Origin: Salinivirgaceae bacterium
GTDB taxonomy: Bacteria > Bacteroidota > Bacteroidia > Bacteroidales > SZUA-534
Direction: 5' to 3'
Length of the DNA stretch: 64,000 bases
NCBI GenBank assembly: GCA_017551905.1
Contig: JAFZKK010000149.1
Location: forward strand, 9 to 64,008
Shown: one piece after another, positions 1 through 64,000 of the stretch
Layout of the letters: every line of letters begins with the position of its first letter
Numbering within the stretch: position 1 is the first letter of the stretch
The notes under the pieces: generated by a model
Database searches by the model: none
What the model was told of the DNA's origin: nothing
Seen by the model: the letters and a program-made list of their open reading frames with translations, nothing else
Position numbers and translations under genes: made by a program

Positions 1-1
1 C

Positions 2-325
2 TATAACCGCAATGTGATTGTCCTGACGCAGCCCGATACCTACCGCAAAAAGCCAAACCGATTGTTGTGGCTGATGAGATTGTTTCTGCGGCGTTATCCA
101 ATGATTATCAAAGCCATGCGCGATCGCCACATAGAGTATAACCGCACCACCGCCACCATTCGTGAACGTGCCGCTCGGGGCGAAGTGTTTGTCATCTGTC
201 CCGACAAACCGCTCAATATCAGTCGAACCTCAAAAAATCCCGACGAGATGCAACGCGTCTATGAAGAAGGGCGCCGTGTGGCTTTGTCGCAAATCGATAG
301 AATCAGAGAGTATTTGAATAACTAA
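2..325 (+). CDS. patatin-like phospholipase family protein, C-terminal part (gene starts upstream of window)
   Basis: The frame is open from the window edge (nt 2: YNRNVIVLTQPD...) to TAA at 323-325. The GTG at 14 in the ORF track is only the first start-like codon in the window. The C-terminal block (VFVICPDKPLNISR...DEMQRVYEEGRRVA) matches my recall of bacterial patatin-family lipases. No search was run. Confidence 0.5.
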   Translation, partial: YNRNVIVLTQPDTYRKKPNRLLWLMRLFLRRYPMIIKAMRDRHIEYNRTTATIRERAARGEVFVICPDKPLNISRTSKNPDEMQRVYEEGRRVALSQIDRIREYLNN

Positions 326-384
326 TGCGGCCTGATTGAAGTGACGTTTCCGACTTGCCCATAAATTAATTTCACTCTCAAAAT

Positions 385-421
385 CCCCGTTTCGTATACA
401 GCAACCCCCGTTTTGTATACA
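385..421 (+). repeat. tandem direct repeat CCCCGTTTYGTATACA x2 in 21-nt register
   Basis: CCCCGTTTCGTATACA at 385-400 and CCCCGTTTTGTATACA at 406-421 are 15/16 identical. Each contains the palindrome GTATAC. They lie just upstream of the -7 box of the TonB-dependent receptor gene. Confidence 0.85.
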
Positions 422-448
422 ATTCAAAATTGGTGATTGGCGGCCACC

Positions 449-456
449 TACTTTTG
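449..456 (+). promoter_or_regulatory. Bacteroidetes-type -7 promoter box (TACTTTTG)
   Basis: Exact match to the TAnnTTTG -7 consensus of Bacteroides sigma-A promoters, 29 nt upstream of the ATG at 485. Confidence 0.45.
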
Positions 457-484
457 GCACCAGAATCAAAAAACAAAATTGAAT

Positions 485-2830
485 ATGAAACGGATTTTAT
501 TTCTTGCAGTTTGCTTAATGCTTCAGAATCAGATTGTTGAAGCGCAGTCGTTCACTCAAAACATTAGAGGCGTGGTTTTCGACGCGGCGTCAGGAACGCC
601 AGTGCCGTTTGCCACTGTTTACGTTGAGGACCAGCCGACACAGGGTGCGGCAGCCGACACCGCAGGTCGGTTTGTGATTAAAAACGTGACCGTCGGCCGC
701 CATACCGTTATCGTTCAGACAATCGGTTACGAACCGCTGATAATGAAAGAGTTGATGGTGTCGTCGGCAAAAGAGACATACATTGAGGCAGGTCTGCACG
801 AGTCGGTGACAGCGCTTGACGAGGTTACGGTTCGTCCGCAAATCAACAAGCAGCAGCCGCTCAACAAGATGGCTTCGACGGGCGCGCGAATGCTCTCGAT
901 TGAAGAGGCAAGCCGCTACGCAGGCGGTTTCGGCGACCCCGCGCGTTTGGCAAGTTCGTTTGCGGGTGTGTCGCAAGACGGTTGCACCAACGGCATTTCA
1001 ATCCACGGCAACGCACCGCATTTGCTCGCGTGGCGCATTGAGGGTATCGAGATTCCGAACCCCAACCACTTTGCCGACATTTCGGTGGCAGGCGGCGGAT
1101 TGGTTTCGTCGTTAAGTGCCTTTGTAGTAGGCAATTCCGACTTCTTTACGGCGGCTTTTCCTGCCGAATATGGCGATGCCGTTTCGGGCGTTTTCGATAT
1201 GAAACTGCGCCAGGGCAACAACGACAAGTATGAACACACCTTCCAGTTGGGCACTTTGGGTATCGATTTTGCGTCGGAAGGCCCTATCGGCAAGGACCGA
1301 AAGGCTTCATACATAGTCAATTACCGATATTCGTCGTTGGGTTTGGCGTCGAAAATGGATTGGGTTGATATGGGTGGCGAAGTGGTTGATTATCAGGACT
1401 TGAACTTCAAGATTAATCTGCCTACAAAATCGGCGGGAACGTTCGCTGTTTGGGGCACGGGGCTTATCGACACCGACGAGAAAATCGTTTCCGACACCAC
1501 CGAATGGGAAACCAGTTTCGACATAAATCAGGGAAAATCGAAACAAAAAATGGGCGCTATCGGCCTGAAACACCATATTTTACTGCCGCGCGGCGGACAA
1601 CTCACCACCACTTTGGCCGCCACCGCCAACACAATGGAAGCCGACCGTAAATCGTACAATTTCAGCACTAACGCCTACGACCTTCCCGCTGTTGTAATGT
1701 CGACAAGTTACACCGACCTGATTGCCGATGTGGCCCACAGCCGCAAGGTTTCGGCGCGCTACACAATGAAAAACGGCGTTCACTACACGCATTTCCTTTA
1801 CGACATTCAGATGCAGCACGGCGACACTATCGGACAGCCGCTCTACACAGTGTTTGAAGCCGATGGCGAGTCGGGGTTGCTGTCGGCCTACACAAGCCAC
1901 CAGTTGAGTTTGAGCAACGAGTTGACACTCACCGCAGGTCTGAATCTTGAGAGCCTGCGCCTGAACGGTGCCGTCAGCCTTGAGCCCCGTGTGGGACTGC
2001 GTTGGCAGCCAACTGCCCGCTCAACTTTCGCTGCAGCCTACGGTCTGCACAGCCGCCGCGAGAAAACCGATGTCTATTTTGTGAAAATCGGCGGCGAATT
2101 GGTCAACAAAGACCTTGATTTCACTAAAGCACACCACTTTATGCTGTCGTACAGCCTGAAACTCACCGACAACTCGTTGCTCAAAATCGAGCCGTTCTAC
2201 CAGCACCTTTATAATGTTCCTGTTGAGGAAGGCACTTCGTTCTCTGTGCTCAACCATATCAATTATTATATCGACAAAGCGTTGGTTAACAAAGGTTTGG
2301 GAAGAAATTACGGTGTCGATATCACGCTTGAGCGATATCTGAACAACGGTTGGTACGGAATGACCACGGCTTCGATTTTCAGTTCGCGCTACCGCGGCGG
2401 CGACGGCAAATGGTACCACTCGCGCTACGATAGAAACTACGTTATCAATGTGTTAGGCGGCAAAGAGTGGATGTTTGGAAGCGAGAAGCAGAACGTTTTT
2501 GCGCTGAACGCGAAAATCACCGTCCAGGGTGGCGACCGCCACGCGCCTGTGGCCGACGATGTTACGCCCTACGAGATTATCCATTCGTCGGAAGGTGCCG
2601 CACGCCTTGACGAGACCCGCGCCTTCACCGAGCAGTACGGCACGGCCATTGCCTACAACTATTCGGCCCGCGTCACCATTAACAAACACCGCGTGTCGCA
2701 CAGTTTCGTTATCGATATGACTCAAAACAAGGGCTACTACGACCACGTTTACAACCTGCGCACCCACAAAATTGAGCCGTACACCGTGAAACTGACTCTG
2801 CCGAATATTGCTTATAAACTTGAGTTCTAA
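485..2830 (+). CDS. TonB-dependent receptor with N-terminal carboxypeptidase-regulatory-like domain
   Basis: The ATG at 485 gives the signal peptide MKRILFLAVCLMLQNQIVEA (the track start at 437 is a TTG). A CarboxypepD_reg-like segment follows (IRGVVFDAASGTPVPFATVYV...GRFVIKNVTVGRHTVIV), then a plug-like region, a long beta-rich body and a terminal aromatic residue (YKLEF). Confidence 0.85.
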   Translation: MKRILFLAVCLMLQNQIVEAQSFTQNIRGVVFDAASGTPVPFATVYVEDQPTQGAAADTAGRFVIKNVTVGRHTVIVQTIGYEPLIMKELMVSSAKETYIEAGLHESVTALDEVTVRPQINKQQPLNKMASTGARMLSIEEASRYAGGFGDPARLASSFAGVSQDGCTNGISIHGNAPHLLAWRIEGIEIPNPNHFADISVAGGGLVSSLSAFVVGNSDFFTAAFPAEYGDAVSGVFDMKLRQGNNDKYEHTFQLGTLGIDFASEGPIGKDRKASYIVNYRYSSLGLASKMDWVDMGGEVVDYQDLNFKINLPTKSAGTFAVWGTGLIDTDEKIVSDTTEWETSFDINQGKSKQKMGAIGLKHHILLPRGGQLTTTLAATANTMEADRKSYNFSTNAYDLPAVVMSTSYTDLIADVAHSRKVSARYTMKNGVHYTHFLYDIQMQHGDTIGQPLYTVFEADGESGLLSAYTSHQLSLSNELTLTAGLNLESLRLNGAVSLEPRVGLRWQPTARSTFAAAYGLHSRREKTDVYFVKIGGELVNKDLDFTKAHHFMLSYSLKLTDNSLLKIEPFYQHLYNVPVEEGTSFSVLNHINYYIDKALVNKGLGRNYGVDITLERYLNNGWYGMTTASIFSSRYRGGDGKWYHSRYDRNYVINVLGGKEWMFGSEKQNVFALNAKITVQGGDRHAPVADDVTPYEIIHSSEGAARLDETRAFTEQYGTAIAYNYSARVTINKHRVSHSFVIDMTQNKGYYDHVYNLRTHKIEPYTVKLTLPNIAYKLEF

Positions 2831-2848
2831 TAAGTTGATGGATGTTTA

Positions 2849-2906
2849 AATTTGCTAACACAGATGTTACTAACAAGTTTGTTACTAACAATGTTGTTAG
2901 CAAATT
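2849..2906 (+). repeat. 12-bp inverted repeat enclosing two TGTTACTAACA palindromic direct repeats
   Basis: AATTTGCTAACA (2849-2860) is the exact reverse complement of TGTTAGCAAATT (2895-2906). The loop carries TGTTACTAACA at 2865-2875 and (T)TGTTACTAACA at 2879-2890. Confidence 0.85.
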
Positions 2907-2916
2907 AAAAAGTAAT

Positions 2917-2924
2917 TATCTTTG
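2917..2924 (+). promoter_or_regulatory. Bacteroidetes-type -7 promoter box (TATCTTTG)
   Basis: Exact TAnnTTTG match 21 nt upstream of the ATG at 2945. Confidence 0.45.
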
Positions 2925-2944
2925 CCGATATAAATGATGTAACT

Positions 2945-4072
2945 ATGGACAATCCGTTTGTATATGGAGTTGCTGCCGACAACGCACATTTTATCGGCAG
3001 AGAAGATGAGGCAAGACGTCTGATGATGAATTTTAGCAATGGCATCAACACCATTCTGATTTCGCAGCGACGATTAGGCAAAACTTCGCTTGTTAACAAT
3101 GTTATTGAGCGAATGGCTGACAATAAAAACGTGAGAATCATTAAGATGGATGCGTTTGCCTGCAAAGATGAAAGCGATTTTTATGTGATGTTCGCCACCG
3201 AAATTATCCGTCAGATAAGCAGCAAGGCCGAATCGCTGATTGAGAACGCCAAACGCTTCCTTTCGAGCCTTGTGCCAAAATTATCGGTGGAGCAGAGCGG
3301 AGACATTTCGTTCTCGCTTGAAACAACTGATAAACAATACAATGCCGATGTCCTATCACTTCCAGAACGCATTGCCGTTGAAAAAGGAATCCGAATTGTG
3401 GTCTGCATCGATGAGTTTCAGCAAATTGGTGAATTTACTGATTCACTGTCGTTTCAGAAGAAACTGCGGTCGGTATGGCAACATCAGCACAACACAAACT
3501 ATTGTCTGTTTGGCAGCAAGCGGCATCTTCTTATGAATATGTTCGGCAAGGCCAGTTACCCGTTTTACAAATTTGGCGACATCATTTTTCTCGAAAAAAT
3601 CCCCGTCGAACGTTGGGTAGAGTACATTCAACGGCAGTTCTCGGTTACAGGAAAATCGATTTCGAGCGAAATCTGCGAGGCGATTTGCAGTTATGTCGAG
3701 GGCAATTCTTCATACGTTCAGCAACTTGCGTGGTTGCTTTGGGCGCGGACGGACACTGCAGCAACCGAATCGTTACTTGAATTGGCAAAGCAGGATTTGT
3801 TGCAGCAAAACCACATCCTTTTCCTGAATTACATAAGCAATCTGTCGAGTTATCAAATACGTGCTGTTCAGGCAATTGCCGAAGGTCACACAACCGACCT
3901 TTCGACCAGCAATGTGATTTTCGACTATCGGTTGAGTTCAACTGCAAATGTAAGCCGAGTGAAAAAAGCCTTGGAAGAAAAGGAGTTTGTGGAGATAACA
4001 GGCAAAAACGTGGAATTGTCCGACCCCATTTTTGGTCGTTGGGTGCTTCGGAATCTGAAAACTTACATTTAG
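2945..4072 (+). CDS. AAA+ ATPase (archaeal-type ATPase / DUF234-like family)
   Basis: Walker A-like RRLGKTSLV, Walker B-like IVVCIDEFQQ, and a winged-helix-like C-terminal tail. This matches the widespread 'ATP-binding protein' family of Bacteroides accessory regions, by recall. Confidence 0.7.
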   Translation: MDNPFVYGVAADNAHFIGREDEARRLMMNFSNGINTILISQRRLGKTSLVNNVIERMADNKNVRIIKMDAFACKDESDFYVMFATEIIRQISSKAESLIENAKRFLSSLVPKLSVEQSGDISFSLETTDKQYNADVLSLPERIAVEKGIRIVVCIDEFQQIGEFTDSLSFQKKLRSVWQHQHNTNYCLFGSKRHLLMNMFGKASYPFYKFGDIIFLEKIPVERWVEYIQRQFSVTGKSISSEICEAICSYVEGNSSYVQQLAWLLWARTDTAATESLLELAKQDLLQQNHILFLNYISNLSSYQIRAVQAIAEGHTTDLSTSNVIFDYRLSSTANVSRVKKALEEKEFVEITGKNVELSDPIFGRWVLRNLKTYI

Positions 4073-4118
4073 ACAAGGATTGAAAACAAGCAAAATCACC
4101 ATTCTTCAAACTTTTCCC

Positions 4119-4126
4119 TAACTTTG
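4119..4126 (+). promoter_or_regulatory. Bacteroidetes-type -7 promoter box (TAACTTTG)
   Basis: Exact TAnnTTTG match. It overlaps the TTG at 4124 used as the start in the ORF track, which argues that the real start is the ATG at 4154. Confidence 0.45.
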
Positions 4127-4153
4127 TCTGAAATCGCACAAATCGCAGTTGTT

Positions 4154-7100
4154 ATGCTATTCCAGAAGAATATTCTCAAAAAATACACCGATGCCGTGCC
4201 GCAGGATGTTGTGGCGCAGGCTTGGCAGCAGTATCAGTCGTACTTCCTGAACCCCGAAATTCAGGCCAATATTCGCCAGAGCAAAGAGGAACAGTTTCAG
4301 GAGGGATTCCTTCGCGAATTGTTTGTCAAGGTGTTGGGCTATACGCTCAATCCGTCGCCAGACTACAATCTGATTACCGAGCAGAAGAACGAAACCAACT
4401 CGCGGAAAGCCGACGGAGCCATTCTTGTCGATGGCAAAGTGGTTGGTATTATCGAACTTAAAGACCACAAAACCACCGACTTATCGAAAATCGAGCAGCA
4501 GGCTTTCGGCTACAAAAGCCAAAACCAGAACGCGGTGTATGTTGTGATTTCGAATTTTGAGAAACTGCGATTCTATATCGACAACGCCGTGGAATGCGTC
4601 GAGTTCGATTTGTTCCATTTAACTGAAAATGAATTCTGTACACTTTGGCTTTGCCTTGCTTACACCAATATTGCCGCCAATCTGCCCAAGCGTATAAAGA
4701 CCGAGAGCGTGAGCAGCGAGGACGCCATTACCAACGCCTTGTATCGCGACTACACAAACTTCAAACGTGTTCTGTATCAGGATATTTGCGCAAACAACGA
4801 CGTGGCCGACGATGACGCGCGTGTTGAGTTGTACAAAAAGACGCAGAAATTGCTCGACCGTATGCTCTTCATTTTCTTTGCCGAAGACAGCGGACTTCTG
4901 CCGCCCAACACAATGATTCGAATCATTGACGATTGGCGCAAACTCGCCGATTTGGACGCCTATGTGCCACTCTACGAGCGTATTAAGAAATATTTCGGCT
5001 ACTTGGATACGGGATACAAAGGCAAAGATTACGAGATTTTCGCCTACAACGGCGGACTTTTCAAGCCCGACGATGTGCTCGACTCGCTCAAAATAACCGA
5101 CTCGGTTCTTGAGCAGCACACCCGCCGACTATCGGAATACGACTACCAGAGCGAGGTCGATGTCAATATTCTTGGCCATATCTTCGAAAACTCGCTGAAC
5201 GAGATTGAAGCCGTTGCCGCGCCGACCGATGCCGCGCCCAGCACCACCAAACGCAAGCGCGACGGCGTTTTCTACACCCCGCAGTACATTACCAAATACA
5301 TTGTCGAGAATACCGTGGGGCGGCTTTGCGCCGACAAGAAAGCCGAGTTGCAGATTGACGAGCAGGAGTATTTTGCCGACCGCCGACGCAACAAAGACAC
5401 CAAAATCAAACTCTTGAAACGGCTCAACGATTACCGCCAGTGGCTCTTGCAGATAACCATTTGCGACCCCGCGTGCGGCTCGGGCGCTTTTCTGAACGCC
5501 GCCCTTCAGTTCCTGATTCAGGAGCACCGCCTGATTGACGAGATGGATGCCAAGATTACCGACTCGCCGATGGTCATTCCCAATGTCGAAAACTCGATTT
5601 TGGAGAACAACCTTTTCGGTGTCGATATTAACGAGGAGAGCGTTGAGATTGCCCGTCTCTCGCTTTGGCTGCGCACCGCCCGTCCGCACCGCAAACTCAA
5701 CTCGCTCAACCAGAACATAAAGTGCGGAAACAGTCTGATTTCGGACCCCGATGTTGCCGCCGACAAAGCCTTCGATTGGCAGCGCGAGTTCCCGCAAGTG
5801 TTCGAGCGCGGTGGTTTCGACGTCGTGATTGGCAACCCGCCGTATGGCGCAACATTTAATGATGCTGAAAAAGCGTTTATTACAAAATCTTATAAATCTT
5901 ACAGATATAAGTATGAAAGTTATATCTATTTCATAGAAAAATCTTTGAATTTGGTTAAAGATGAAGGTTTTGTGGAATTTATTACACCCCAATTATGGTT
6001 GTCTCTTGATGAATCTTACAACATTCGCAATATTGTTTTAAATAATGATTTACAAACAATTAGGTTTTATGGAGAAGATGCTTTTGCTGACGCAGTAGTG
6101 AATACTTGTTCATTTATGATTAGGAAAAAAGCACCGAATAATGAACTTGTAATAATTGATATTGCAGAAAGAAAAAGATTGTTATCAAAATCGGATGTTA
6201 TTGAAAAAGAAACACTTAAAATCAATTATAGATTGGACAATATGCAAATGTCCATTATTAAAAAACTTCAACTTAACACAAGAAAACTATCATATTATGG
6301 TACTGTAATTCAAGGAATAACACCTTACGATAAGCACCGCGGCCAATCAGAAGAAATAATTAAAAACAGAGCGTATCACCATACAGAAAAAATTGATGAT
6401 ACGTGCGGTTATTGGTTAGAAGGTCAAGATGTTTCTCGTTATTCTGTATGTTGGAGCGGCAATTGGTTAAGTTATGGCACGTGGTTGGCTGCCCCCAGAG
6501 AAAAAAAATATTTTGAGGGTGCAAGAATACTCTTTAGGGAAATTCCAGGACAAGGGAAAAGATTGCAAGCCGCATATTATAATGAAGTTGCTTATTACGG
6601 GCATAGCATATCACCATTTAAGTTAAATCAAGAAAACGAATCTTTATTGAAAGCAATATTAGGTTGTGTTAATTCAAAACTTATTAGTTGGTATGGGGCT
6701 TTGTTGCTTCCCAATTTGTCAAAAGACATTTTCCCAAAGGTAAATCCAAAGGATATTTCTGAATTGCCCATTCCAAATGAGTTGGAAAATGACACAAATA
6801 CTATTTCTGCATTAGCAAATTTAGCCGACAAAATGCTGACACTAAACGCAGATTTGCAGCAGAAAGTGAGTCGATTCCTACGCCGCATAACGGAGACCTA
6901 CAATTTGGAAAAGACCACCGCCGCGCTCGAAACATTCTACACGCTCTCTTTCAGCGATTTTGTGAAGGAACTCGGCAAGCAGAAGGTGAAACTCACCCTT
7001 GTGCAAAAAGACGAACTCGAGGATTATTTCAACGCCTACCAATCGGAATGTCAGTCGCTCAAAACCGCAATCGCCACCACCGACCACGAGATTGACCGTA

Positions 7101-7156
7101 TGGTGTACGCCCTTTACGGCCTTACGGATGAGGAGATTGGGGTGGTGGAAAATTAA
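4154..7156 (+). CDS. type IIG (MmeI-like / type IIL) restriction-modification enzyme: PD-ExK nuclease + gamma-class N6-adenine methyltransferase + target-recognition region
   Basis: N-terminal D...ELK nuclease motif (ADGAILVDGKVVGIIELKDHK). AdoMet motif I DPACGSGAFL. Catalytic motif IV NPPYG (VVIGNPPYGATF). Long C-terminal region ending in the Eco57I/MmeI-type tail (IDRMVYALYGLTDEEI). Confidence 0.85.
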   Translation: MLFQKNILKKYTDAVPQDVVAQAWQQYQSYFLNPEIQANIRQSKEEQFQEGFLRELFVKVLGYTLNPSPDYNLITEQKNETNSRKADGAILVDGKVVGIIELKDHKTTDLSKIEQQAFGYKSQNQNAVYVVISNFEKLRFYIDNAVECVEFDLFHLTENEFCTLWLCLAYTNIAANLPKRIKTESVSSEDAITNALYRDYTNFKRVLYQDICANNDVADDDARVELYKKTQKLLDRMLFIFFAEDSGLLPPNTMIRIIDDWRKLADLDAYVPLYERIKKYFGYLDTGYKGKDYEIFAYNGGLFKPDDVLDSLKITDSVLEQHTRRLSEYDYQSEVDVNILGHIFENSLNEIEAVAAPTDAAPSTTKRKRDGVFYTPQYITKYIVENTVGRLCADKKAELQIDEQEYFADRRRNKDTKIKLLKRLNDYRQWLLQITICDPACGSGAFLNAALQFLIQEHRLIDEMDAKITDSPMVIPNVENSILENNLFGVDINEESVEIARLSLWLRTARPHRKLNSLNQNIKCGNSLISDPDVAADKAFDWQREFPQVFERGGFDVVIGNPPYGATFNDAEKAFITKSYKSYRYKYESYIYFIEKSLNLVKDEGFVEFITPQLWLSLDESYNIRNIVLNNDLQTIRFYGEDAFADAVVNTCSFMIRKKAPNNELVIIDIAERKRLLSKSDVIEKETLKINYRLDNMQMSIIKKLQLNTRKLSYYGTVIQGITPYDKHRGQSEEIIKNRAYHHTEKIDDTCGYWLEGQDVSRYSVCWSGNWLSYGTWLAAPREKKYFEGARILFREIPGQGKRLQAAYYNEVAYYGHSISPFKLNQENESLLKAILGCVNSKLISWYGALLLPNLSKDIFPKVNPKDISELPIPNELENDTNTISALANLADKMLTLNADLQQKVSRFLRRITETYNLEKTTAALETFYTLSFSDFVKELGKQKVKLTLVQKDELEDYFNAYQSECQSLKTAIATTDHEIDRMVYALYGLTDEEIGVVEN
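5850..6830 (+). other. AT-rich mosaic segment inside the R-M gene (post-NPPY methyltransferase motifs plus target-recognition region)
   Basis: Composition switches abruptly right after the NPPYG codons from GC-rich (e.g. ggcaacccgccgtatggcgc) to strongly AT-rich (e.g. aaatcttataaatcttacagatataagtatg). It switches back near 6830-6860 (gcagatttgcagcagaaagtgagtcg). Boundaries are judged by eye, to about +/- 30 nt. Confidence 0.7.
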
Positions 7157-7167
7157 ATAAAAACGCT

Positions 7168-7305
7168 ATGGATAACAACAAGTCAATCATACAATTAACG
7201 GAAGCAGTTGAAACCATAAAAACCGCCATTTTGCAAGGTCAGTACGAGGCGTTGAAAGACATTGAGGATATTTCGGTAGTCGGGACTACCGAATTGGCGG
7301 AATAA
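7168..7305 (+). pseudogene. 45-codon relic resembling the N-terminus of a DUF1016/YhcG-family protein
   Basis: ATG at 7168 to TAA at 7303-7305 gives MDNNKSIIQLTEAVETIKTAILQGQYEALKDIEDISVVGTTELAE. The AVETIKTAILQ segment parallels the N-terminal helix of DUF1016 proteins, including the intact neighbour (LCAIVETTKRKTAVAVN). It is too short to be the full protein. Confidence 0.35.
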
Positions 7306-7331
7306 TTGAAAACAAATTAATTAGGAACACG

Positions 7332-8381
7332 ATGGAAGAAATGAGCGAAACCAAATTGTTCTCTGACTTATGCGCCATTGTAGAGACAACAAAGCGCAAA
7401 ACCGCCGTAGCGGTCAACCGAGGAATAGTGTTTATGTATTGGCACATAGGCCACCGCATAAATACCGATGTGCTTGGTAACAAGCGCGCCGAATATGGTA
7501 AACGAATTGTGGCGGAATTGGCGACACAATTAAACGAGCATTTTCAAACCAAAGAATTCTCAAGTCGCAATTTGCACCGAATGATGCAGTTCGCCGCTGA
7601 TTTTCAAGATGTTGAAATTGTGTCGGCGCTGGCGACACAATTGACGTGGAGCCATATAATCGAGATATTGCCACTGAAAAGCACCGTTCAAAAAGAGTTT
7701 TATCTTACAATGGCTTCGAAAGAAATGTGGGGGACGAAAACCCTGCGGGCTAAAATCGACGGTATGCTTTTTGAGCGCACGGCTATCAGCGGCAAGCCCG
7801 AAGAATTTATTAAAAAGGAACTTACAGAACTTCGCGAAACCAACAATCTAACCCCCGATTTGGTTTTTAAAAATCCTTATTTCCTTGATTTTACAGGATT
7901 GAAAGGCTTTTATTCGGAACGTGATTTGGAAGACCGTTTGGTCACAAAAATCCAACAATTCTTAATGGAACTTGGCAACGGCTTTTGCTTTGTCGAACGA
8001 CAAAAACGTATAATAATCGATGGTGAGGATTATTATATCGATTTGCTGTTTTTCCACCGAAAATTGCGCCGATTGATTGCTGTCGAGTTAAAGTTAGGCC
8101 GTTTCAAAGCCGCCTACAAAGGGCAGATGGAGTTGTATTTGCGCTGGCTCGACAAATACGAGCGTCAAGAAAACGAGGAAAGTCCGTTAGGATTGCTTTT
8201 ATGCTCTGACGGAGGCGACGAGCAGATTGAATTGTTGCAATTAGACCAATCAGGCATTCGTGTTGCTCAATATCTAACCGAATTCCCTTCGAAAGAATTG
8301 TTGCAACAGCACTTGCGTCACCAGATTGAAAGTGACAATGATAATTCTGCAGAAACAGATTTGATTGGAGATAATAAATAG
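7332..8381 (+). CDS. DUF1016 / YhcG-family PD-(D/E)xK nuclease
   Basis: N-terminal DUF1016 region (AVNRGIVFMYWHIGHRI...GKRIVAELATQL) and a C-terminal nuclease core (YYIDLLFFHRKLRRLIAVELKLGRF, a D...ELK motif). Confidence 0.85.
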   Translation: MEEMSETKLFSDLCAIVETTKRKTAVAVNRGIVFMYWHIGHRINTDVLGNKRAEYGKRIVAELATQLNEHFQTKEFSSRNLHRMMQFAADFQDVEIVSALATQLTWSHIIEILPLKSTVQKEFYLTMASKEMWGTKTLRAKIDGMLFERTAISGKPEEFIKKELTELRETNNLTPDLVFKNPYFLDFTGLKGFYSERDLEDRLVTKIQQFLMELGNGFCFVERQKRIIIDGEDYYIDLLFFHRKLRRLIAVELKLGRFKAAYKGQMELYLRWLDKYERQENEESPLGLLLCSDGGDEQIELLQLDQSGIRVAQYLTEFPSKELLQQHLRHQIESDNDNSAETDLIGDNK

Positions 8382-8403
8382 TCGTTACCTAACACCCAAA
8401 GAA

Positions 8404-9423
8404 ATGCAATCCACACCAAAATCCCTAGCCACCGACCTACTTCTCGACGAGCGCTACCACCTGTTGAGGTACGTTGTTCTGTGCGTTGCGCTACTGATTT
8501 TCAGCATTTCAGAGATAACGTTCAACTACGTACAACTGATTGGCGATGCCGCAGGACAATTGAGTCTTATATTGCTGATTGCCAATTGTTTCCTTTGGAA
8601 GGTGGCGTATTTGGTAGTGCTTGTGAAGTTGCTTGTGCCGCGATTTTTCAACCGTGGGCGCTACGGATTTTTCTTCGTGAGCCTACTTGTGGTGACGGTT
8701 GCGCTTGTGGGACTGCAGTATTTGGTCGAGGGCGGAATTTGCAGCCGCTACGGCATTGCCACGCGCTACACGGCGCCGTTGCACTATATTGCGCTCGACG
8801 CGATGGTGCTCAATATCCAGTGGCTAATCGTCATAATTGGCGTAATATTAGGACTTTGCGTCAAGCGGATGGCGCAGGAACGGCAACTCAACCAACAGCA
8901 GCAGGCCGAGCGTGCGCAGATGGAAACCGCCCTGATGAAACAGCAGATTTCGCCCGCAATGCTCTGCACCACGCTTCACACCTGTGGCCAGCGCGCCTTG
9001 ACCGACGCCGAAGCCACGTCGGGTGCGCTGTTGCGGTTCAGCCGAGTGCTGCGCTACCAACTCTACGACAGCCGCCGTGAACTCTCGCTACTGAAAAGCG
9101 AACTCGATTTCGTGCACGAATATCTCAATGTTTTGCAGTTTGATGGCGTTTGTAAATCGTTCACAATCAATACCGATGGCTCGATAATGGGCATTATGGT
9201 GCCGCCGCTCGTCTTCACGTCGCTGATGCAGTACAGCGAGCCAGTTGGCAATATCGATTGTCATTTTACGGTTGGGGCTGACAATCTGCAATTTACAATT
9301 GTCGATGGCCGTACCGAGGCTGATTTTTCGGCAGCACGCAAGCGGCTCTCATTGCTCTATGCCGACCGTTACTCGCTGATTGTCAATAACAACGGCATTT
9401 GTCTCACAATTCCAATCAGTTAG
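8404..9423 (+). CDS. LytS/YehU-type membrane sensor kinase paralog, catalytically degenerate
   Basis: Multi-TM N-terminus, then a region collinear with the next gene's His_kinase and HATPase domains. QISPAMLCTTL replaces QINPHFLFN, MQYSEPVG replaces VENAVKHN, and there is no GIGL box. The ATG at 8404 is preferred over the TTG at 8365. Confidence 0.7.
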   Translation: MQSTPKSLATDLLLDERYHLLRYVVLCVALLIFSISEITFNYVQLIGDAAGQLSLILLIANCFLWKVAYLVVLVKLLVPRFFNRGRYGFFFVSLLVVTVALVGLQYLVEGGICSRYGIATRYTAPLHYIALDAMVLNIQWLIVIIGVILGLCVKRMAQERQLNQQQQAERAQMETALMKQQISPAMLCTTLHTCGQRALTDAEATSGALLRFSRVLRYQLYDSRRELSLLKSELDFVHEYLNVLQFDGVCKSFTINTDGSIMGIMVPPLVFTSLMQYSEPVGNIDCHFTVGADNLQFTIVDGRTEADFSAARKRLSLLYADRYSLIVNNNGICLTIPIS

Positions 9424-9425
9424 TT

Positions 9426-10526
9426 ATGGCACAGTTCAACTCGTTTTTCAATAAGTTGCTTTTCGATGGCAAATATCGGATAATCAGACATTTGCTGTTC
9501 CAATTCCCGATATTTATGCTGTCGCTCTGCATATTCGGCACCAACGACAGCCGCCTTTTCGATTTTCAGTTGTCGTTGGTTCCCGTATGGTTGGGATTCT
9601 ACGCTTATCTGATAATGTGTTGGTACGTAAATATTTATGTGCTGACGCCGCGATATTTGCTCAATGGTCGGATTCTGAAATTCACACTTCTTGCGCTGTT
9701 GCTCATTGCGCCAATCGCGATTTTGAGAATTATGGTGGTGGTGTTGTCCGACGCGAGTCAATTTCCGTTGAGTATCAGTATTATAAACTTTATAGGAAAC
9801 ACCCTGACGTTGGTTTTCCTGATGGCTGCGCCAACAAGTTTGGCCCTGTTCCGACAGATTGCGCTGCAGAATCTTCGCAACAGCGAACTGCAGGCCGCCA
9901 CAGCGCATACCGAGTTGCAAATGCTTAAGCAACAGATAAATCCGCACTTCCTGTTCAATATGATAAACAATGTGAACGTGCTTGTACGCCGCGAGCCCGA
10001 GCAGGCTTCAGCGTTGCTTTTCAGGCTCGAGGACCTTATCCGCTATCAGTTGGCCGACAGCAATCGCGAGCAGGTTAACTTGCTGTCCGACATTCAGTTC
10101 CTTCGCGATTTTCTTGACCTTGAGAAGGTTCGCCGTTCAAGTTTTCGTTTCAGTATCGACACCAGCGGCATTGCCCCCGACATTGAGGTGCCGCCGTTGC
10201 TTTTCATTCCGTTTGTCGAGAATGCCGTCAAGCACAACAGCGACGGCGAAAACGAATCGTGGGTGAATATAAGTTTCAGTCTGTCAGATGGTTTGCTGAC
10301 GTTTGTCTGCCAGAATTCCAAACCGCCCGTTGCGCCCGTACCGTCGAAAGCAAGCGGCATTGGCCTGAAAAATATCAGCCGCCGCCTTGAACTACTCTAC
10401 GGCAACCGCCACACGCTTTCAATTACCGACGAAAACAGTATATTTACGGTGAAACTTTCGATAGATTTGAGAATTTGGATGAAGGATTTATTGATTGCGA
10501 ATAGCGTGACTCGCTGCCGTCTGTAG
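9426..10526 (+). CDS. sensor histidine kinase, LytS/YehU family (His_kinase + HATPase_c)
   Basis: Multi-TM N-terminus. Phospho-acceptor box QINPHFLFNMINN, N-box FVENAVKHN, G2 box ASGIGLKNISRRLELLYG. The ATG at 9426 lies 3 nt after the upstream TAG. Confidence 0.85.
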   Translation: MAQFNSFFNKLLFDGKYRIIRHLLFQFPIFMLSLCIFGTNDSRLFDFQLSLVPVWLGFYAYLIMCWYVNIYVLTPRYLLNGRILKFTLLALLLIAPIAILRIMVVVLSDASQFPLSISIINFIGNTLTLVFLMAAPTSLALFRQIALQNLRNSELQAATAHTELQMLKQQINPHFLFNMINNVNVLVRREPEQASALLFRLEDLIRYQLADSNREQVNLLSDIQFLRDFLDLEKVRRSSFRFSIDTSGIAPDIEVPPLLFIPFVENAVKHNSDGENESWVNISFSLSDGLLTFVCQNSKPPVAPVPSKASGIGLKNISRRLELLYGNRHTLSITDENSIFTVKLSIDLRIWMKDLLIANSVTRCRL

Positions 10527-10572
10527 TCTGATGTCAGTTGTCCGTAGTCAAGAATTAAACTTTTGAATCAGT

Positions 10573-11289
10573 ATGAACTGCATAATAGTTGACGATGAGC
10601 CACTTGCGCGCGAGGCGATTGAGATTCTTCTTGAGTCGGAACCCGAACTGACGCTTGTGGGAACGTTTGGCAGCGCATTGGCAGCGCAGCGTTTCCTGTC
10701 GCAGACGCAAGTCGATTTGGCCTTTCTCGACATTCAGATGCCAGGGCTCACAGGCATTGAGTTCGCGCACACCATTTCGCCGCAGACGCTTGTGATTTTC
10801 ACCACGGCCTATTCCGAATACGCCATTGACAGTTACGAGGTCGATGCAGTCGATTTTCTTGTGAAACCCGTTGAGAAAGAACGCTTTCACAAGGCTGTTG
10901 ATAAGGCGGTATCTTACTTCAAATTGCTCACGCAGGGCGACAAGCAGAACATTGAGCCCGGTGCCGATGACTACTTTTTCGTCAAGTCGGACCGCAAGTT
11001 CTGCAAAGTTTGCTTCGCCGACATTCTTTTTGTCGAAGGCCTGAAGGATTATGTGGTTCTTCAACTTGAAAATCAGAAGATTATCACCCGAATGAACCTA
11101 AAAAACATATCGGCCCTTCTGCCGCAACCGATGTTTATGCGCGTCAGCAAATCGTACATTGTCAACACCGCCCGAATCGAAGCCTTTGACAACAACGACA
11201 TATTCATTGGCCCGCACGAAATTGCTATAGGTGAGAGCTTTAGAGACGAGTTTTTCGATTTGTTTGTGAAGAATCAGAGGCGGACATGA
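10573..11289 (+). CDS. LytR/AlgR-family response regulator (REC + LytTR DNA-binding domain)
   Basis: The receiver (MNCIIVDDEPLAREAI...DLAFLDIQMPGLTGIEF) is followed by a LytTR domain (ILFVEGLKDYVVLQL...MRVSKSYIVN). Confidence 0.9.
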   Translation: MNCIIVDDEPLAREAIEILLESEPELTLVGTFGSALAAQRFLSQTQVDLAFLDIQMPGLTGIEFAHTISPQTLVIFTTAYSEYAIDSYEVDAVDFLVKPVEKERFHKAVDKAVSYFKLLTQGDKQNIEPGADDYFFVKSDRKFCKVCFADILFVEGLKDYVVLQLENQKIITRMNLKNISALLPQPMFMRVSKSYIVNTARIEAFDNNDIFIGPHEIAIGESFRDEFFDLFVKNQRRT

Positions 11290-11327
11290 TAAGCACTAAA
11301 TCTTTATCCGCCGTTTCGAATTCTGTT

Positions 11328-11335
11328 TATATTTG
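11328..11335 (+). promoter_or_regulatory. Bacteroidetes-type -7 promoter box (TATATTTG)
   Basis: Exact TAnnTTTG match 27 nt upstream of the ATG at 11362. Confidence 0.45.
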
Positions 11336-11361
11336 CGTGAAAATCATAAATCAAAATTGAG

Positions 11362-12054
11362 ATGAAAGAGCATATCAATTCGTTTGTATTGGGCGCCAGC
11401 ATTGTTTTGGGCAGCTACTTACTTTATTGTGGAATAGACAATTACGCGCATAAAGACCGATATGTGTCGGTGAAAGGCTTGGCAGAACGCGAGGTTTTAG
11501 CCGACAGGGTGGTTTGGCCGCTGCAGTTCAACGAGGTGGGCAACGATATGCACCAACTCTACGACCTGATTGAAACCAAACAGCGCACCATTGTCAACTT
11601 CCTGAAACAGAATGGAATAAAAGACGATGAAATTACCATTTCGGCTCCGTCGGTGCTTGACCGTCTGGCGCAAACCTGGGCGCAGGACAACGTGCGCGAG
11701 CGCTACCAGACAAGCTGCACCATTACGGTCATTTCGTCGGATGTGCCAAAGGTTATGTCGATTATGAAAATGCAACAGGAGTTGCTGAAAAAGGGCGTGG
11801 CCGTTGGCGGAAACTCTTACGATAATCAGACTGAATATCAATACACTAACCTTAATTCGCTCAAGCCCGAAATGATTGAGGAGGCAACGCGCAACGCCCG
11901 TCAGGTGGCAGAAAAATTTGCACAGGACGCCGACTGCGATTTGGGCAGCATTAAGTTCGCCTCGCAAGGTCAATTCTCTATCAATGAGGAATATACAACT
12001 CCGCATATCAAGAAGGTGAGAGTGGTTACGACGATTGACTATTATCTGAAATAA
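11362..12054 (+). CDS. SIMPL (DUF541) domain-containing protein
   Basis: N-terminal TM/signal segment, then RYVSVKGLAEREVLADRVVWPLQF, typical of SIMPL-family periplasmic proteins. About 230 aa. Confidence 0.75.
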   Translation: MKEHINSFVLGASIVLGSYLLYCGIDNYAHKDRYVSVKGLAEREVLADRVVWPLQFNEVGNDMHQLYDLIETKQRTIVNFLKQNGIKDDEITISAPSVLDRLAQTWAQDNVRERYQTSCTITVISSDVPKVMSIMKMQQELLKKGVAVGGNSYDNQTEYQYTNLNSLKPEMIEEATRNARQVAEKFAQDADCDLGSIKFASQGQFSINEEYTTPHIKKVRVVTTIDYYLK

Positions 12055-12079
12055 CGTAAATTGAAAACGTAAACGAAAA

Positions 12080-12151
12080 CACTGACACTGACACTAACAC
12101 TAACACTAACACTACCACTGATGCTGATACTGATACTAACACTAACACTGA
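12080..12151 (+). repeat. hexanucleotide microsatellite (CACTRA and variants) x12, non-coding
   Basis: The units are CACTGA CACTGA CACTAA CACTAA CACTAA CACTAC CACTGA TGCTGA TACTGA TACTAA CACTAA CACTGA. It lies 26 nt after the SIMPL stop codon. The only frame free of stops inside it (NTDTDTNTN...) is closed by TAA at 12057 and has no start codon. Confidence 0.95.
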
Positions 12152-12197
12152 CGATTAAACATTTAAACTTTTAACAATAACTAAAAAACTTAAAACG

Positions 12198-13013
12198 ATG
12201 AAAATCAAAAGCATGGCATTAATTGCAACAACGCTGGCAGCTACGGTTGCCTGCACTTCGGCACCAAAAAAGGCTGAACCGGTACAACCGAAAGCATTGG
12301 TTGTATTCTACTCGCAAAGCAACACCACACGCACTGTGGCACAGGAAATTCAGAAGCAACTGAACTGCGATATCGCTGAAATTGAGTGCGTTGACCCGTA
12401 CACCGGCGATTTTGGCCAGTTGATTCAACGCTGGCAGAAAGAGCAACAAGAGGGCACACTGCCCGAAATCAAGCCGCTTGCAAAAAACATTAGCGACTAC
12501 GATGTTATCTTTCTTGGCTACCCGATTTGGGGTGGCACATACGCGCCTCCGGTTGCATCTTTGCTGAAGAACACTGATTTTGCAGGAAAGAAACTTGTTC
12601 CGTTCTGCACTTTTGGCAGTGGTGGTTTGAACACCAGCGTGGCAGCTTTGCAGCAAAACGCACAAAACGCAGAGATTCTTGACGGCTACGGAATCCGTCA
12701 GGCACGTGTTGCCAACGCTCCGGCCGAAGTTGAGCAATTTCTGATAAAAGGCGGATTTAAAGACGGCGAACTCGAGCAACTGCCCGATTTCTCGGCTCAA
12801 GCTGAGTGCACCGATGCTGAAAAAGAAATCTTTACACAAGCCACTTCGGGCTATCAGTTCCCGCTCGGAACACCTGTTTCAGTTGGCTCGCGCGCGATAA
12901 AAGGCGGCACCGAATACCTTTTCAATGTTGAAGGTCAAGGCGGAATGAAGTCGCAGATTTACGTTCTGGCAAAAGAAAACGAAACACCAGAGTTTACGCA
13001 AGTGGTTCGTTAA
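12198..13013 (+). CDS. flavodoxin-fold lipoprotein with C-terminal extension
   Basis: Lipoprotein signal (MKIKSMALIATTLAATVAC). Flavodoxin-like core (ALVVFYSQSNTTRTVAQEI...YDVIFLGYPIWGGTYAPPV...VPFCTFGSGG). About 100 extra C-terminal residues. Confidence 0.65.
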   Translation: MKIKSMALIATTLAATVACTSAPKKAEPVQPKALVVFYSQSNTTRTVAQEIQKQLNCDIAEIECVDPYTGDFGQLIQRWQKEQQEGTLPEIKPLAKNISDYDVIFLGYPIWGGTYAPPVASLLKNTDFAGKKLVPFCTFGSGGLNTSVAALQQNAQNAEILDGYGIRQARVANAPAEVEQFLIKGGFKDGELEQLPDFSAQAECTDAEKEIFTQATSGYQFPLGTPVSVGSRAIKGGTEYLFNVEGQGGMKSQIYVLAKENETPEFTQVVR

Positions 13014-13040
13014 CAGTCGTTTTGCCATAGCGGCACAAAC

Positions 13041-13078
13041 AAAAATCCACGGTAACAATGTTGCCGTGGATTTTTTTG
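13041..13078. terminator. bidirectional rho-independent terminator between convergent genes
   Basis: AAAAATCCACGGTAAC-AAT-GTTGCCGTGGATTTTTTT forms a 12-bp stem (one G-U pair), flanked by an A-run on one side and a T-run on the other. Confidence 0.75.
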
Positions 13079-13098
13079 TTGTGTTATGTTCAATTTTG

Positions 13099-13809
13099 TT
13101 AGTCTTCGAGTAGTATTATAGGCTCATTGTCTGACTGTTGCACCTCGACAAGCTCATTGTTGTCGCATTTGATTACGCGTCCCGGAAACTCTTTAATAAG
13201 AGGGTAGTCGTGAGTGGCTATTACAACGGCACGGCCGGTGGCGCTGATTTTTGTCAGAATCTGCATAATGCCGCGCGATGTGTCGGGGTCAAGGTTCCCG
13301 GTTGGCTCGTCGGCAAGGATAATCTCCGGATTGTTGAGCAATGCCCGCGCAATAACCACACGCTGTTGCTCGCCGCCCGAAAGCTCATTCGGCATTTTGT
13401 AACCTTTTTGCGCAAGTCCCACTTTTTCAAGCACTTCCTGAATGCGACGGTCAATCTCCATTTTGTTTTTCCAGCCAGTGGCTTTCAGCACAAACTTCAG
13501 ATTTTCGTTCACATTGCGGTCGGTAAGTAGTTGAAAATCCTGAAACACAATGCCTAACTTGCGGCGCAGGAAAGGAATCTGTTTGTTTTTGATTTTCTCG
13601 AGCTGAAATCCGGCTACAGTGCCCGTTCCCTTAGCCAAAGGCAGTTCGGCGTATAGCGTTTTGAGCAGGCTACTCTTGCCGCTGCCGGTGCGACCAATCA
13701 GATAAACAAGCTCGCCACTTTTTATCTCAAGGTTGATGTTCGACATAATGACGTTGTCGGGCTGAGCTATTGTGGCGTTCAGCAATTCTATTTTGGTATC
13801 CATTTCCAT
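13099..13809 (-). CDS. ftsE: cell-division ABC ATPase FtsE
   Basis: Walker [10 protein letters not shown], signature LSGGEQQRV, Walker [12 protein letters not shown], and an FtsE-like length. The ATG at 13809 is preferred (the track start at 13818 is a TTG). Confidence 0.8.
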
Positions 13810-13976
13810 ACTTCGCAAAATTTTTTCGACGTTTCAAAAGTAAGATTTAGAGGTGTCGCATTTGTGATAAACCGCTCATTTAATAAACATTCAATTGTTA
13901 ATTAAAACCTTGCTGAGGCCGATTATAGGCTCTCAAATGCATTTATTTTGATTTCGGTTTATTAGCTTCATTTTTT

Positions 13977-16900
13977 ATGCGTAAAACGATATTAACCAAT
14001 GTCTTAATCGCCGTATTTCTGTTGACGGCACTTGGCGTTTCCGCCCAAAAGACACAAATCTATCTTGATGAGGATTACGACTACCGAATAGGCGTCGATT
14101 TGTTTAACAAGCAGCACTATTCGCAGGCGCAGCAGTTCTTTGAGCGTGTTGTGGCGCACTACGGCAACGAGTTTTCCGACATCAAAGCCGATGCGGAGTA
14201 TTATGCGGCTTTGTGCGCGCTCGAGCTTTTCAACAGCGACGCCGAATATCGCATTGGCAAGTTCATAAACGAGTATCCCGAGAGTCCGCGCACACGGGTG
14301 GCTTATTTCGAAATGGGCCGCTATCAGTATCGGGCCAACCATTATAAAGAGGCGCTCGACTATTTCGACCGTGTGTGGAAGCAGAATCTGAACAAGGAGC
14401 AGCTTGCCGAGCTCTATTTCAAGAAAGGCTACAGCTATTTCAAACTCAAACAGTACGACCGTGCGTCGAAGATGTTCTACGAGCTTATCGACGGGAAAAG
14501 CAAATACGCCAATCCGGCAATCTATTTCTACGCTCACATAGCCTATACCAACAAGAATTACGAGACGGCGCTCAACAATCTACAAAAGATTGAGTCCGAC
14601 CCGACATTTGCGCCGGTTGTGCCATACTACAGGCTGCAGATTTACTTTATCCAAGGCAAGGACGACAAGGTTATTGAGCTTGGAAAATCACTTTTTGAGC
14701 AGACCGACGCCAAGCGCCAGGCCGAGATGTCGCGCATAGTGGGAGAGGCGCTCTACAACAAGGAGATGTACACCGAGGCCGTTCCCTATCTGGAGATTTA
14801 CAAGAGCAAGGCCGACAACTACACCCGCGAAGACATCTATCAGCTCGGCTACGCCTATTATAAGACAGGCGATTTCCAACAGGCGGCAACCACAATGTCA
14901 AATGTTACCAATATAAAAGATGAACTGACGCAGAACGCCTATTTCCACATCGCTTACTCAAATATGCAGCTTCAGCAGAAGGAGCAGGCGCGCATGGCTT
15001 TTGCCGCTGCATCGAAGTACGATTTCAACGAGCGGATAAAAGAACAGTCGTTGCTCAATTATGCTAAACTGTCTTACGAACTATCGTATTCGCCTTTCAA
15101 TGAGACGATTAAAGCTTTCAATCAATATCTGGAACAATATCCCAACTCGGTTCATCGCGATGAGGCTTACGAGTATCTAGTGAAGGCTTATCTGTCGTCG
15201 AAGAACTATCAGGCGGCGCTTGAGTCGATTGCCAAAATCAAAAACAAGACGCCCGAGATGCAGTCGGCATGGCAGCGCGTGGCTTATTTCCGCGGCTTGG
15301 AGCTCTACAACAACCTGAAATTTGAGGAGTCGGTTGTGGCGTTCGACAAAGTTATTGAGCTGAAGGCTTACGACAAGGAAATCAGGGCTTTAGCGCAGTA
15401 TTGGAAAGGTGAGGCGCTATACCGGCTCGAGAAATACACCGATGCCGCCGCCGCCTACAACCAACTTCTGACAACGCCCGGAGCCTACACAATGCCTGAG
15501 TACAAGACTTGCTATTATAACATCGGCTACTGCCATTTCAAAAATAAAGACTATACAAAGGCTGCCGACTGGTATCGCAAATACACCGAGAAAACCAGCG
15601 ACGCCGACACCGCCAAGCTGGCTGACAGCTACATCCGCATTGGCGACTGTTTCTTTGTTACGTCGAAGTTCAGCGACGCATCGCTGTTCTACGGAATGGC
15701 AGCCGACCTTAACGCGTTCGATGTCGAATACGCATTGTTCCAGAAAGGTTTTGCAATGGGACTTGGCAAAGATTTGACCGGCAAGATAAAGACAATGAGC
15801 GAGTTGCTTCGCCGTTACCCGAAATCGAACTATGCCGCCGACGCGCTTTTCGAGCGTGCGCGCGCCTACACCATTATCGATTCAACACAATTGGCAATCA
15901 ACGATTTCCACACGCTTGCCAAGAATTACCCAAACAGCTCGTATGTTGTTAAATCGCTGTTACAGACAGGTTTGCTCTATTATGCCGATGGTCAGAACTA
16001 TCTGGCTATCGACAATTTCAAGAGTGTGATTGAGAAATATCCGGGCACATCGGAGGCCGACGAGGCGCTTTTCGCTTTGAAGAATGTCTATGTCGATATG
16101 AACAAGGTTGACGACTATTTCGACTATGCCAAGAGCCGCGGAAACCTGACCGATGTCGATATGTCGGAGCGCGATTCGCTTACGTATGCTTCAGCCGAAA
16201 AGGTCTATATGACAGGCAATTGGCGTGAGGCCGGAGGCTTGTTCGACAGCTATCTCGACAAGTTCCCCGAAGGCAAATTCTCGCTCAATGCCACTTACTA
16301 TCGCGGCGACTGCAACTTGAAGATGCGCAACAACGACAAGGCTCGTGAGGATTTCGAGGCTATAGCCGCCCGTCCTAAGAATATGTTCACCGAGGCGTCG
16401 TTGCTGAGTGCAGCATCGCTTGCCGAGAGTGCAAAGGATTACAAACAGGCCGTCGAGCTTTATAAGAAGCTGGAAGACAATGCCGAAGTGAAATCGAACT
16501 TGATGATTGCGCGCGAAGGTCAGATGCAAAATGCTTTTGCCGACAGCAATTTCAATGCGGCAATCGAGGCGGCGCGTAAAGTACTGATAACCGACAAGAT
16601 AACTGAGGAGCAGATTCGCCGTGCACGTTATGTGATGGCCGTAAGCTACTATCAGACGCACCAAGCCGACCCGGCAATAACTCAGTTCCGCATTCTGGCG
16701 CTCGACATGACGAGCAAGGAGGGAGCAGAGTCGCAGTATATGGTTGCCCGAATGCTGTTTGAGCAGGGCGAGTTGCAAAAGTCGGAGGAGGCTGTCAATG
16801 CGCTCATCTCGTCGGGAACATCGCATTTCTACTGGATTGCCAAGGCGTTCTTCTTGCTGTCTGATATCTGCATGGAGCGTGGCGACCGTTTCCAGGCCAA

Positions 16901-17441
16901 GGCCAACTTGCAGAGTGTTATTGAGAACTACGGCGACACCTCCGACGGCATTGTTGACGAAGGCAACGCCAAGTTGAAACTCATTACCGATGAGGAGAAC
17001 GAGAAGTTTGTTGAGGATAATTCGACGCAGGAGGTAGTGATTAAGTTCAACGAGAACAATTCGGAAATGGAGTCGGAGGATGATGACGAAGAAGAAGCGC
17101 AACCGGAACCGGCACCCGAACCAGCCGTTGAGGAGGCTCCCAAAACCGAATCGATGCAAGTGGTAGAACCGCAAAATACTGAAACAAAACAGGTTGAACC
17201 GACTGAAAACGATACTCTGCAAGAGACAGAAACAACCGAAGACGCTGGCACGCAGACCGAAACTGAAAGTGCTGAAAGTCAGTCGGCCAACGAAACCGAA
17301 CAGTCGACAGCCGAAAGCGAACCTGAAGCCGCAGAGCCGCAAGCTGAGGAACAGCAGGAACAGAATACAGAACAGACTGATACTGAGCCTGCTAACGACA
17401 ATCAAGAACAAGACGAGGCTGAAAATCAAGAACAAGAATAA
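13977..17441 (+). CDS. large tetratricopeptide-repeat protein with acidic low-complexity C-terminal tail
   Basis: Signal peptide without a lipobox cysteine. Repeated TPR-like A/Y/F-spaced helices run throughout. The last ~130 residues are E/Q/T/D/P-rich (EEAQPEPAPEPAVEE...NQEQDEAENQEQE). Confidence 0.8.
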   Translation: MRKTILTNVLIAVFLLTALGVSAQKTQIYLDEDYDYRIGVDLFNKQHYSQAQQFFERVVAHYGNEFSDIKADAEYYAALCALELFNSDAEYRIGKFINEYPESPRTRVAYFEMGRYQYRANHYKEALDYFDRVWKQNLNKEQLAELYFKKGYSYFKLKQYDRASKMFYELIDGKSKYANPAIYFYAHIAYTNKNYETALNNLQKIESDPTFAPVVPYYRLQIYFIQGKDDKVIELGKSLFEQTDAKRQAEMSRIVGEALYNKEMYTEAVPYLEIYKSKADNYTREDIYQLGYAYYKTGDFQQAATTMSNVTNIKDELTQNAYFHIAYSNMQLQQKEQARMAFAAASKYDFNERIKEQSLLNYAKLSYELSYSPFNETIKAFNQYLEQYPNSVHRDEAYEYLVKAYLSSKNYQAALESIAKIKNKTPEMQSAWQRVAYFRGLELYNNLKFEESVVAFDKVIELKAYDKEIRALAQYWKGEALYRLEKYTDAAAAYNQLLTTPGAYTMPEYKTCYYNIGYCHFKNKDYTKAADWYRKYTEKTSDADTAKLADSYIRIGDCFFVTSKFSDASLFYGMAADLNAFDVEYALFQKGFAMGLGKDLTGKIKTMSELLRRYPKSNYAADALFERARAYTIIDSTQLAINDFHTLAKNYPNSSYVVKSLLQTGLLYYADGQNYLAIDNFKSVIEKYPGTSEADEALFALKNVYVDMNKVDDYFDYAKSRGNLTDVDMSERDSLTYASAEKVYMTGNWREAGGLFDSYLDKFPEGKFSLNATYYRGDCNLKMRNNDKAREDFEAIAARPKNMFTEASLLSAASLAESAKDYKQAVELYKKLEDNAEVKSNLMIAREGQMQNAFADSNFNAAIEAARKVLITDKITEEQIRRARYVMAVSYYQTHQADPAITQFRILALDMTSKEGAESQYMVARMLFEQGELQKSEEAVNALISSGTSHFYWIAKAFFLLSDICMERGDRFQAKANLQSVIENYGDTSDGIVDEGNAKLKLITDEENEKFVEDNSTQEVVIKFNENNSEMESEDDDEEEAQPEPAPEPAVEEAPKTESMQVVEPQNTETKQVEPTENDTLQETETTEDAGTQTETESAESQSANETEQSTAESEPEAAEPQAEEQQEQNTEQTDTEPANDNQEQDEAENQEQE

Positions 17442-17454
17442 AGGAGATATACCG

Positions 17455-19149
17455 ATGAAAAGTAATAGAATAAGTATATTGACTATCATATTGTTAGGCG
17501 CAACAACAGCATTCGCGCAGAACAACAACCTGAACCAAGAGGTGAAAGTGATAAAGGCATACGAGCCGGTAATCAACGATGCGTATAAAATCAGCTCGCT
17601 GCCCAAAATTGTTGACACTCTCAACGTTACGCCAACTTTCGACTACGATGACGGCGTTACTCCGGAGATGTACAAAACCAAATACAAACCAAAGCAGATG
17701 AAACCAGCAAAGCTTGTCGCCGAGCCGCTCCCGAAGCTCTACAACGTGTATGTGAAAGGCGGTTTCGGAATGTACACAACGCCGCTACTTAACATCTACA
17801 CCGGCAGCCAGAGGTCGGAAAAATGGCTGTGGAACGCCAACATGAACTACACTTCGAGCAGCGCCAAGGTTAAGAACGAAGACGACAAGCGGGTTTATGC
17901 AGGATTGTCGAAGTTCGACATTAACGGCAGCGTGCACCGCTATTTCAAAAACGATATGGCGGCTTCAATATCAGCTGGTTACGGCAATCGTGGCAATTAT
18001 TATTACGGATATGCCACCGAACTCAATCTGCCCGATTCGCTTATTCCTTTGAAACGGAAAGATATTGAGAAACAAAGTGTTAACTACTATAACATAGGAG
18101 CGACGGTCTATTCGACAAACCTTGATTCGGCTGAAATCGACTATAAGGTGTCGCTTGGCTACAACGGCCTGAAAACCAAAGACAGCAAGAGCGAAAACAA
18201 TATCCATTTCGACGGATATATTAGCTATCTACTTGATAAAGAGTTCTTAGGCGTTAAATGTGTGATAGACAATTACAAAACGCAAGGTCTTGCTAATGAT
18301 GTCAACTCGGCGGTTGTCAATTTCAATCCGTGGGTAGGCGCCTACGGCCGCAAATGGCGCGTCAAGGTGGGTGTCAACACTTTCTACGACCAGCGCAATC
18401 AGAAGTATATGTTCTTCCCCGACATCAGCATGCAGTATAACATTATCGACTATTTCCTACTGCCGTATGTCGAGCTGAACGGCAACTATAAAGTGCACGA
18501 TTACAAGGATATGTACTTCGAAAATCAGTTTGTGAAATCCGATTTGCGGATAAACCCGACCAAGACGCGAATCAATCTCGCTTTGGGTTTCCGCGGCAAC
18601 ATTAGCTCGCGTATCGCATTCAATATCAAGGCCGAATATGCTAAAATTGACAATCAGTATTTCTTCGTGAACGACACATCGACTTTGTTGCACGAGAAAT
18701 TCTTTGTTGTGTACGACGACATTATGCGTACTCACATCTTGGGCGAAATATCGTACAAGACGAGCGAGAAATTTAAGATTGGCCTGAAGGGACACTATTA
18801 TATTTATGATATGTCGACAGAGCTGGAGGCATGGCACTTGCCAACTTACAACATTAGCCTCGATGCTAGCTACAACCTGTCGAACAAGATAATAGCTACG
18901 GCCAATGTCTATGCCGTAAGCCGCCGTCAGGCTTGCCTCTATCAGGTGGACGGGCCGGGTAAGGTGCTACCTGTGGCCAAAGAGCTCGACGGTGTCATCG
19001 ACATCAATCTGGGCGTGGAGTACCGCATCACCAAACGGTTCTCCGGCTTCCTCGATTTGAACAACTTGACCGGCAGCCGCTATTACCAGTGGAACCAGTA
19101 TGCCAACCAGCGCTTCAATTTCATGCTTGGGTTGACTTACGCATTTTAA
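17455..19149 (+). CDS. outer-membrane beta-barrel protein (putative porin family)
   Basis: The ATG at 17455 gives the signal peptide MKSNRISILTIILLGATTAFAQ (the track ORF from 17194 overlaps the upstream tail). Alternating beta-strand pattern with a C-terminal LGLTYAF. Confidence 0.6.
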   Translation: MKSNRISILTIILLGATTAFAQNNNLNQEVKVIKAYEPVINDAYKISSLPKIVDTLNVTPTFDYDDGVTPEMYKTKYKPKQMKPAKLVAEPLPKLYNVYVKGGFGMYTTPLLNIYTGSQRSEKWLWNANMNYTSSSAKVKNEDDKRVYAGLSKFDINGSVHRYFKNDMAASISAGYGNRGNYYYGYATELNLPDSLIPLKRKDIEKQSVNYYNIGATVYSTNLDSAEIDYKVSLGYNGLKTKDSKSENNIHFDGYISYLLDKEFLGVKCVIDNYKTQGLANDVNSAVVNFNPWVGAYGRKWRVKVGVNTFYDQRNQKYMFFPDISMQYNIIDYFLLPYVELNGNYKVHDYKDMYFENQFVKSDLRINPTKTRINLALGFRGNISSRIAFNIKAEYAKIDNQYFFVNDTSTLLHEKFFVVYDDIMRTHILGEISYKTSEKFKIGLKGHYYIYDMSTELEAWHLPTYNISLDASYNLSNKIIATANVYAVSRRQACLYQVDGPGKVLPVAKELDGVIDINLGVEYRITKRFSGFLDLNNLTGSRYYQWNQYANQRFNFMLGLTYAF

Positions 19150-19383
19150 ATTTCGAAAAAGACTACTTTAAACATAAACTTTATGATGCTACCTAAAATC
19201 TTCAAATTCCGAAAGATAGAATCGAAAATTTCGGAAACTGAAAACCGAACCAGTAGGCAACAACACCTTGCGGAACTGGGAATTTTTATGTCGGAAGATG
19301 AATTTAAATTGAAAATCAAACAGTTGAAAATGGCAAATGTCAGCATCTGAAATTTGCCTGACTGAATTGTAAAAAGATTAAAT

Positions 19384-20322
19384 ATGGAAACAGAAAAAGT
19401 GAAAGTCCTGATAATTGGTTCAGGACCAGCAGGATACACTGCCGCCATTTACGCTTCGCGGGCTAACTTGCAGCCGGTTTTAATTCAGGGTTTGCAGGCT
19501 GGTGGACAGCTTACGCAAACAACTGAGATTGAGAACTTTCCGGGTTATCCGAATGGCATCGATGGCAATCAGATGATGGAGGAGTTCCGTCAGCAAGCCG
19601 AGCGTCTTGGCACCGACATCCGCTTTGGCGTTGTAACCAAAGTCGATTTTGCCGATGGCAAGCATCTTGTAACTGTCGATGGCGACAAAATAATTGACGC
19701 TGAGGCTGTTATTATTGCTACTGGCGCCACGGCCAAATATCTTGGTTTGCCCTCGGAGGAGAAATACAAGGGCAGCGGAGTGTCGGCTTGCGCCACTTGC
19801 GACGGCTTTTTCTACCGTAAGAAAGATGTGGCTGTGGTTGGCGGCGGCGACACGGCTTGCGAGGAAGCCACCTACTTGGCGCATCTTTGCAACAAGGTTT
19901 ACATGATTGTCCGCAAAAACTACCTGCGCGCCTCAAAAGCCATGCAGGACCGCGTGATGAACACACCTAACATTGAGATATTGTTCGAACACAACACTTT
20001 AGACTTGTTTGGCGATGGTGTTGTTGAGGGCGCAAACTTGGTTTACCGCCAGGGCACTCCCGACGAGCAAAAGCGTCAGATTAAGATTGACGGTTTCTTC
20101 CTTGCCATTGGTCATCACCCGAACAGCACTGTTTTTCAGCCGTTTGTGAAGACCGACGAGGACGGATACATTCTCACCGAGCCAAACTCAGGCCGCACCA
20201 ACGTGCCGGGCGTGTTTGCTTGTGGTGATGTTATGGACCGCACCTACCGTCAGGCTATTGTGGCTGCGGGTTCGGGCTGCAAGGCCGCGCTTGACGCCGA
20301 GCGTTATCTATTGTCGAAATAG
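19384..20322 (+). CDS. trxB: thioredoxin-disulfide reductase
   Basis: FAD motif IIGSGPAGYTAAIYA, redox-active CATCDG, NADPH motif VVGGGDTACEEA, and a typical length. Confidence 0.95.
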   Translation: METEKVKVLIIGSGPAGYTAAIYASRANLQPVLIQGLQAGGQLTQTTEIENFPGYPNGIDGNQMMEEFRQQAERLGTDIRFGVVTKVDFADGKHLVTVDGDKIIDAEAVIIATGATAKYLGLPSEEKYKGSGVSACATCDGFFYRKKDVAVVGGGDTACEEATYLAHLCNKVYMIVRKNYLRASKAMQDRVMNTPNIEILFEHNTLDLFGDGVVEGANLVYRQGTPDEQKRQIKIDGFFLAIGHHPNSTVFQPFVKTDEDGYILTEPNSGRTNVPGVFACGDVMDRTYRQAIVAAGSGCKAALDAERYLLSK

Positions 20323-20330
20323 CTTCGGTT

Positions 20331-23033
20331 ATGATTCTGAAATTTGATTGTTACTGCCCAACCGAGTGGGGGCAAAGCCTGAAAGTTGTCGGCTCGTCGC
20401 CTGAGCTTGGCAATTGGGACATTGAAAAAGCTTTGCCGTTAACGTGCTGTGAGTTAAATCGTTGGCGCACAACGGTGGAGTGTCCGAGTCAGCTGGTGCA
20501 TTACAAATACATTCTGGTTGACAGTAAAACGGGCAGGCAGACAATCGAAATAAGGCCGGTGCGGACATCGCCGGTCACATCAAAAAAAACGGCAACTTGC
20601 TATTGTATAGACACTTGGCAACAGTTGGGAACGGAGTACGCCGCATATCTGAGTTCGGCGTTCACAAATGTCATTTTCAAGGTTGATAAGAAATTCCGAA
20701 AGAAGGGCAAACCGCTTTCCGTCGCACGGCAACTCGAGATAAATTGCTTTGTTCCAAAGCTTAAGCTTACGCAGTTTGTGTGCATTGCCGGCGGTTGCGC
20801 GCAGCTGGGCGACTGGAACGCTCCGCTGCCAATGGTTGCCGGCGACAACGCAAAATGGAGTGTGAGCTTCGATTTGGAAGTGCTTCCGCCTGAGTTTGAG
20901 TACAAATTTGTGGTTTGCGACACCGCCGATTCCGCAACGCGCATTTGGCAGGACGGCCCAAATCATCGCTTTGTCAACACTTTCGGAAGCGAGCCGGCAA
21001 TTATCAAGGTTGACGACGGTGTGATTTGCGTGAATACTGAGAAAGTGCGTTTTGCGGGTGTCAATGTGCCGGTTTTCTCGTTGCGCACCGAGAACAGCTT
21101 CGGTGTTGGCGACTTCAGCGATTTGCGAAAACTTGTCGATTGGGCGACGAAAGTGGGGCTGAAGATGATTCAGATTCTGCCCATAAACGACACAATATCA
21201 ACATATTCGTTCCTCGATTCGTATCCATACAATGCCATTTCGGTTTTTGCGCTCAATCCGCTTTTTATCGACATTTTCAAGCTTGGCAAACTGGCCGACA
21301 AGAGACAGCAAGCCGAATATGAACGGGCGCGGAAAAGCCTGAACGAAAAGATTGACGTTGATTATGAGCAAGTTATAAAACTGAAACTGCAATATTGCAA
21401 GTCAGTTTTCGAAAGCGGTTTTGATTCAATAGTAAACTCATCTGATTTTCAGAAGTTTATAAAAGATAATTCGGAGTGGCTGATGCCATACGCGGCGTTC
21501 AGCCTTTTGCGCGACATCAATCAAACGGGCGATTTCAATAGATGGCAGAAATACTCGGTTTATTCAGCAAAGGTTATTGCTAAATTCTTCCAACCCAGCC
21601 ACTTATACTATCACAGTGCGATGTTTTGGTGCTATGTGCAGTTCAAGCTCGATGAGCAACTGCGCGAGACTACGGCCTACGCTCGCAAGGCTGGTGTCAT
21701 TCTGAAAGGCGACATCCCGATTGGAATTAGCCGTTGCAGCGTCGACGCTTGGAGCAATTCGCACCTTTTCCATTTCGATGGACAGGCTGGTGCGCCGCCC
21801 GATTTCTTCTCTGAAAACGGGCAAAACTGGGGCTTTCCGACCTACAACTGGGACAAAATGGCCAAAGACGGCTACGCTTGGTGGCGTCAGCGTTTGGCTA
21901 AGATGAACGCCTATTTCGACGCTTACCGCATCGACCATATACTCGGATTCTTCCGTATCTGGGAGATTCCAACATCGGCCATCTACGGGATGTTGGGGCA
22001 TTTCCGTCCGGCTATGCCGTTGAGCGAGGTCGAGCTGTTCAAGGCTGGCGTGGTGCTCGATTACGATGCGGCTTGCAAGCCTCAAGTTGAAGCCGAATAC
22101 ATCGACCAACTGTTTGGTGTTCAGGCCGAAAAAGTGAAACAGACTTATTTTGAGCCAACCAAAAACGTATTGTTCACACTCAAACCCGAATATGCCACAC
22201 AGCGGCAGATTTACAATAAGGTGGTGGGGCATAGGTCGCCCGATTCGCTTACCAAGCGCACGCAAACCCTGTTCAACGGCTTGACAACCATAGCTTCGGA
22301 TGTTTTGCTGTTGAAAGACACCGAGCAGGGCGGCTATCATCTGCGCATCGATTTGCAGAAAACCACAGCATACAAACGCCTTGCCGAGAGCCAGCGGAAA
22401 GTGCTTGACGAGCTATATGAGGATTTCTTCTATCATAGGCATAACCATTTTTGGGAACGTCTTGCAACACAGAAACTTACGGCGTTGTTGCAAGCCTCCG
22501 ACATGCTTGTATGCGGTGAGGATTTGGGCATGATTCCCGATTGCGTGAAACCAGTGATGGAGAAGTTCGGCATTCTGAGTCTCGAGATTCAGCGGATGCC
22601 TAAAACATTCACCGAATTTGCTCATTTACAAGACATTCCATATATGTCGGTTTGCGCCACATCGTCGCACGACACATCAACCATACGCGGCTGGTGGGAG
22701 GAGAACCACGAATCGATTCAGCGCTATTTCAACAACTGGCTTAACCAGAAAGGCAAGGCGCCGGTGCATGCCAACGAAAAGATTTGCAAGCAGATAATCG
22801 AACAGCATCTGCAGTCGCCGGCCTTGTGCGTGATGATGCCAATCCAGGATTTCTTTGCGCTTGAGACCGATTTGCGGGTGAAAAATGTGGAGCAGGAGCG
22901 GATAAACGTGCCCGCCAACCCACGCAATTTCTGGAAATACCGGATGCACGTCGGCATTGAGCGGCTGTGCGGAATGAAAAGCTTCAATTCGCGAATAAAA
23001 GCAATGCTTGAGGAAAGCAACAGACTGATTTAA
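20331..23033 (+). CDS. malQ: 4-alpha-glucanotransferase (GH77) with N-terminal starch-binding (CBM20-like) modules
   Basis: Two CBM20-like repeats (GQSLKVVGSSPELGNWD; CIAGGCAQLGDWN), then the GH77 core (GVGDFSDL...ILPINDT...YRIDHILGFFRIWEIP...VCGEDLGMIP...TSSHD). Confidence 0.9.
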   Translation: MILKFDCYCPTEWGQSLKVVGSSPELGNWDIEKALPLTCCELNRWRTTVECPSQLVHYKYILVDSKTGRQTIEIRPVRTSPVTSKKTATCYCIDTWQQLGTEYAAYLSSAFTNVIFKVDKKFRKKGKPLSVARQLEINCFVPKLKLTQFVCIAGGCAQLGDWNAPLPMVAGDNAKWSVSFDLEVLPPEFEYKFVVCDTADSATRIWQDGPNHRFVNTFGSEPAIIKVDDGVICVNTEKVRFAGVNVPVFSLRTENSFGVGDFSDLRKLVDWATKVGLKMIQILPINDTISTYSFLDSYPYNAISVFALNPLFIDIFKLGKLADKRQQAEYERARKSLNEKIDVDYEQVIKLKLQYCKSVFESGFDSIVNSSDFQKFIKDNSEWLMPYAAFSLLRDINQTGDFNRWQKYSVYSAKVIAKFFQPSHLYYHSAMFWCYVQFKLDEQLRETTAYARKAGVILKGDIPIGISRCSVDAWSNSHLFHFDGQAGAPPDFFSENGQNWGFPTYNWDKMAKDGYAWWRQRLAKMNAYFDAYRIDHILGFFRIWEIPTSAIYGMLGHFRPAMPLSEVELFKAGVVLDYDAACKPQVEAEYIDQLFGVQAEKVKQTYFEPTKNVLFTLKPEYATQRQIYNKVVGHRSPDSLTKRTQTLFNGLTTIASDVLLLKDTEQGGYHLRIDLQKTTAYKRLAESQRKVLDELYEDFFYHRHNHFWERLATQKLTALLQASDMLVCGEDLGMIPDCVKPVMEKFGILSLEIQRMPKTFTEFAHLQDIPYMSVCATSSHDTSTIRGWWEENHESIQRYFNNWLNQKGKAPVHANEKICKQIIEQHLQSPALCVMMPIQDFFALETDLRVKNVEQERINVPANPRNFWKYRMHVGIERLCGMKSFNSRIKAMLEESNRLI

Positions 23034-23066
23034 CTTTACCCTTTATTCAACTTCTAAAAGAAAAAT

Positions 23067-23074
23067 TACATTTG
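23067..23074 (+). promoter_or_regulatory. Bacteroidetes-type -7 promoter box (TACATTTG)
   Basis: Exact TAnnTTTG match 20 nt upstream of the ATG at 23094. Confidence 0.45.
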
Positions 23075-23093
23075 CGGCCGCAAAACAGACACA

Positions 23094-24074
23094 ATGGCAA
23101 CAAAGTTTAAAGTTTACATAATTCGTCCTGTCAGAAATTTCGTAATCTACCATTTCCTGCATTCGATTTTTGTTTTGGGACAGTTCATGCCGCGCCGGCC
23201 CTTGCTTTGGTGGCATGGCGTGCTGGCCAAGATTGTCTATCGGATGCTGAAAAAAACACGCCGGATTGTGGAGCAAAACCTTGCCATTGCCTTTGGTCCC
23301 GAAAAACAGAAAGGCGAGTATCATCGTATTGGACAACAGATGTTTGTGTCGCTCGGGAAGACCTTTACCGACTATGCGCTGTTCTGGAAGATGAAAACCC
23401 GCGAGCAGTTCTCACGTTATTTCCGTTTTGAGGGCGAAGAAAACCTGAAAGCAGCCTACGAGAAGGGCAAGGGCGTGCTGTGTTTGGTTACGCACACGTC
23501 GGGTTGGGAGTTTTCGGCTTTTATGCCGCCGGTGCTGGGCTACAAATCGATGGGAGTGAGTAGCCGCATCAAAAATCCGGCACTCAACAAGCTGATGATT
23601 GGTCTGCGCGAGTCGCGCGGCATGGCTAACATAACCCGCGACCATTGCTACGACACGCTTGTGGAGCGGCTCAAAAAAGGCGAGTGTCTGATAATAATGA
23701 TTGACCAAGACAGCCTGAATATCCGTGGTGAGTTTCTGCAATTCTTTGGAAAAGAGGCATATACGCCGATTGGCTGCGCCCGGTTAGCAATGGACACCGG
23801 AGCGGCGGTTGTGCCAATGTACACTTATCGCAACGACGATAACACCTACGTTTTCAAGATGTTGCCTGAGATTCCTTTTGAACACAAAGCGACCGATTTG
23901 GAGACAATCAGATACAACACGCAGAAGCACAACGACGCCATTGAGCAGATAATCCGTGAGCATCCCGAGCAGTGGGTGTGGATGCACGAGCGTTGGAAAA
24001 CAACACCTGAAATTCTGCGCCAACATCTTGAGCGTAAGCGTATTGCAAAAGAAAACTCACAAAAACAACAATAG
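23094..24074 (+). CDS. lysophospholipid / lipid A biosynthesis acyltransferase (LpxL/HtrB family)
   Basis: The HTSGWE (HX4E-like) acyltransferase motif and family-typical length and layout. Confidence 0.75.
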   Translation: MATKFKVYIIRPVRNFVIYHFLHSIFVLGQFMPRRPLLWWHGVLAKIVYRMLKKTRRIVEQNLAIAFGPEKQKGEYHRIGQQMFVSLGKTFTDYALFWKMKTREQFSRYFRFEGEENLKAAYEKGKGVLCLVTHTSGWEFSAFMPPVLGYKSMGVSSRIKNPALNKLMIGLRESRGMANITRDHCYDTLVERLKKGECLIIMIDQDSLNIRGEFLQFFGKEAYTPIGCARLAMDTGAAVVPMYTYRNDDNTYVFKMLPEIPFEHKATDLETIRYNTQKHNDAIEQIIREHPEQWVWMHERWKTTPEILRQHLERKRIAKENSQKQQ

Positions 24075-24076
24075 CC

Positions 24077-24283
24077 ATGACCGCAAAATTCTCTTACGAA
24101 AAGACCGTTGCCGAAATTGAGGCGATTATCGATGATATCGAAAACAACCGCCTTGATGTTGACCAGCTAACCGATGCTGTTGCCCGTGTTGGCGAATTGC
24201 TTGCCAAATGCAAAAAGAAACTCACCGATGCCCGTACCGTCGTCGATGAACTTGAAGCCAAGATGAACGGAGAAGAGGAGTGA
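24077..24283 (+). CDS. xseB: exodeoxyribonuclease VII small subunit
   Basis: A 68-aa helical protein. FSYEKTVAEIEAIIDDIENNRLDVDQL is typical of XseB. Confidence 0.85.
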   Translation: MTAKFSYEKTVAEIEAIIDDIENNRLDVDQLTDAVARVGELLAKCKKKLTDARTVVDELEAKMNGEEE

Positions 24284-24301
24284 GGCGTAAATAGCGCAAT
24301 C

Positions 24302-26875
24302 CTACAAATCCATAGTAGTATACCGTATTCCAATCACCAGAATATCGTCAACCTGGTCGTATTTAGTGCCGCGCCATTCTTCGTTGGCTATGCGTATCAG
24401 GTCTTTCTGTTCGCGCATCGGTTTGTCTTTGATGCTCTCGAGCAGGTCTTTGAACCGGCGTGTCAGGTATTTCTTGCCGTCATCGCCGCCAAATTGGTCA
24501 GTGATTCCATCGGAGAAGATGTAGAACTGGTCGCCCGGATTGAATGAGCGAACATTGTTGTAGTATGTGGTGTTGATTGAAGTGCCTGTAATATTGCTGC
24601 TTATCGGTATTTTGTCGCCTTTAATCTCCTCAAATCCATTTTGGTTGAACAGATAAAGAGGACGCATAGCCCCACTGTATTCGAGCGTGTGCAACTCTTT
24701 GTCAATCACCGCAAAGGCAATGTCCATACCGTCGTTGTTCTGCTCTTGTGAGTCGCTTTTGAGCGATATTTTGATTTTGCGGTTCAGGTTTTTCAAGATG
24801 TCGGCTGGTGTGTGTATCCCGTTGTGTATCACTATTGAATTGAGCAGATAGCTACCGATAATCGATAGGAACGCGCCCGGAACGCCGTGTCCCGTGCAAT
24901 CGACAGCCGCTATAAAGTATTTGTTCTCAATGCGATGATACCAATAAAAGTCGCCGCTCACAATGTCTTTCGGCATAAACAGCACAAAACTGTCGTTGAA
25001 GTCGCGGTGTATCTGCTTGGGTTTAGGCAAGATAGATGTCTGAATGCGTTTTGCGTAGCGTATGCTGCCGAACATCTCGTTCTGCCGGTTCTCTATTTCG
25101 TTTTTCTGCACAAGAGCAAGGTTGCGTTGCGTCTCGGCTTCGTTTTTCTGTTGCTCAATTTTTTTCTCGTACTGCTTAATCTGGGTTATGTCAGTGTCCA
25201 CCGATATAATCAGTTTCACCTCGTCGTTGTCGTCAAGAATAGGGGTGAGGGTGGTTTGCAGCCAGCGTTGGTCGTTTTCGTTCTTCATCTCCGACTCGTA
25301 GGCAACCACGCTTTTTTCCTTTAGCACCGATGCAATCACGTGTTTCAGATTCTTGTTTGAACTCACAGTGGTCACGTTTATCGGTTTCTCAAGGAATTTG
25401 TAGTCTTCAATGTCGATGTTGAGCCGTTTGCCGTAGGCTGCGTTGTACCAGTCGATATCGCCGTTCGGCTTATAGATGACAATCATGTTGTTCGACATGT
25501 TGGTCACGGTCGAAATCTTGCTTAGGTCGGCGTTTCGCATTTGCAGTAGCTCCTTTTGCGCACGCAGTTCCTCGCGTTGCGTCTGCAAGGTGTCGCGTTG
25601 CTGAATCAGCTCCTCACGCTGCGAACTCAGTTCCTCTTTCTGCAGGTTAATTAGCTCGGTGCGCTTCTTGATGCCTTCTTCCATGTTCTGGCTCACTTTG
25701 ATGTACTCGCTGCGCGCTCTCACAAATTTCCGTCCGAAAATGTACAGTAGCAGCAGCGCAGTCGTCATCATCGCTGTAAAGGCGAAATCTTCGTCGGAGT
25801 GCAGAAAGCCGATGCTCGATGAGTAGAAGAAGTATTTTATCGACATTTCCGCCAAAATCAAAGCCGATACTCCGACTCTCAGTTTGAAGAAATCGGAGCG
25901 GCGCTCGGTTGTCACAACGCAGTAGATGAAATATGCCAATACCGCCAGAATCATTGTGCAGATGAGGCCGGTAAACAGCATCCTAAGCCTTGACAGAATA
26001 TTGACAACAGTAGCAATGATGCATACGTAGGTTATTATCATTGAGGGCGATGTGTAACGGTGCCTCGTCTTTTTGGGTGTGAAGTTCCATTTTGTGTAAT
26101 AGGCAAATGCGGAAAAGGCGGCCGGCACTATGAAATGGAACATCATTATGTTGTTCGACGGTGTGTCGGGTGCCAGATATTTGAACAGTGTAGTGTCGTA
26201 CCACAGAGCCAATAGCATGGTGCTTAGCAGCAGCAGCGCATTGCTGATATACATCTTGTTTCGTTCCGACAGATAGCTTAGCAGACTGATAATCAGCACG
26301 GCAATCACCAGACCATAGGCAAAACCGTTTGTACGTTTTTGGGTGTTGCCTTCGTTCATGAAGCTGTCGCGGCTCCACATCTCCAGTTTGACGCTGCACA
26401 ACGATGTCTGTTTTGACAGTTTTATGCAGTATCGGCCTTTTTGTTTCGGCGCCAGGTTTATCTTGAAGGTGAAGTATTGCGAGTAAACATAGCGTTGGTA
26501 GGGGTAGAGCAGACCTGTGTTTAACGTTGTTGAGTCGATACCGTTGTAGAAGATTATTTCGGTAATCAGAGGGTTGTCGAGAGTCAGAAAGGCGGTGAAA
26601 TTTTCGTTTGTGGTGTTGTTTATGTCGATGAGCACCCAAATGTTGTTGCGGCCGCCGCCAATGTTTATCTGGTCGCTTGCCGACTGCGAAAAATTGCGGA
26701 AGAACCGCTCCGATATGGCGTCATCAATGGTGAGAGTGTTTGTCGGGTCTTCGTACACAAAGAAATGCTCGGCAAGGTCAATCTTGCCGTTGCGGTTTGC
26801 TTTGTTGATAACCACATTGGCTTTCAGCCCCATTGCGGTCACCACAAAAATCGCCAGCAATATTATTCTTCTCAT
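24302..26875 (-). CDS. 7TM-DISM receptor with coiled coil, PAS-like region and C-terminal PP2C/SpoIIE phosphatase domain
   Basis: Signal peptide plus an extracellular 7TMR-DISMED2-like domain, seven hydrophobic helices and a Q/E-rich coiled coil. The SpoIIE signature is present (SGDFYWY...DCTGHGVPGAFLS...SDGITDQFGG). Confidence 0.85.
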   Translation of the reverse strand: MRRIILLAIFVVTAMGLKANVVINKANRNGKIDLAEHFFVYEDPTNTLTIDDAISERFFRNFSQSASDQINIGGGRNNIWVLIDINNTTNENFTAFLTLDNPLITEIIFYNGIDSTTLNTGLLYPYQRYVYSQYFTFKINLAPKQKGRYCIKLSKQTSLCSVKLEMWSRDSFMNEGNTQKRTNGFAYGLVIAVLIISLLSYLSERNKMYISNALLLLSTMLLALWYDTTLFKYLAPDTPSNNIMMFHFIVPAAFSAFAYYTKWNFTPKKTRHRYTSPSMIITYVCIIATVVNILSRLRMLFTGLICTMILAVLAYFIYCVVTTERRSDFFKLRVGVSALILAEMSIKYFFYSSSIGFLHSDEDFAFTAMMTTALLLLYIFGRKFVRARSEYIKVSQNMEEGIKKRTELINLQKEELSSQREELIQQRDTLQTQREELRAQKELLQMRNADLSKISTVTNMSNNMIVIYKPNGDIDWYNAAYGKRLNIDIEDYKFLEKPINVTTVSSNKNLKHVIASVLKEKSVVAYESEMKNENDQRWLQTTLTPILDDNDEVKLIISVDTDITQIKQYEKKIEQQKNEAETQRNLALVQKNEIENRQNEMFGSIRYAKRIQTSILPKPKQIHRDFNDSFVLFMPKDIVSGDFYWYHRIENKYFIAAVDCTGHGVPGAFLSIIGSYLLNSIVIHNGIHTPADILKNLNRKIKISLKSDSQEQNNDGMDIAFAVIDKELHTLEYSGAMRPLYLFNQNGFEEIKGDKIPISSNITGTSINTTYYNNVRSFNPGDQFYIFSDGITDQFGGDDGKKYLTRRFKDLLESIKDKPMREQKDLIRIANEEWRGTKYDQVDDILVIGIRYTTMDL

Positions 26876-26935
26876 ACTCAGTTTTTATCTCGACTAATTT
26901 AGCAAAATCCGTTTTGCAAAACCTTATTCCGATTT

Positions 26936-28945
26936 TTATTCTGATATTTTTTTGAATTTATCGATTCCTTCATCCAAAAAATCCACAAACTCGCTGACAT
27001 TCAGGTTGTAACCCATTGGCGGGACAAGTAGTTGGCCGTCGGTGTCGAGCAGGCAGTAGTAGGGTTGGGCGTTGATTTTGAAGCGGCTGATTTGAAAATC
27101 GGCATTCACCTTGCCGATGCTTTTCTTCACTTTGCCGTCGTAGGCCGATGTCACCCATTCCGATTCTGGCAGCATGGTTTTGTCGTCAACATAAAGAGCC
27201 ACAACTATATAGTCGTTGCGCAGGCGGTCGAGCACTTCGGCATCGGACCACACGCGGGCTTCCATCTCGCGGCAGTTGACGCAGCCGTGGCCGGTAAAAT
27301 CGATAAACAGCGGTTTGCCTTGCTCTTTGGCGCACGCAAGTGCCTGATTATAATTGAAATAACCTTGCAGTCCGTGTGGCAGATGCAGAAGGTCGGCATA
27401 TTTGGGTGTCTCGCAAATGGCTGATTCATAATCGTCTGCCACGGCGGCGGTTTTAGCCGAAAGGTCGAAGTCGATTGTTGTTTGCGGCGGCAGATATCCC
27501 GAAAGGGCCTTCAATGGCGCGCCCCACATTCCGGGAATCAGGTAGATGACGAACGCCAATGTGAGCATTCCGAGCAGCAGCCGCAGCACACGCACGGGTC
27601 TGTGCTTGGTGCCCCAAACTTGCAGTTTTCCAAGCAGAAACAGCGCCAGCAGACTGAAGTCGGCAATCCAAATGGCAAGATAGACTTCGCGGTCCAAGAT
27701 GCCCCAGTGGTAGGTTTGGTCGGCCACGCTCAGGAATTTCAAGCCGAGTGCAATCTCGATGAATCCAAGTGTTACTTTAACTGTATTGAGCCAACTGCCT
27801 GATTTTGGCAACTTTGTGAGCCACGATGGAAAGAACGCCAGCAGCGTGAACGGCAGTGCGAAAGCTGCCGAAAAAGCCAGCATTGTGATTATCGGTTCCC
27901 AAATGTCGCCCTGCGTCGATTTCACGAGTATTGTGCCGACAATGGGGCCCGTGCACGAGAACGACACCAAAACCAGCGTCAGAGCCATAAAGAGTACGCC
28001 CACAAGGCCGCCTTTGTTCGAATTTGAGTCGGCTTTATTTATTAGTGAGCTTGGCAGAACAATCTCGAACGCGCCCAAAAACGATGCGGCGAACACCATA
28101 AAAATGATGAAAAACAGCACGTTAGGCAGCCAGTGCGTCGAGAGCCAGTTAAAAATATCGGCTGTAACCGATTGTCCGCCAATCAAGTATGTTGCAAAAA
28201 TGATGATTGCGATTGGAATGGTGTAGAGCGCCACTATCGACAGCCCGAACGTAGTGGCCATCGAGCGTGAGCGGCCTTTGTTCTGTTCGTTTTTCAGGAA
28301 GAACGACACGGTCATCGGCACCATCGGGAAGACGCACGGCGTGAGCAACGCGGCAAAGCCCCACAGAATGGCCTCGAGAATCACTTTCCAGAGCGAGTTT
28401 GAGTTGGCGGTGTGCACTACGGGTTCACTTTCCGTTAGTTTTGCGCCGTCCGACGGCTCGGCAGGTGCCGGAACCGCACTCTGTCCGCCGTCTAAAAACG
28501 ACAGGCTGAATTCTTTGTCGCCCATCACGCATTGCTCGTCGCTACAAGCCTGATATTCAATCTTTCCGCTCACGGCAGGGGCGGGGCCGGTAACTTTGAA
28601 AGTCTGTGCGAAGTGCGCCTCACGACTGAAAAACCGCACCACTGCGCCGGCATACTCGTCGTTTTCCTCTGTCACTTTCGACAGCTCACGAACGGTGTCA
28701 ACTCGCTCAACATCTGTCAGTTGCTCGAACGTGAAACTTGTGGGCAGCGAGTAGTTGCCTTTGGGCAGATATTGCGCGAAAATGTGCCAATTGGCATCGA
28801 TTTGTGCCTTAAAATCAATCTGATACTCGGTATCGGACAGCTTTTGGCTACTGATGTTCCATTTGACCGGATTTTGGATTTGCGCGTTGACGGCTATCGT
28901 GCAAAACGCGAAAATTGCTGAAAGTGTTTGTTTTATGAATTTCAT
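26936..28945 (-). CDS. dsbD: protein-disulfide reductase DsbD family (N-terminal DsbD-alpha-like, CcdA membrane core, C-terminal thioredoxin)
   Basis: Membrane-core cysteines (LLTPCVFPMVP and SFSCTGPIVG) and a C-terminal thioredoxin CxxC (GHGCVNCREME). Confidence 0.85.
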   Translation of the reverse strand: MKFIKQTLSAIFAFCTIAVNAQIQNPVKWNISSQKLSDTEYQIDFKAQIDANWHIFAQYLPKGNYSLPTSFTFEQLTDVERVDTVRELSKVTEENDEYAGAVVRFFSREAHFAQTFKVTGPAPAVSGKIEYQACSDEQCVMGDKEFSLSFLDGGQSAVPAPAEPSDGAKLTESEPVVHTANSNSLWKVILEAILWGFAALLTPCVFPMVPMTVSFFLKNEQNKGRSRSMATTFGLSIVALYTIPIAIIIFATYLIGGQSVTADIFNWLSTHWLPNVLFFIIFMVFAASFLGAFEIVLPSSLINKADSNSNKGGLVGVLFMALTLVLVSFSCTGPIVGTILVKSTQGDIWEPIITMLAFSAAFALPFTLLAFFPSWLTKLPKSGSWLNTVKVTLGFIEIALGLKFLSVADQTYHWGILDREVYLAIWIADFSLLALFLLGKLQVWGTKHRPVRVLRLLLGMLTLAFVIYLIPGMWGAPLKALSGYLPPQTTIDFDLSAKTAAVADDYESAICETPKYADLLHLPHGLQGYFNYNQALACAKEQGKPLFIDFTGHGCVNCREMEARVWSDAEVLDRLRNDYIVVALYVDDKTMLPESEWVTSAYDGKVKKSIGKVNADFQISRFKINAQPYYCLLDTDGQLLVPPMGYNLNVSEFVDFLDEGIDKFKKISE

Positions 28946-29038
28946 ACCAAAACAGTTTGTTTTTGTAAAAGTATGAAAATTGTTGGCTGTAACTTTAAAA
29001 ACGCCGTTTTTCTTGCTGATAAGCCGCAGAAATCACAG

Positions 29039-29070
29039 AAAACACGGAATTTTGAGCGTTTCCGTGTTTT
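29039..29070 (-). terminator. perfect 11-bp hairpin AAAACACGGAA / TTCCGTGTTTT downstream of the TonB-dependent receptor gene
   Basis: The arms are at 29039-29049 and 29060-29070, with a 10-nt loop. On the minus strand the stem ends in TTTT. It overlaps the repeated element listed next, so its function is ambiguous. Confidence 0.4.
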
Positions 29071-29088
29071 CAGTGAGTTCCGTGGTAA
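29059..29088. repeat. 30-nt intergenic element, copy A (TTTCCGTGTTTTCAGTGAGTTCCGTGGTAA)
   Basis: 28/30 identical to 49662-49691. It lies between the receptor stop (29094) and the dsbD start (28945). Confidence 0.9.
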
Positions 29089-29093
29089 TTGTT

Positions 29094-31130
29094 TCATCGT
29101 TTAGCCAATTCAACTTTCACGCCAGCCTTCACCCAACGCCCCGGCAGTTGCAAACCGCTGAAATCGAACGCTTTGGCATTGCCGATGTTGGTTGCTTCGG
29201 CAAACACGGTCAGCCATTTGAGCGAGTAGGCCGCACCCGCGTCAACGGTGCAAAAGCCGTTGTATGGCCGCGTCTCGACGGTTCCGTCGGCAAGGGCCAC
29301 ATCGTAGTTGCCGTTGCGTTTTTGATAGACGAAACGGATGTCAACTTTCAGTCGTTCAGCCGATTGCAGGTCGATGGCGGCTGTGAATTTGTGCTTCAGT
29401 TGGTCGAAGGCGTAGAGCGATTCGTAGCCGCTCGATGCCTTTGAAACCGAAATGTGCGAGTAGCTACATTCCACCTGATTGACTGTCAGCCATTTGCTGC
29501 ACAAATATTCCGACGGACGTGCAATAATCTGCACTTCCTGCCCGAAGGTGTTTAGCTCTGTAATGTTTTGTGATTCATACAGTTCCGCCGCCGATGTCCG
29601 TGCCCAGTCGATAATGTTGCGGCCGCGGCGCAGGTAGATGTTGCCGTTCATTTCAAGAACCGACATTTTCGACCGCAGTCCAAGTTCGTAAGTGGTTGCT
29701 TTTTCAGCTTTTAGGTCGGGATTTTGACGGTGTTTTGGGTCGTTGTAGAACAGGTCGGTGAACGTGGGCAGGCGGTACGAGCGGTTGGCGGCGGCGTACA
29801 GCTTCAGGTTGCGGTTGGCGGCGTAGCTTACGTCGATGCCGGGGAAAACGTCGGTGCCTTTGTATTGCAAAACGGCCGCCCCAACCGACACGGCAAATTT
29901 GCTGCCGACATATTTATTGTTCAGTGCCACAGTTAGATAGCCGCGGTCATAGAAATGGTCGTAGCGGATGCTGTCCGATGTGCGCGCGCGGCGGCTGAGG
30001 CTCTCGTCTGCATTGCCCAAACGGTTGCTACTGATGCGCTCGCTGCGGTATTCGGCGTTCAGCGTTGTGCGGCCAATGGCGGTGGAGGTCTCAAGTCCGG
30101 CGTTCGCGCCCCAAACATCCGTAAGATGGTGATTTTGATATATGTTAGGATTGTCGCGCACCAGCACGTAATAGTCGCGTAGGCGGCGCCCATACACGTT
30201 TGCCGACATTTTCAGCCGTTGTCCGGCCTCGATGCCGATACTGCCGATGGTCAGTCTATTTTCTTCATATTGAGTAGGATAGGACAGCGTGTAAAATCCA
30301 TTGCTGCCGAATTTCTTGTCGGTCAAGCCAAATTGTGCGTTGACGCTGAACCGCCCATCCGTGTAAACGCCTCTGTAATAGACGGTTTGGATGTCGTAAT
30401 CGGTGTTCGCGGTGTAGCCGTCGGAATGTGATTTTGCGGCAGCGGCAAAACTGTTCAACCCATTGATTGTCAGGTTGGTCGATGCCGATATTTTGTAAAG
30501 TCCGTGCTGTCCGGCCGTCAGCCTTGCGGTGGCTGTGTTGACGGTGTCGGTGGGCGTGCTGAAGCAAACCGCGCCGTTGAGCGCGTTGGTGCCCAAAATG
30601 CGGCTTTGCGCACCGCTCACAATTTCAATCTTTTGCGTGTTGGCAAGGTCGATTGGCAGACAGAAATTGTTGTGTCCCGTTTGCGGGTCACTGAAGTTTA
30701 TTTTGTTGATTATGATTGCGTTTTGGTCGGTTGAGCCGCCGCGGATTGAGAGGTCGGCTTGCACATCGTTCAGGCCGCGCTGCCTGATGTCTAAGGAAGG
30801 AATGTACTCGAGGAAATCGGTGAGGCTTTGTTGGGGCGCAGCGTCCATTTGGCGCGTGCTGACGACGGTTTGTTGCAGCACCATCTGCGTGAAGGTTACG
30901 GGCGTTCGGTCGGTTGCAACAATCACCTCGTCAATGTCGATGTGACTGCCTACTTGCACCGAGTCAATCATCGACTCACACTTTGCCTGCGTGGCCACAA
31001 CTGTCAGTGTGTCAACCAGAACGCAGATTTTAATCACTTTGCCGATGCTGCAAAACGTAGCATACGGCTTTCGCGTCCATTGCGAAAAATGGACAAGTTT
31101 CTTTCCGAAACTTCGCTTTTTCTGTTTCAT
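29094..31130 (-). CDS. TonB-dependent receptor (plug + beta-barrel)
   Basis: Plug-domain motifs (DEVIVAT...LDIRQRGLNDVQADLSIRGGSTDQNAIIINKINFSDP...IEIVSGAQSRILGTNALNGAV) and a long beta-barrel. Confidence 0.85.
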   Translation of the reverse strand: MKQKKRSFGKKLVHFSQWTRKPYATFCSIGKVIKICVLVDTLTVVATQAKCESMIDSVQVGSHIDIDEVIVATDRTPVTFTQMVLQQTVVSTRQMDAAPQQSLTDFLEYIPSLDIRQRGLNDVQADLSIRGGSTDQNAIIINKINFSDPQTGHNNFCLPIDLANTQKIEIVSGAQSRILGTNALNGAVCFSTPTDTVNTATARLTAGQHGLYKISASTNLTINGLNSFAAAAKSHSDGYTANTDYDIQTVYYRGVYTDGRFSVNAQFGLTDKKFGSNGFYTLSYPTQYEENRLTIGSIGIEAGQRLKMSANVYGRRLRDYYVLVRDNPNIYQNHHLTDVWGANAGLETSTAIGRTTLNAEYRSERISSNRLGNADESLSRRARTSDSIRYDHFYDRGYLTVALNNKYVGSKFAVSVGAAVLQYKGTDVFPGIDVSYAANRNLKLYAAANRSYRLPTFTDLFYNDPKHRQNPDLKAEKATTYELGLRSKMSVLEMNGNIYLRRGRNIIDWARTSAAELYESQNITELNTFGQEVQIIARPSEYLCSKWLTVNQVECSYSHISVSKASSGYESLYAFDQLKHKFTAAIDLQSAERLKVDIRFVYQKRNGNYDVALADGTVETRPYNGFCTVDAGAAYSLKWLTVFAEATNIGNAKAFDFSGLQLPGRWVKAGVKVELAKR

Positions 31131-31175
31131 ATAAAATGTGTTTAAAATTAGCGTCGGCTTTATTGCAAAAAGCGC

Positions 31176-31212
31176 ACCAAAAAAGGCATGGTCGGAACAA
31201 CCATGCCTTTTC
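31176..31212 (-). terminator. rho-independent terminator after the alcohol dehydrogenase gene
   Basis: On the minus strand, AAAGGCATGG-loop-CCATGCCTTT forms a 10-bp stem (31182-31191 / 31201-31210) followed by six T (complement of the A-run at 31179-31184). Confidence 0.8.
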
Positions 31213-31234
31213 TTCGTTTTCTATGTCGCAAATC

Positions 31235-32440
31235 CTATTTGTTTGCCAACTGATAAATCGCCAATATGTCGTTGTAAGCCAGCTTCTTAAGGTTGCCGAC
31301 GGTTGAAGTTTTTCCAATTGAGCATTTGTCGGCCATAAGTTGCATTTCGCTGTCGGTGGCTTTGCGGCCAATCAGTTCCGGAATCGATGTCGGCATGCCG
31401 ATGCTGTGGTAGAAGCGGCACATTGCGGCTATGCCTTCAAGAGCGGTGTCTTTTGCCGAACGGAAATTGTTGGGCACATCAAGCACGTTTACAGCAAATT
31501 GCGCAAAGCGTGTCGGATTCTCGTCGAGCACATAGGCGGCCCAGTGCGGCCAAATGGCGGCCAGTCCGGCTCCGTGCGCCACATTGTACAATGCCGACAG
31601 TTCGTGTTCGATGCAGTGTGTTGCCCAGTCGCCCGTTGTGCCGCAGCCAGTCAAGCCGTTGTGTGCAATAGAGCCGGCCCACATTATTTGGGAGCGCAGA
31701 TGGTAATTGTCGGGCTCAGCCAGCACTTTCGGTCCGCATTGGCGCACGGTTTTCAGTATCGATTCGGCAACAGCGTCGGTTATCAGCATATCATCGTCGT
31801 GCGAGAAATAGCGTTCCATGGTGTGCATCATAATGTCGGTGATGCCGCATGCGGTCTGGAATGGCGGTAGCGTAAGGGTGCGCTCAGGGTTCATTATGGC
31901 GAAGCGCGGACGGCACAAATCGACATCGTACGAGCGTTTCACATCGGTTGACGTAACAGGCTCTTGCTCAGCTTCTTTTGTTATCACGCAGCCTTCGCTC
32001 ATCTCTGAGCCGGCGGCCGGTATGGTAAGCACCACGCCAAGCGGACGGCAGGTGTCGGCTTCGCCTTTGCCAATAAACAAATCCCACACATCGCCTTTAT
32101 AATCAAGCCCATAGCCAATAGCTTTAACCGAGTCGATGACGGAGCCGCCGCCAACGGCAAGTAGAAAATCGACATTTTCGGCCTTGCAAAGCGCGATGCC
32201 TTTGCGCACCAGCGACAATCTTGGGTTTGGTACCACACCGCCCAATTCAACGTGTTTAATTCCTGCAGAATCAAGGCTTTTGCGTACAACGTTGAGCACC
32301 CCCGACCGCTCGGCGCTTTGTCCGCCGTAGTGGATGAGCACTTTTTTGCCGCCATATTTCTGAACCATTGCGGCTATCTGGCTTTCCGAATCGCGGCCGA
32401 AGATGACTTCGGTTGGCGCATAGTACTTGAAATCTTTCAT
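31235..32440 (-). CDS. iron-containing (group III) alcohol dehydrogenase, butanol-dehydrogenase-like
   Basis: MKDFKYYAPTEVIFG...GGGSVIDSVKA...HGLTG...HELSALYNVAHGAG are typical Fe-ADH motifs. The ATG at 32440 is preferred over the upstream start at 32491. Confidence 0.85.
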   Translation of the reverse strand: MKDFKYYAPTEVIFGRDSESQIAAMVQKYGGKKVLIHYGGQSAERSGVLNVVRKSLDSAGIKHVELGGVVPNPRLSLVRKGIALCKAENVDFLLAVGGGSVIDSVKAIGYGLDYKGDVWDLFIGKGEADTCRPLGVVLTIPAAGSEMSEGCVITKEAEQEPVTSTDVKRSYDVDLCRPRFAIMNPERTLTLPPFQTACGITDIMMHTMERYFSHDDDMLITDAVAESILKTVRQCGPKVLAEPDNYHLRSQIMWAGSIAHNGLTGCGTTGDWATHCIEHELSALYNVAHGAGLAAIWPHWAAYVLDENPTRFAQFAVNVLDVPNNFRSAKDTALEGIAAMCRFYHSIGMPTSIPELIGRKATDSEMQLMADKCSIGKTSTVGNLKKLAYNDILAIYQLANK

Positions 32441-32543
32441 ATTGTGATGTTTTTGCAGTGTAAATAGCTGTTTGTAAATGCTTTCCGACAAAGATAATTA
32501 TTGTCGGCAAAGTTGTTCGTTTGCAGCTATTTTCTTTTTTGTG

Positions 32544-33263
32544 CTAATTGTTTTTCAGAAACGCTTCGGCCTCAGCAATTTTCTCAACAGAGCCGGCGTC
32601 GAACCAATAGTCGCTTTGGTGCGGATATCCGATAATTTTGTGGGAGGAGGCAAGTTTCAAATAATGAGGAATTATCGGGAAGACATCGTCGTCGGGAAAT
32701 TTATCAATAATACTTGGCGAGATGATGTGAATGCCGCTGAAAGCATACTGCGAAAGCCCCGATTTTTCGGCCACGTATATGGCTTCGCACGTCTTTGTGT
32801 TCTGCCAGCCTTTAAGTTGTAAATTATTGTCAAACAACAGATAACGTGAACTTTTCCGCTCTCTTATAGCCAGTGTTGCGTCGGCTTTCGATTCAATGTG
32901 ACGGCGCAGCATTTTCTGTAAGTCGATGTTGCTCAGAATATCGACGTTGGTTATCATAATCGGAGCTTTGCCGCTGAACAAACCGATGGCTTTTTTCAGT
33001 CCGCCGCCCGTGTCGAGTAGCAAATCGCTCTCGTCGGAAATCAGAATGTCGATGTCGTATTTCAGGTTGGCGATGTATGTTTTCATCATTTCGGCAAAGT
33101 GGTGCACGTTGATAACCACACGTGTGACACCGTTCCTAATCAGTAACTCGATGCAGTGCTGCAAGAGCGTTTTTCCGCACACTTCGACCAAGGCTTTCGG
33201 CTTGTCGTTTGTCAGCGGCCGCAAGCGTGTGCCCAAGCCGGCGGCAAATATCATTGCTTCCAT
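32544..33263 (-). CDS. sugar-1-phosphate nucleotidyltransferase, MurU-like (N-acetylmuramate-1-P uridylyltransferase candidate)
   Basis: MEAMIFAAGLGTRLRPLTNDKPKALV is the NTP_transferase G-loop. About 240 aa. Collinear by eye with Pseudomonas MurU. It starts 11 nt after the AmgK-like gene. Confidence 0.7.
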   Translation of the reverse strand: MEAMIFAAGLGTRLRPLTNDKPKALVEVCGKTLLQHCIELLIRNGVTRVVINVHHFAEMMKTYIANLKYDIDILISDESDLLLDTGGGLKKAIGLFSGKAPIMITNVDILSNIDLQKMLRRHIESKADATLAIRERKSSRYLLFDNNLQLKGWQNTKTCEAIYVAEKSGLSQYAFSGIHIISPSIIDKFPDDDVFPIIPHYLKLASSHKIIGYPHQSDYWFDAGSVEKIAEAEAFLKNN

Positions 33264-33274
33264 TGTTTGACAGA

Positions 33275-34699
33275 TTAACTGATTGATGGGTTGAATATCT
33301 GATTGATTTTCAGTTCGCGATGAATGAGTTTTACGCGGACATTGTGCTTTTTGCTTATTGCTTCGGCAAAATTCTGCGCGCAATAGGCGGAGCGGTGCTG
33401 ACCGCCGGTGCAGCCAAAGCACACCATAAGTTTGGTAAAACCGCGCTCAATGTATTTTTCGATTGTAGGTGTCACAATATCAATGGCTTGCGACAGAAAA
33501 TGGTCGATAGTGGAGTTCGCTTTCAGAAAGTCGATAACCGGCTGGTCGCGTCCGGTAAGCATTTTGTACTCGTCGTAGCGGCCGGGATTGTGCTGCCCGC
33601 GGCAGTCGAACACAAAGCCGCCGCCGGTTTCAGCGTCTGTCGGAATGCCTTTTTTGTACGAGAAGCTGACAACGGTTACCGTCAGTCCGCTGTAGTCATC
33701 TTTTTCGGGTTCTTCAATCTCAATTTTGTCGGCAATCTCGCATAAATGCGGTAGAGGCAAAATGTTGAGTGCCAGCAAGTTTTTGAGGTTTTTCAGTGCA
33801 AACGGAATGCTTTCGATAAAATGCTGTTTTTTCTCGTAATAGCCTCTATATCCGTATGCACCAAGCACTTGCAGAGTTCTTATGAGAGCGAATATCTTGA
33901 ACTCGCGCTTCAGTTGCGCAGTGTCAATATCTATCAGTTTTTTAACCGACTCTAAATATTTGTTGAACAACAAATTGCGTGTTTCTTCGCTCAGCTTGGC
34001 TTTTGCCTGATACAAAAGCGAAGCCACATCGTAAGCCAATGGACCGTGTTTGCCGCCTTGAAAATCAATGTAATACGGAGTACCATTTTTCAACATTATA
34101 TTCCTCGACTGAAAATCGCGGAACATAAAGTATTGATTGTCAGTGCCAGCAACGGCTTGTTTTATTGTCTCAAAGTCGGTTTCAAGTTTTTGCTCGTCGA
34201 AGTTGATGTGAGCGTTTTTTAAGTAACAGTATTTGAAATAGTTAAGGTCCCATTGAATGGCTGTTTGGTCAAAATTTTGAGAGCCTATGCACAGACTGTA
34301 ATCGATTTTCCTTCCGGCCGAAATCTGTATTTTGGCCAAATCGTCTAAAACTTTGGAAAACAGCTTTATAAGTTCGCTATCTGGATTGCCGTCGGCTGCC
34401 GTTACCAAGTCGTAGAGCGTTTCACGGCCAATGTCTTCCACCAAATAGTAGCGCATGGTGTCATCGTGAGAGAGCACTGTCGGCACATTTATTCCGCAGT
34501 CGGTAAATGTCTGTGTGAAAGATAGATATGCTTTGTTTTCTGTTGTGTCATCGTTGTGAACGGCTAAAACCGTTGTGCCGTCGGAGGCCGTAAGACGGTA
34601 GTAGCGCCGGTTTGAGCCGGAGTGGGGCAGTGGCTCGCATTTTTTGTACGGCTCGCCAAATCTCTCCTGAAAAAGCCGTTCTATTGTGTTGTCTGGCAT
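33275..34699 (-). CDS. fusion protein: aminoglycoside-phosphotransferase-fold (AmgK-like) kinase + RapZ C-terminal-like domain
   Basis: The N-terminal ~330 aa are APH-fold (FRDFQSRNIMLKNGTPYYIDFQG catalytic loop). The C-terminal ~140 aa match the RapZ/YvcJ C-domain (VVSFSYKKGIP...FVFDCRGQHNPGR...LTGRD..V..FL...GCTGGQHRS). Confidence 0.7.
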   Translation of the reverse strand: MPDNTIERLFQERFGEPYKKCEPLPHSGSNRRYYRLTASDGTTVLAVHNDDTTENKAYLSFTQTFTDCGINVPTVLSHDDTMRYYLVEDIGRETLYDLVTAADGNPDSELIKLFSKVLDDLAKIQISAGRKIDYSLCIGSQNFDQTAIQWDLNYFKYCYLKNAHINFDEQKLETDFETIKQAVAGTDNQYFMFRDFQSRNIMLKNGTPYYIDFQGGKHGPLAYDVASLLYQAKAKLSEETRNLLFNKYLESVKKLIDIDTAQLKREFKIFALIRTLQVLGAYGYRGYYEKKQHFIESIPFALKNLKNLLALNILPLPHLCEIADKIEIEEPEKDDYSGLTVTVVSFSYKKGIPTDAETGGGFVFDCRGQHNPGRYDEYKMLTGRDQPVIDFLKANSTIDHFLSQAIDIVTPTIEKYIERGFTKLMVCFGCTGGQHRSAYCAQNFAEAISKKHNVRVKLIHRELKINQIFNPSIS

Positions 34700-34708
34700 A
34701 TAATTAGC

Positions 34709-35053
34709 TTATAACGAGGCAATTGCTTCGTCTAAATTGCTGTAAATGTCAAGAATCTGATTAATGCGTGTCATTGTTATCACATTGTTAACCGACTGGC
34801 TCAGATTGAAGAATTTCAGCTTGCAGTTGTTGTTGCGCGAGTGGTTGTAAATGCTTATCAATGTGCCTAATCCGGTACTATCGATAACCTCGATGTTGCT
34901 CATATCAACTAGAATCGAAAGGTAATAATGCTGGTCGACAAGCTCGTTGAGTTGATTTTTTATCTCGTTGTCGCTTGAAACCGTCAGACGGTTGTTTTCT
35001 GGCATGGGGGTTACTATGGCGCAACCTGCAATCTGATTGTCTATCTTTATCAT
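34709..35053 (-). CDS. STAS-domain protein (anti-sigma-factor antagonist, SpoIIAA-like)
   Basis: 114 aa. The STAS core is VIDSTGLGTLISIY, carrying the conserved phosphorylatable Ser/Thr position in DSTG. Confidence 0.85.
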   Translation of the reverse strand: MIKIDNQIAGCAIVTPMPENNRLTVSSDNEIKNQLNELVDQHYYLSILVDMSNIEVIDSTGLGTLISIYNHSRNNNCKLKFFNLSQSVNNVITMTRINQILDIYSNLDEAIASL

Positions 35054-35101
35054 AATTAGTGAGATATAAGAGTCCTAAGTTTAAAGTTTTAAGTTAGAAA
35101 G

Positions 35102-37435
35102 TTATGATTTAGTGTCAGCGTTAGTGTCTGTGTCAGCGTTAGTGTCAGTGTCAGTGTTTGCGTTATTTATGCTTTGCCGCAGCAATTCTATTTCCGACAA
35201 CACATCGGTGCTGACCGATATGAAGTTGGTTACGATTCCTGCATACGTGTCGATGTCTTCGCCGGTTTTGGTTTTCTTCTCAAGCGTGGCCATGTCGAGA
35301 CGCAACGACTCAATACCCATAAGCGCCACCGATGATTTGGTCTTGTGCGCTATTGCCCCAAGTTGCGCATAATTCTTTTCTTGCAAAGCTTTTTCGAGCC
35401 CTACGGCCAATATCGGCATCTGTTGCACAAAAACATCAATCAGTTCTTGTTTGAATTTGTTGTCGCCGCCCGTAATCGAGTCTAAATGAGCCGGATTGAT
35501 GAACTTGAAATTGTTATATTCCGTAGCGGTTTCTGTTGCGGGCTGTTGCTCGGCGGCTGGTGCCTTTTTGCCGATATGCTTTTGAATCATGTTGATAAGG
35601 TCTTGTGTCTCAAATGGTTTCGAAATATAATCGTCCATTCCGGCGGCAAGACATTTCTCTTTTTCGCCTTTTATCGCAGCTGCGGTCAGCGCAATGATTG
35701 GTATGGTGCGTTTTTCCTGATTTTCCATCTTCCTGATGACCGAAGTGGCAGTGTAACCGTCCATTTCCGGCATGTGTAAGTCCATAAGTATCACGTCGAA
35801 AGGCTCTTTTTTGAGTAGGTCGATGACTACTTTTCCGTTTGGCGCAACCATTATGTTGAAGTCTTTTTTCAAGATTGTCTTCACAAACAATTGGTTTATC
35901 TCGTTGTCTTCGGCCAACAGAATGTTTGGTGTGTAATTGAGCAACTTCTCTGGCTTGTTTGTGCTTGATTCTGTGCTCTTTGTCACAACGGGTTCTTTGC
36001 TGTGCTTGTAAGTTATCTCCAAACAGAAGCTACTGCCCAATCCGTTTTCGCTGTTGAGCGTAATGTTGCCGCCTTGCAGCTCGGCAAGCTGTTTCGAAAT
36101 GGTCAGTCCCAAGCCGGTGCCGCCGTATTTGCGGGTGGTGTCGCTACTTGCTTGTGAGAAGCTCGAGAAAATAAGCTCTTGCTTGTCTTTAGGTATGCCG
36201 ATGCCGGTGTCGTGTACAATGAAATTCAGTTTGCTGGAGTTTTTGGTCTGGCTTACCACGCTGACTGTAAGTGTGATACCGCCATATTCGGTGAATTTGA
36301 GCGCATTGCTCAAAAGGTTGTTCAGAATCTGGTTCAGCCTTGTCGGGTCGCCGATAACGTTCTCTGGTGTGCGCGGGTCGGTGTTCACTTTGAAGTACAG
36401 ACCTTTGTTTTTGGTGTGCTGCGTGTAAATGGCTGACAGATTTTCGATTATATTGTGCAGATTGAAACTGATGTTCTCAATCTCCATTTTTCCGGCCTCA
36501 ATTTTCGAGAAGTCGAGAATGTCGTTTATGATTATCAGTAGGTTGTTGGCCGATATGGTGATGTTGTTAAGGAAAGTGTGCTGTTCCTCAGTTAGTTTAG
36601 TCTCGTTAAGCAGCCGTGCCATACCCACAATTCCGTTCATAGGCGTGCGTATCTCGTGGCTCATGTTGGCAAGGAACTGGTCTTTCACTTTTGCCAGATT
36701 CTCGGCTTGCTCCTTGGCTATTGTCAGGTCGATGTTCTGTTTTTTTATCTGCCGAATCATCATGTTGAAGCCTTTCATCAGCTCGCCAATCTCATCGTTG
36801 CGCTTTTCGATTTTTTTAACCTGATAATCAGTAATATCCGACATTGTGCGCATGGTTATTGTCAGGTCGATGATTGGGTTTGTGATGGCGTCCTGCATCT
36901 TGCTCGACAGCAGCAGCGCGATAATCATCGACACAATTATCATTATCAGCACCACTTGAGCCAGCTGTTTTATGTGCATGTGATATTCGTCGAGGCTGGC
37001 TTGCAGGAATATGGAGCCGATTTTTTCATCGTCAAGTATTATTATCCGGCTGACAAGCAATGCGTTATCGACAAAGGCGAATGTGTCGCGCTCCGATATG
37101 AAATTCAGGTTGGTGTTGCTGTATTTGGCCGATTTGGTGTATTCGGCAAAAATGCGGTTGTTGTTGTCGTAGATTCGGGCGGCGCAGATGTTTGTATCGA
37201 CGCTGAGTGTCTGCAGCACCGTTTGCGCCTCCTCGGGGTAATCGAACGTGATGTTGGCGGTGTTGTTGCTACCGACAATGTCGGCAAGTATTGTCAGGTT
37301 GTTGAGCGCCTGACGGTCGAACTGCCGCTTGTCGTAGCGGGCAAAGATGATACTTGCTATGACAATGGCTATAAAGCTGATTATCATCACAAGTATGGTG
37401 ATTTTCGTACGTATCGATAAATCCTTAAAACTCAT
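35102..37435 (-). CDS. hybrid sensor histidine kinase / response regulator (TM sensor, HAMP, HisKA, HATPase_c, REC, HPt)
   Basis: H-box [17 protein letters not shown] boxes ([29 protein letters not shown]). Receiver ([11 protein letters not shown]...[12 protein letters not shown]). HPt ([11 protein letters not shown]). The 5' end overlaps the upstream yfiR-like gene by 11 nt. Confidence 0.9.
35111..35158 (-). repeat. coding copy of the (ACTGAC/ACTAAC-type) hexanucleotide repeat, encoding the kinase tail [16 protein letters not shown]
   Basis: The minus strand reads AACACTGACACTGACACTAACGCTGACACAGACACTAACGCTGACACT. The first 21 nt are identical to 12078-12098. Confidence 0.9.
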
Positions 37436-37973
37436 CTTCCTTGGTCGATATTATTTTTGCGAGCAGCAGCAGTTTGGGGCTGATTTTCACACCGATACCG
37501 TCGGCGGCGTCTTTGTTTATCTCAAACTGGTGCTTCGAGAACTGCGGCATGAAATTGATTATTCCGCCCGTTATGCAGAATCCCGCTATTTCGTCGCCTA
37601 TGGTCACTATCGGCTTCTTGTCGATGGCTTTCAGAACCTGCATTATCTCGTGTTGCCTGGTGCCCGAAAGAATCAATATGTGGCAGTTTCCAATATCGTT
37701 AGTGTTGTTTACCCGTCTGATGTTCCAGCTGCGGCCGTTGGCTTTCCGGCCTATCATGGTCTTTTCCAGAATGATACCGAACGGGTCGTCTTTGTAGATG
37801 CACAGTTGAATGGTGTCGCCGATGTAGTTTTCGGGCCACTCTATGAATTTCGCAAAGTTGAAGATGTAGGCCGCTTTAACCTCATATTCAGAATATTGCG
37901 CGTGCGCGCTGCCAGCAATCAAGCTTAAGACCGCTATCGCTCCGACTATCGTTATGTTTCTGATTGTCTTCAT
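37425..37973 (-). CDS. YfiR-family (DUF4154) periplasmic protein
   Basis: Signal peptide, then [20 protein letters not shown], the hallmark N-terminal motif of DUF4154/YfiR proteins. Confidence 0.8.
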
Positions 37974-37979
37974 AATAGC

Positions 37980-40442
37980 TTAATCTTTAAGTTCGAAAAG
38001 GTTTATCTCTACGCGGCGGTAGTTCATCTCGCGCGTTTTAGCTTCGTAGCGCCCGTGCTCGGTCGATTCGCCATGGCCTTGGGTTATTATCTTTCGTCCG
38101 TCGACATTTTGTTCGAGCAGATACTTCAGAACGTTCTGCGCTCGTCGTTGCGACAGGCTGTAGTTGTGCTCGGCTTCGCCCAGTTGGTCGGCGTAACCGT
38201 TAATCTCAGCACCTATCTTTTCGTTGTCAATCAGCAAGTTGATAATTTGCTGAAGGCCTTTTTTGTCTTTTTCTGTCAGCTCGCTCAAATCGTTACCATA
38301 ATATATGGTGTGCGTGTAGACAATTTTCCGCTGTTCTTGTTGCGATGTCTTGAACTGAGCCAGTTTGCTCTCTTTCTTGTCTTCGTTGTTGGCAACACGT
38401 CGGGGATGCGAGTAGCGGCGGCTGAGGTCGATAGGAGCGGCGGTGTAGAAGGTGTCGCGGCCTATGACTTGCATTGTCAGTGAGTTGTTTTGGTCGCCGT
38501 CGGTGTAGAAGTGTGTCTCGGTAACTTTGCCTTTCTGTTTCGAGTTGGCGTCAAGAATGCTCAGCGTCACGGGGTCGTTGGTGTTGATGGCGTCCTCAAT
38601 CATGTTGAGCAAGTTGTCGGTGTTCTCTTTCAGCTTCTGTTTGTTGCCCTGCGTGTATGTGGCGTCGGAGTAGTTCAGTTTGCTTATGGTGTCCGATGTC
38701 TGGATTATATTCTCCACTAAATCAAGAAGATGCTCGTAGTACTTTGGTTGCTTGAGCGAGTCGTTTTGTTTTATCGAGTCGGCTTCGTTTGTCTGGTAGA
38801 TGTCGTAGAAGATGTTGTTGACAATCACTTCCTCGCCTATGCTCTTGTTGTTCAGTTCGATAGGCGTAAGCGTTATCTCTTGATACAGCTCGTAGAAATA
38901 GTTCTGATAGGGGATGTGGACGCTGATGAGCTGCGGCATGAAGTTGGGTGTCGAAATCACCAGTTGGTAGTTCTTTGCCGGCGGGAAAATCATCAGGTAT
39001 TTGCCTGTTTTTGAATCGGGTGTGTAGACATATTTTACCTCCTCCTGGGTGTTTTTGTCATACACTTTTATGTCCACCTTCAAAGGTTTGCCCGTGTCGC
39101 CGGCTTTGACGGTTCCTTTAACAAGTGTCAGCGGAATGGGGTCGGTGTAGTCGGCCTTCATTATCGACTGCCTGTTGTAAGGATTGTTCTTCGACGACGC
39201 GAAATAGCCCGTCTCACCGCTTGCGTTCAGCATAAAGTTGAAGTCGTCGAGCGTGGTGTTTGTAAAGCCCATATTTTCCGGCTCGGTCCAGCCGTTGAAC
39301 TGCCGTGTGGTGCGGAAGATGTCGCGGCCGCCCATTGTCTTGTGTCCCTCAGAGCTGAAGAAGAGCGTGCGTCCGTCATAGTGTATGGTTGGCGCGTCCT
39401 CGTCATATTTGGTGTTCACCTTGTCGCCAAGGTTCTCGGGCTCGCCCCATTCGCCTTTCTTGTTGATAGTCGATACGTAGATGTCGCGGCCACCAAGTCC
39501 GCCCGGGCGGTCACTCACAAAATAGAGTTTGGTGCCGTCGGGGGTGATGCTGGCTGAGCCTTCATAATAAGGTGTGTTTATGTTCTTGTTCAGCTTTTTG
39601 ATGTCGCTGATGGTTTTGCCTTGCAGCTGCCCGATGTAGATGTCCTGGTTAAGACCATCGCCGATGTTCAGGAAAACCGAGCGTCCGTCGGGCGACAGGC
39701 CGGCCAGACGTATCTCGTGGTTCAGCAATTTATGCTCGGCTACAATCTCAACTTTTTCGGCCCGCCGCCAGTTGTCGAGCGAGTCTTTGGTCGAAATCAT
39801 TATGCTTTTGGTTGTGGGCACGCCCTTGCCAAAGTTGTATTCGCGCATCAGCAACATTATGCTTTCGTCGGCGCTAATCAGCGGAAAATAGTCCGATTCG
39901 GTCGAGAACAGGCCATTCACGGCTTCAACCTTCACTTTGTAGGGACGGTCCATTATCTTTATGGCTGTCTCGCAAATCGTAATCATGCGTTTGCAGTAGT
40001 TCAGCTTGTTGATGTCGGCGTTGTTGGTCTTGGCTGTTTTCGAAATGTATTTGTTGTACTCTTTTATGGCGTCTTCAAACCGATATTCGACATGATAGGC
40101 GTCGCCCAGGTAGATTATAGCGTCCATTGGGATGAGCGTGCCCGACGACGGCGCCACCTCTTCCAGATATTTTATCGACTGGTATTTGTTGGCTTGCGAG
40201 TTAAGGTAGCAAATGCCGATGTGGTAGGGCAGATTGATATCGTCGATAATCGAATCGAGCTTCAGATAGAGCGGAAGCGCTTTCTCATATTGGCCTGCGG
40301 TGAAGTAGTTGTGCGCCGTTTTGAACATTTTGCGTTCCGACTGCGAATACTGAGCGACAGCATGATGACTCACCGTCAGCAACAAAATGCCGACAGCAAT
40401 CTTACCGATTAAACTTTTTACACAAATTTTGTTTGAAGTCAT
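37980..40442 (-). CDS. OmpA-family outer-membrane protein with TPR, PD40/TolB-like beta-propeller repeats, beta-sandwich and C-terminal OmpA peptidoglycan-binding domain
   Basis: PD40-like repeats (SPDGRSVFL, TPDGTKLYFVSDRPGGLGGRDIYVS, DGRTLFFSSEGHKTMGGRDIF). OmpA_C (INGYADQLGEAEHNYSLSQRRAQNV...RRVEINL). Confidence 0.85.
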   Translation of the reverse strand: MTSNKICVKSLIGKIAVGILLLTVSHHAVAQYSQSERKMFKTAHNYFTAGQYEKALPLYLKLDSIIDDINLPYHIGICYLNSQANKYQSIKYLEEVAPSSGTLIPMDAIIYLGDAYHVEYRFEDAIKEYNKYISKTAKTNNADINKLNYCKRMITICETAIKIMDRPYKVKVEAVNGLFSTESDYFPLISADESIMLLMREYNFGKGVPTTKSIMISTKDSLDNWRRAEKVEIVAEHKLLNHEIRLAGLSPDGRSVFLNIGDGLNQDIYIGQLQGKTISDIKKLNKNINTPYYEGSASITPDGTKLYFVSDRPGGLGGRDIYVSTINKKGEWGEPENLGDKVNTKYDEDAPTIHYDGRTLFFSSEGHKTMGGRDIFRTTRQFNGWTEPENMGFTNTTLDDFNFMLNASGETGYFASSKNNPYNRQSIMKADYTDPIPLTLVKGTVKAGDTGKPLKVDIKVYDKNTQEEVKYVYTPDSKTGKYLMIFPPAKNYQLVISTPNFMPQLISVHIPYQNYFYELYQEITLTPIELNNKSIGEEVIVNNIFYDIYQTNEADSIKQNDSLKQPKYYEHLLDLVENIIQTSDTISKLNYSDATYTQGNKQKLKENTDNLLNMIEDAINTNDPVTLSILDANSKQKGKVTETHFYTDGDQNNSLTMQVIGRDTFYTAAPIDLSRRYSHPRRVANNEDKKESKLAQFKTSQQEQRKIVYTHTIYYGNDLSELTEKDKKGLQQIINLLIDNEKIGAEINGYADQLGEAEHNYSLSQRRAQNVLKYLLEQNVDGRKIITQGHGESTEHGRYEAKTREMNYRRVEINLFELKD

Positions 40443-40466
40443 CGTTTCGCTTTATTTGTGATATTC

Positions 40467-40474
40467 AAAGTTAT
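40467..40474 (-). promoter_or_regulatory. Bacteroidetes-type -7 promoter box (TAACTTTG on minus strand)
   Basis: Exact TAnnTTTG match 25 nt upstream of the minus-strand ATG at 40442. Confidence 0.45.
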
Positions 40475-40516
40475 GATTTTTACTTTTATTGCAAACTAAT
40501 AAATCCGTTTTGAATC

Positions 40517-41314
40517 ATGTCTTTTTTCAATGGATTGATAAACAGATTGTTTCCCGCGAAAAATCTTTCTTCAGCCATGCGTCGGGCGGGCTATTTGAAA
40601 GACCAGACGGGCATCCGCAGGCGTTATGAGCGCGAACAAGAGCCATGGCAACAGCATATCGACAACACGCGGAGGTTTATTGTTGAGTCGGCGCGGAAAG
40701 TGGCAAGCCACAAGTCGGTGGCGGTGCTCGGCAGCGGCTGGTTGCTCGATGTGCCTGTCGATGAGCTATCGCAAATGTTTGAGAATGTGTATCTTGTCGA
40801 CATTGTGCACCCTGAGCCGGTAAAAGTGCGGGCGCGCAAACTGGGCAATGTGCATCTGGTGGAGGCCGACCTCACTGGTGGCGCCGTGCAGATGGCTGTC
40901 AACGCACGCTCGTTTCAGCAATTTGTTGACAATTTGAAGAATATCAAACCTGATGCTGAGCTGTCGGGGTACGATTTTGTGGTGTCGGTCAATTTGCTCA
41001 ATCAGCTCGATATAATAATGTGCGACTATCTGCAAGAACGATTCTGTGTTGATAATCAGCAACTTGAGCCGGTGCGCGCCATGGTTCAGCAACGCCATAT
41101 CGACAGTCTGCCAATCGAAAAAAGCTGCCTGATAACTGATTATCAGCAAATTGACACTGATATAGACGGCGCGGTTACCGCCACAGTCAATCTTCTTCAT
41201 TGCAAACTGCCCGATGTGGGCGAAAAAAAGGAGTGGAATTGGCTGTTTGACACCAATCAGCGTTATTCTGTAAAAAATAACACCACATTTAAGGTAATGG
41301 CTTTTTGTTTTTAG
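40517..41314 (+). CDS. hypothetical protein, possibly class I SAM-dependent methyltransferase fold
   Basis: Rossmann-like pattern VAVLGSGWLLD ... VYLVDIVHP ... DFVVSVNLLNQL, read by eye. There is no firm family assignment. Confidence 0.35.
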   Translation: MSFFNGLINRLFPAKNLSSAMRRAGYLKDQTGIRRRYEREQEPWQQHIDNTRRFIVESARKVASHKSVAVLGSGWLLDVPVDELSQMFENVYLVDIVHPEPVKVRARKLGNVHLVEADLTGGAVQMAVNARSFQQFVDNLKNIKPDAELSGYDFVVSVNLLNQLDIIMCDYLQERFCVDNQQLEPVRAMVQQRHIDSLPIEKSCLITDYQQIDTDIDGAVTATVNLLHCKLPDVGEKKEWNWLFDTNQRYSVKNNTTFKVMAFCF

Positions 41315-41378
41315 GCCGAACTTTATAATTTTAGCGTTTTTCAGTAAATGAATTTGGATAACATTTAAGTTCAATATT

Positions 41379-42437
41379 ATGACAAGATTACGACTTATTT
41401 CCATTGCTGGAACACTGTTGATTTCCCTGTCGGGAATGGCTCAAAATGCCGTCAATAAAGATTCCACACTTGTAGTGGCCGACAATCAGGAGGCCGAAGT
41501 GGCATTTAATGCCGGCAACGATTTTGTTGCGCAAAAGAATTATCAAGAGGCGATAAACAGCTTCACTAAAGCTTTGTCGGTGAACCCGAAATTTACCAAG
41601 GCCATGGTGAACAGAGCTTTCGCCAAGTCGGAAATGGCCGATTACAGCGGCGCCATAACCGATTTCACAATGGCTATCGAGATTGAGGAGTCGCCTGTGG
41701 CTTACTACGGACGCGGTCTGGCTTACTTCAACCAGAACAACTCGAGCGACGCGCTCAACGATTTCGAGCTTGCCATAAAAGCCGGCTACGACGAGGCAAA
41801 GGTTTACTATTACGCCGGTGTCGCTCATTTTGAGTGCGGCAACTACGAGGAGAGTGTCAACAACCTAACGCTTTCAATCACCTTCGACGGCAACAACGCC
41901 CAGGCCTACAACGACCGCGGCAGCGCCAAGCGTATGAAGGAGGATTACGACGGCGCCATTGCGGATTATCAGCAAGCTATCAAGATTGACCCGAAGCTGG
42001 CCACAGCCTATAACAACCTTGCCAGTGCATTGCTCAAGAAGGGCAACATCGACGATGCCATAAGCAACTACGGTCTGGCTATCGGTCTCGACCAGGATTA
42101 TGTTATCGCCTACAACAACCGCGCTCGCGCCAAGTTTGAGAAGAATGACTTCGACGGAATGATTGCCGATTGCCAGAAGGCTGTCGAGATAAATCCGAAC
42201 TACGCATACGCATATAATAATATGGGTATCGCCCAGATGAAGAAGAAAGACTACGATGCCGCTTACCAGTCGTTCAGCAAGGCCATTCAGGTGAACGAGA
42301 ATTTTGCCGAGGCTTATCTGAATCGCGGTTCGTGCCTCGAAATGCAGCGCAAGTTTGAAGACGCCGTTGCCGACTGGCGCATGGCTTACAAACTTGGCAT
42401 CACCAAGGCCAGAAACTATATCTCATTCTACGAATAA
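41379..42437 (+). CDS. secreted tetratricopeptide-repeat protein
   Basis: Signal peptide plus about 8 canonical 34-aa TPR units (A..Y..RG.A....DY.GAI.D...AI..DP). Confidence 0.8.
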   Translation: MTRLRLISIAGTLLISLSGMAQNAVNKDSTLVVADNQEAEVAFNAGNDFVAQKNYQEAINSFTKALSVNPKFTKAMVNRAFAKSEMADYSGAITDFTMAIEIEESPVAYYGRGLAYFNQNNSSDALNDFELAIKAGYDEAKVYYYAGVAHFECGNYEESVNNLTLSITFDGNNAQAYNDRGSAKRMKEDYDGAIADYQQAIKIDPKLATAYNNLASALLKKGNIDDAISNYGLAIGLDQDYVIAYNNRARAKFEKNDFDGMIADCQKAVEINPNYAYAYNNMGIAQMKKKDYDAAYQSFSKAIQVNENFAEAYLNRGSCLEMQRKFEDAVADWRMAYKLGITKARNYISFYE

Positions 42438-42449
42438 TCTGATAATACG

Positions 42450-44501
42450 ATGAATATGAAAAAATTATATATTGTTTTGATTGCGGTTTTGTGCAGCTCA
42501 GCCGCATTTGCGCAAGATGTTCCTTTCGACAAGAATTTATTCCAGAATCAGAAAGACGCTTTTAAGGAGGCTAACAACAACCTGAAAGACGGTGAGTCGT
42601 ATTACAGCAAGGAGCAATACCATGAGGCTCTTCAGTATTATCTTGAGGCTCAGAAGTTTAACCCGAATTTCTCTACATTGAACTATCGTATTGGCGTGTG
42701 CTATATGAACTTGTCGGCCAAATACAAAAGTCTTGAATATTTTGAAAAGGCCTACCAGTTGCGCCGCGATGTCGCCGACGACATTCATCTGATGCTTGCT
42801 CGCAGCTATCATCTTAACAATCAGTTCGATAAAGCTATTGCGGAATACAAGGCTCACATAGCTGTCATTCCGCCGGTTGATGCTCCCAAAGAGCGCCCGC
42901 TGATTGAGAAATACATTGCTGAGTGCAACGCCGGAAAAGCCATGATTGAAGAGCCGGCCCGCGCTTTTGTCGATAATGCAGGCTCGGTGCTCAACTCGCG
43001 CTTCAACGACCATAGTCCGCTGATTTCAGCCGACGAGTCGATGATGATTTTCACATCGACGCGCAACAACGGCCGTACAGTCAATGGTTACGACGGTCAG
43101 TACGACGAGGACATCTACACCAGTATCAATGTCGATAAGAATTGGAAAGTTCCGGAGTCGATAGGTGAGCCAATTAACACGCAGTTCGACGATGCTACCG
43201 TGGGTTTGTTCCCCGACGGTCAGCAACTTCTTATCTACAACGGACGTAAGGGTAGTGGCGACATCGAGGTTTGCTCGCTGAAAGGCGACAAGTGGGAGTA
43301 CCCGAAGTCGATGCCGAAACCAATCAACACTGAATATCGTGAGACCTCGGCTTGCTTCTCGCCCGATGGACGGCAAATCTATTTCGTGAGCGACCGTCCG
43401 GGCGGATACGGTGGCAGCGATATTTATGTGAGCACACGCGGCCCGAAAGACAAATGGAGCGAGCCGGTGAACCTTGGCCCGACTATCAATTCGGAATATG
43501 ACGAGGAGGCAGTGTTTATGCACCCTGATGGCCGTACGCTCTATTTCAGCTCGACCGGCCACAATACAATGGGCGGCTACGACATCTTCACATCAAGAAT
43601 GGACGACAGCGGCAAATGGAGCGAGCCTGTCAATCTGGGCTATCCAATCAACTCGTCGGACCACGACCTTTGCTTTGTGATTTCGGCAAACGGACGCCAC
43701 GGCTATTTCAGTAGCACACGTCCCGACGGCTCTGGCGGTCTGGATATCTATCGTGTAACCTTCCTCGGACCCGAAAAGCCATACACTCTGTCGGGTGAGG
43801 ACAACCTGATTTCGGCGCGCTCGCAACCGGTTTCCGATATGGTTATGGAGGCTTCGGTTGAGCTTGTCACCATTCGCTTGACAATTGTAAAAGGCACTGT
43901 CCGCGACGCTATCAGCAATGACCCGGTAAGCGCAACTATCGATATTATTGATAATGAGAAGAATGAGGTCATCTTCACCTCACAGACCAACTCCGCTACC
44001 GGTAAATTCCTTGTCTCGCTGCCTTCTGGTAAGAACTACGGTCTGGCTGTGAAAGCCGACAACTATCTGTTCCATTCGGAGAACTTCGATATTCCGGCTG
44101 CAACTGAGTATCAGGAGATTGAGAAGGATATCGCTTTGAACAACATCAAGAAAGACGTGAAGATAATCCTGAAAAACGTCTTCTTTGAGACAGGCAGCGC
44201 CAAGTTGAAACCGACATCGTACGCCGAGCTGGGCCGTCTGACAAAGATGATGAGCGACATGCCGGCAATGCGCATCGAGATTTCGGGACACACCGACAAC
44301 CAGGGCAGCAAGGTTACCAACCAACGTCTGTCGGAGGCTCGTGCCAAGGCCGTTGTCGACTTCCTGATTTCGGAAGGTGTCGATGCAAGCCGTCTTGAGT
44401 ACAAGGGCTACGCTTTCGACCAGCCGGTGGCCGACAACTCCACCAAGGAGGGACGCGCAATGAACCGCCGTGTCGAGTTTAAGGTGTTGAGTACAGAATA
44501 A
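42450..44501 (+). CDS. OmpA-family outer-membrane protein with TPR, PD40/TolB-like repeats, beta-sandwich and OmpA_C domain (paralog of 37980-40442)
   Basis: Same architecture and motifs as the paralog (SPDGRQIYFVSDRPGGYGGSDIYVS, DGRTLYFSSTGHNTMGGYDIF). OmpA_C is ISGHTDNQGSKVTNQRLSEARAKAV...NRRVEFKV. Confidence 0.85.
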   Translation: MNMKKLYIVLIAVLCSSAAFAQDVPFDKNLFQNQKDAFKEANNNLKDGESYYSKEQYHEALQYYLEAQKFNPNFSTLNYRIGVCYMNLSAKYKSLEYFEKAYQLRRDVADDIHLMLARSYHLNNQFDKAIAEYKAHIAVIPPVDAPKERPLIEKYIAECNAGKAMIEEPARAFVDNAGSVLNSRFNDHSPLISADESMMIFTSTRNNGRTVNGYDGQYDEDIYTSINVDKNWKVPESIGEPINTQFDDATVGLFPDGQQLLIYNGRKGSGDIEVCSLKGDKWEYPKSMPKPINTEYRETSACFSPDGRQIYFVSDRPGGYGGSDIYVSTRGPKDKWSEPVNLGPTINSEYDEEAVFMHPDGRTLYFSSTGHNTMGGYDIFTSRMDDSGKWSEPVNLGYPINSSDHDLCFVISANGRHGYFSSTRPDGSGGLDIYRVTFLGPEKPYTLSGEDNLISARSQPVSDMVMEASVELVTIRLTIVKGTVRDAISNDPVSATIDIIDNEKNEVIFTSQTNSATGKFLVSLPSGKNYGLAVKADNYLFHSENFDIPAATEYQEIEKDIALNNIKKDVKIILKNVFFETGSAKLKPTSYAELGRLTKMMSDMPAMRIEISGHTDNQGSKVTNQRLSEARAKAVVDFLISEGVDASRLEYKGYAFDQPVADNSTKEGRAMNRRVEFKVLSTE

Positions 44502-44506
44502 TTTAA

Positions 44507-44545
44507 GGCGCACCGCTGGAATGCCGGCGGTGTGCTTCTTTTTTT
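44507..44545 (+). terminator. rho-independent terminator
   Basis: GGCGCACCGC (44507-44516) pairs with GCGGTGTGCT (44527-44536), with two G-U pairs and a 10-nt loop. TCTTTTTTT follows. Confidence 0.7.
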
Positions 44546-46390
44546 ATGAAGGGCAACAGGTTTTTCAAGATTAGAGAGCTATTCACCAAATACTTCCTGA
44601 TTTTTCAAGATATATCGAGGAAGCTGGGAGTGTTGGTGGCCGGACTTTGCAATGTTGTGATAGTGTTGTGCGGCTTTTTGTTCGCCACGCTGTTCATTGC
44701 CAGGCTCGGTTTCTACAATCATCAGATTGTGCAGGACAATCTGATATCGCTTATGCGCAACATCTTGTTTGTGACCTATTGCGCCAAAATTTTCGTAACC
44801 TACATTGCCCGCAATCCCGACGGTACTATGCAGATTGTCAACCGGAAAGGGTGGGCGAGGTGGATTGACATTTCGGCAACGTTGCTTGCCACAATAGTGT
44901 TGTTCGCCAACACCCAGATATCTTGGTTTCAGCCGCTTAACGGCACATTTCTGTCGGGTTTTGTGGCCATATCGTTTGTGCTGGTTCTGATTTTCATATC
45001 GGAGTTCCACAAAGTGTCTAAGTTCTTGATGCTGGCCAAGTTATCGCCGCCGATGTTCTTTGCCATCAGCTTCCTGATACTTATTTTAATAGGCTCCGGC
45101 TTGCTAATGCTGCCCGACATCCGAATAGGCCAGATGAGTTATTTTGAGGCACTTTTCACCTCCACCAGCACCATTTGCGTGTCGGGTTTGTCGATAGTCG
45201 ATTTGCCGGCTACGCTTACGTTGAAGGGTAATTGCCTGTTGCTGGTTTTGTTTCAGGTTGGCGGTTTGGGCATTATGGTTTTCACAGGTTTGTTCGCATA
45301 CGCGTTTACCGGCAACGTGTCGTTCAAAGACCGTATGATGCTGAAAGACATGTTCTCATCAGAGGCCATGAGCGATGTCTTCGCCTTTCTGGCCAAAGTC
45401 ATTTCGATAACATTGCTTTTCGAGTTGATAGGCGCTGTTGTTATTTATCTGAGCATTGCCGAAAGCAATATTTCAAATCCGATATTCTTTTCGATATTCC
45501 ACTCTGTATCAGCATTTTGTAACTGTGGAATATCAACTTTGCCAAACGGTTTTGCCAATCCGCTGGTTGAAGGCAACAACATGTTTCTTTTGACGATAGC
45601 CATACTGACAACGTTTGGCGGCATCGGTTTCCCGGTTCTTATATCTATCTATCAGATAACGGCTTACAATACCCGCCGCTTGCTGCATCTGTCAACAAAC
45701 CATATTCCCAATGCCACAGGTTCGCACATGGCTACTCGCATTGCGCTCATCACCACTATTGCCATTCTGATAGTCGGCACGTTGAGCTATTATTGGCTCG
45801 AAATCAAGAACACGCTTGCCAGTGACGATTCGTTTACAAGCTGGGTGAAGTCGTTTTTCTGTTGCGCCACGGCTCGCACAGCCGGTTTCAACGTTTCCGA
45901 CGTTTCCAGCTGGAGTAACGGAACAATCGTTCTTATTATGGCAATAATGTGGATTGGCGCTTCGCCTGGCTCGACGGGCGGCGGCATAAAAACAACCACT
46001 TTCGCTTTGGCCGTATGCGCGATTGTCAGTTTTGTGCGTGGCAACCGCTATATTGAACTTGGTTATCATCGTATTGGTTTTGAGACAGTTCTGCGTGTGC
46101 TGGCGTTCATATTCATATCGCTTGTCGTTATTTTCAGTGCGTTTATTCTGTTCACCGTTTTTGAGCCCGACAAGAATCCTTTCGACTTGTTCTTCGACAC
46201 GGTGTCGGTTTACAGCACCACAGGCCTTTCGCTGATAGGCACCACCGAGCTTTCGATGCCATCGCGCGTGCTCACAATGATACTGATGTTTGTTGGCCGC
46301 GTTGGACCGCTGACATTGCTGTCGGGAATGTTTGTGTCGCGTAAGCCGAAATATGCTAAATATCCATATAAAAACTTGACAATAAACTAA
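44546..46390 (+). CDS. TrkH/KtrB-family potassium uptake membrane protein
   Basis: Polytopic protein with repeated pore-loop motifs (CVSGLS, FCNCGIS, ARTAGFN, YSTTGLS) typical of TrkH/KtrB. The start is uncertain because the ATG at 44546 abuts the terminator T-run. Confidence 0.8.
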   Translation: MKGNRFFKIRELFTKYFLIFQDISRKLGVLVAGLCNVVIVLCGFLFATLFIARLGFYNHQIVQDNLISLMRNILFVTYCAKIFVTYIARNPDGTMQIVNRKGWARWIDISATLLATIVLFANTQISWFQPLNGTFLSGFVAISFVLVLIFISEFHKVSKFLMLAKLSPPMFFAISFLILILIGSGLLMLPDIRIGQMSYFEALFTSTSTICVSGLSIVDLPATLTLKGNCLLLVLFQVGGLGIMVFTGLFAYAFTGNVSFKDRMMLKDMFSSEAMSDVFAFLAKVISITLLFELIGAVVIYLSIAESNISNPIFFSIFHSVSAFCNCGISTLPNGFANPLVEGNNMFLLTIAILTTFGGIGFPVLISIYQITAYNTRRLLHLSTNHIPNATGSHMATRIALITTIAILIVGTLSYYWLEIKNTLASDDSFTSWVKSFFCCATARTAGFNVSDVSSWSNGTIVLIMAIMWIGASPGSTGGGIKTTTFALAVCAIVSFVRGNRYIELGYHRIGFETVLRVLAFIFISLVVIFSAFILFTVFEPDKNPFDLFFDTVSVYSTTGLSLIGTTELSMPSRVLTMILMFVGRVGPLTLLSGMFVSRKPKYAKYPYKNLTIN

Positions 46391-46405
46391 TTAAAATCTA
46401 TTGCG

Positions 46406-47080
46406 ATGAAATTTATAGTTATCGGTTTGGGTTATTTTGGTGCAACATTAGCCACCCGTCTGACCGAACAAGGACACGAAGTAATCGGCATCGACAACCG
46501 TTATGAGCGCATTGATGAGCTTAAAAACCAGATTACCAGCGTGATGGAAATGGAGGCGACCAACGAGAACGCCTTGAAGACATTGCCGCTGAACGATACC
46601 GACGCTGTGATTGTGGCCATTGGCGAGGATATAGGCTCGTCAATCCTGTCGCTTTCGATATTGAAAAAACTTGGTGTGAAAAACATTATCGGCCGCATAA
46701 TCAGCCCGATACACAAGAATATCCTGAATCAGATTGGCATCGACAACACAGTCCATCCCGAGTCGCAGACAGCCGTGCTGATAAGTCTTCAGTTGCAGAT
46801 AAAAAACGCATTGAAAATCACCGAGATAGACGCCAACAATGTGATTGTGGAGTTCCGTGTGCCGCAAAAATACCTGACACACACGCTGGGAACTGCAAAC
46901 TTCAACTCGCGTTTCAAACTGAAAGTTATCGCTGTTAAATCGCAGGAAAAGAAGGGGTTACTGTCGCGCGACCAGATAAAGACAACGCTCATGCCCGATG
47001 ACAACTACATCTTCCGCGAGAACGACATCATAGTGCTTATGGGCGCTCTTGACGATATGAAACGTTTTGCGGCTGATTAA
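46406..47080 (+). CDS. TrkA/KtrA-family potassium uptake regulatory protein (RCK N + C domains)
   Basis: NAD-binding fold MKFIVIGLGYFGATLATRL...EVIGID. About 224 aa. It lies directly downstream of the trkH-like gene. Confidence 0.85.
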   Translation: MKFIVIGLGYFGATLATRLTEQGHEVIGIDNRYERIDELKNQITSVMEMEATNENALKTLPLNDTDAVIVAIGEDIGSSILSLSILKKLGVKNIIGRIISPIHKNILNQIGIDNTVHPESQTAVLISLQLQIKNALKITEIDANNVIVEFRVPQKYLTHTLGTANFNSRFKLKVIAVKSQEKKGLLSRDQIKTTLMPDDNYIFRENDIIVLMGALDDMKRFAAD

Positions 47081-47124
47081 TTGACAGATAAACAATGAAT
47101 TAACCATCCGAAAATAATCGACTG

Positions 47125-48081
47125 ATGAGAAAAATACTATTACTGACATTTTGTGCGTTTTTGTCGCAATTGTCTGTTGCTCAAAGACAAACGCGAGCAC
47201 AATACATCGATAAATACAACAAGATAGCTGTCCGCGAGATGCAACGCGTGGGCATTCCGGCAAGCATAACGTTGGCGCAGGGTATTCTGGAGTCGGGCGA
47301 CGGCAACAGCACGCTGGCACGGAAAGCCAACAACCACTTCGGTATCAAGTGCCACAAGGACTGGAAAGGTGAGTCGATGTACCGCGACGATGACCGCCCA
47401 AACGAGTGCTTCCGTTCGTATAAAGATGCCAATCAGTCGTTTGTCGACCATTCGGAATTTCTTTGCACCCATCAGCGTTACGCGTTTCTTTTCGAATACG
47501 GCACCACTGATTATAAAAAGTGGGCAAAAGGCTTGAAACAAGCAGGTTACGCAACCAGCCCCACATACGCCGATCGCTTGATTCAGATTATCGAACAGAA
47601 CAACCTGCAACGTTTCGACAAGGCGGTAAAGCCCGAATCGACGCCTGAGGAGCGGACGGAGATTGCCGAACAAACCAACAACTTCATCGAGGTTGATGTG
47701 AACGATATGGAGGTTTCGCCATTCGGTAACATCAAAACCAACAACGGAGTTGATTACGTTGAGGTGCTTCCGGGAGACAACATTGAGTCTGTTGCCGCAC
47801 GTTACGAGTTGGAACCGTGGCAGTTACGAATGTTCAACGATTTTGATTCAAAATCCGTCAAGCTGAAAACAGGTCAACGTTTGTATATCAGCCGCAAACA
47901 ATCGAAAGCCGAAAAGCAATACAAAACTCACACTGTGAAGAAAGGCGAGACAATGCATAGCATATCACAGCAGTACGCCATTCGCTTGAAAGCGCTTTAC
48001 AAACTCAACTTGATGGAGGAAGGCTCGCAACCTAACGAGGGTGATGTATTGCAGTTGAGGAAGAAGGCGAAGAAGAAATAA
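47125..48081 (+). CDS. peptidoglycan hydrolase: glucosaminidase (FlgJ/LytD-like) domain + two LysM domains
   Basis: GIPASITLAQGILESGDGNSTLARKANNHFGIK is the glucosaminidase motif. The LysM repeats are YVEVLPGDNIESVAARYELEPWQLRMFN and HTVKKGETMHSISQQYAIRLKALYKLN. Confidence 0.85.
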   Translation: MRKILLLTFCAFLSQLSVAQRQTRAQYIDKYNKIAVREMQRVGIPASITLAQGILESGDGNSTLARKANNHFGIKCHKDWKGESMYRDDDRPNECFRSYKDANQSFVDHSEFLCTHQRYAFLFEYGTTDYKKWAKGLKQAGYATSPTYADRLIQIIEQNNLQRFDKAVKPESTPEERTEIAEQTNNFIEVDVNDMEVSPFGNIKTNNGVDYVEVLPGDNIESVAARYELEPWQLRMFNDFDSKSVKLKTGQRLYISRKQSKAEKQYKTHTVKKGETMHSISQQYAIRLKALYKLNLMEEGSQPNEGDVLQLRKKAKKK

Positions 48082-48109
48082 TTGTATTTTATTGTAAAAT
48101 AGAAGAATT

Positions 48110-48541
48110 ATGAAAGCACGGAACTTGTTTTGTGTGGTTTTATTTCTCGGTTTGCTTTCGTGTGAAAAGCATGAAGGAAATTCATCAAATTCCGAATCAG
48201 CCATTGAAATCGCAGGAGATTGGAAAATAGTTAGTATTTCAGGTGGAATAACAGGCCGTGCAATTGTCTCAAGTTATTTTAAATACTTAAGTATCAGGCC
48301 TAATGGTGAGTTCCTCTTTTCAAATGATACAGCCATACTTGCAATTGGTAATATTAAAACCGAAACCGATTCGCGTAACGATGTATGGTATTATTTTGAT
48401 GTGGATAGCACAAAATATTTGCCTATAGTGCCATTGCCAACACATTTCCCTAAAACGGTCTTACAAATTGATTCTGAAAATTTGGTTTTGGCCGACCCTT
48501 GCTGCGATTTATACTCATATATATTCGTTAAAAAGGAGTGA
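48110..48541 (+). CDS. small hypothetical lipoprotein
   Basis: Lipobox LGLLSC. More AT-rich than its neighbours. No recognisable family. Confidence 0.5.
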   Translation: MKARNLFCVVLFLGLLSCEKHEGNSSNSESAIEIAGDWKIVSISGGITGRAIVSSYFKYLSIRPNGEFLFSNDTAILAIGNIKTETDSRNDVWYYFDVDSTKYLPIVPLPTHFPKTVLQIDSENLVLADPCCDLYSYIFVKKE

Positions 48542-48620
48542 TTGTATGTTGAAGCAATGTGTCGTCAGTGCGAAAAATCTATGCAAAACCATTCAATCTG
48601 TGTAATCCGCATTCTAAATC

Positions 48621-49601
48621 CTAATTCCTAAATCCTAACTCACAACCTTCCGTCTTAAACCCACGCAGAAAATCCGCCACAGGCATACGTTTTTTGCCGG
48701 CAAGTTGAACGTCGGCAAGGGCAATGGTGCCGCCATTGACATACACCTTAAACGTGTTTTTGCCGTCGGTGTTGACTTTGCCAAACGGTTGGTTGTGAGC
48801 GCATTGCTCGAATTTGGCAGTAAAAATCTTCATTGGCAGGGGTTCTTCGTCGCCGCGTTGCAGATTGCTGAAAGCGGCAGGATAGGGGCTTAAGCCGCGA
48901 ATTTGGTTGATGATTGTTTGTGGCTCGGCGTTCCAATTGATGCGGCAGTCGTCTTTGAAAATCTTTGGTGCGCTTTTCAGAATTCCGTCGGCGGGCATAA
49001 GGTCGCTTTGAGGCGTGCCGTGGGTGTTGTCAGCGCAAATCTGTTCAACGGTTTTGATGAGCAGTCCGGCACCAATCGTCATTAGGCGGTCGTGGAGCGT
49101 GCCGGCGTTGTCGTCGGGAGTGATGGGCGTGCGCTCGAATTGCAGAATGTCGCCCGTGTCAATCTCGTGTTTCAGCAGGAACGTGGTGACGCCCGATTCT
49201 GTCTCGCCGTTCATAATGGCGCGGTTGATGGGCGCGGCGCCGCGATAGTTGGGCAGGAGCGAGGCGTGCACATTGATTGAGCCCAATGGCGGCATTGACC
49301 ACACGCTCTCGGGCAACATTCGAAACGCCACAATCACCTGCAAATCGGCCTTCCAATTGCGCAGAGCCGACTGAAAATCAGCGTCTTTCAACTTCTCGGG
49401 TTGCAGTACGGGCAGACCTTTGCTCACCGCGAATTGCTTCACGGCACTTTCGCTCAATTTCTGTCCGCGGCCGGCAGGCTTGTCGGGTGTGGTGACCACC
49501 CCAACCACGTTGTACCCATTATCAATCAACGCTTTAAGGCTCTCAACCGCAAAGTCGGGCGTGCCCATAAAAACTATTCTCAACGACTCTTTAGTATACA
49601 T
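48621..49601 (-). CDS. fmt: methionyl-tRNA formyltransferase
   Basis: RIVFMGTPDFAV...VVTTPDKPAGRGQK...NVHASLLPNYRGAAPIN are hallmark Fmt motifs. The ATG at 49601 is preferred (the track start at 49607 is a TTG). Confidence 0.9.
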   Translation of the reverse strand: MYTKESLRIVFMGTPDFAVESLKALIDNGYNVVGVVTTPDKPAGRGQKLSESAVKQFAVSKGLPVLQPEKLKDADFQSALRNWKADLQVIVAFRMLPESVWSMPPLGSINVHASLLPNYRGAAPINRAIMNGETESGVTTFLLKHEIDTGDILQFERTPITPDDNAGTLHDRLMTIGAGLLIKTVEQICADNTHGTPQSDLMPADGILKSAPKIFKDDCRINWNAEPQTIINQIRGLSPYPAAFSNLQRGDEEPLPMKIFTAKFEQCAHNQPFGKVNTDGKNTFKVYVNGGTIALADVQLAGKKRMPVADFLRGFKTEGCELGFRN

Positions 49602-49615
49602 ATTCAATAGTGTTT

Positions 49616-49630
49616 TTTCCGTGTTTTAGT
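49616..49630. repeat. half-copy of the intergenic element (TTTCCGTGTTTTAGT)
   Basis: It matches the first half of the 30-nt element found at 29059 and 49662. Confidence 0.7.
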
Positions 49631-49661
49631 AAGGCGTTTACGCCATTTTTGAAAATAATGA

Positions 49662-49691
49662 TTTCCGTGTTTTTAGTGCGTTCCGTGGTAA
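49662..49691. repeat. 30-nt intergenic element, copy B (TTTCCGTGTTTTTAGTGCGTTCCGTGGTAA)
   Basis: 28/30 identical to 29059-29088. It lies between a terminator (49712-49738) and the fmt start. Confidence 0.9.
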
Positions 49692-49711
49692 AATCTGTGC
49701 GAAAATCTAAC

Positions 49712-49738
49712 AAAAAAGGCCGCACGCGGCAGCCTTTT
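49712..49738 (-). terminator. rho-independent terminator after the GH16-like gene
   Basis: The minus strand reads AAAAGGCTGC-CGCGT-GCGGCCTTTTTT: a 6-bp GC-rich stem (one G-U pair) followed by a T6 run. Confidence 0.6.
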
Positions 49739-49758
49739 CTGTTTGTATCTTTTTGATA

Positions 49759-51198
49759 TTATGCCTTTTCGTAGCAGCGAACCCAATCAATTTGCATTGC
49801 AGCCGGCAGATTGTCGGCATCTTTATTCAAGCCAGCCGACAGCATTATGAATAAAGGCTCGTTGATGTTGTTAGTTGCAGAAGCAACCTCGTAACCATTT
49901 ATTTTCCAGCTGATTTTGTCGGCCGTCCAATCAACGGTGTAGATGAAGAAATCTTTTGCCAGACCCGAGCCGCCGAATTTGTTGCCTGCGGCAGCGCCCT
50001 TGTTGTAGGCTGACAATTGCATCTGACCTTTTTTGATGTTGTATTTGAAAATGTCAATTTCAGGTTCCTTGTTTTCGCCTTTCAGCCAGAAAGCTTGATA
50101 TACAGGTGCTTCTGCGTTTATTTTTATTTTGGCCTCGAAGCGTCCGTATTGCTGGCGGAAGCTGTTGGCGGTGCTCAGCAAGCCCGAAGTGTAGTCGAAA
50201 TCCTGTGTGAAGAAGCCGTGTTTTGCGTCCCAAACCTTGCCGTTGGCTTTCTCTTTTTTGGTGACGATGCTCAAAACCGAGTTTTTGATGTCTACGTTCT
50301 TGTTGTCAGTGTAATACTGTTTGTCACCGGCCAGCACGTAGCGGTCGTTCAGCATCATCTTGCCCCAGAAGAATGAGTTCATCCACTTCTTCTCGTCAAC
50401 TTTTGCCTCGTCAAAATTGTCCTCAAAGGTTAGTTTCCAAGCGTTCAGCTCGTCAAATTTGTTCGAGTTGACGGTGGCCTGATACCATTTTATCTCTTCT
50501 GAGTTCTGCATCTCGATGAACTGTTGCTCGCGTTTGGCCTCATCTGTTTTGCTAAAGCGGTCTTTGTCAAGAAGATAGGCTTTCTGAGTTTTGAACTCCT
50601 CTGAGTTGACGTATGTTTTAAGTTCTTCGTAATCAGCAATCAACGACGAGTTGCTGGTTTCGACATACATCTTGTAAGCCGATTTTTTCTGGTATTTTGT
50701 CCAGAATTTTATTTCCGAATTCTTTGTCAGCGATTTGTATTCCTGTTGCAGGCTTTTGCATTCGGCCATTTTCTCCGGATTCGATTTGTCCGATTTTGCC
50801 TGTTGGAAGTCGGCGCTGTTGACAGTCTCGGCCAATTCCTTCATGCGTTTCAGCGCATCGGAGTTGGCGGCAGATTCAAATCGTTTTAAATCAGCCGATT
50901 GGCTTACACTGAAATAGTTCTTCACGCGTTTGTCCTTCTCAAGCGCAATGTATTGCTGTTCCTTTTTATAATATTCAGAATCAGCGTATTTGAGCGAGGT
51001 AACATCGCTTTTTATTTTCTTGAATTCAGCCGAATCGACATATTCCTGCAACTTGTTGAAGGTTTTCAGCGTGTCTGATTTCTTAAACTCCTCCAACCTA
51101 TTGTATTCATCGATAAGCTGTTTGCGGTCGTTTTCTATTTTTTCTGTTTTTGGCAGCAGGCCAAATGCTAAACGCAGTGCGAAACTGAAATTTGCCAT
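49759..51198 (-). CDS. protein with N-terminal helical repeats and C-terminal GH16-fold (concanavalin-A-like) domain
   Basis: The C-terminal ~230 aa have GH16-like strands (YTSGLLST...YGRFEAKIK...AFWLKG...PEIDIFKY...YTVDWTADKISWKINGYEV...IDWVRCY). The N-terminus has recurring NS[AE][DE]F[KQ] motifs. No signal peptide is evident. Confidence 0.55.
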   Translation of the reverse strand: MANFSFALRLAFGLLPKTEKIENDRKQLIDEYNRLEEFKKSDTLKTFNKLQEYVDSAEFKKIKSDVTSLKYADSEYYKKEQQYIALEKDKRVKNYFSVSQSADLKRFESAANSDALKRMKELAETVNSADFQQAKSDKSNPEKMAECKSLQQEYKSLTKNSEIKFWTKYQKKSAYKMYVETSNSSLIADYEELKTYVNSEEFKTQKAYLLDKDRFSKTDEAKREQQFIEMQNSEEIKWYQATVNSNKFDELNAWKLTFEDNFDEAKVDEKKWMNSFFWGKMMLNDRYVLAGDKQYYTDNKNVDIKNSVLSIVTKKEKANGKVWDAKHGFFTQDFDYTSGLLSTANSFRQQYGRFEAKIKINAEAPVYQAFWLKGENKEPEIDIFKYNIKKGQMQLSAYNKGAAAGNKFGGSGLAKDFFIYTVDWTADKISWKINGYEVASATNNINEPLFIMLSAGLNKDADNLPAAMQIDWVRCYEKA

Positions 51199-51285
51199 GT
51201 TTTATCGTGTTTTTTATGTGTGCAAATATAAAATAAGTTGAACAAGTTGACTCAAAACTTAAAACTTAAATGCTTATAACATCAT

Positions 51286-52500
51286 TTACATCGCCTTAGG
51301 CATCGTAAAAAAGAACGTGCTTCCGCTGTCTTTAGTGCTTGTGGCCCAGATTTTTCCGTTGTTTTTCTCGACAAATTCCTTGCAGAGAATCAGTCCGAGT
51401 CCGGTGCCTTCAAGCTCGTTGTTTTCGTTGTGGCTCAGGGTGCGGCTGTCGATGCGGAACACCTTAGCCAGCTGTTCCTCGTCCATTCCGGGGCCTTGGT
51501 CGGCAATGCTGACCTCCACCATGTCGTCTTCAACCTCGCGCGCCTTGATTGTGATAGAGCTGTTTTGCGGACTGAATTTCAGTGCGTTCGACACAATGTT
51601 GCGAATCACAAACGTAGTCATATCCTGGTCGGCGTAAATGTCGAGATACGGGTCGGCTTCAGTGTCGATGTTGATGTTTTTCTCTTTGATGACGCCAGCT
51701 TGTTGCTCTACAACGCTGTTTATGACGCTGTTAAGGTTGACGCTCTTGAAGTTGATTTTTATCTGTCCGGTCTGCGAGCGCGCCCATTGCAGCAGGTTCT
51801 CGAGCAGGCCGAAAATCTTGTGCGAGTAGAAGTTTATCTGTTTGATGTACTCGTGGTCTTTGTGCGGATTCGATTGGTATATCCCGCTCAGCATCAGGTC
51901 GGTAATGTTGATGATAGCCGAGAACGGGTTCTTCAGGTCGTGCGAGATTATTGTGAAGAATTTGTCTTTGGCGGCGTTTTTCTGTTCCAGTTCGTTTTTC
52001 TGTTTCTCCAGATTACGCTTCTCAACTACAAGTTTCTCCTGTTCTTTTTGTATCTCGTTGGCTTTCTGAGTCATAGCCTCCTCACGGTTGTTGAAGTTGC
52101 GCAGGCGGCCCAGCAGCGAAATCATCATCTTCTCCCAAAGGTCGGGGCGTTGCGCCACCACTTGGCTGAACCTTTCGCGTGTCAGAATCAGGAACGTTGA
52201 GCCGTGCAGTGTTGTCACACTGGTTGAGCGTGGCGACTCGTCGATGAGCGCGTATTCGCCAAAATATTGGCGGCTGTTGAGTGTGGCAAAGGTATGCTCG
52301 CCATTGTGGATTTTCACGCTTCCGTCGACAATTATGTACATCGATTTGCCCGGCGACCCTTTGGCAAACAAAAGCTCATCTTTCTTATAATGAACCTCTT
52401 TCATGTTGCTTGCCATGGCTGTGAGCGCATCCTCGTCAAAGTCGCGGAACAATTCAACCTGGCGGAGCAGCATAATCGATTTCTGAATATCATCTTGCAT
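51286..52500 (-). CDS. cyclic-nucleotide-binding-domain sensor histidine kinase
   Basis: cNMP-binding domain (LFAKGSPGKSMYIIVDGSVKI...FGEYALIDESPRSTSV), coiled coil, H-box FFTIISHDLKNPF, and HATPase (NALKFS, DQGPGMD, GTGLGL). The ATG at 52500 is preferred over the GTG at 52506. Confidence 0.85.
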   Translation of the reverse strand: MQDDIQKSIMLLRQVELFRDFDEDALTAMASNMKEVHYKKDELLFAKGSPGKSMYIIVDGSVKIHNGEHTFATLNSRQYFGEYALIDESPRSTSVTTLHGSTFLILTRERFSQVVAQRPDLWEKMMISLLGRLRNFNNREEAMTQKANEIQKEQEKLVVEKRNLEKQKNELEQKNAAKDKFFTIISHDLKNPFSAIINITDLMLSGIYQSNPHKDHEYIKQINFYSHKIFGLLENLLQWARSQTGQIKINFKSVNLNSVINSVVEQQAGVIKEKNINIDTEADPYLDIYADQDMTTFVIRNIVSNALKFSPQNSSITIKAREVEDDMVEVSIADQGPGMDEEQLAKVFRIDSRTLSHNENNELEGTGLGLILCKEFVEKNNGKIWATSTKDSGSTFFFTMPKAM

Positions 52501-52657
52501 AAACACGTGTTTTTACATCTCCTAAAAATAAAGAAACTTAGGTAGAAACTTCAAAAAAAAGAGATTTTATTTGATAATATTCCGATAAATGCAGAAAAAC
52601 GGAACTTTTCCGCTTGTGTCTTGCATTTTTTTGTAGATTTAGTAAAATTTTGAAGAT

Positions 52658-54694
52658 ATGAAAGTGCCAAAAATTGTTAAGGACGACCCTTGGTTGAATC
52701 CTTACCGACAAGTAATTACAGACAGAATGCAGCACTGCGCCGATGTTGAGGCTCACTTGACAGGCGGCGGCAAACAGTCGCTTTACGATTTCGCCAACGG
52801 CTATATGTATTACGGTACTTTTTGCGACGGACAGACAACGACAATCCGCGAATGGCTGCCCAACGCAATGCGCGTGACGCTCATAGGCGACATAAACGGC
52901 TGGCAGGAGAGTGCCGATTACGATTTCAAACCGCTCGACGGCGGCAACTGGGAGTTGAAACTGCCGGCGGCAAAGTTCGGGCACGGCTCCATTTTCCGTC
53001 TGAAAGTTTACTGGAACGGCGGCGAGGGCGAGCGCATTCCGGCTTGGTCGCGCAGGGTGGTGCAGGATTCGAAAACCAATATCTTCAGCGCGCAGGTGTG
53101 GTGTCCGCCGCAGCCTTACGAGTGGAAATGCACCGAGCGTCCGAAAGCCGACGAGCCTTTCATCTACGAGGTGCACGTGGGCATGGCGGGCGAGAAGGAG
53201 GCCGTGAGCACATTCAACGATTTTCGCCGCGATGTGCTGCCGCGCGTCATCAAGCTTGGCTACAACACCATTCAGATGATGGCCATTCAGGAGCATCCTT
53301 ACTACGGCTCGTTCGGCTATCATGTGTCGAGTTTCTTTGCCGTCTCGTCGCGGTTTGGCACGCCTGACGACCTCAAGGCGCTCATCGACGAATGTCACCA
53401 GAATGGCATCCGTGTGGTTATGGATTTGGTTCATTCTCATGCAGTTAAAAACGAAAACGAAGGTCTTGGCCTTTACGACGGAACACGCTATCAGTTCTTC
53501 CACAGTGGCGACCGAGGCGTGCATCCGGCGTGGGATTCGTACTGTTTCAATTACGGAAAAGACGAGGTTATCCATTTCCTTCTGTCGAACATAAAATATT
53601 GGCTCGAGGAGTTCCATTTCGACGGTTTCCGTTTCGATGGCGTTACCAGCATGATTTATCTGAATCATGGTCTGGGCGAGGATTTTACGTCGTATGAGCT
53701 TTATTTCAACGGCGCGCAGGACGAGGACGCCATTGTTTATCTGATGCTTGCCAACAAACTGATAAAGCAAGTCAATCCGGAATCGATATCGATTGCCGAG
53801 GAGATGAGCGGTTATCCGGGCTTGGCAATGCCTTTGGCCGACGGCGGTGTCGGTTTCGATTACCGTCTGGCTATGGGAATCCCCGATATGTGGATTAAAG
53901 TGCTGAAAGAGAGCCCGAACGATGAGTCGTGGGACTTGGGGCACATTTATCACGAACTGACTTCGAAGCGCGCCGATGAGCGGACAATCTCGTATGCCGA
54001 GTCGCACGACCAGGCGCTTGTGGGCGATAAGACCATGGCTTTCTGGCTGATGGACAAGGAGATGTATTTCAGCATGCTTGTCACGACGCAGAATCTGCAA
54101 ATCGACCGAGGCATCGCCTTGCATAAGATGATAAGATTGCTGACAATGGCAACGGCCGGCGGCGGCTATTTGAACTTTATGGGCAATGAGTTTGGACATC
54201 CCGAATGGATTGATTTTCCACGTGAGGGCAACAACTGGTCGTATAAATACGCCATGCGCCAATGGAGCCTTGCCGACCGCGACGACTTGAAATACAAATA
54301 CTTGGATGCTTTCGATGTTGCAATTGTGCATCTTCTTCGCGAGCGTCATTTGCTCAAGATTTTCCCGTTCTATGCGCAGCTGGTGAGCCAGGAGAATATG
54401 GTGCTGTCGTTCTCGCGTGGCGATTTGCTGTTTGTCTTCAATTTCCACCCGACGCGCAGCTACACCGATTTCGAGATACCGGTTGTCGAGGGCAAATACA
54501 AGATATTGCTCAGCACCGACGAACTGCAGTTTGGCGGTTTCGGCCGCATCGACGAGGCTATGTCGTACCCGACATCGGTTGCCAGCGTTGACGATAAATC
54601 GACTATAAAACTCTATATACCAGCGCGTTCGGCAATCGTTTTGCAACGGCAGTTTATACCTAATGTTTATCAGCGGTTGCTGGGGAAAAAGTAA
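52658..54694 (+). CDS. glgB: 1,4-alpha-glucan branching enzyme (GH13)
   Basis: GH13 conserved regions are VVMDLVHSHAV, GFRFDGVTSM, IAEEMSG and YAESHDQ. The length is typical of a branching enzyme, with an N-terminal E-set region. Confidence 0.9.
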   Translation: MKVPKIVKDDPWLNPYRQVITDRMQHCADVEAHLTGGGKQSLYDFANGYMYYGTFCDGQTTTIREWLPNAMRVTLIGDINGWQESADYDFKPLDGGNWELKLPAAKFGHGSIFRLKVYWNGGEGERIPAWSRRVVQDSKTNIFSAQVWCPPQPYEWKCTERPKADEPFIYEVHVGMAGEKEAVSTFNDFRRDVLPRVIKLGYNTIQMMAIQEHPYYGSFGYHVSSFFAVSSRFGTPDDLKALIDECHQNGIRVVMDLVHSHAVKNENEGLGLYDGTRYQFFHSGDRGVHPAWDSYCFNYGKDEVIHFLLSNIKYWLEEFHFDGFRFDGVTSMIYLNHGLGEDFTSYELYFNGAQDEDAIVYLMLANKLIKQVNPESISIAEEMSGYPGLAMPLADGGVGFDYRLAMGIPDMWIKVLKESPNDESWDLGHIYHELTSKRADERTISYAESHDQALVGDKTMAFWLMDKEMYFSMLVTTQNLQIDRGIALHKMIRLLTMATAGGGYLNFMGNEFGHPEWIDFPREGNNWSYKYAMRQWSLADRDDLKYKYLDAFDVAIVHLLRERHLLKIFPFYAQLVSQENMVLSFSRGDLLFVFNFHPTRSYTDFEIPVVEGKYKILLSTDELQFGGFGRIDEAMSYPTSVASVDDKSTIKLYIPARSAIVLQRQFIPNVYQRLLGKK

Positions 54695-54824
54695 AGAAGG
54701 CATTAGGCAAAAGGCATAAGTATTTAGGAGTTAGGAATTAGTAATTAACAATGAATGCTTTAAACTTGTTCAACCTGTTCAACTTTTAAACTAAACATTA
54801 AACTCTAAACACTAAACATTTACA

Positions 54825-56516
54825 ATGTCTCTAATATCAATATATCAGGTTTTGCCGCGATTGTTCGGAAACAAGAACACGAATCCGGTTCTGAACGGCT
54901 CGCGCGAGGAGAACGGAGTGGGGAAGATGAACGATTTTACTCCGCACATTTTCAGGCAGATAAAGTCGATGGGATTTACCCACATCTGGTACACGGGGCT
55001 TATTGAGCACGCCCGTTGCACCGCCGACGAACAATTCGGCATACCGGGCGGCAATCCGCGCATAGTCAAGGGCCGCGCCGGTTCACCCTACGCCATAACC
55101 GACTATTATGACATCGACCCCGATTTGGCGGTTTCAGTGCCTAACCGCATGAAGGAATTTGCTGATTTAGTGAAGCGTACACACGCCGCCGGTCTGAAGT
55201 TCATTATCGATTTTGTGCCAAACCATGTGGCGCGTCAGTATCATTCCGATGTCAAGCCTGAAGCCGATTTCGGGCTAAACGACTGTCAGGAGTGGCACTT
55301 CTCGCCGCTCAACGACTTCTACTACACCGGTGAGCCGCTGCATCTGCCTTTCGGCTCGGGCACCAATATCGATTTGCAGACAACATACGAGGAAAATCCG
55401 GCAAAAGCCACCGGCAACGACCAGTTCTCGGCTTGGCCGTCGATTAACGACTGGTACGAGACGGTGAAGCTCAACTATGGTGTCGATTACATGAACAATC
55501 AGCACAAACAGTTTGCTCCTATGCCTGTCCTGTGGCCTAAAATGGTTGATATTCTACTCTATTGGGCGCAGAAAGGTGTCGATGCCTTCCGTTGCGACAT
55601 GGCCGAAATGGTGCCGGTTGAGTTCTGGCATTTCGCGATAGCCAAAGTTAAATCGCAATATCCTGACATTCAGTTTATTGCCGAGGTTTATAATCCGAAT
55701 ATGTATCGCGATTATATCTTCACTGGCGGATTCGATTACCTCTACGACAAGGTTGGCCTTTACGACACGCTGCGAGGCATAACTTGCTGGGGCGCACCGG
55801 CTTACGACATCACCCAGACGTGGAAAAATCTAGAGGGTATCAACAATAAGATGCTCCGTTTTTTGGAGAACCACGATGAGCAACGCATCGCCTCGCGTTT
55901 CTTTGCCGGCTGCGCCGAAAAAGCCATTCCGGCAATGCTTGTCACAGCTACAATCAACCAAGGCGCGCTGATGCTCTATTTCGGGCAGGAGGTGGGCGAA
56001 CCGGCCAATGGCGAGTCGGGCTTCAGCGGCGACGACGGGCGCACCACAATCTTCGATTATTACAACGTTCTGGCGTTTCAGCGCTGGTATAACGGCGGAA
56101 AAGCCGATGGCGTCTTGCTTAGCGACAGTGAGCGCCGGCTCCGCGATACATACGTTTCGATTTTGCGATTGGCAACCACCGAAAAATGCTTCACCGACGG
56201 AGCCTTCTACGATTTGATGTGGGCCAACAGCAATGTCGATAGCTCAAAGATTTACGCCTATCTGCGTCATACTGAGGGCGAAGCTATGCTTGTGGTTGTC
56301 AATTTTGATGCTTGCAGTGCCCGTGATTTCAACATTCATATTCCGCAGCATGCCTGGCAGACAATGGGTTTCAACACAATGGGCGAGGTGTCGGTTAGTG
56401 CTGTTTTTGGCGGCAGCCTGAGCATACGGCAATCGGCACAAAGCATCGACGAGACAGGTCTGTTCGTTCAAATGCCGCCCATGAGCGGAGTGGTGTATAA
56501 AATAAAGGAAGTCTGA
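54825..56516 (+). CDS. alpha-amylase-family glycoside hydrolase (GH13)
   Basis: GH13 regions are IIDFVPNHVA, DAFRCDMAEMV, FIAEVY and FLENHDEQR. Confidence 0.85.
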   Translation: MSLISIYQVLPRLFGNKNTNPVLNGSREENGVGKMNDFTPHIFRQIKSMGFTHIWYTGLIEHARCTADEQFGIPGGNPRIVKGRAGSPYAITDYYDIDPDLAVSVPNRMKEFADLVKRTHAAGLKFIIDFVPNHVARQYHSDVKPEADFGLNDCQEWHFSPLNDFYYTGEPLHLPFGSGTNIDLQTTYEENPAKATGNDQFSAWPSINDWYETVKLNYGVDYMNNQHKQFAPMPVLWPKMVDILLYWAQKGVDAFRCDMAEMVPVEFWHFAIAKVKSQYPDIQFIAEVYNPNMYRDYIFTGGFDYLYDKVGLYDTLRGITCWGAPAYDITQTWKNLEGINNKMLRFLENHDEQRIASRFFAGCAEKAIPAMLVTATINQGALMLYFGQEVGEPANGESGFSGDDGRTTIFDYYNVLAFQRWYNGGKADGVLLSDSERRLRDTYVSILRLATTEKCFTDGAFYDLMWANSNVDSSKIYAYLRHTEGEAMLVVVNFDACSARDFNIHIPQHAWQTMGFNTMGEVSVSAVFGGSLSIRQSAQSIDETGLFVQMPPMSGVVYKIKEV

Positions 56517-56529
56517 AAGGCGAGGAGTC

Positions 56530-56766
56530 TTATTTTGAATTGATTATCTTGATAATCTCCTCAAGACTTTTGTTCGAGTTGGGCATGATGCTTTCGGGAA
56601 CTGGCTTGCCGGTTGCCTGTGCCGCCAAATAACGCTTGCACGTTTTGTATTTTTCCGGAACCAGGCAGTACATGTTCTTGTAAGCCAAATCAGCAAAATC
56701 ATTCACAAGAACACCCTTTACAAAAATCGGGCATCTCTCAAGATTTTTACAAACATCATTCTCCAT
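56530..56766 (-). CDS. small four-cysteine hypothetical protein
   Basis: About 78 aa from MENDVCKNLERCPIF, with CX5C ... CX8C spacing. No recognised family. The start is chosen at the internal ATG. Confidence 0.4.
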   Translation of the reverse strand: MENDVCKNLERCPIFVKGVLVNDFADLAYKNMYCLVPEKYKTCKRYLAAQATGKPVPESIMPNSNKSLEEIIKIINSK

Positions 56767-56996
56767 TGTTACAACTTTTAGTTTCCCGATTACGAACATA
56801 CGAAAAAATACTATTGAGGTTACGATTTAGTCGAAAAAAACTGAATAAGATGGTTGGAAAGCCTGCATTTCGCAGGTTGACAAGAAATGTTTTTTTATGG
56901 GATACATATTTAAAAAAGAGTATTATTGTAGTTTAAAATGGAATATAGCCGGAGATATATTCAATATTCACGGCTGCAAAATTGGATTTAACAGAT

Positions 56997-58076
56997 ATGG
57001 ACGGATTCAAAAACATTGAGATTAAGAACTTCAGAGGCATTGACCATCTGACAATTGATGATTGTTCACGCGTGAATGTCTTTCTCGGGCAAAACGGTTC
57101 GGGGAAGTCATCAATCCTTGAAGCATTATTGATGATTGCAGGAATGTCAAATCCGGAACTTCCCCGAAATATCAATATGTTACGTTCAAAGGGAACATAT
57201 GGGCATTTTCTTGACGTAAGGTATATGTTTCACAATTTAATGTTAATGAATCCTCCGGAAATTTCCACAATTCAAACAAAAGGAGCGAAACGACATCTTA
57301 CTCTAAAAATGCCATTTGTTTTCGACGAACAATCTCAAACCACAACGCCGATAGGCCAAATCCAACGGTCCGACGCAATGGTTCAAGTCAATCAAGTGGA
57401 GATGAATTTTGATATTACAGAAGACGAAATCGTTAATAGGTATAAAAGCACATTGTCCTTCAACCAACAAGGTCCCATTAGGGGAAAAATTGCTGACGGA
57501 TATCAAGAAAAAATGTATGCATCACTGATTCCTGCGAATATTCCTACCGGGAATTCGACAAGTGATTTGTCGGAATTAGTAAAACGGAAAATGAAACAAT
57601 TGGTTGTTGACCGGCTTGTCTATTTTGATAATAGGATAACGACCATTGAAGTATTGTCTGACGGCGTTTTTGTTGGTATCGAAGGTGTGCCGGAATTATT
57701 ACCGGTCACAATGCACGGCGATGGTATGTTCCGTTATTTGACAATTGTGGCGGCGTCCGCCAATCCAATATCCGATGTTGTTCTGATTGACGAAATCGAA
57801 AATGGTCTGCATTATTCAGCCTACAAAAAACTCTGGGAAGCCATCTTTGCTTTGGCAACCGAAACAAACAAACAAATATTTATAACAACCCACAGCAAGG
57901 AAACTCTATACCGGTTGAACGAAATGCTTGAAGAGAAACCCTGCTACCAAGATGCATTGCGGCTATATACAATAGAGAACACCAAACTTAAAGGGCAGCA
58001 AGCATACAAATATTCCTTTGAGGAACTGAATGCCGCTTGCAAGAATGGTGTGGAAATTAGAAGTTTAGCATTATGA
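56997..58076 (+). CDS. ABC/SMC-type ATPase (AAA_21-like; AriA/OLD-family ATPase-like)
   Basis: Walker A GQNGSGKSS, signature-like HGDGMF, Walker B VVLIDEIENGLH, and His-switch ITTHS. The ATG at 56997 is preferred (the track start at 56982 is a TTG). Confidence 0.75.
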   Translation: MDGFKNIEIKNFRGIDHLTIDDCSRVNVFLGQNGSGKSSILEALLMIAGMSNPELPRNINMLRSKGTYGHFLDVRYMFHNLMLMNPPEISTIQTKGAKRHLTLKMPFVFDEQSQTTTPIGQIQRSDAMVQVNQVEMNFDITEDEIVNRYKSTLSFNQQGPIRGKIADGYQEKMYASLIPANIPTGNSTSDLSELVKRKMKQLVVDRLVYFDNRITTIEVLSDGVFVGIEGVPELLPVTMHGDGMFRYLTIVAASANPISDVVLIDEIENGLHYSAYKKLWEAIFALATETNKQIFITTHSKETLYRLNEMLEEKPCYQDALRLYTIENTKLKGQQAYKYSFEELNAACKNGVEIRSLAL

Positions 58077-58684
58077 AAGAACGTTTTCACATTATTGTTG
58101 AAGGAATTGCTGATTTAGTGTTTTTTGAACAATACTACCAACATCTGTTCGGGAAACCAGCGCCAGAAGGTTTTATTTTTAAAACTGACGGAAAAGACAA
58201 TTTGCATAAGTTTGTGAACAAGATGCGTAGTATGACGGCCAATGACGGGGTGAATCTTGTTATCTTCGATGCAGATAAAGACATAGATGCAAGGCGAAAC
58301 GAATTATTGGAGTGGAAAGAAAAAGCGGGCGTTAACTTCGAGTTGTTTTTGCTGCCAAATAACAAAAATAAAGGTGCCTTGGAAGATTTGTTGGAAAGCA
58401 TCATAAATCCGAATAACCGACCGATCTTCAATTGTTGGGAAGATTACGAAAAAGAACTTGTCAAATTAGAGATTCCTGGCCGCACACCACCGCCATTAAC
58501 CACTCCCGCCAAGAAAACAAAGATTTATGGATATTTGGAGGCATTGCTTGGACCAACGAATGACGAAAAAGAATTGATAAAAGAGCGAAATAGAGAGTAT
58601 TTCAACACAAAACATTGGAATTTGGATGCGGAGTATTTGGAGCCGTTGAGGAGGTTTTTAATTGAGCATTTAAAAGAAAACTAA
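58073..58684 (+). CDS. TOPRIM-like protein (DUF4435/DUF4276-like; AriB/OLD-nuclease-like partner of the ATPase)
   Basis: N-terminal IIVEGIADLVFF (TOPRIM Glu) and VIFDADKD (DxD). About 200 aa. The start overlaps the ATPase stop (ATGA at 58073-58076). Confidence 0.55.
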   Translation: MKERFHIIVEGIADLVFFEQYYQHLFGKPAPEGFIFKTDGKDNLHKFVNKMRSMTANDGVNLVIFDADKDIDARRNELLEWKEKAGVNFELFLLPNNKNKGALEDLLESIINPNNRPIFNCWEDYEKELVKLEIPGRTPPPLTTPAKKTKIYGYLEALLGPTNDEKELIKERNREYFNTKHWNLDAEYLEPLRRFLIEHLKEN

Positions 58685-59904
58685 TGAAAAAGAAAAACTA
58701 TACAGTAATTGACCTTTTTGCAGGGTGTGGGGGCTTATCGCTAGGCTTATATCAAGCCGGCTGGAAGGGTCTTTTTGCTATCGAAAAGAATGCATTTGCA
58801 TTTGAAACTCTGAAATACAATCTGATTGACAACAAAAAACACTTCCAATGGCCTGATTGGCTGCCTCAAAAGGAACATGACATCAATGAAGTGCTGGAAA
58901 AATATCCAAAGCAATTGGAAGCATTGCAAGGCAAGGTTGATTTGGTAGCAGGAGGACCACCTTGTCAAGGTTTTTCCATGGCAGGGAAACGTGTTGAAGA
59001 TGATGTGCGTAATCAATTAGTATTCTCGTATATTAAGTTTATCGACTTAGTGCGGCCGAAAATGATTCTTTTTGAAAATGTAAAAGGTTTTACATACGCT
59101 TTCGACAAAGGGAAATCAACTTCAACCGAGAATGAACCTTATTCTCACAAAGTAATTCGTGAATTGAGAAACTTGGGATACAATGTAAGACCCCACGTGA
59201 TTGATTTTTCTGAATACGGCGTACCACAACGCCGCAAACGTTTTATTCTTGTTGGGATTCGACAAGAATTAGGTGCACCTGAGCAATTTGAGGATTTGTT
59301 GAAAGCCAATCGCGATACTTTTTTGACAAAAAAAGGATTGAAAACAACCACCACTTTGCAAGATGCCATTTCAGACCTTTTGCGTTCCAATGGGGAAGTT
59401 TCTTCTCCAGACAGAAAAGGGTTTTATTCTGGAATATATGATAAGAAAAAACTTACGGCATACGAAAAAATAATGCGTGGAGATTACCCAAAAACACATG
59501 ATATAGCCGATAGCCATAGTTTTGCCAAACAAACACCAGATAAAATCAATTGTTACAAACGGTTGCTTGCTGAATACCCACAACGAGGTAAACGGATTGA
59601 CGGGAAATCCCGTGAGCAGTGGGGTATCAAACAACGAGGTATTACGGTGCTGGATCCCAATGCCGTTTCGCCAACCATTACGGGGCATCCTGACGATTAT
59701 CTGCACTATTGTGAGCCTCGTATCATGACCGTTCGTGAGTGCGCTCGTATCCAATCGTTTCCCGATTGGTACGAGATTAAGAAAAAGTACACCACTGGCG
59801 GCAAGATGCGCAAGTTGGAAGTTCCTCGTTATACACAAATCGGCAATGCCATTCCGCCTTTGTTTGCAGAACAAGCGGGGAATGTACTTAAAATGATGAT
59901 ATAA
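58684..59904 (+). CDS. dcm: DNA (cytosine-5)-methyltransferase
   Basis: Motif I DLFAGCGGLSLG, motif IV GGPPCQGFS, motif VI ENV, motif VIII QRRKRF, motif X GNAIPPLF. Confidence 0.95.
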   Translation: MKKKNYTVIDLFAGCGGLSLGLYQAGWKGLFAIEKNAFAFETLKYNLIDNKKHFQWPDWLPQKEHDINEVLEKYPKQLEALQGKVDLVAGGPPCQGFSMAGKRVEDDVRNQLVFSYIKFIDLVRPKMILFENVKGFTYAFDKGKSTSTENEPYSHKVIRELRNLGYNVRPHVIDFSEYGVPQRRKRFILVGIRQELGAPEQFEDLLKANRDTFLTKKGLKTTTTLQDAISDLLRSNGEVSSPDRKGFYSGIYDKKKLTAYEKIMRGDYPKTHDIADSHSFAKQTPDKINCYKRLLAEYPQRGKRIDGKSREQWGIKQRGITVLDPNAVSPTITGHPDDYLHYCEPRIMTVRECARIQSFPDWYEIKKKYTTGGKMRKLEVPRYTQIGNAIPPLFAEQAGNVLKMMI

Positions 59905-59907
59905 GAT

Positions 59908-62457
59908 ATGGCAAGTCTTCACTTTAAAACAAATGTGCAAATAAAAAGTATCATTGGTAAAGATCTTATCAATGATGATAATATTGCCATCCTTGAACTC
60001 GTCAAGAATTCCTTTGATGCAGATGCAAAACGAGTGGATATTTCATTTCTGAACCTTAAAGAAAATGACGATAGCGAAGTCGAGGAATATTCGCATAAAA
60101 CCTCGAAATTGATATTAGCTGATGATGGAGTCGGAATGGACATAGTGGATATTCGTGAGAAATGGTTAAATATCGCTTATTCCGAGAAAAAAACAAAGTC
60201 CAGACAGTATAATAGATTAATGGCTGGAGCCAAAGGTGTTGGACGTTTTTCATGTGACAGGTTAGGCAAATATCTTAATTTATACTCTACGAAAGATAGC
60301 AACACATACTATTCTTTAAAGATAGATTGGAAAAAATTTGAAATAAATGACAAAGATACAGAAATACAATCTATTGCTCTGGATTATGAAGTGTTAACTT
60401 CTTCGGAGTTATTGCAACGTGGCATCCAACCGTTTAAGCATGGTGTTGTCTTGGAGATCATAAAATTGCGCAGCAATTGGGTTGCATATGATGGCAATCG
60501 CTGGATAACAGACAAATTAACAAACTTGAAAAAGTATCTCGAAAAACTCATCAATCCCAATCAGGCATTTGAGAAGAATGATTTTGGTATATATCTAAAT
60601 GCACCAGAATTTTTGGCAGAGAATGCCGAACAGGAAGAAAATGACAAGTTTATAGGCAAAGTAGAAAATACGATTTTTCAGAAACTTGATTTTAAAACAA
60701 CAAGCATTGAGTGCAAATCAATAGAAGGTGGCTCTCAAATACAAACAACTCTTAAAGATAAAGGAGAAACTATTTATTGGATTAAGGAAGTATCGGATTA
60801 TTATCCGGCCATCAAGGATTTTAAAATCACTTTATATTTCCTTAATACTTATGCTAAAGCCTTTTTTACCAAACAAACAGGTATTCGCTCTGTTGATTAC
60901 GGTTCTATTTTTTTGTTTCTTAATGGGTTTAGAATACCTCCGTATGGAGAATTTGGCGATGATTGGTTGAAACTTGATCAAAGGCGTGCACAAGGCTATG
61001 CGCGTTTTATTAGTGCTCGTGATTTGGTTGGTCAGATAGAAATATTGGATGTAGATGAAACTTTTCAGATTGTATCCAGCAGGGAAGGATTGGTCAAAAA
61101 CGACAACTATGACATACTTACGAATAAAAAAAATGGTTTATTTTATAGGGTATTGAGACGATTGGAAAGGTATGTCGTTGATGGTTTGGATTGGGATAGT
61201 ATTCCTGAAGAAGATAGAAACAAAACGTCAGAAATCGAGAAGAAAATTATTAGTGGTGAACTTGTTGAAAAAGATTTAAAATATAAAGAAGATTCTAATA
61301 TAAAGCGACGTAGAATCTATGAAAGTATACATTATATTATTAATGCAAATCCGCAAAAGGTAATAGAATTATATATTAATGAGGACTTGATTGAGTCAAA
61401 AGTCGCAGAGGAAAAAGTGCTGGCTGAACAAGAATTTTCCCAGCTATTATCCGACTTTGAAAATAAAAAAGTATCTGGTGAACTTTTGGCACAAATATTA
61501 AGAAGAAAGGCAGAAGAGAGTGTGGAATTAGAGAAACAATTGGCTGCTTTCTCAAGATATACTACAACAGAGGCCACCTCTAAAGCTATAGCAGAGATTC
61601 AACAGTATAAAAAAACGATAGAAGAACAAACGCATGTTATTGAAGCTCTGAAAAAACAATTGGACGAAATCCAAAAGGAGATTGACGCGACAAAACAGGC
61701 TGCCCACATACGTATCTCGACTGCTGAAAAGAAGCAACAAGAAGCGGAAAGAGAGAGAGATTTGTTCAAACAAGCCAATACATACCTACAATCCACGCGA
61801 ACCATATCTGAGGAAGAAGAATCTTTTATACACATCATAAATGTCTATGCAGCAGAAATTGAACCGGCGTTTGATAAGATTGACCATATTGTAAAGTCAA
61901 ATAGTTCTATATCGAAAGAGTTTATTCTTGAGATTGGAGTCATTCGCGCTTTCTTTGATAAAATCATAAGCACAGCGAGTCTGTTGACAAAAGCTAACAT
62001 AAAAAAACTTGCAGATAAAGAGATAATAAATTTATCCGATTTTATCGTTGAATACATAAATAAGTGTTCGGAAGTTCTCTTTAGGGATATAGATTTTAAA
62101 ATCATCAATGAGAAAAATGCAGAATATTTCGGAGCATATAGTTTATTGGACATATCTGTATTGATAGATAATTTAATTAGCAATGCGAAAAAAGAGCATG
62201 CTGATAAAATACAAATAAATATCTTCCAAAAAGAGAACAAATATGTTATAGATTTTTCAGATTCTGGTAATGGAGTTTCAGACCCCACTATAGGAAAGCA
62301 CATGTTTGACATAGGTGTAACTACCCGCTATGGAGGATCTGGAATAGGCCTCGCATCAGTTAAAAAGATAGTGAACGATATGAATGGGAAAATCTCGTTC
62401 TTGGGGAATAATATATATCTCAAAGGAGCAACATTTAGAATAGAATTTGACATATGA
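59908..62457 (+). CDS. dual-GHKL protein: N-terminal MORC/Hsp90-like ATPase (HATPase_c_3-like), coiled coil, C-terminal histidine-kinase-like ATPase
   Basis: N-terminal module: ELVKNSFDADA (N-box), LADDGVGMD (G1), GAKGVGRFS (G2). Long K/E/Q-rich helical segment. C-terminal module: LIDNLISNAKKE (N-box), DFSDSGNGV (G1), GGSGIGLASVKK (G2). A candidate phospho-acceptor motif, ESFIHIINVY, lies upstream of the second module. Confidence 0.7.
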   Translation: MASLHFKTNVQIKSIIGKDLINDDNIAILELVKNSFDADAKRVDISFLNLKENDDSEVEEYSHKTSKLILADDGVGMDIVDIREKWLNIAYSEKKTKSRQYNRLMAGAKGVGRFSCDRLGKYLNLYSTKDSNTYYSLKIDWKKFEINDKDTEIQSIALDYEVLTSSELLQRGIQPFKHGVVLEIIKLRSNWVAYDGNRWITDKLTNLKKYLEKLINPNQAFEKNDFGIYLNAPEFLAENAEQEENDKFIGKVENTIFQKLDFKTTSIECKSIEGGSQIQTTLKDKGETIYWIKEVSDYYPAIKDFKITLYFLNTYAKAFFTKQTGIRSVDYGSIFLFLNGFRIPPYGEFGDDWLKLDQRRAQGYARFISARDLVGQIEILDVDETFQIVSSREGLVKNDNYDILTNKKNGLFYRVLRRLERYVVDGLDWDSIPEEDRNKTSEIEKKIISGELVEKDLKYKEDSNIKRRRIYESIHYIINANPQKVIELYINEDLIESKVAEEKVLAEQEFSQLLSDFENKKVSGELLAQILRRKAEESVELEKQLAAFSRYTTTEATSKAIAEIQQYKKTIEEQTHVIEALKKQLDEIQKEIDATKQAAHIRISTAEKKQQEAERERDLFKQANTYLQSTRTISEEEESFIHIINVYAAEIEPAFDKIDHIVKSNSSISKEFILEIGVIRAFFDKIISTASLLTKANIKKLADKEIINLSDFIVEYINKCSEVLFRDIDFKIINEKNAEYFGAYSLLDISVLIDNLISNAKKEHADKIQINIFQKENKYVIDFSDSGNGVSDPTIGKHMFDIGVTTRYGGSGIGLASVKKIVNDMNGKISFLGNNIYLKGATFRIEFDI

Positions 62458-63158
62458 GAACACATTGCTTAATAATAGATGATGATAATCAGGAAGAATA
62501 TTTCAATACTCATGTGCAGCGCGTATTAGGAGCTGAAGGTATTGAAGTCGTTCCTGTTTTTATCAAACCTACAGAGCGAAAATACATAAAACCAGACCAT
62601 TCCGGTTTGGATATAGATTCCATTATTTCGGATTGTAATAACTTGATAGAAACATTAGATGTATCCATCATTGTTTCTGATTATAAGATTGCCACAAGAA
62701 AAGATTCTTTTACTGGTGTGGATATAGTTTTAGCTCTTATAGAAAGATATCCCCAAATTTATAAGATATTATATTCTGCCACAATTAAAGATGCCATTAA
62801 ACAAGTCTTATCATTATTGCCTGCGAAAGCTAAAATTGATGATATAGATGTCGATAAAGTTATTGAAGATTTGGCAAGGATAGCCAAAATAAATGATTTT
62901 GTCAGTGGTAAAGGGTATGAGCAGAAACTAATAAAACATCTTCGCAATCCGGAAATACAATATAAGCAGCATTTAATCAATGTTCTTAAAGAATGTGCCC
63001 CAGATATTGTATTTAAATCATGTTATCCTCCGTTTGTTGGAAAGACATTAAAGGAAATTGGGAAAGAAATAGAATCTGATACACTCCAAGGACGTGAATT
63101 TCAGGAAGAATTGATTCGTCAAACACTTGCATATATAGTAGCCGTCAATCATGAGTAA
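62454..63158 (+). CDS. receiver-like (REC-fold) protein with uncharacterised helical C-terminal half
   Basis: CLIIDDD (beta1 acidic cluster), SIIVSDYKI (candidate phospho-acceptor Asp76, nt 62679-62681), KILYSAT (beta4 Ser/Thr). The start overlaps the upstream stop (ATGA). Confidence 0.45.
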   Translation: MRTHCLIIDDDNQEEYFNTHVQRVLGAEGIEVVPVFIKPTERKYIKPDHSGLDIDSIISDCNNLIETLDVSIIVSDYKIATRKDSFTGVDIVLALIERYPQIYKILYSATIKDAIKQVLSLLPAKAKIDDIDVDKVIEDLARIAKINDFVSGKGYEQKLIKHLRNPEIQYKQHLINVLKECAPDIVFKSCYPPFVGKTLKEIGKEIESDTLQGREFQEELIRQTLAYIVAVNHE

Positions 63159-63792
63159 AACTGTTTGTATATATTCTCAAGAGAGGGACGGTTCTACGGA
63201 TTTCCTAAAACCTCTATATGACCATATTTGTACGACGCTCTCTGCAGATGGCGTTGGCTATGATGCGGATAGTGAAGAGGATACTATTTCCAGAATATAT
63301 GATGCCACTAAGGATGCAGATACAATTATTTTCTTAGGGCATGGTAATAGCAAGGGGCTATATGCATGTGTTCAGGATAATTTTGAATTATTCAATCAGA
63401 AGAATGTTGCTATGTTGACTGATAAGTCATTGTTCCTACTTGCGTGTAGATCATCTGATTTTATAAAAAGATTCTCCTTAACTAATGCTATCGGCTTTGG
63501 GCATTTACCTACAAGTAATGAAGATGCTAAACATTGGAATAATGAGCATAGTATCGCATTGAATGATTTTTCTAAAGATGATATTAAACTTTACGATAAC
63601 GCAATAGTAAGTATCCTCTACAATGCGATAGCCCCCGAAACAATATCAAATTCCAATCTGCTATATAATAGGATTAAGTTACAAGCGAGTATGGAAATTG
63701 TCAAGTGTCTTATTCTGCACAAAGATAACCCGCATTACCGGAAGATAGCCGATTTGTTATTCTATTTGCAGAAAGATATACGGATACAATAA
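63151..63792 (+). CDS. hypothetical protein with caspase/CHAT-like His...Cys dyad pattern
   Basis: A hydrophobic strand plus GHG (TIIFLGHGNSKG, His64 at 63340-63342). About 35 residues later, a hydrophobic strand plus AC (SLFLLACRSS, Cys99 at 63445-63447). It overlaps the upstream gene by 8 nt. The function is inferred only from this pattern. Confidence 0.35.
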   Translation: MSKTVCIYSQERDGSTDFLKPLYDHICTTLSADGVGYDADSEEDTISRIYDATKDADTIIFLGHGNSKGLYACVQDNFELFNQKNVAMLTDKSLFLLACRSSDFIKRFSLTNAIGFGHLPTSNEDAKHWNNEHSIALNDFSKDDIKLYDNAIVSILYNAIAPETISNSNLLYNRIKLQASMEIVKCLILHKDNPHYRKIADLLFYLQKDIRIQ

Positions 63793-63821
63793 TCAAGAAC
63801 AGTTTTTTAACAAACTATGTA

Positions 63822-64000
63822 ATGAGGAAAAAAGCCGTAACTATTATGCCCAAGAAAAAATATACATTCATAGACCTATTTGCAGGAGCTGGCGGGCTTT
63901 CTGAAGGTTTTATTAGAGCAGGATTTGAACCTGTAGCGCACATTGAAATGAACAAGTATGCGTGTGACACTCTTCGCTCAAGGATGAAACACTATGGCTA
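63822..64000 (+). CDS. dcm: second DNA (cytosine-5)-methyltransferase, N-terminal fragment (continues past window end)
   Basis: Motif I is FIDLFAGAGGLSEGF. The start is either ATG 63822 or ATG 63846. The ORF is open at the window edge. Confidence 0.85.
   Translation, partial: MRKKAVTIMPKKKYTFIDLFAGAGGLSEGFIRAGFEPVAHIEMNKYACDTLRSRMKHYG

Follow-up and report, generated by a model that had tools for sequence, protein, structure and literature searches.

A putative minimal cysteine hydrolase encoded at the end of a methylase, histidine kinase and receiver cassette in a Salinivirgaceae bacterium

The window, a stretch of 64,000 nucleotides from a Salinivirgaceae bacterium, contains a cassette of four forward-strand genes that encode, in order, a C-5 cytosine DNA methyltransferase, a kinase fusion, a receiver (REC)-like protein and a protein of 213 residues, here called the target protein (Table 1). 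The region around the cassette has a GC content of 0.34–0.40, compared with approximately 0.48 elsewhere, and is a defence island, with AbiL and LlaJI-like systems on its flanks and an AbiLi/AbiLii pair abutting the methylase gene. No plus-strand terminator was detected between 56.9 and 63.8 kb, which is compatible with a single operon; promoter and terminator scans were otherwise uninformative. The kinase, REC-like and target proteins show no significant match to the PADLOC models of any system. Assignment to MADS, suggested by weak mad3 and mad4 matches of the AbiLi/AbiLii-like genes, was rejected because these three proteins match no mad model and because none of the other cassette-bearing loci has the AbiL pair.

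Table 1 Genes, codons and junctions of the cassette, in window positions
Feature	Position	Strand	Description
C-5 cytosine DNA methyltransferase, 406 aa	58684..59904	+	Pfam DNA_methylase 5.5e-60; PADLOC MTase_II 1.2e-82; first cassette gene
ParaMORC-GHKL/histidine-kinase fusion, 849 aa	59908..62457	+	N-terminal paraMORC-type GHKL ATPase, conserved middle domain, coiled coil, H-box and catalytic ATPase core
His642 codon, H-box (..SFIHIINV..)	61831..61833	+	Only invariant His before the catalytic ATPase domain
REC-like protein, 234 aa, helical C-terminal domain	62454..63158	+	Conserved residues, receiver structural matches, homology to variant-B REC
Asp76 codon, predicted phospho-acceptor of the REC-like protein	62679..62681	+	Invariant; aligns with invariant D62 of variant-B REC
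8-nt overlap ATGAGTAA	63151..63158	+	Stop of the REC-like gene (234-aa ORF ends at 63158) and start of the target gene
Target gene, 213-aa protein	63151..63792	+	ATG start; alpha/beta domain of residues ~1–120 with His64 and Cys99, then C-terminal helical bundle of residues ~123–208 (AlphaFold model)
Asp13 codon	63187..63189	+	Strand 1–helix 1 loop; family motif D-x-[ST]-T-x-F-L; at least 90% conserved in 147 homologues
His64 codon CAT	63340..63342	+	FLGHG; two residues past strand 3 (58–62)
Cys99 codon TGT	63445..63447	+	LLACRS; two residues past strand 4 (93–97); followed by invariant Ser101

The kinase fusion comprises two ATPase domains recognized by Pfam, HATPase_c_3 (1.1e-18, residues 25–156) and HATPase_c (1.5e-17, residues 750–848). 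Its first ~160 residues resemble the BbrUII/HgiDII family NF050001 (4.6e-15, 55 bits against a cut-off of 550), and its C terminus resembles kinases of the RstB/EnvZ type. The residues invariant in seven orthologues are E30, N34, D37, D72xGxG76, H642, N759, D785xGxG789 and G810SGIG814. By analogy with the H-box of the HEF_HK kinases (PMC8011034), His642 is the predicted phospho-accepting histidine. In the REC-like protein, invariant or near-invariant residues follow strands 1 (D9 and D10), 3 (S75-D76) and 4 (Y107-S108); a conserved lysine after strand 5 was not identified. Its AlphaFold model is of low confidence (pLDDT of 61.7), and the PDB structures that match it best are receiver domains, those of MaeR, RcsB and MtrA. 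The overlap of the REC-like and target genes suggests translational coupling; an identical 8-nt overlap is present in loci L005 and L007, and overlaps of 1–11 nt are present in L009, L013, L015, L016 and L017.

The target protein is confidently modelled by AlphaFold2 (pLDDT of 94.4 and pTM of 0.90). His64 lies within residues 58–69 (TIIFLGHGNSKG) and Cys99 within residues 93–102 (SLFLLACRSS), 35 residues further on. The gene thus has exactly the strand-GHG and strand-Cys elements, the length and the overlap with a receiver-like gene reported in a preliminary description of this ORF. A regular expression for this arrangement (hydrophobic strand-HG, 25–60 residues, hydrophobic strand-[AGS]C) finds a single match in the six-frame ORFs of at least 100 residues in the whole window, with 0.005 matches per window expected by chance from residue-shuffled ORFs. 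Conservation of the motif across homologous sequences is stronger evidence than the rarity of the pattern.

The family to which the target protein belongs comprises at least 763 cluster representatives (E < 1e-3); of the 150 listed, almost all are stand-alone proteins of 205–245 residues. Alignments with the homologues begin at a shared start methionine and run through the entire protein, which establishes the ORF as a genuine and conserved protein-coding gene. Residues F61, G63, H64, G65, L70, L96, C99, S101, G115 and F116 are invariant across 24 homologues. In a diverse set of 147 homologues (about 25% identity, with a mean column identity of 27%), L19, H64, C99 and S101 remain invariant, which bears out the strict conservation of His64 and Cys99 put forward for checking in the preliminary description, and D13, T16, F18, F61, G63, G65, G115 and F116 are at least 90% conserved. 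The consensus of the cysteine motif in the family is L-L-[S/A]-C-x-S. Asp13 is a possible substrate-pocket or metal-binding residue. The target protein has no match among Pfam, NCBIfam, PADLOC and PHROG models, and phmmer against the PDB gives matches at noise level only. One family member carries the UniRef name 'CHAT domain-containing protein'.

In the model, strand 3 is followed two residues later by the histidine, then by a β-hairpin and a short helix, strand 4 and the cysteine. The corresponding elements of caspase-3 are SHG, the IIFG hairpin, the LKKITNFF helix and LFIIQACRG; their order is the same as that in the target protein. As in the peptidases of clan CD (caspases C14, CHAT, gingipain C25, legumain C13, separase C50 and the MARTX/TcdA CPD C80), the histidine precedes the cysteine, and H-G and [A/S]-C each follow a hydrophobic β-strand, approximately 35 residues apart and with a hairpin between them. 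Specifically, His64 and a glycine come straight after the hydrophobic strand of residues 58–62 (I-I-F-L-G-H64-G), and Cys99 comes C-terminal to the histidine, after a small residue and the hydrophobic strand of residues 93–97 (L-F-L-L-A-C99-R-S101).

The best PDB match of the model in Foldseek is caspase-7 (E of 8.8e-4), followed by procaspase-3, procaspase-7, drICE and procaspase-8; besides caspase-7, seven caspase chains are among the top 26 matches. The fold of clan CD peptidases is a three-layer alpha/beta/alpha sandwich of sheet order 2-1-3-4-5(-6), in which His and Cys are neighbours at the C-terminal ends of their strands. The structural check suggested in the preliminary description yields a confident model with a caspase at the top of the list, albeit with low caspase TM-scores of 0.35–0.40 (0.37–0.40 for caspase-7 and procaspase-3), nearly equalled by those of flavodoxin-like FMN reductases and DNPH1, so that Foldseek cannot separate a caspase fold from a generic flavodoxin-like sandwich. 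A search against viral structures was uninformative, matching only uncharacterised proteins and flavodoxin- or deoxyribosyltransferase-like folds.

No clan CD Pfam model is reached at its curated threshold by the target protein or any of the 147 homologues. Sub-threshold matches to clan CD families occur in approximately 25 of the 147 members (C25 in 12, C50 in 7, C80 in 4, and C13 and Raptor_N in 1 each), alongside sub-threshold matches to tRNA_m1G_MT in 7 and CbiK in 3. The strongest Pfam match of any member, also sub-threshold, is to Peptidase_C25 (E of 0.0022), and in one member, P0228, matches to CHAT (E of 0.022, 14.6 bits against a cut-off of 24) and C25 (E of 0.024) span the stretch from histidine to cysteine. 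Aligned by hhalign with caspase-3, the family profile places H64 on His121 and C99 on Cys163 (E of 0.0084), and the family HMM weakly aligns H64 with His148 and C99 with Cys189 of legumain; for this comparison the sequences of caspase-3, legumain and Yca1 were entered by hand. Both residues are in register in these two alignments, and the family HMM score is bettered by 10 of 3000 shuffles for caspase-3 and by 32 of 3000 for legumain. The scores against Yca1 and against CheY and flavodoxin decoys are not significant. Against the PDB, the family HMM aligns the His motif with the p20 subunits of caspase-1 and caspase-4, weakly equating H64 with His237 of caspase-1. The sub-threshold enrichment and the in-register alignments argue for a clan CD relationship of the family at the level of sequence.

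The features of caspases proper (MEROPS C14A), namely p20 and p10 parts, QACxG and the Arg/Gln/Arg S1 pocket, are not found in the target protein. Its LACRS, like the family consensus LSCxS, does not preserve QACxG, the S1 Arg and Gln are absent, and the conserved Asp13 replaces the arginine of the strand-1 loop. In contrast to clan CD peptidases, the target protein consists only of an alpha/beta domain of approximately 120 residues and a helical bundle (residues 123–208) in place of the p10-like half, for which reason its substrate-binding loops cannot be inferred. Of the caspase- or CHAT-like dyad proposed in the preliminary description, the order of the motifs and the invariance of the two residues hold and weak alignments agree, whereas no clan CD model recognizes the family at threshold. 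The checks that it suggested and that were run all favour its reading, none of them decisively, and the reading is partly supported.

The order of the cassette, C5 methylase, kinase fusion, REC-like protein and target protein, is constant in all nine loci anchored on the target protein, which are independent contexts ranging from Bacteroidota to Pseudoalteromonas. A second set, for which the kinase alignment served as anchor, comprises 80 loci at the species level. The same four-gene cassette, with the target gene fourth, is present in 27 of these loci, and an A3-type REC protein and the target family co-occur in 27 of 27. In variant B (44 of 80), a single REC protein replaces the REC-like and target genes, and its C-terminal domain contains an invariant R243...H248 (RNxLAH), the Rx4H signature of HEPN proteins; one such protein matches HepT-like (E of 0.031). 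In 74 of the 80 kinase-anchored loci and in nine of the nine target-anchored loci, the kinase gene is directly preceded by a Dcm gene. The N-terminal half of the REC-like protein is homologous to the REC part of variant B (hhalign probability of 93.8% and E of 1.7e-7). [quoted passage not shown]

The exchange of the target and REC-like genes for a REC-HEPN-like fusion places the target protein in a toxin-type output slot, which argues for a role as output or effector. The target protein probably acts as the proteolytic output of a hitherto uncharacterised immune module that resembles restriction-modification systems, and horizontal mobility of the four-gene cassette forms part of the best explanation. 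The immune-effector context envisaged in the preliminary description is supported by this methylase-linked kinase and receiver cassette with its HEPN-like swap, although the cassette is not associated with CRISPR or CBASS, the settings named there. Controller-type HTH genes, which are usual before toxic restriction modules, are located upstream of the methylase gene in L009 and L013. One locus, L011, has the gene of a bona fide MvaI/BcnI-type restriction enzyme within the cassette, so the trio of kinase, REC-like protein and target protein could be an accessory or regulator of restriction-modification rather than a killing arm.

In the reading that we favour, and to which we assign about an even chance, the target protein is the founding member of a family, so far without annotation, of minimal cysteine hydrolases that are most likely peptidases and have a putative caspase- or clan-CD-like active site, and is the last gene product of a mobile cassette whose phosphorelay activates it. 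The methylase would mark self DNA, and the kinase, through its MORC-like ATPase module at the N terminus, would sense DNA that is foreign or unmodified, or some other sign of infection. The kinase core would then autophosphorylate His642, and the phosphoryl group would be passed to Asp76 of the REC-like protein, which, through its helical C-terminal domain, may activate or release the co-translated His-Cys enzyme. Cleavage of host or invader proteins by this enzyme would result in growth arrest or abortive infection. A bolder version, which we consider doubtful, is that a MORC-type DNA-sensing ATPase/histidine kinase signals through a receiver to a minimal caspase with a 120-residue core, interchangeable with a REC-HEPN RNase, in a widespread immune system; no earlier case of a caspase-like executioner activated by a phosphorelay would then exist, and the interchange with an RNase would imply suicide or dormancy gated by the methylation state of DNA and not by DNA cleavage.

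The cassette almost certainly belongs to the HEF_HK/Response_reg_2 group, whose elements resemble two-component systems and are associated with C5 methylases and paraMORC ATPases (Bellieny-Rabelo et al. 2021, PMC8011034). As in that group, the kinase is soluble and consists of HATPase_c_3, an H-box with an invariant histidine and HATPase_c; its REC-like neighbour carries the acidic pair D9 D10, the acceptor D76 and S108 past strand 4; and a C5 methylase lies upstream in a restriction-modification or defence-island setting. The published description comprises two components only, for which a regulatory role is proposed, mentions no protease or peptidase, and leaves the neighbouring orthologous groups OG_8, 16, 20, 24 and 294 unnamed. 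Beyond it, one branch has an obligatory third, His-Cys protein and the other a REC C-terminal domain with an HEPN-like Rx4H. PF19191 and PF19192 gave no match to the window and locus proteins; the models may be absent from the Pfam copy used, or too narrow. Literature searches, which also covered possible follow-ups to HEF_HK/Response_reg_2, found no description of the third gene and no HATPase_c_3 kinase with a partner of the caspase-like or CHAT type.

Detocs, the defensive two-component system, is a three-gene anti-phage abortive-infection switch of a histidine kinase and receivers with an exchangeable output; its mechanism was tested through mutants of the kinase histidine and the receiver aspartate, and DtcB acts as a buffer (Rousset et al. 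2023, bioRxiv 10.1101/2023.01.24.525353). The window cassette likewise combines a kinase and a receiver-like protein with a putative exchangeable output. In Detocs, however, the PNP ATP nucleosidase output is fused to a receiver, the sensor N terminus is of the TPR type and there is no methylase, whereas the window cassette has a MORC-like GHKL sensor, an obligatory methylase and a separate, putative caspase-like output. PADLOC detected no Detocs match in the window that would indicate homology to DtcA, DtcB or DtcC.

Caspase-like or CHAT effectors of prokaryotic immunity include the type IV Thoeris protease, Csx29 of Craspase, SAVED-CHAT of type III CRISPR systems and gasdermin-activating proteases. 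In these systems, as proposed for the target protein, a protease of the clan CD type is turned on by an immune sensor and then cuts proteins of the cell. These effectors are much larger, however, and are activated by nucleotide second messengers, RNA-guided complexes or fused sensor domains. To our knowledge, activation of a clan-CD-type protease by a His-Asp phosphorelay and a partner REC protein has not been described before. The GHKL/paraMORC restriction systems (BbrUII/HgiDII, NF050001; Iyer et al. 2008, PMC2292703) share the N-terminal MORC-like GHKL module beside a C5 methylase; unlike these enzymes, the window kinase has no nuclease domain and ends in a histidine-kinase core. Receivers, kinase fusions and peptidases are not mentioned by Iyer et al.

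The target protein could instead serve the phosphorelay itself, as a flavodoxin- or receiver-like fold with a non-proteolytic His/Cys (and Asp13) site that either accepts a phosphoryl group on His64 or Cys99, like Hpt or PTS EIIA/EIIB, or acts as a REC phosphatase or buffer, like DtcB in Detocs. We regard this as rather unlikely. Its gene follows those of the kinase and receiver directly and appears to be translationally coupled to the latter, strands 1, 3 and 4 each carry conserved residues at their C-terminal end, which is the active-site topology of CheY, flavodoxin-like folds are matched about as well as caspases, and Detocs provides a precedent for an extra buffering component in a defence phosphorelay. 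However, H-G, [A/S]-C-x-S and the hairpin after the histidine are signatures of clan CD and not of Hpt, PTS or known REC phosphatases, the sub-threshold HMM matches point to peptidase and not phosphotransfer families, and the CheY and flavodoxin decoys score at noise level. A relay function would also leave the four-gene variant without a recognisable output, while variant B has an HEPN-like output in that slot. We find it similarly improbable that the target protein is a hydrolase or transferase of another kind than a peptidase, metal-dependent or otherwise (for example an amidase, deamidase or thioester-forming enzyme). On a Rossmann-like scaffold, Asp13, His64 and Cys99 would then make up a metal site or a triad with a Cys nucleophile, and the substrate would be a small molecule, a nucleic acid or a protein modification. 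The position of Asp, His and Cys at neighbouring strand ends is a plausible geometry for either, DNPH1 and nucleoside deoxyribosyltransferase-like folds are among the structural matches, and FLGHG weakly matches the class II chelatases CbiK and FetB, whose histidine binds metal; yet the chelatase matches span the His motif without the cysteine, CbiK is matched by far fewer members than the clan CD families, and the top full-length structural matches are caspases.

It is quite unlikely that the target protein is a non-catalytic caspase-like adaptor or pseudo-protease, comparable to the N-terminal domain of Raptor, that assembles with the REC-like protein and the kinase, while the invader is affected by the MORC-like ATPase through its action on DNA, or by a nuclease encoded nearby (such as MvaI/BcnI, HNH or AbiL). 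MORC-type ATPases are able to act on DNA alone (PMC2292703, PMC8011034). A restriction enzyme or HNH gene adjoins the cassette in L011, L005, L016 and L017, and the AbiLi/AbiLii pair does so in the window, whereas no nuclease is found beside the cassette in L007, L009, L013 and L015. Moreover, the histidine, cysteine and serine are strictly invariant in very divergent sequences, which is typical of catalysis, and pseudo-enzymes usually lose catalytic residues. The idea of a chance motif in a spurious or unimportant ORF, for which only the shortness of the motif speaks, has a negligible probability: it is refuted by the hundreds of full-length homologues with invariant motif residues and by the fixed gene context, and the confident structure prediction and the rarity of the pattern also weigh against it.

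Since 2021, the module of kinase, receiver and methylase has been known only as a 'two-component-like element'. The presence of a caspase-style His-Cys protein as the last gene product of one branch, and of an HEPN-type Rx4H domain in the same slot of the other, turns it into a testable defence hypothesis, with His642, Asp76 and either His64/Cys99 or Rx4H as the residues concerned. If confirmed, a phosphorelay-activated cysteine peptidase would imply a new route of activation of caspase-like proteases, by His-Asp phosphotransfer, a new and very small clan-CD-type scaffold, and a new class of restriction-modification-like systems in which the 'R' arm consists of signalling and a toxin in place of a nuclease.

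The kinase, receiver and methylase module is present in at least 548 species-level genomes of many phyla. A tblastn search of plasmids with a Pseudoalteromonas member of the target family gave no match. One cluster of the family is present on 396 contigs, and the family is abundant in gut Bacteroidales.

The 213-aa protein is encoded by an ORF with an ATG start that overlaps the upstream 234-aa ORF by 8 nt. A preliminary description had assigned it a caspase/CHAT-like His...Cys dyad and a possible effector role; the ORF, both motifs and the overlap were all recovered as claimed from the ORF listing and the raw sequence. A two-strand His/Cys regular expression gives one match among all six-frame ORFs in the window and 0.005 matches per window on residue-shuffled ORFs.

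Coordinates of the AbiL pair and the cassette genes, the elements of the His-Cys protein and example output proteins of variant B
Feature	Position	Strand	Remark
AbiLi-like ATPase	56982-58076	+	PADLOC 2e-59
AbiLii/DUF3226 TOPRIM	58073-58684	+	
C5 methylase	58684-59904	+	
849-aa kinase fusion	59908-62457	+	HATPase_c_3 residues 25-156, HATPase_c 750-848
234-aa REC-like protein	62454-63158	+	
His-Cys protein	63151-63792	+	Sixth gene
His64 codon CAT	63340-63342	+	Sequence
Cys99 codon TGT	63445-63447	+	Sequence
TIIFLGHGNSKG	residues 58-69		Contains His64
SLFLLACRSS	residues 93-102		Contains Cys99
Strand 1	residues 4-8		AlphaFold2 model
Helix after strand 1	residues 17-29		AlphaFold2 model
Strand 2	residues 33-35		AlphaFold2 model
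Helix after strand 2	residues 45-54		AlphaFold2 model
Strand 3	residues 58-62, then His64		AlphaFold2 model
Hairpin	residues 70-73 / 78-81		AlphaFold2 model
Short helix	residues 86-89		AlphaFold2 model
Strand 4	residues 93-97, then Cys99		AlphaFold2 model
Helix after Cys99	residues 101-107		AlphaFold2 model
Strand 5	residues 113-115		AlphaFold2 model
Helical bundle	residues 123-208		AlphaFold2 model
~300-aa variant-B proteins	L042:9343-10296, L024:9599-10507, L060:9378-10223		41 more loci among L019-L098

The AlphaFold2 model of the protein, built from a 24-sequence alignment, has a pLDDT of 94.4 and a pTM of 0.90. His64 and Cys99 each lie two residues past neighbouring parallel strands, and are thus predicted to be adjacent. 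Foldseek against the PDB returned caspase-7 as the top match (4hq0_B, E 8.8e-4) and procaspase-3 as the third, with procaspase-7, caspase-3, procaspase-8 and drICE at lower ranks. Although caspases are the best match to the model, their TM-scores are low (0.35–0.40), and the flavodoxin-like FMN reductases SsuE, NQO2 and ArsH, as well as DNPH1, are interleaved at similar probability; the modelled structure is therefore compatible with a caspase-like sandwich, which Foldseek alone does not single out.

The protein belongs to a real, large and unannotated family. It has no match in Pfam, NCBIfam, PADLOC or PHROGs, and none by sequence in the PDB. A word-seeded search retrieved 31 homologues, one of them identical and from a Salinivirgaceae MAG, and the profile matched 763 of 1.84 billion cluster representatives at E <1e-3 (293 at <1e-10), with a length of 205–245 aa for nearly all of the 150 matches listed. 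The relatives are all named ‘hypothetical protein’ in their sources, save the UniRef entry of an Olivibacter member (‘CHAT domain-containing protein’). L19, H64, C99 and S101 do not vary in any of 147 diverse members, whose mean column identity is 27%, and conservation reaches at least 90% at D13, T16, F18, F61, G63, G65, G115 and F116; the strict conservation expected of the dyad is therefore borne out.

When these members were scanned one by one against Pfam (E up to 1), the commonest family was Peptidase_C25 (12 members, best E 0.0022), followed by tRNA_m1G_MT (7), Peptidase_C50 (7), Peptidase_C80 (4) and CbiK (3), with Raptor_N and Peptidase_C13 matched by one member each. Clan CD accounts for ~25 matches, to roughly ten models out of 24,736. 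Two single members, P0228 (CHAT E 0.022 over residues 19–106, C25 E 0.024) and P0251 (C25 over residues 50–112), have match spans that include the His-to-Cys stretch. Against the PDB, the family profile segment ‘liiFLGHGssdaLyga’ aligned to caspase-1 ‘FLVFMSHGIQEGICGKK’ (E ~0.5), and in an hhalign alignment with human caspase-3, H64 falls on His121 and C99 on Cys163 (E 0.0084). The hmmsearch score was reached by 10 of 3000 shuffles for caspase-3 and by 32 of 3000 for legumain, both residues being in register, and Yca1, CheY and flavodoxin scored at noise level. None of the family's clan CD sequence matches reaches a curated threshold; a relationship to clan CD is probable on sequence grounds, and not established.

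The gene is the last of six co-directional, abutting genes in the window, among which a scan found no plus-strand terminator-like site. AbiLii ends 1 nt into the methylase gene, so the six may form one operon in this genome. The AbiL pair is missing from all other cassette loci, and is therefore probably a separate abortive-infection system packed against the cassette. GC is 0.34–0.40 over 58–64 kb, against ~0.48 before; the low-GC stretch (56000–64000) also shows positive GC skew, as would fit a defence island gained by horizontal transfer and placed behind the alpha-amylase genes (54825–56516). The region is a defence island, the longer source contig carrying a Dcm fragment, an AAA_5/RE_LlaJI pair, a NUDIX gene and Vsr beyond the cassette. 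This second Dcm-type methylase starts within the window (63848–64000, FAGAGG motif) and is possibly a remnant, as it is called as only 65 aa. The genes after it, in the continuation on the longer contig (L001:10672-16991), comprising AAA_5 (McrB-like), RE_LlaJI, NUDIX, a 342-aa unknown and Vsr, look like a LlaJI-like system whose own intact methylase may be missing.

Nine family members, which stem from Flavobacterium, Olivibacter, Pseudoalteromonas and several metagenomes, were located on their contigs. In 9/9 loci the methylase comes first, then the kinase fusion, a 228–241-aa protein and the His-Cys protein, with varying flanks, and the last two genes overlap by 1–11 nt at every locus, a tight translational coupling that fits a stoichiometric complex. 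In loci L009 and L013 a controller-like HTH gene overlaps the methylase start. L013 and L014 share the unit HTH, methylase, kinase, REC, His-Cys protein and Rce1-like gene (~10200 onward) and identical left flanks, but their right flanks differ, which suggests recent mobility or rearrangement beside the cassette.

In seven kinase orthologues the N-terminal GHKL Bergerat motifs (E30, N34, D37; D72xGxG76) and the N, G1 and G2 boxes (N759, D785xGxG789, G810SGIG814) are invariant, and H642 (‘LIHxIK’) is the single invariant His before the C-terminal ATPase. The 234-aa protein is poorly modelled (pLDDT 61.7), with D9 D10, S75-D76 and Y107-S108 invariant or nearly so and the receiver domains of MaeR, RcsB and MtrA as best PDB matches; its earlier label of receiver-like therefore holds.

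The kinase alignment, run against a single genome for each GTDB species, yielded at least 548 confirmed relatives, those listed including Bacteroidota, Proteobacteria, Acidobacteriota, Firmicutes, Planctomycetota, Chloroflexota, Campylobacterota, Patescibacteria and one Bathyarchaeia MAG. Local HMMs were applied to the best 80 of these loci, 74 of which have a Dcm gene directly upstream of the kinase. In 27 the kinase is followed by a REC protein of the cassette type and the His-Cys family, co-occurring in 27/27 (variant A), and in 44 by a single ~300-aa protein directly 3′ instead (variant B). The other nine are truncated, disrupted or carry just a stand-alone REC of 127–135 aa; those with no recognisable output (L027:5676-6062, L028:9671-10054, L059:9247-9654) may encode it farther off or be reduced systems. 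The variant-B N-terminus is REC-like (Response_reg sub-threshold, E 1e-6 to 1e-3), with invariant D62 and 93.8% probability of homology to the variant-A REC. In the C-terminal domain, R140-G141 and R243...H248 are invariant, the latter (‘RNxLAH’) reading as the HEPN Rx4-6H signature, and one member matches HepT-like over this motif (E 0.031). Homology of this domain to the His-Cys protein was considered and rejected, direct comparison showing them to be unrelated. From the alternation, the kinase/REC switch would therefore act through one of two outputs: a HEPN-like domain (RNase-type toxin) fused to the REC part, or a separate His-Cys protein paired with a REC-helical protein. Of the contextual evidence, this slot argues most strongly for the His-Cys protein as effector.

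The architecture of the kinase (HATPase_c_3 + HEF_HK + HATPase_c) is exactly one reported by Bellieny-Rabelo et al. 2021 (PMC8011034), who also reported a REC-like protein beside it (Response_reg_2) and a C5 methylase upstream, in 628 strains. Those authors linked the kinases to paraMORCs and proposed a regulatory two-component system; a protease or peptidase is never mentioned, several neighbouring orthologous groups are left unnamed, and there seems to be no description of the REC-HEPN RNase output predicted here. No follow-up was found in the literature. Iyer et al. 2008 (PMC2292703) do not mention a receiver, peptidase or caspase partner, nor does the HEPN survey of 2013 mention a REC or kinase partner of paraMORCs. 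Detocs (10.1101/2023.01.24.525353) shows that a two-component system can be a genuine abortive-infection system whose outputs are exchangeable.

We infer a mechanism in which the methylase would mark self DNA and the MORC-like module of the kinase would sense DNA state or infection. His642 would be phosphorylated and the phosphoryl group passed to Asp76 of the REC protein, which would activate the His64/Cys99 enzyme, probably via its own helical C-terminal domain bound to the helical bundle; cleavage of proteins would then arrest the cell or the invader. Conserved Asp13 lies in the strand-1 loop, where clan CD enzymes place S1-pocket residues, and speculatively might confer a preference for basic P1 residues. 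The proposed mechanism is concrete and testable.

Other roles can be envisaged: His64 and Cys99 might serve a phosphorelay or phosphatase function, the protein might be a metal-dependent or other non-peptidase hydrolase using Asp13, His64 and Cys99, or it might be a non-catalytic adaptor, the real action falling to the MORC module or to a nuclease encoded nearby. A chance origin of the motif is refuted. The caspase-like effector reading is partly supported, with the invariant dyad, the caspase fold matches and the effector slot in its favour, but family membership is sub-threshold. The protein is best described as a putative enzyme of a new, minimal clan-CD-like family that supplies one branch of the published paraMORC-kinase/receiver/methylase modules with its third component. 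Possibly the trio serves ordinary restriction-modification systems as an accessory and does not replace them, a reading compatible with locus L011, where a gene for an MvaI/BcnI-type restriction endonuclease (L011:2934-4112) lies inside the cassette, between methylase and kinase. HNH genes are found close to the cassette in L005, L016 and L017, and the three genes may at times work together with a conventional restriction enzyme.

A stand-alone 188-aa homologue (L018:3845-4411; IIFLGHG ... CCWCHAS; 44 bits against the family HMM) is encoded by Prevotella phage Lak-A1 (MK250016.1), and also occurs in Lak-A2. It adjoins a FolD-like gene, and the 8.2 kb examined contain neither a kinase nor a receiver. 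The phage protein could act as a decoy or in counter-defence, or the fold could have been put to use there independently.
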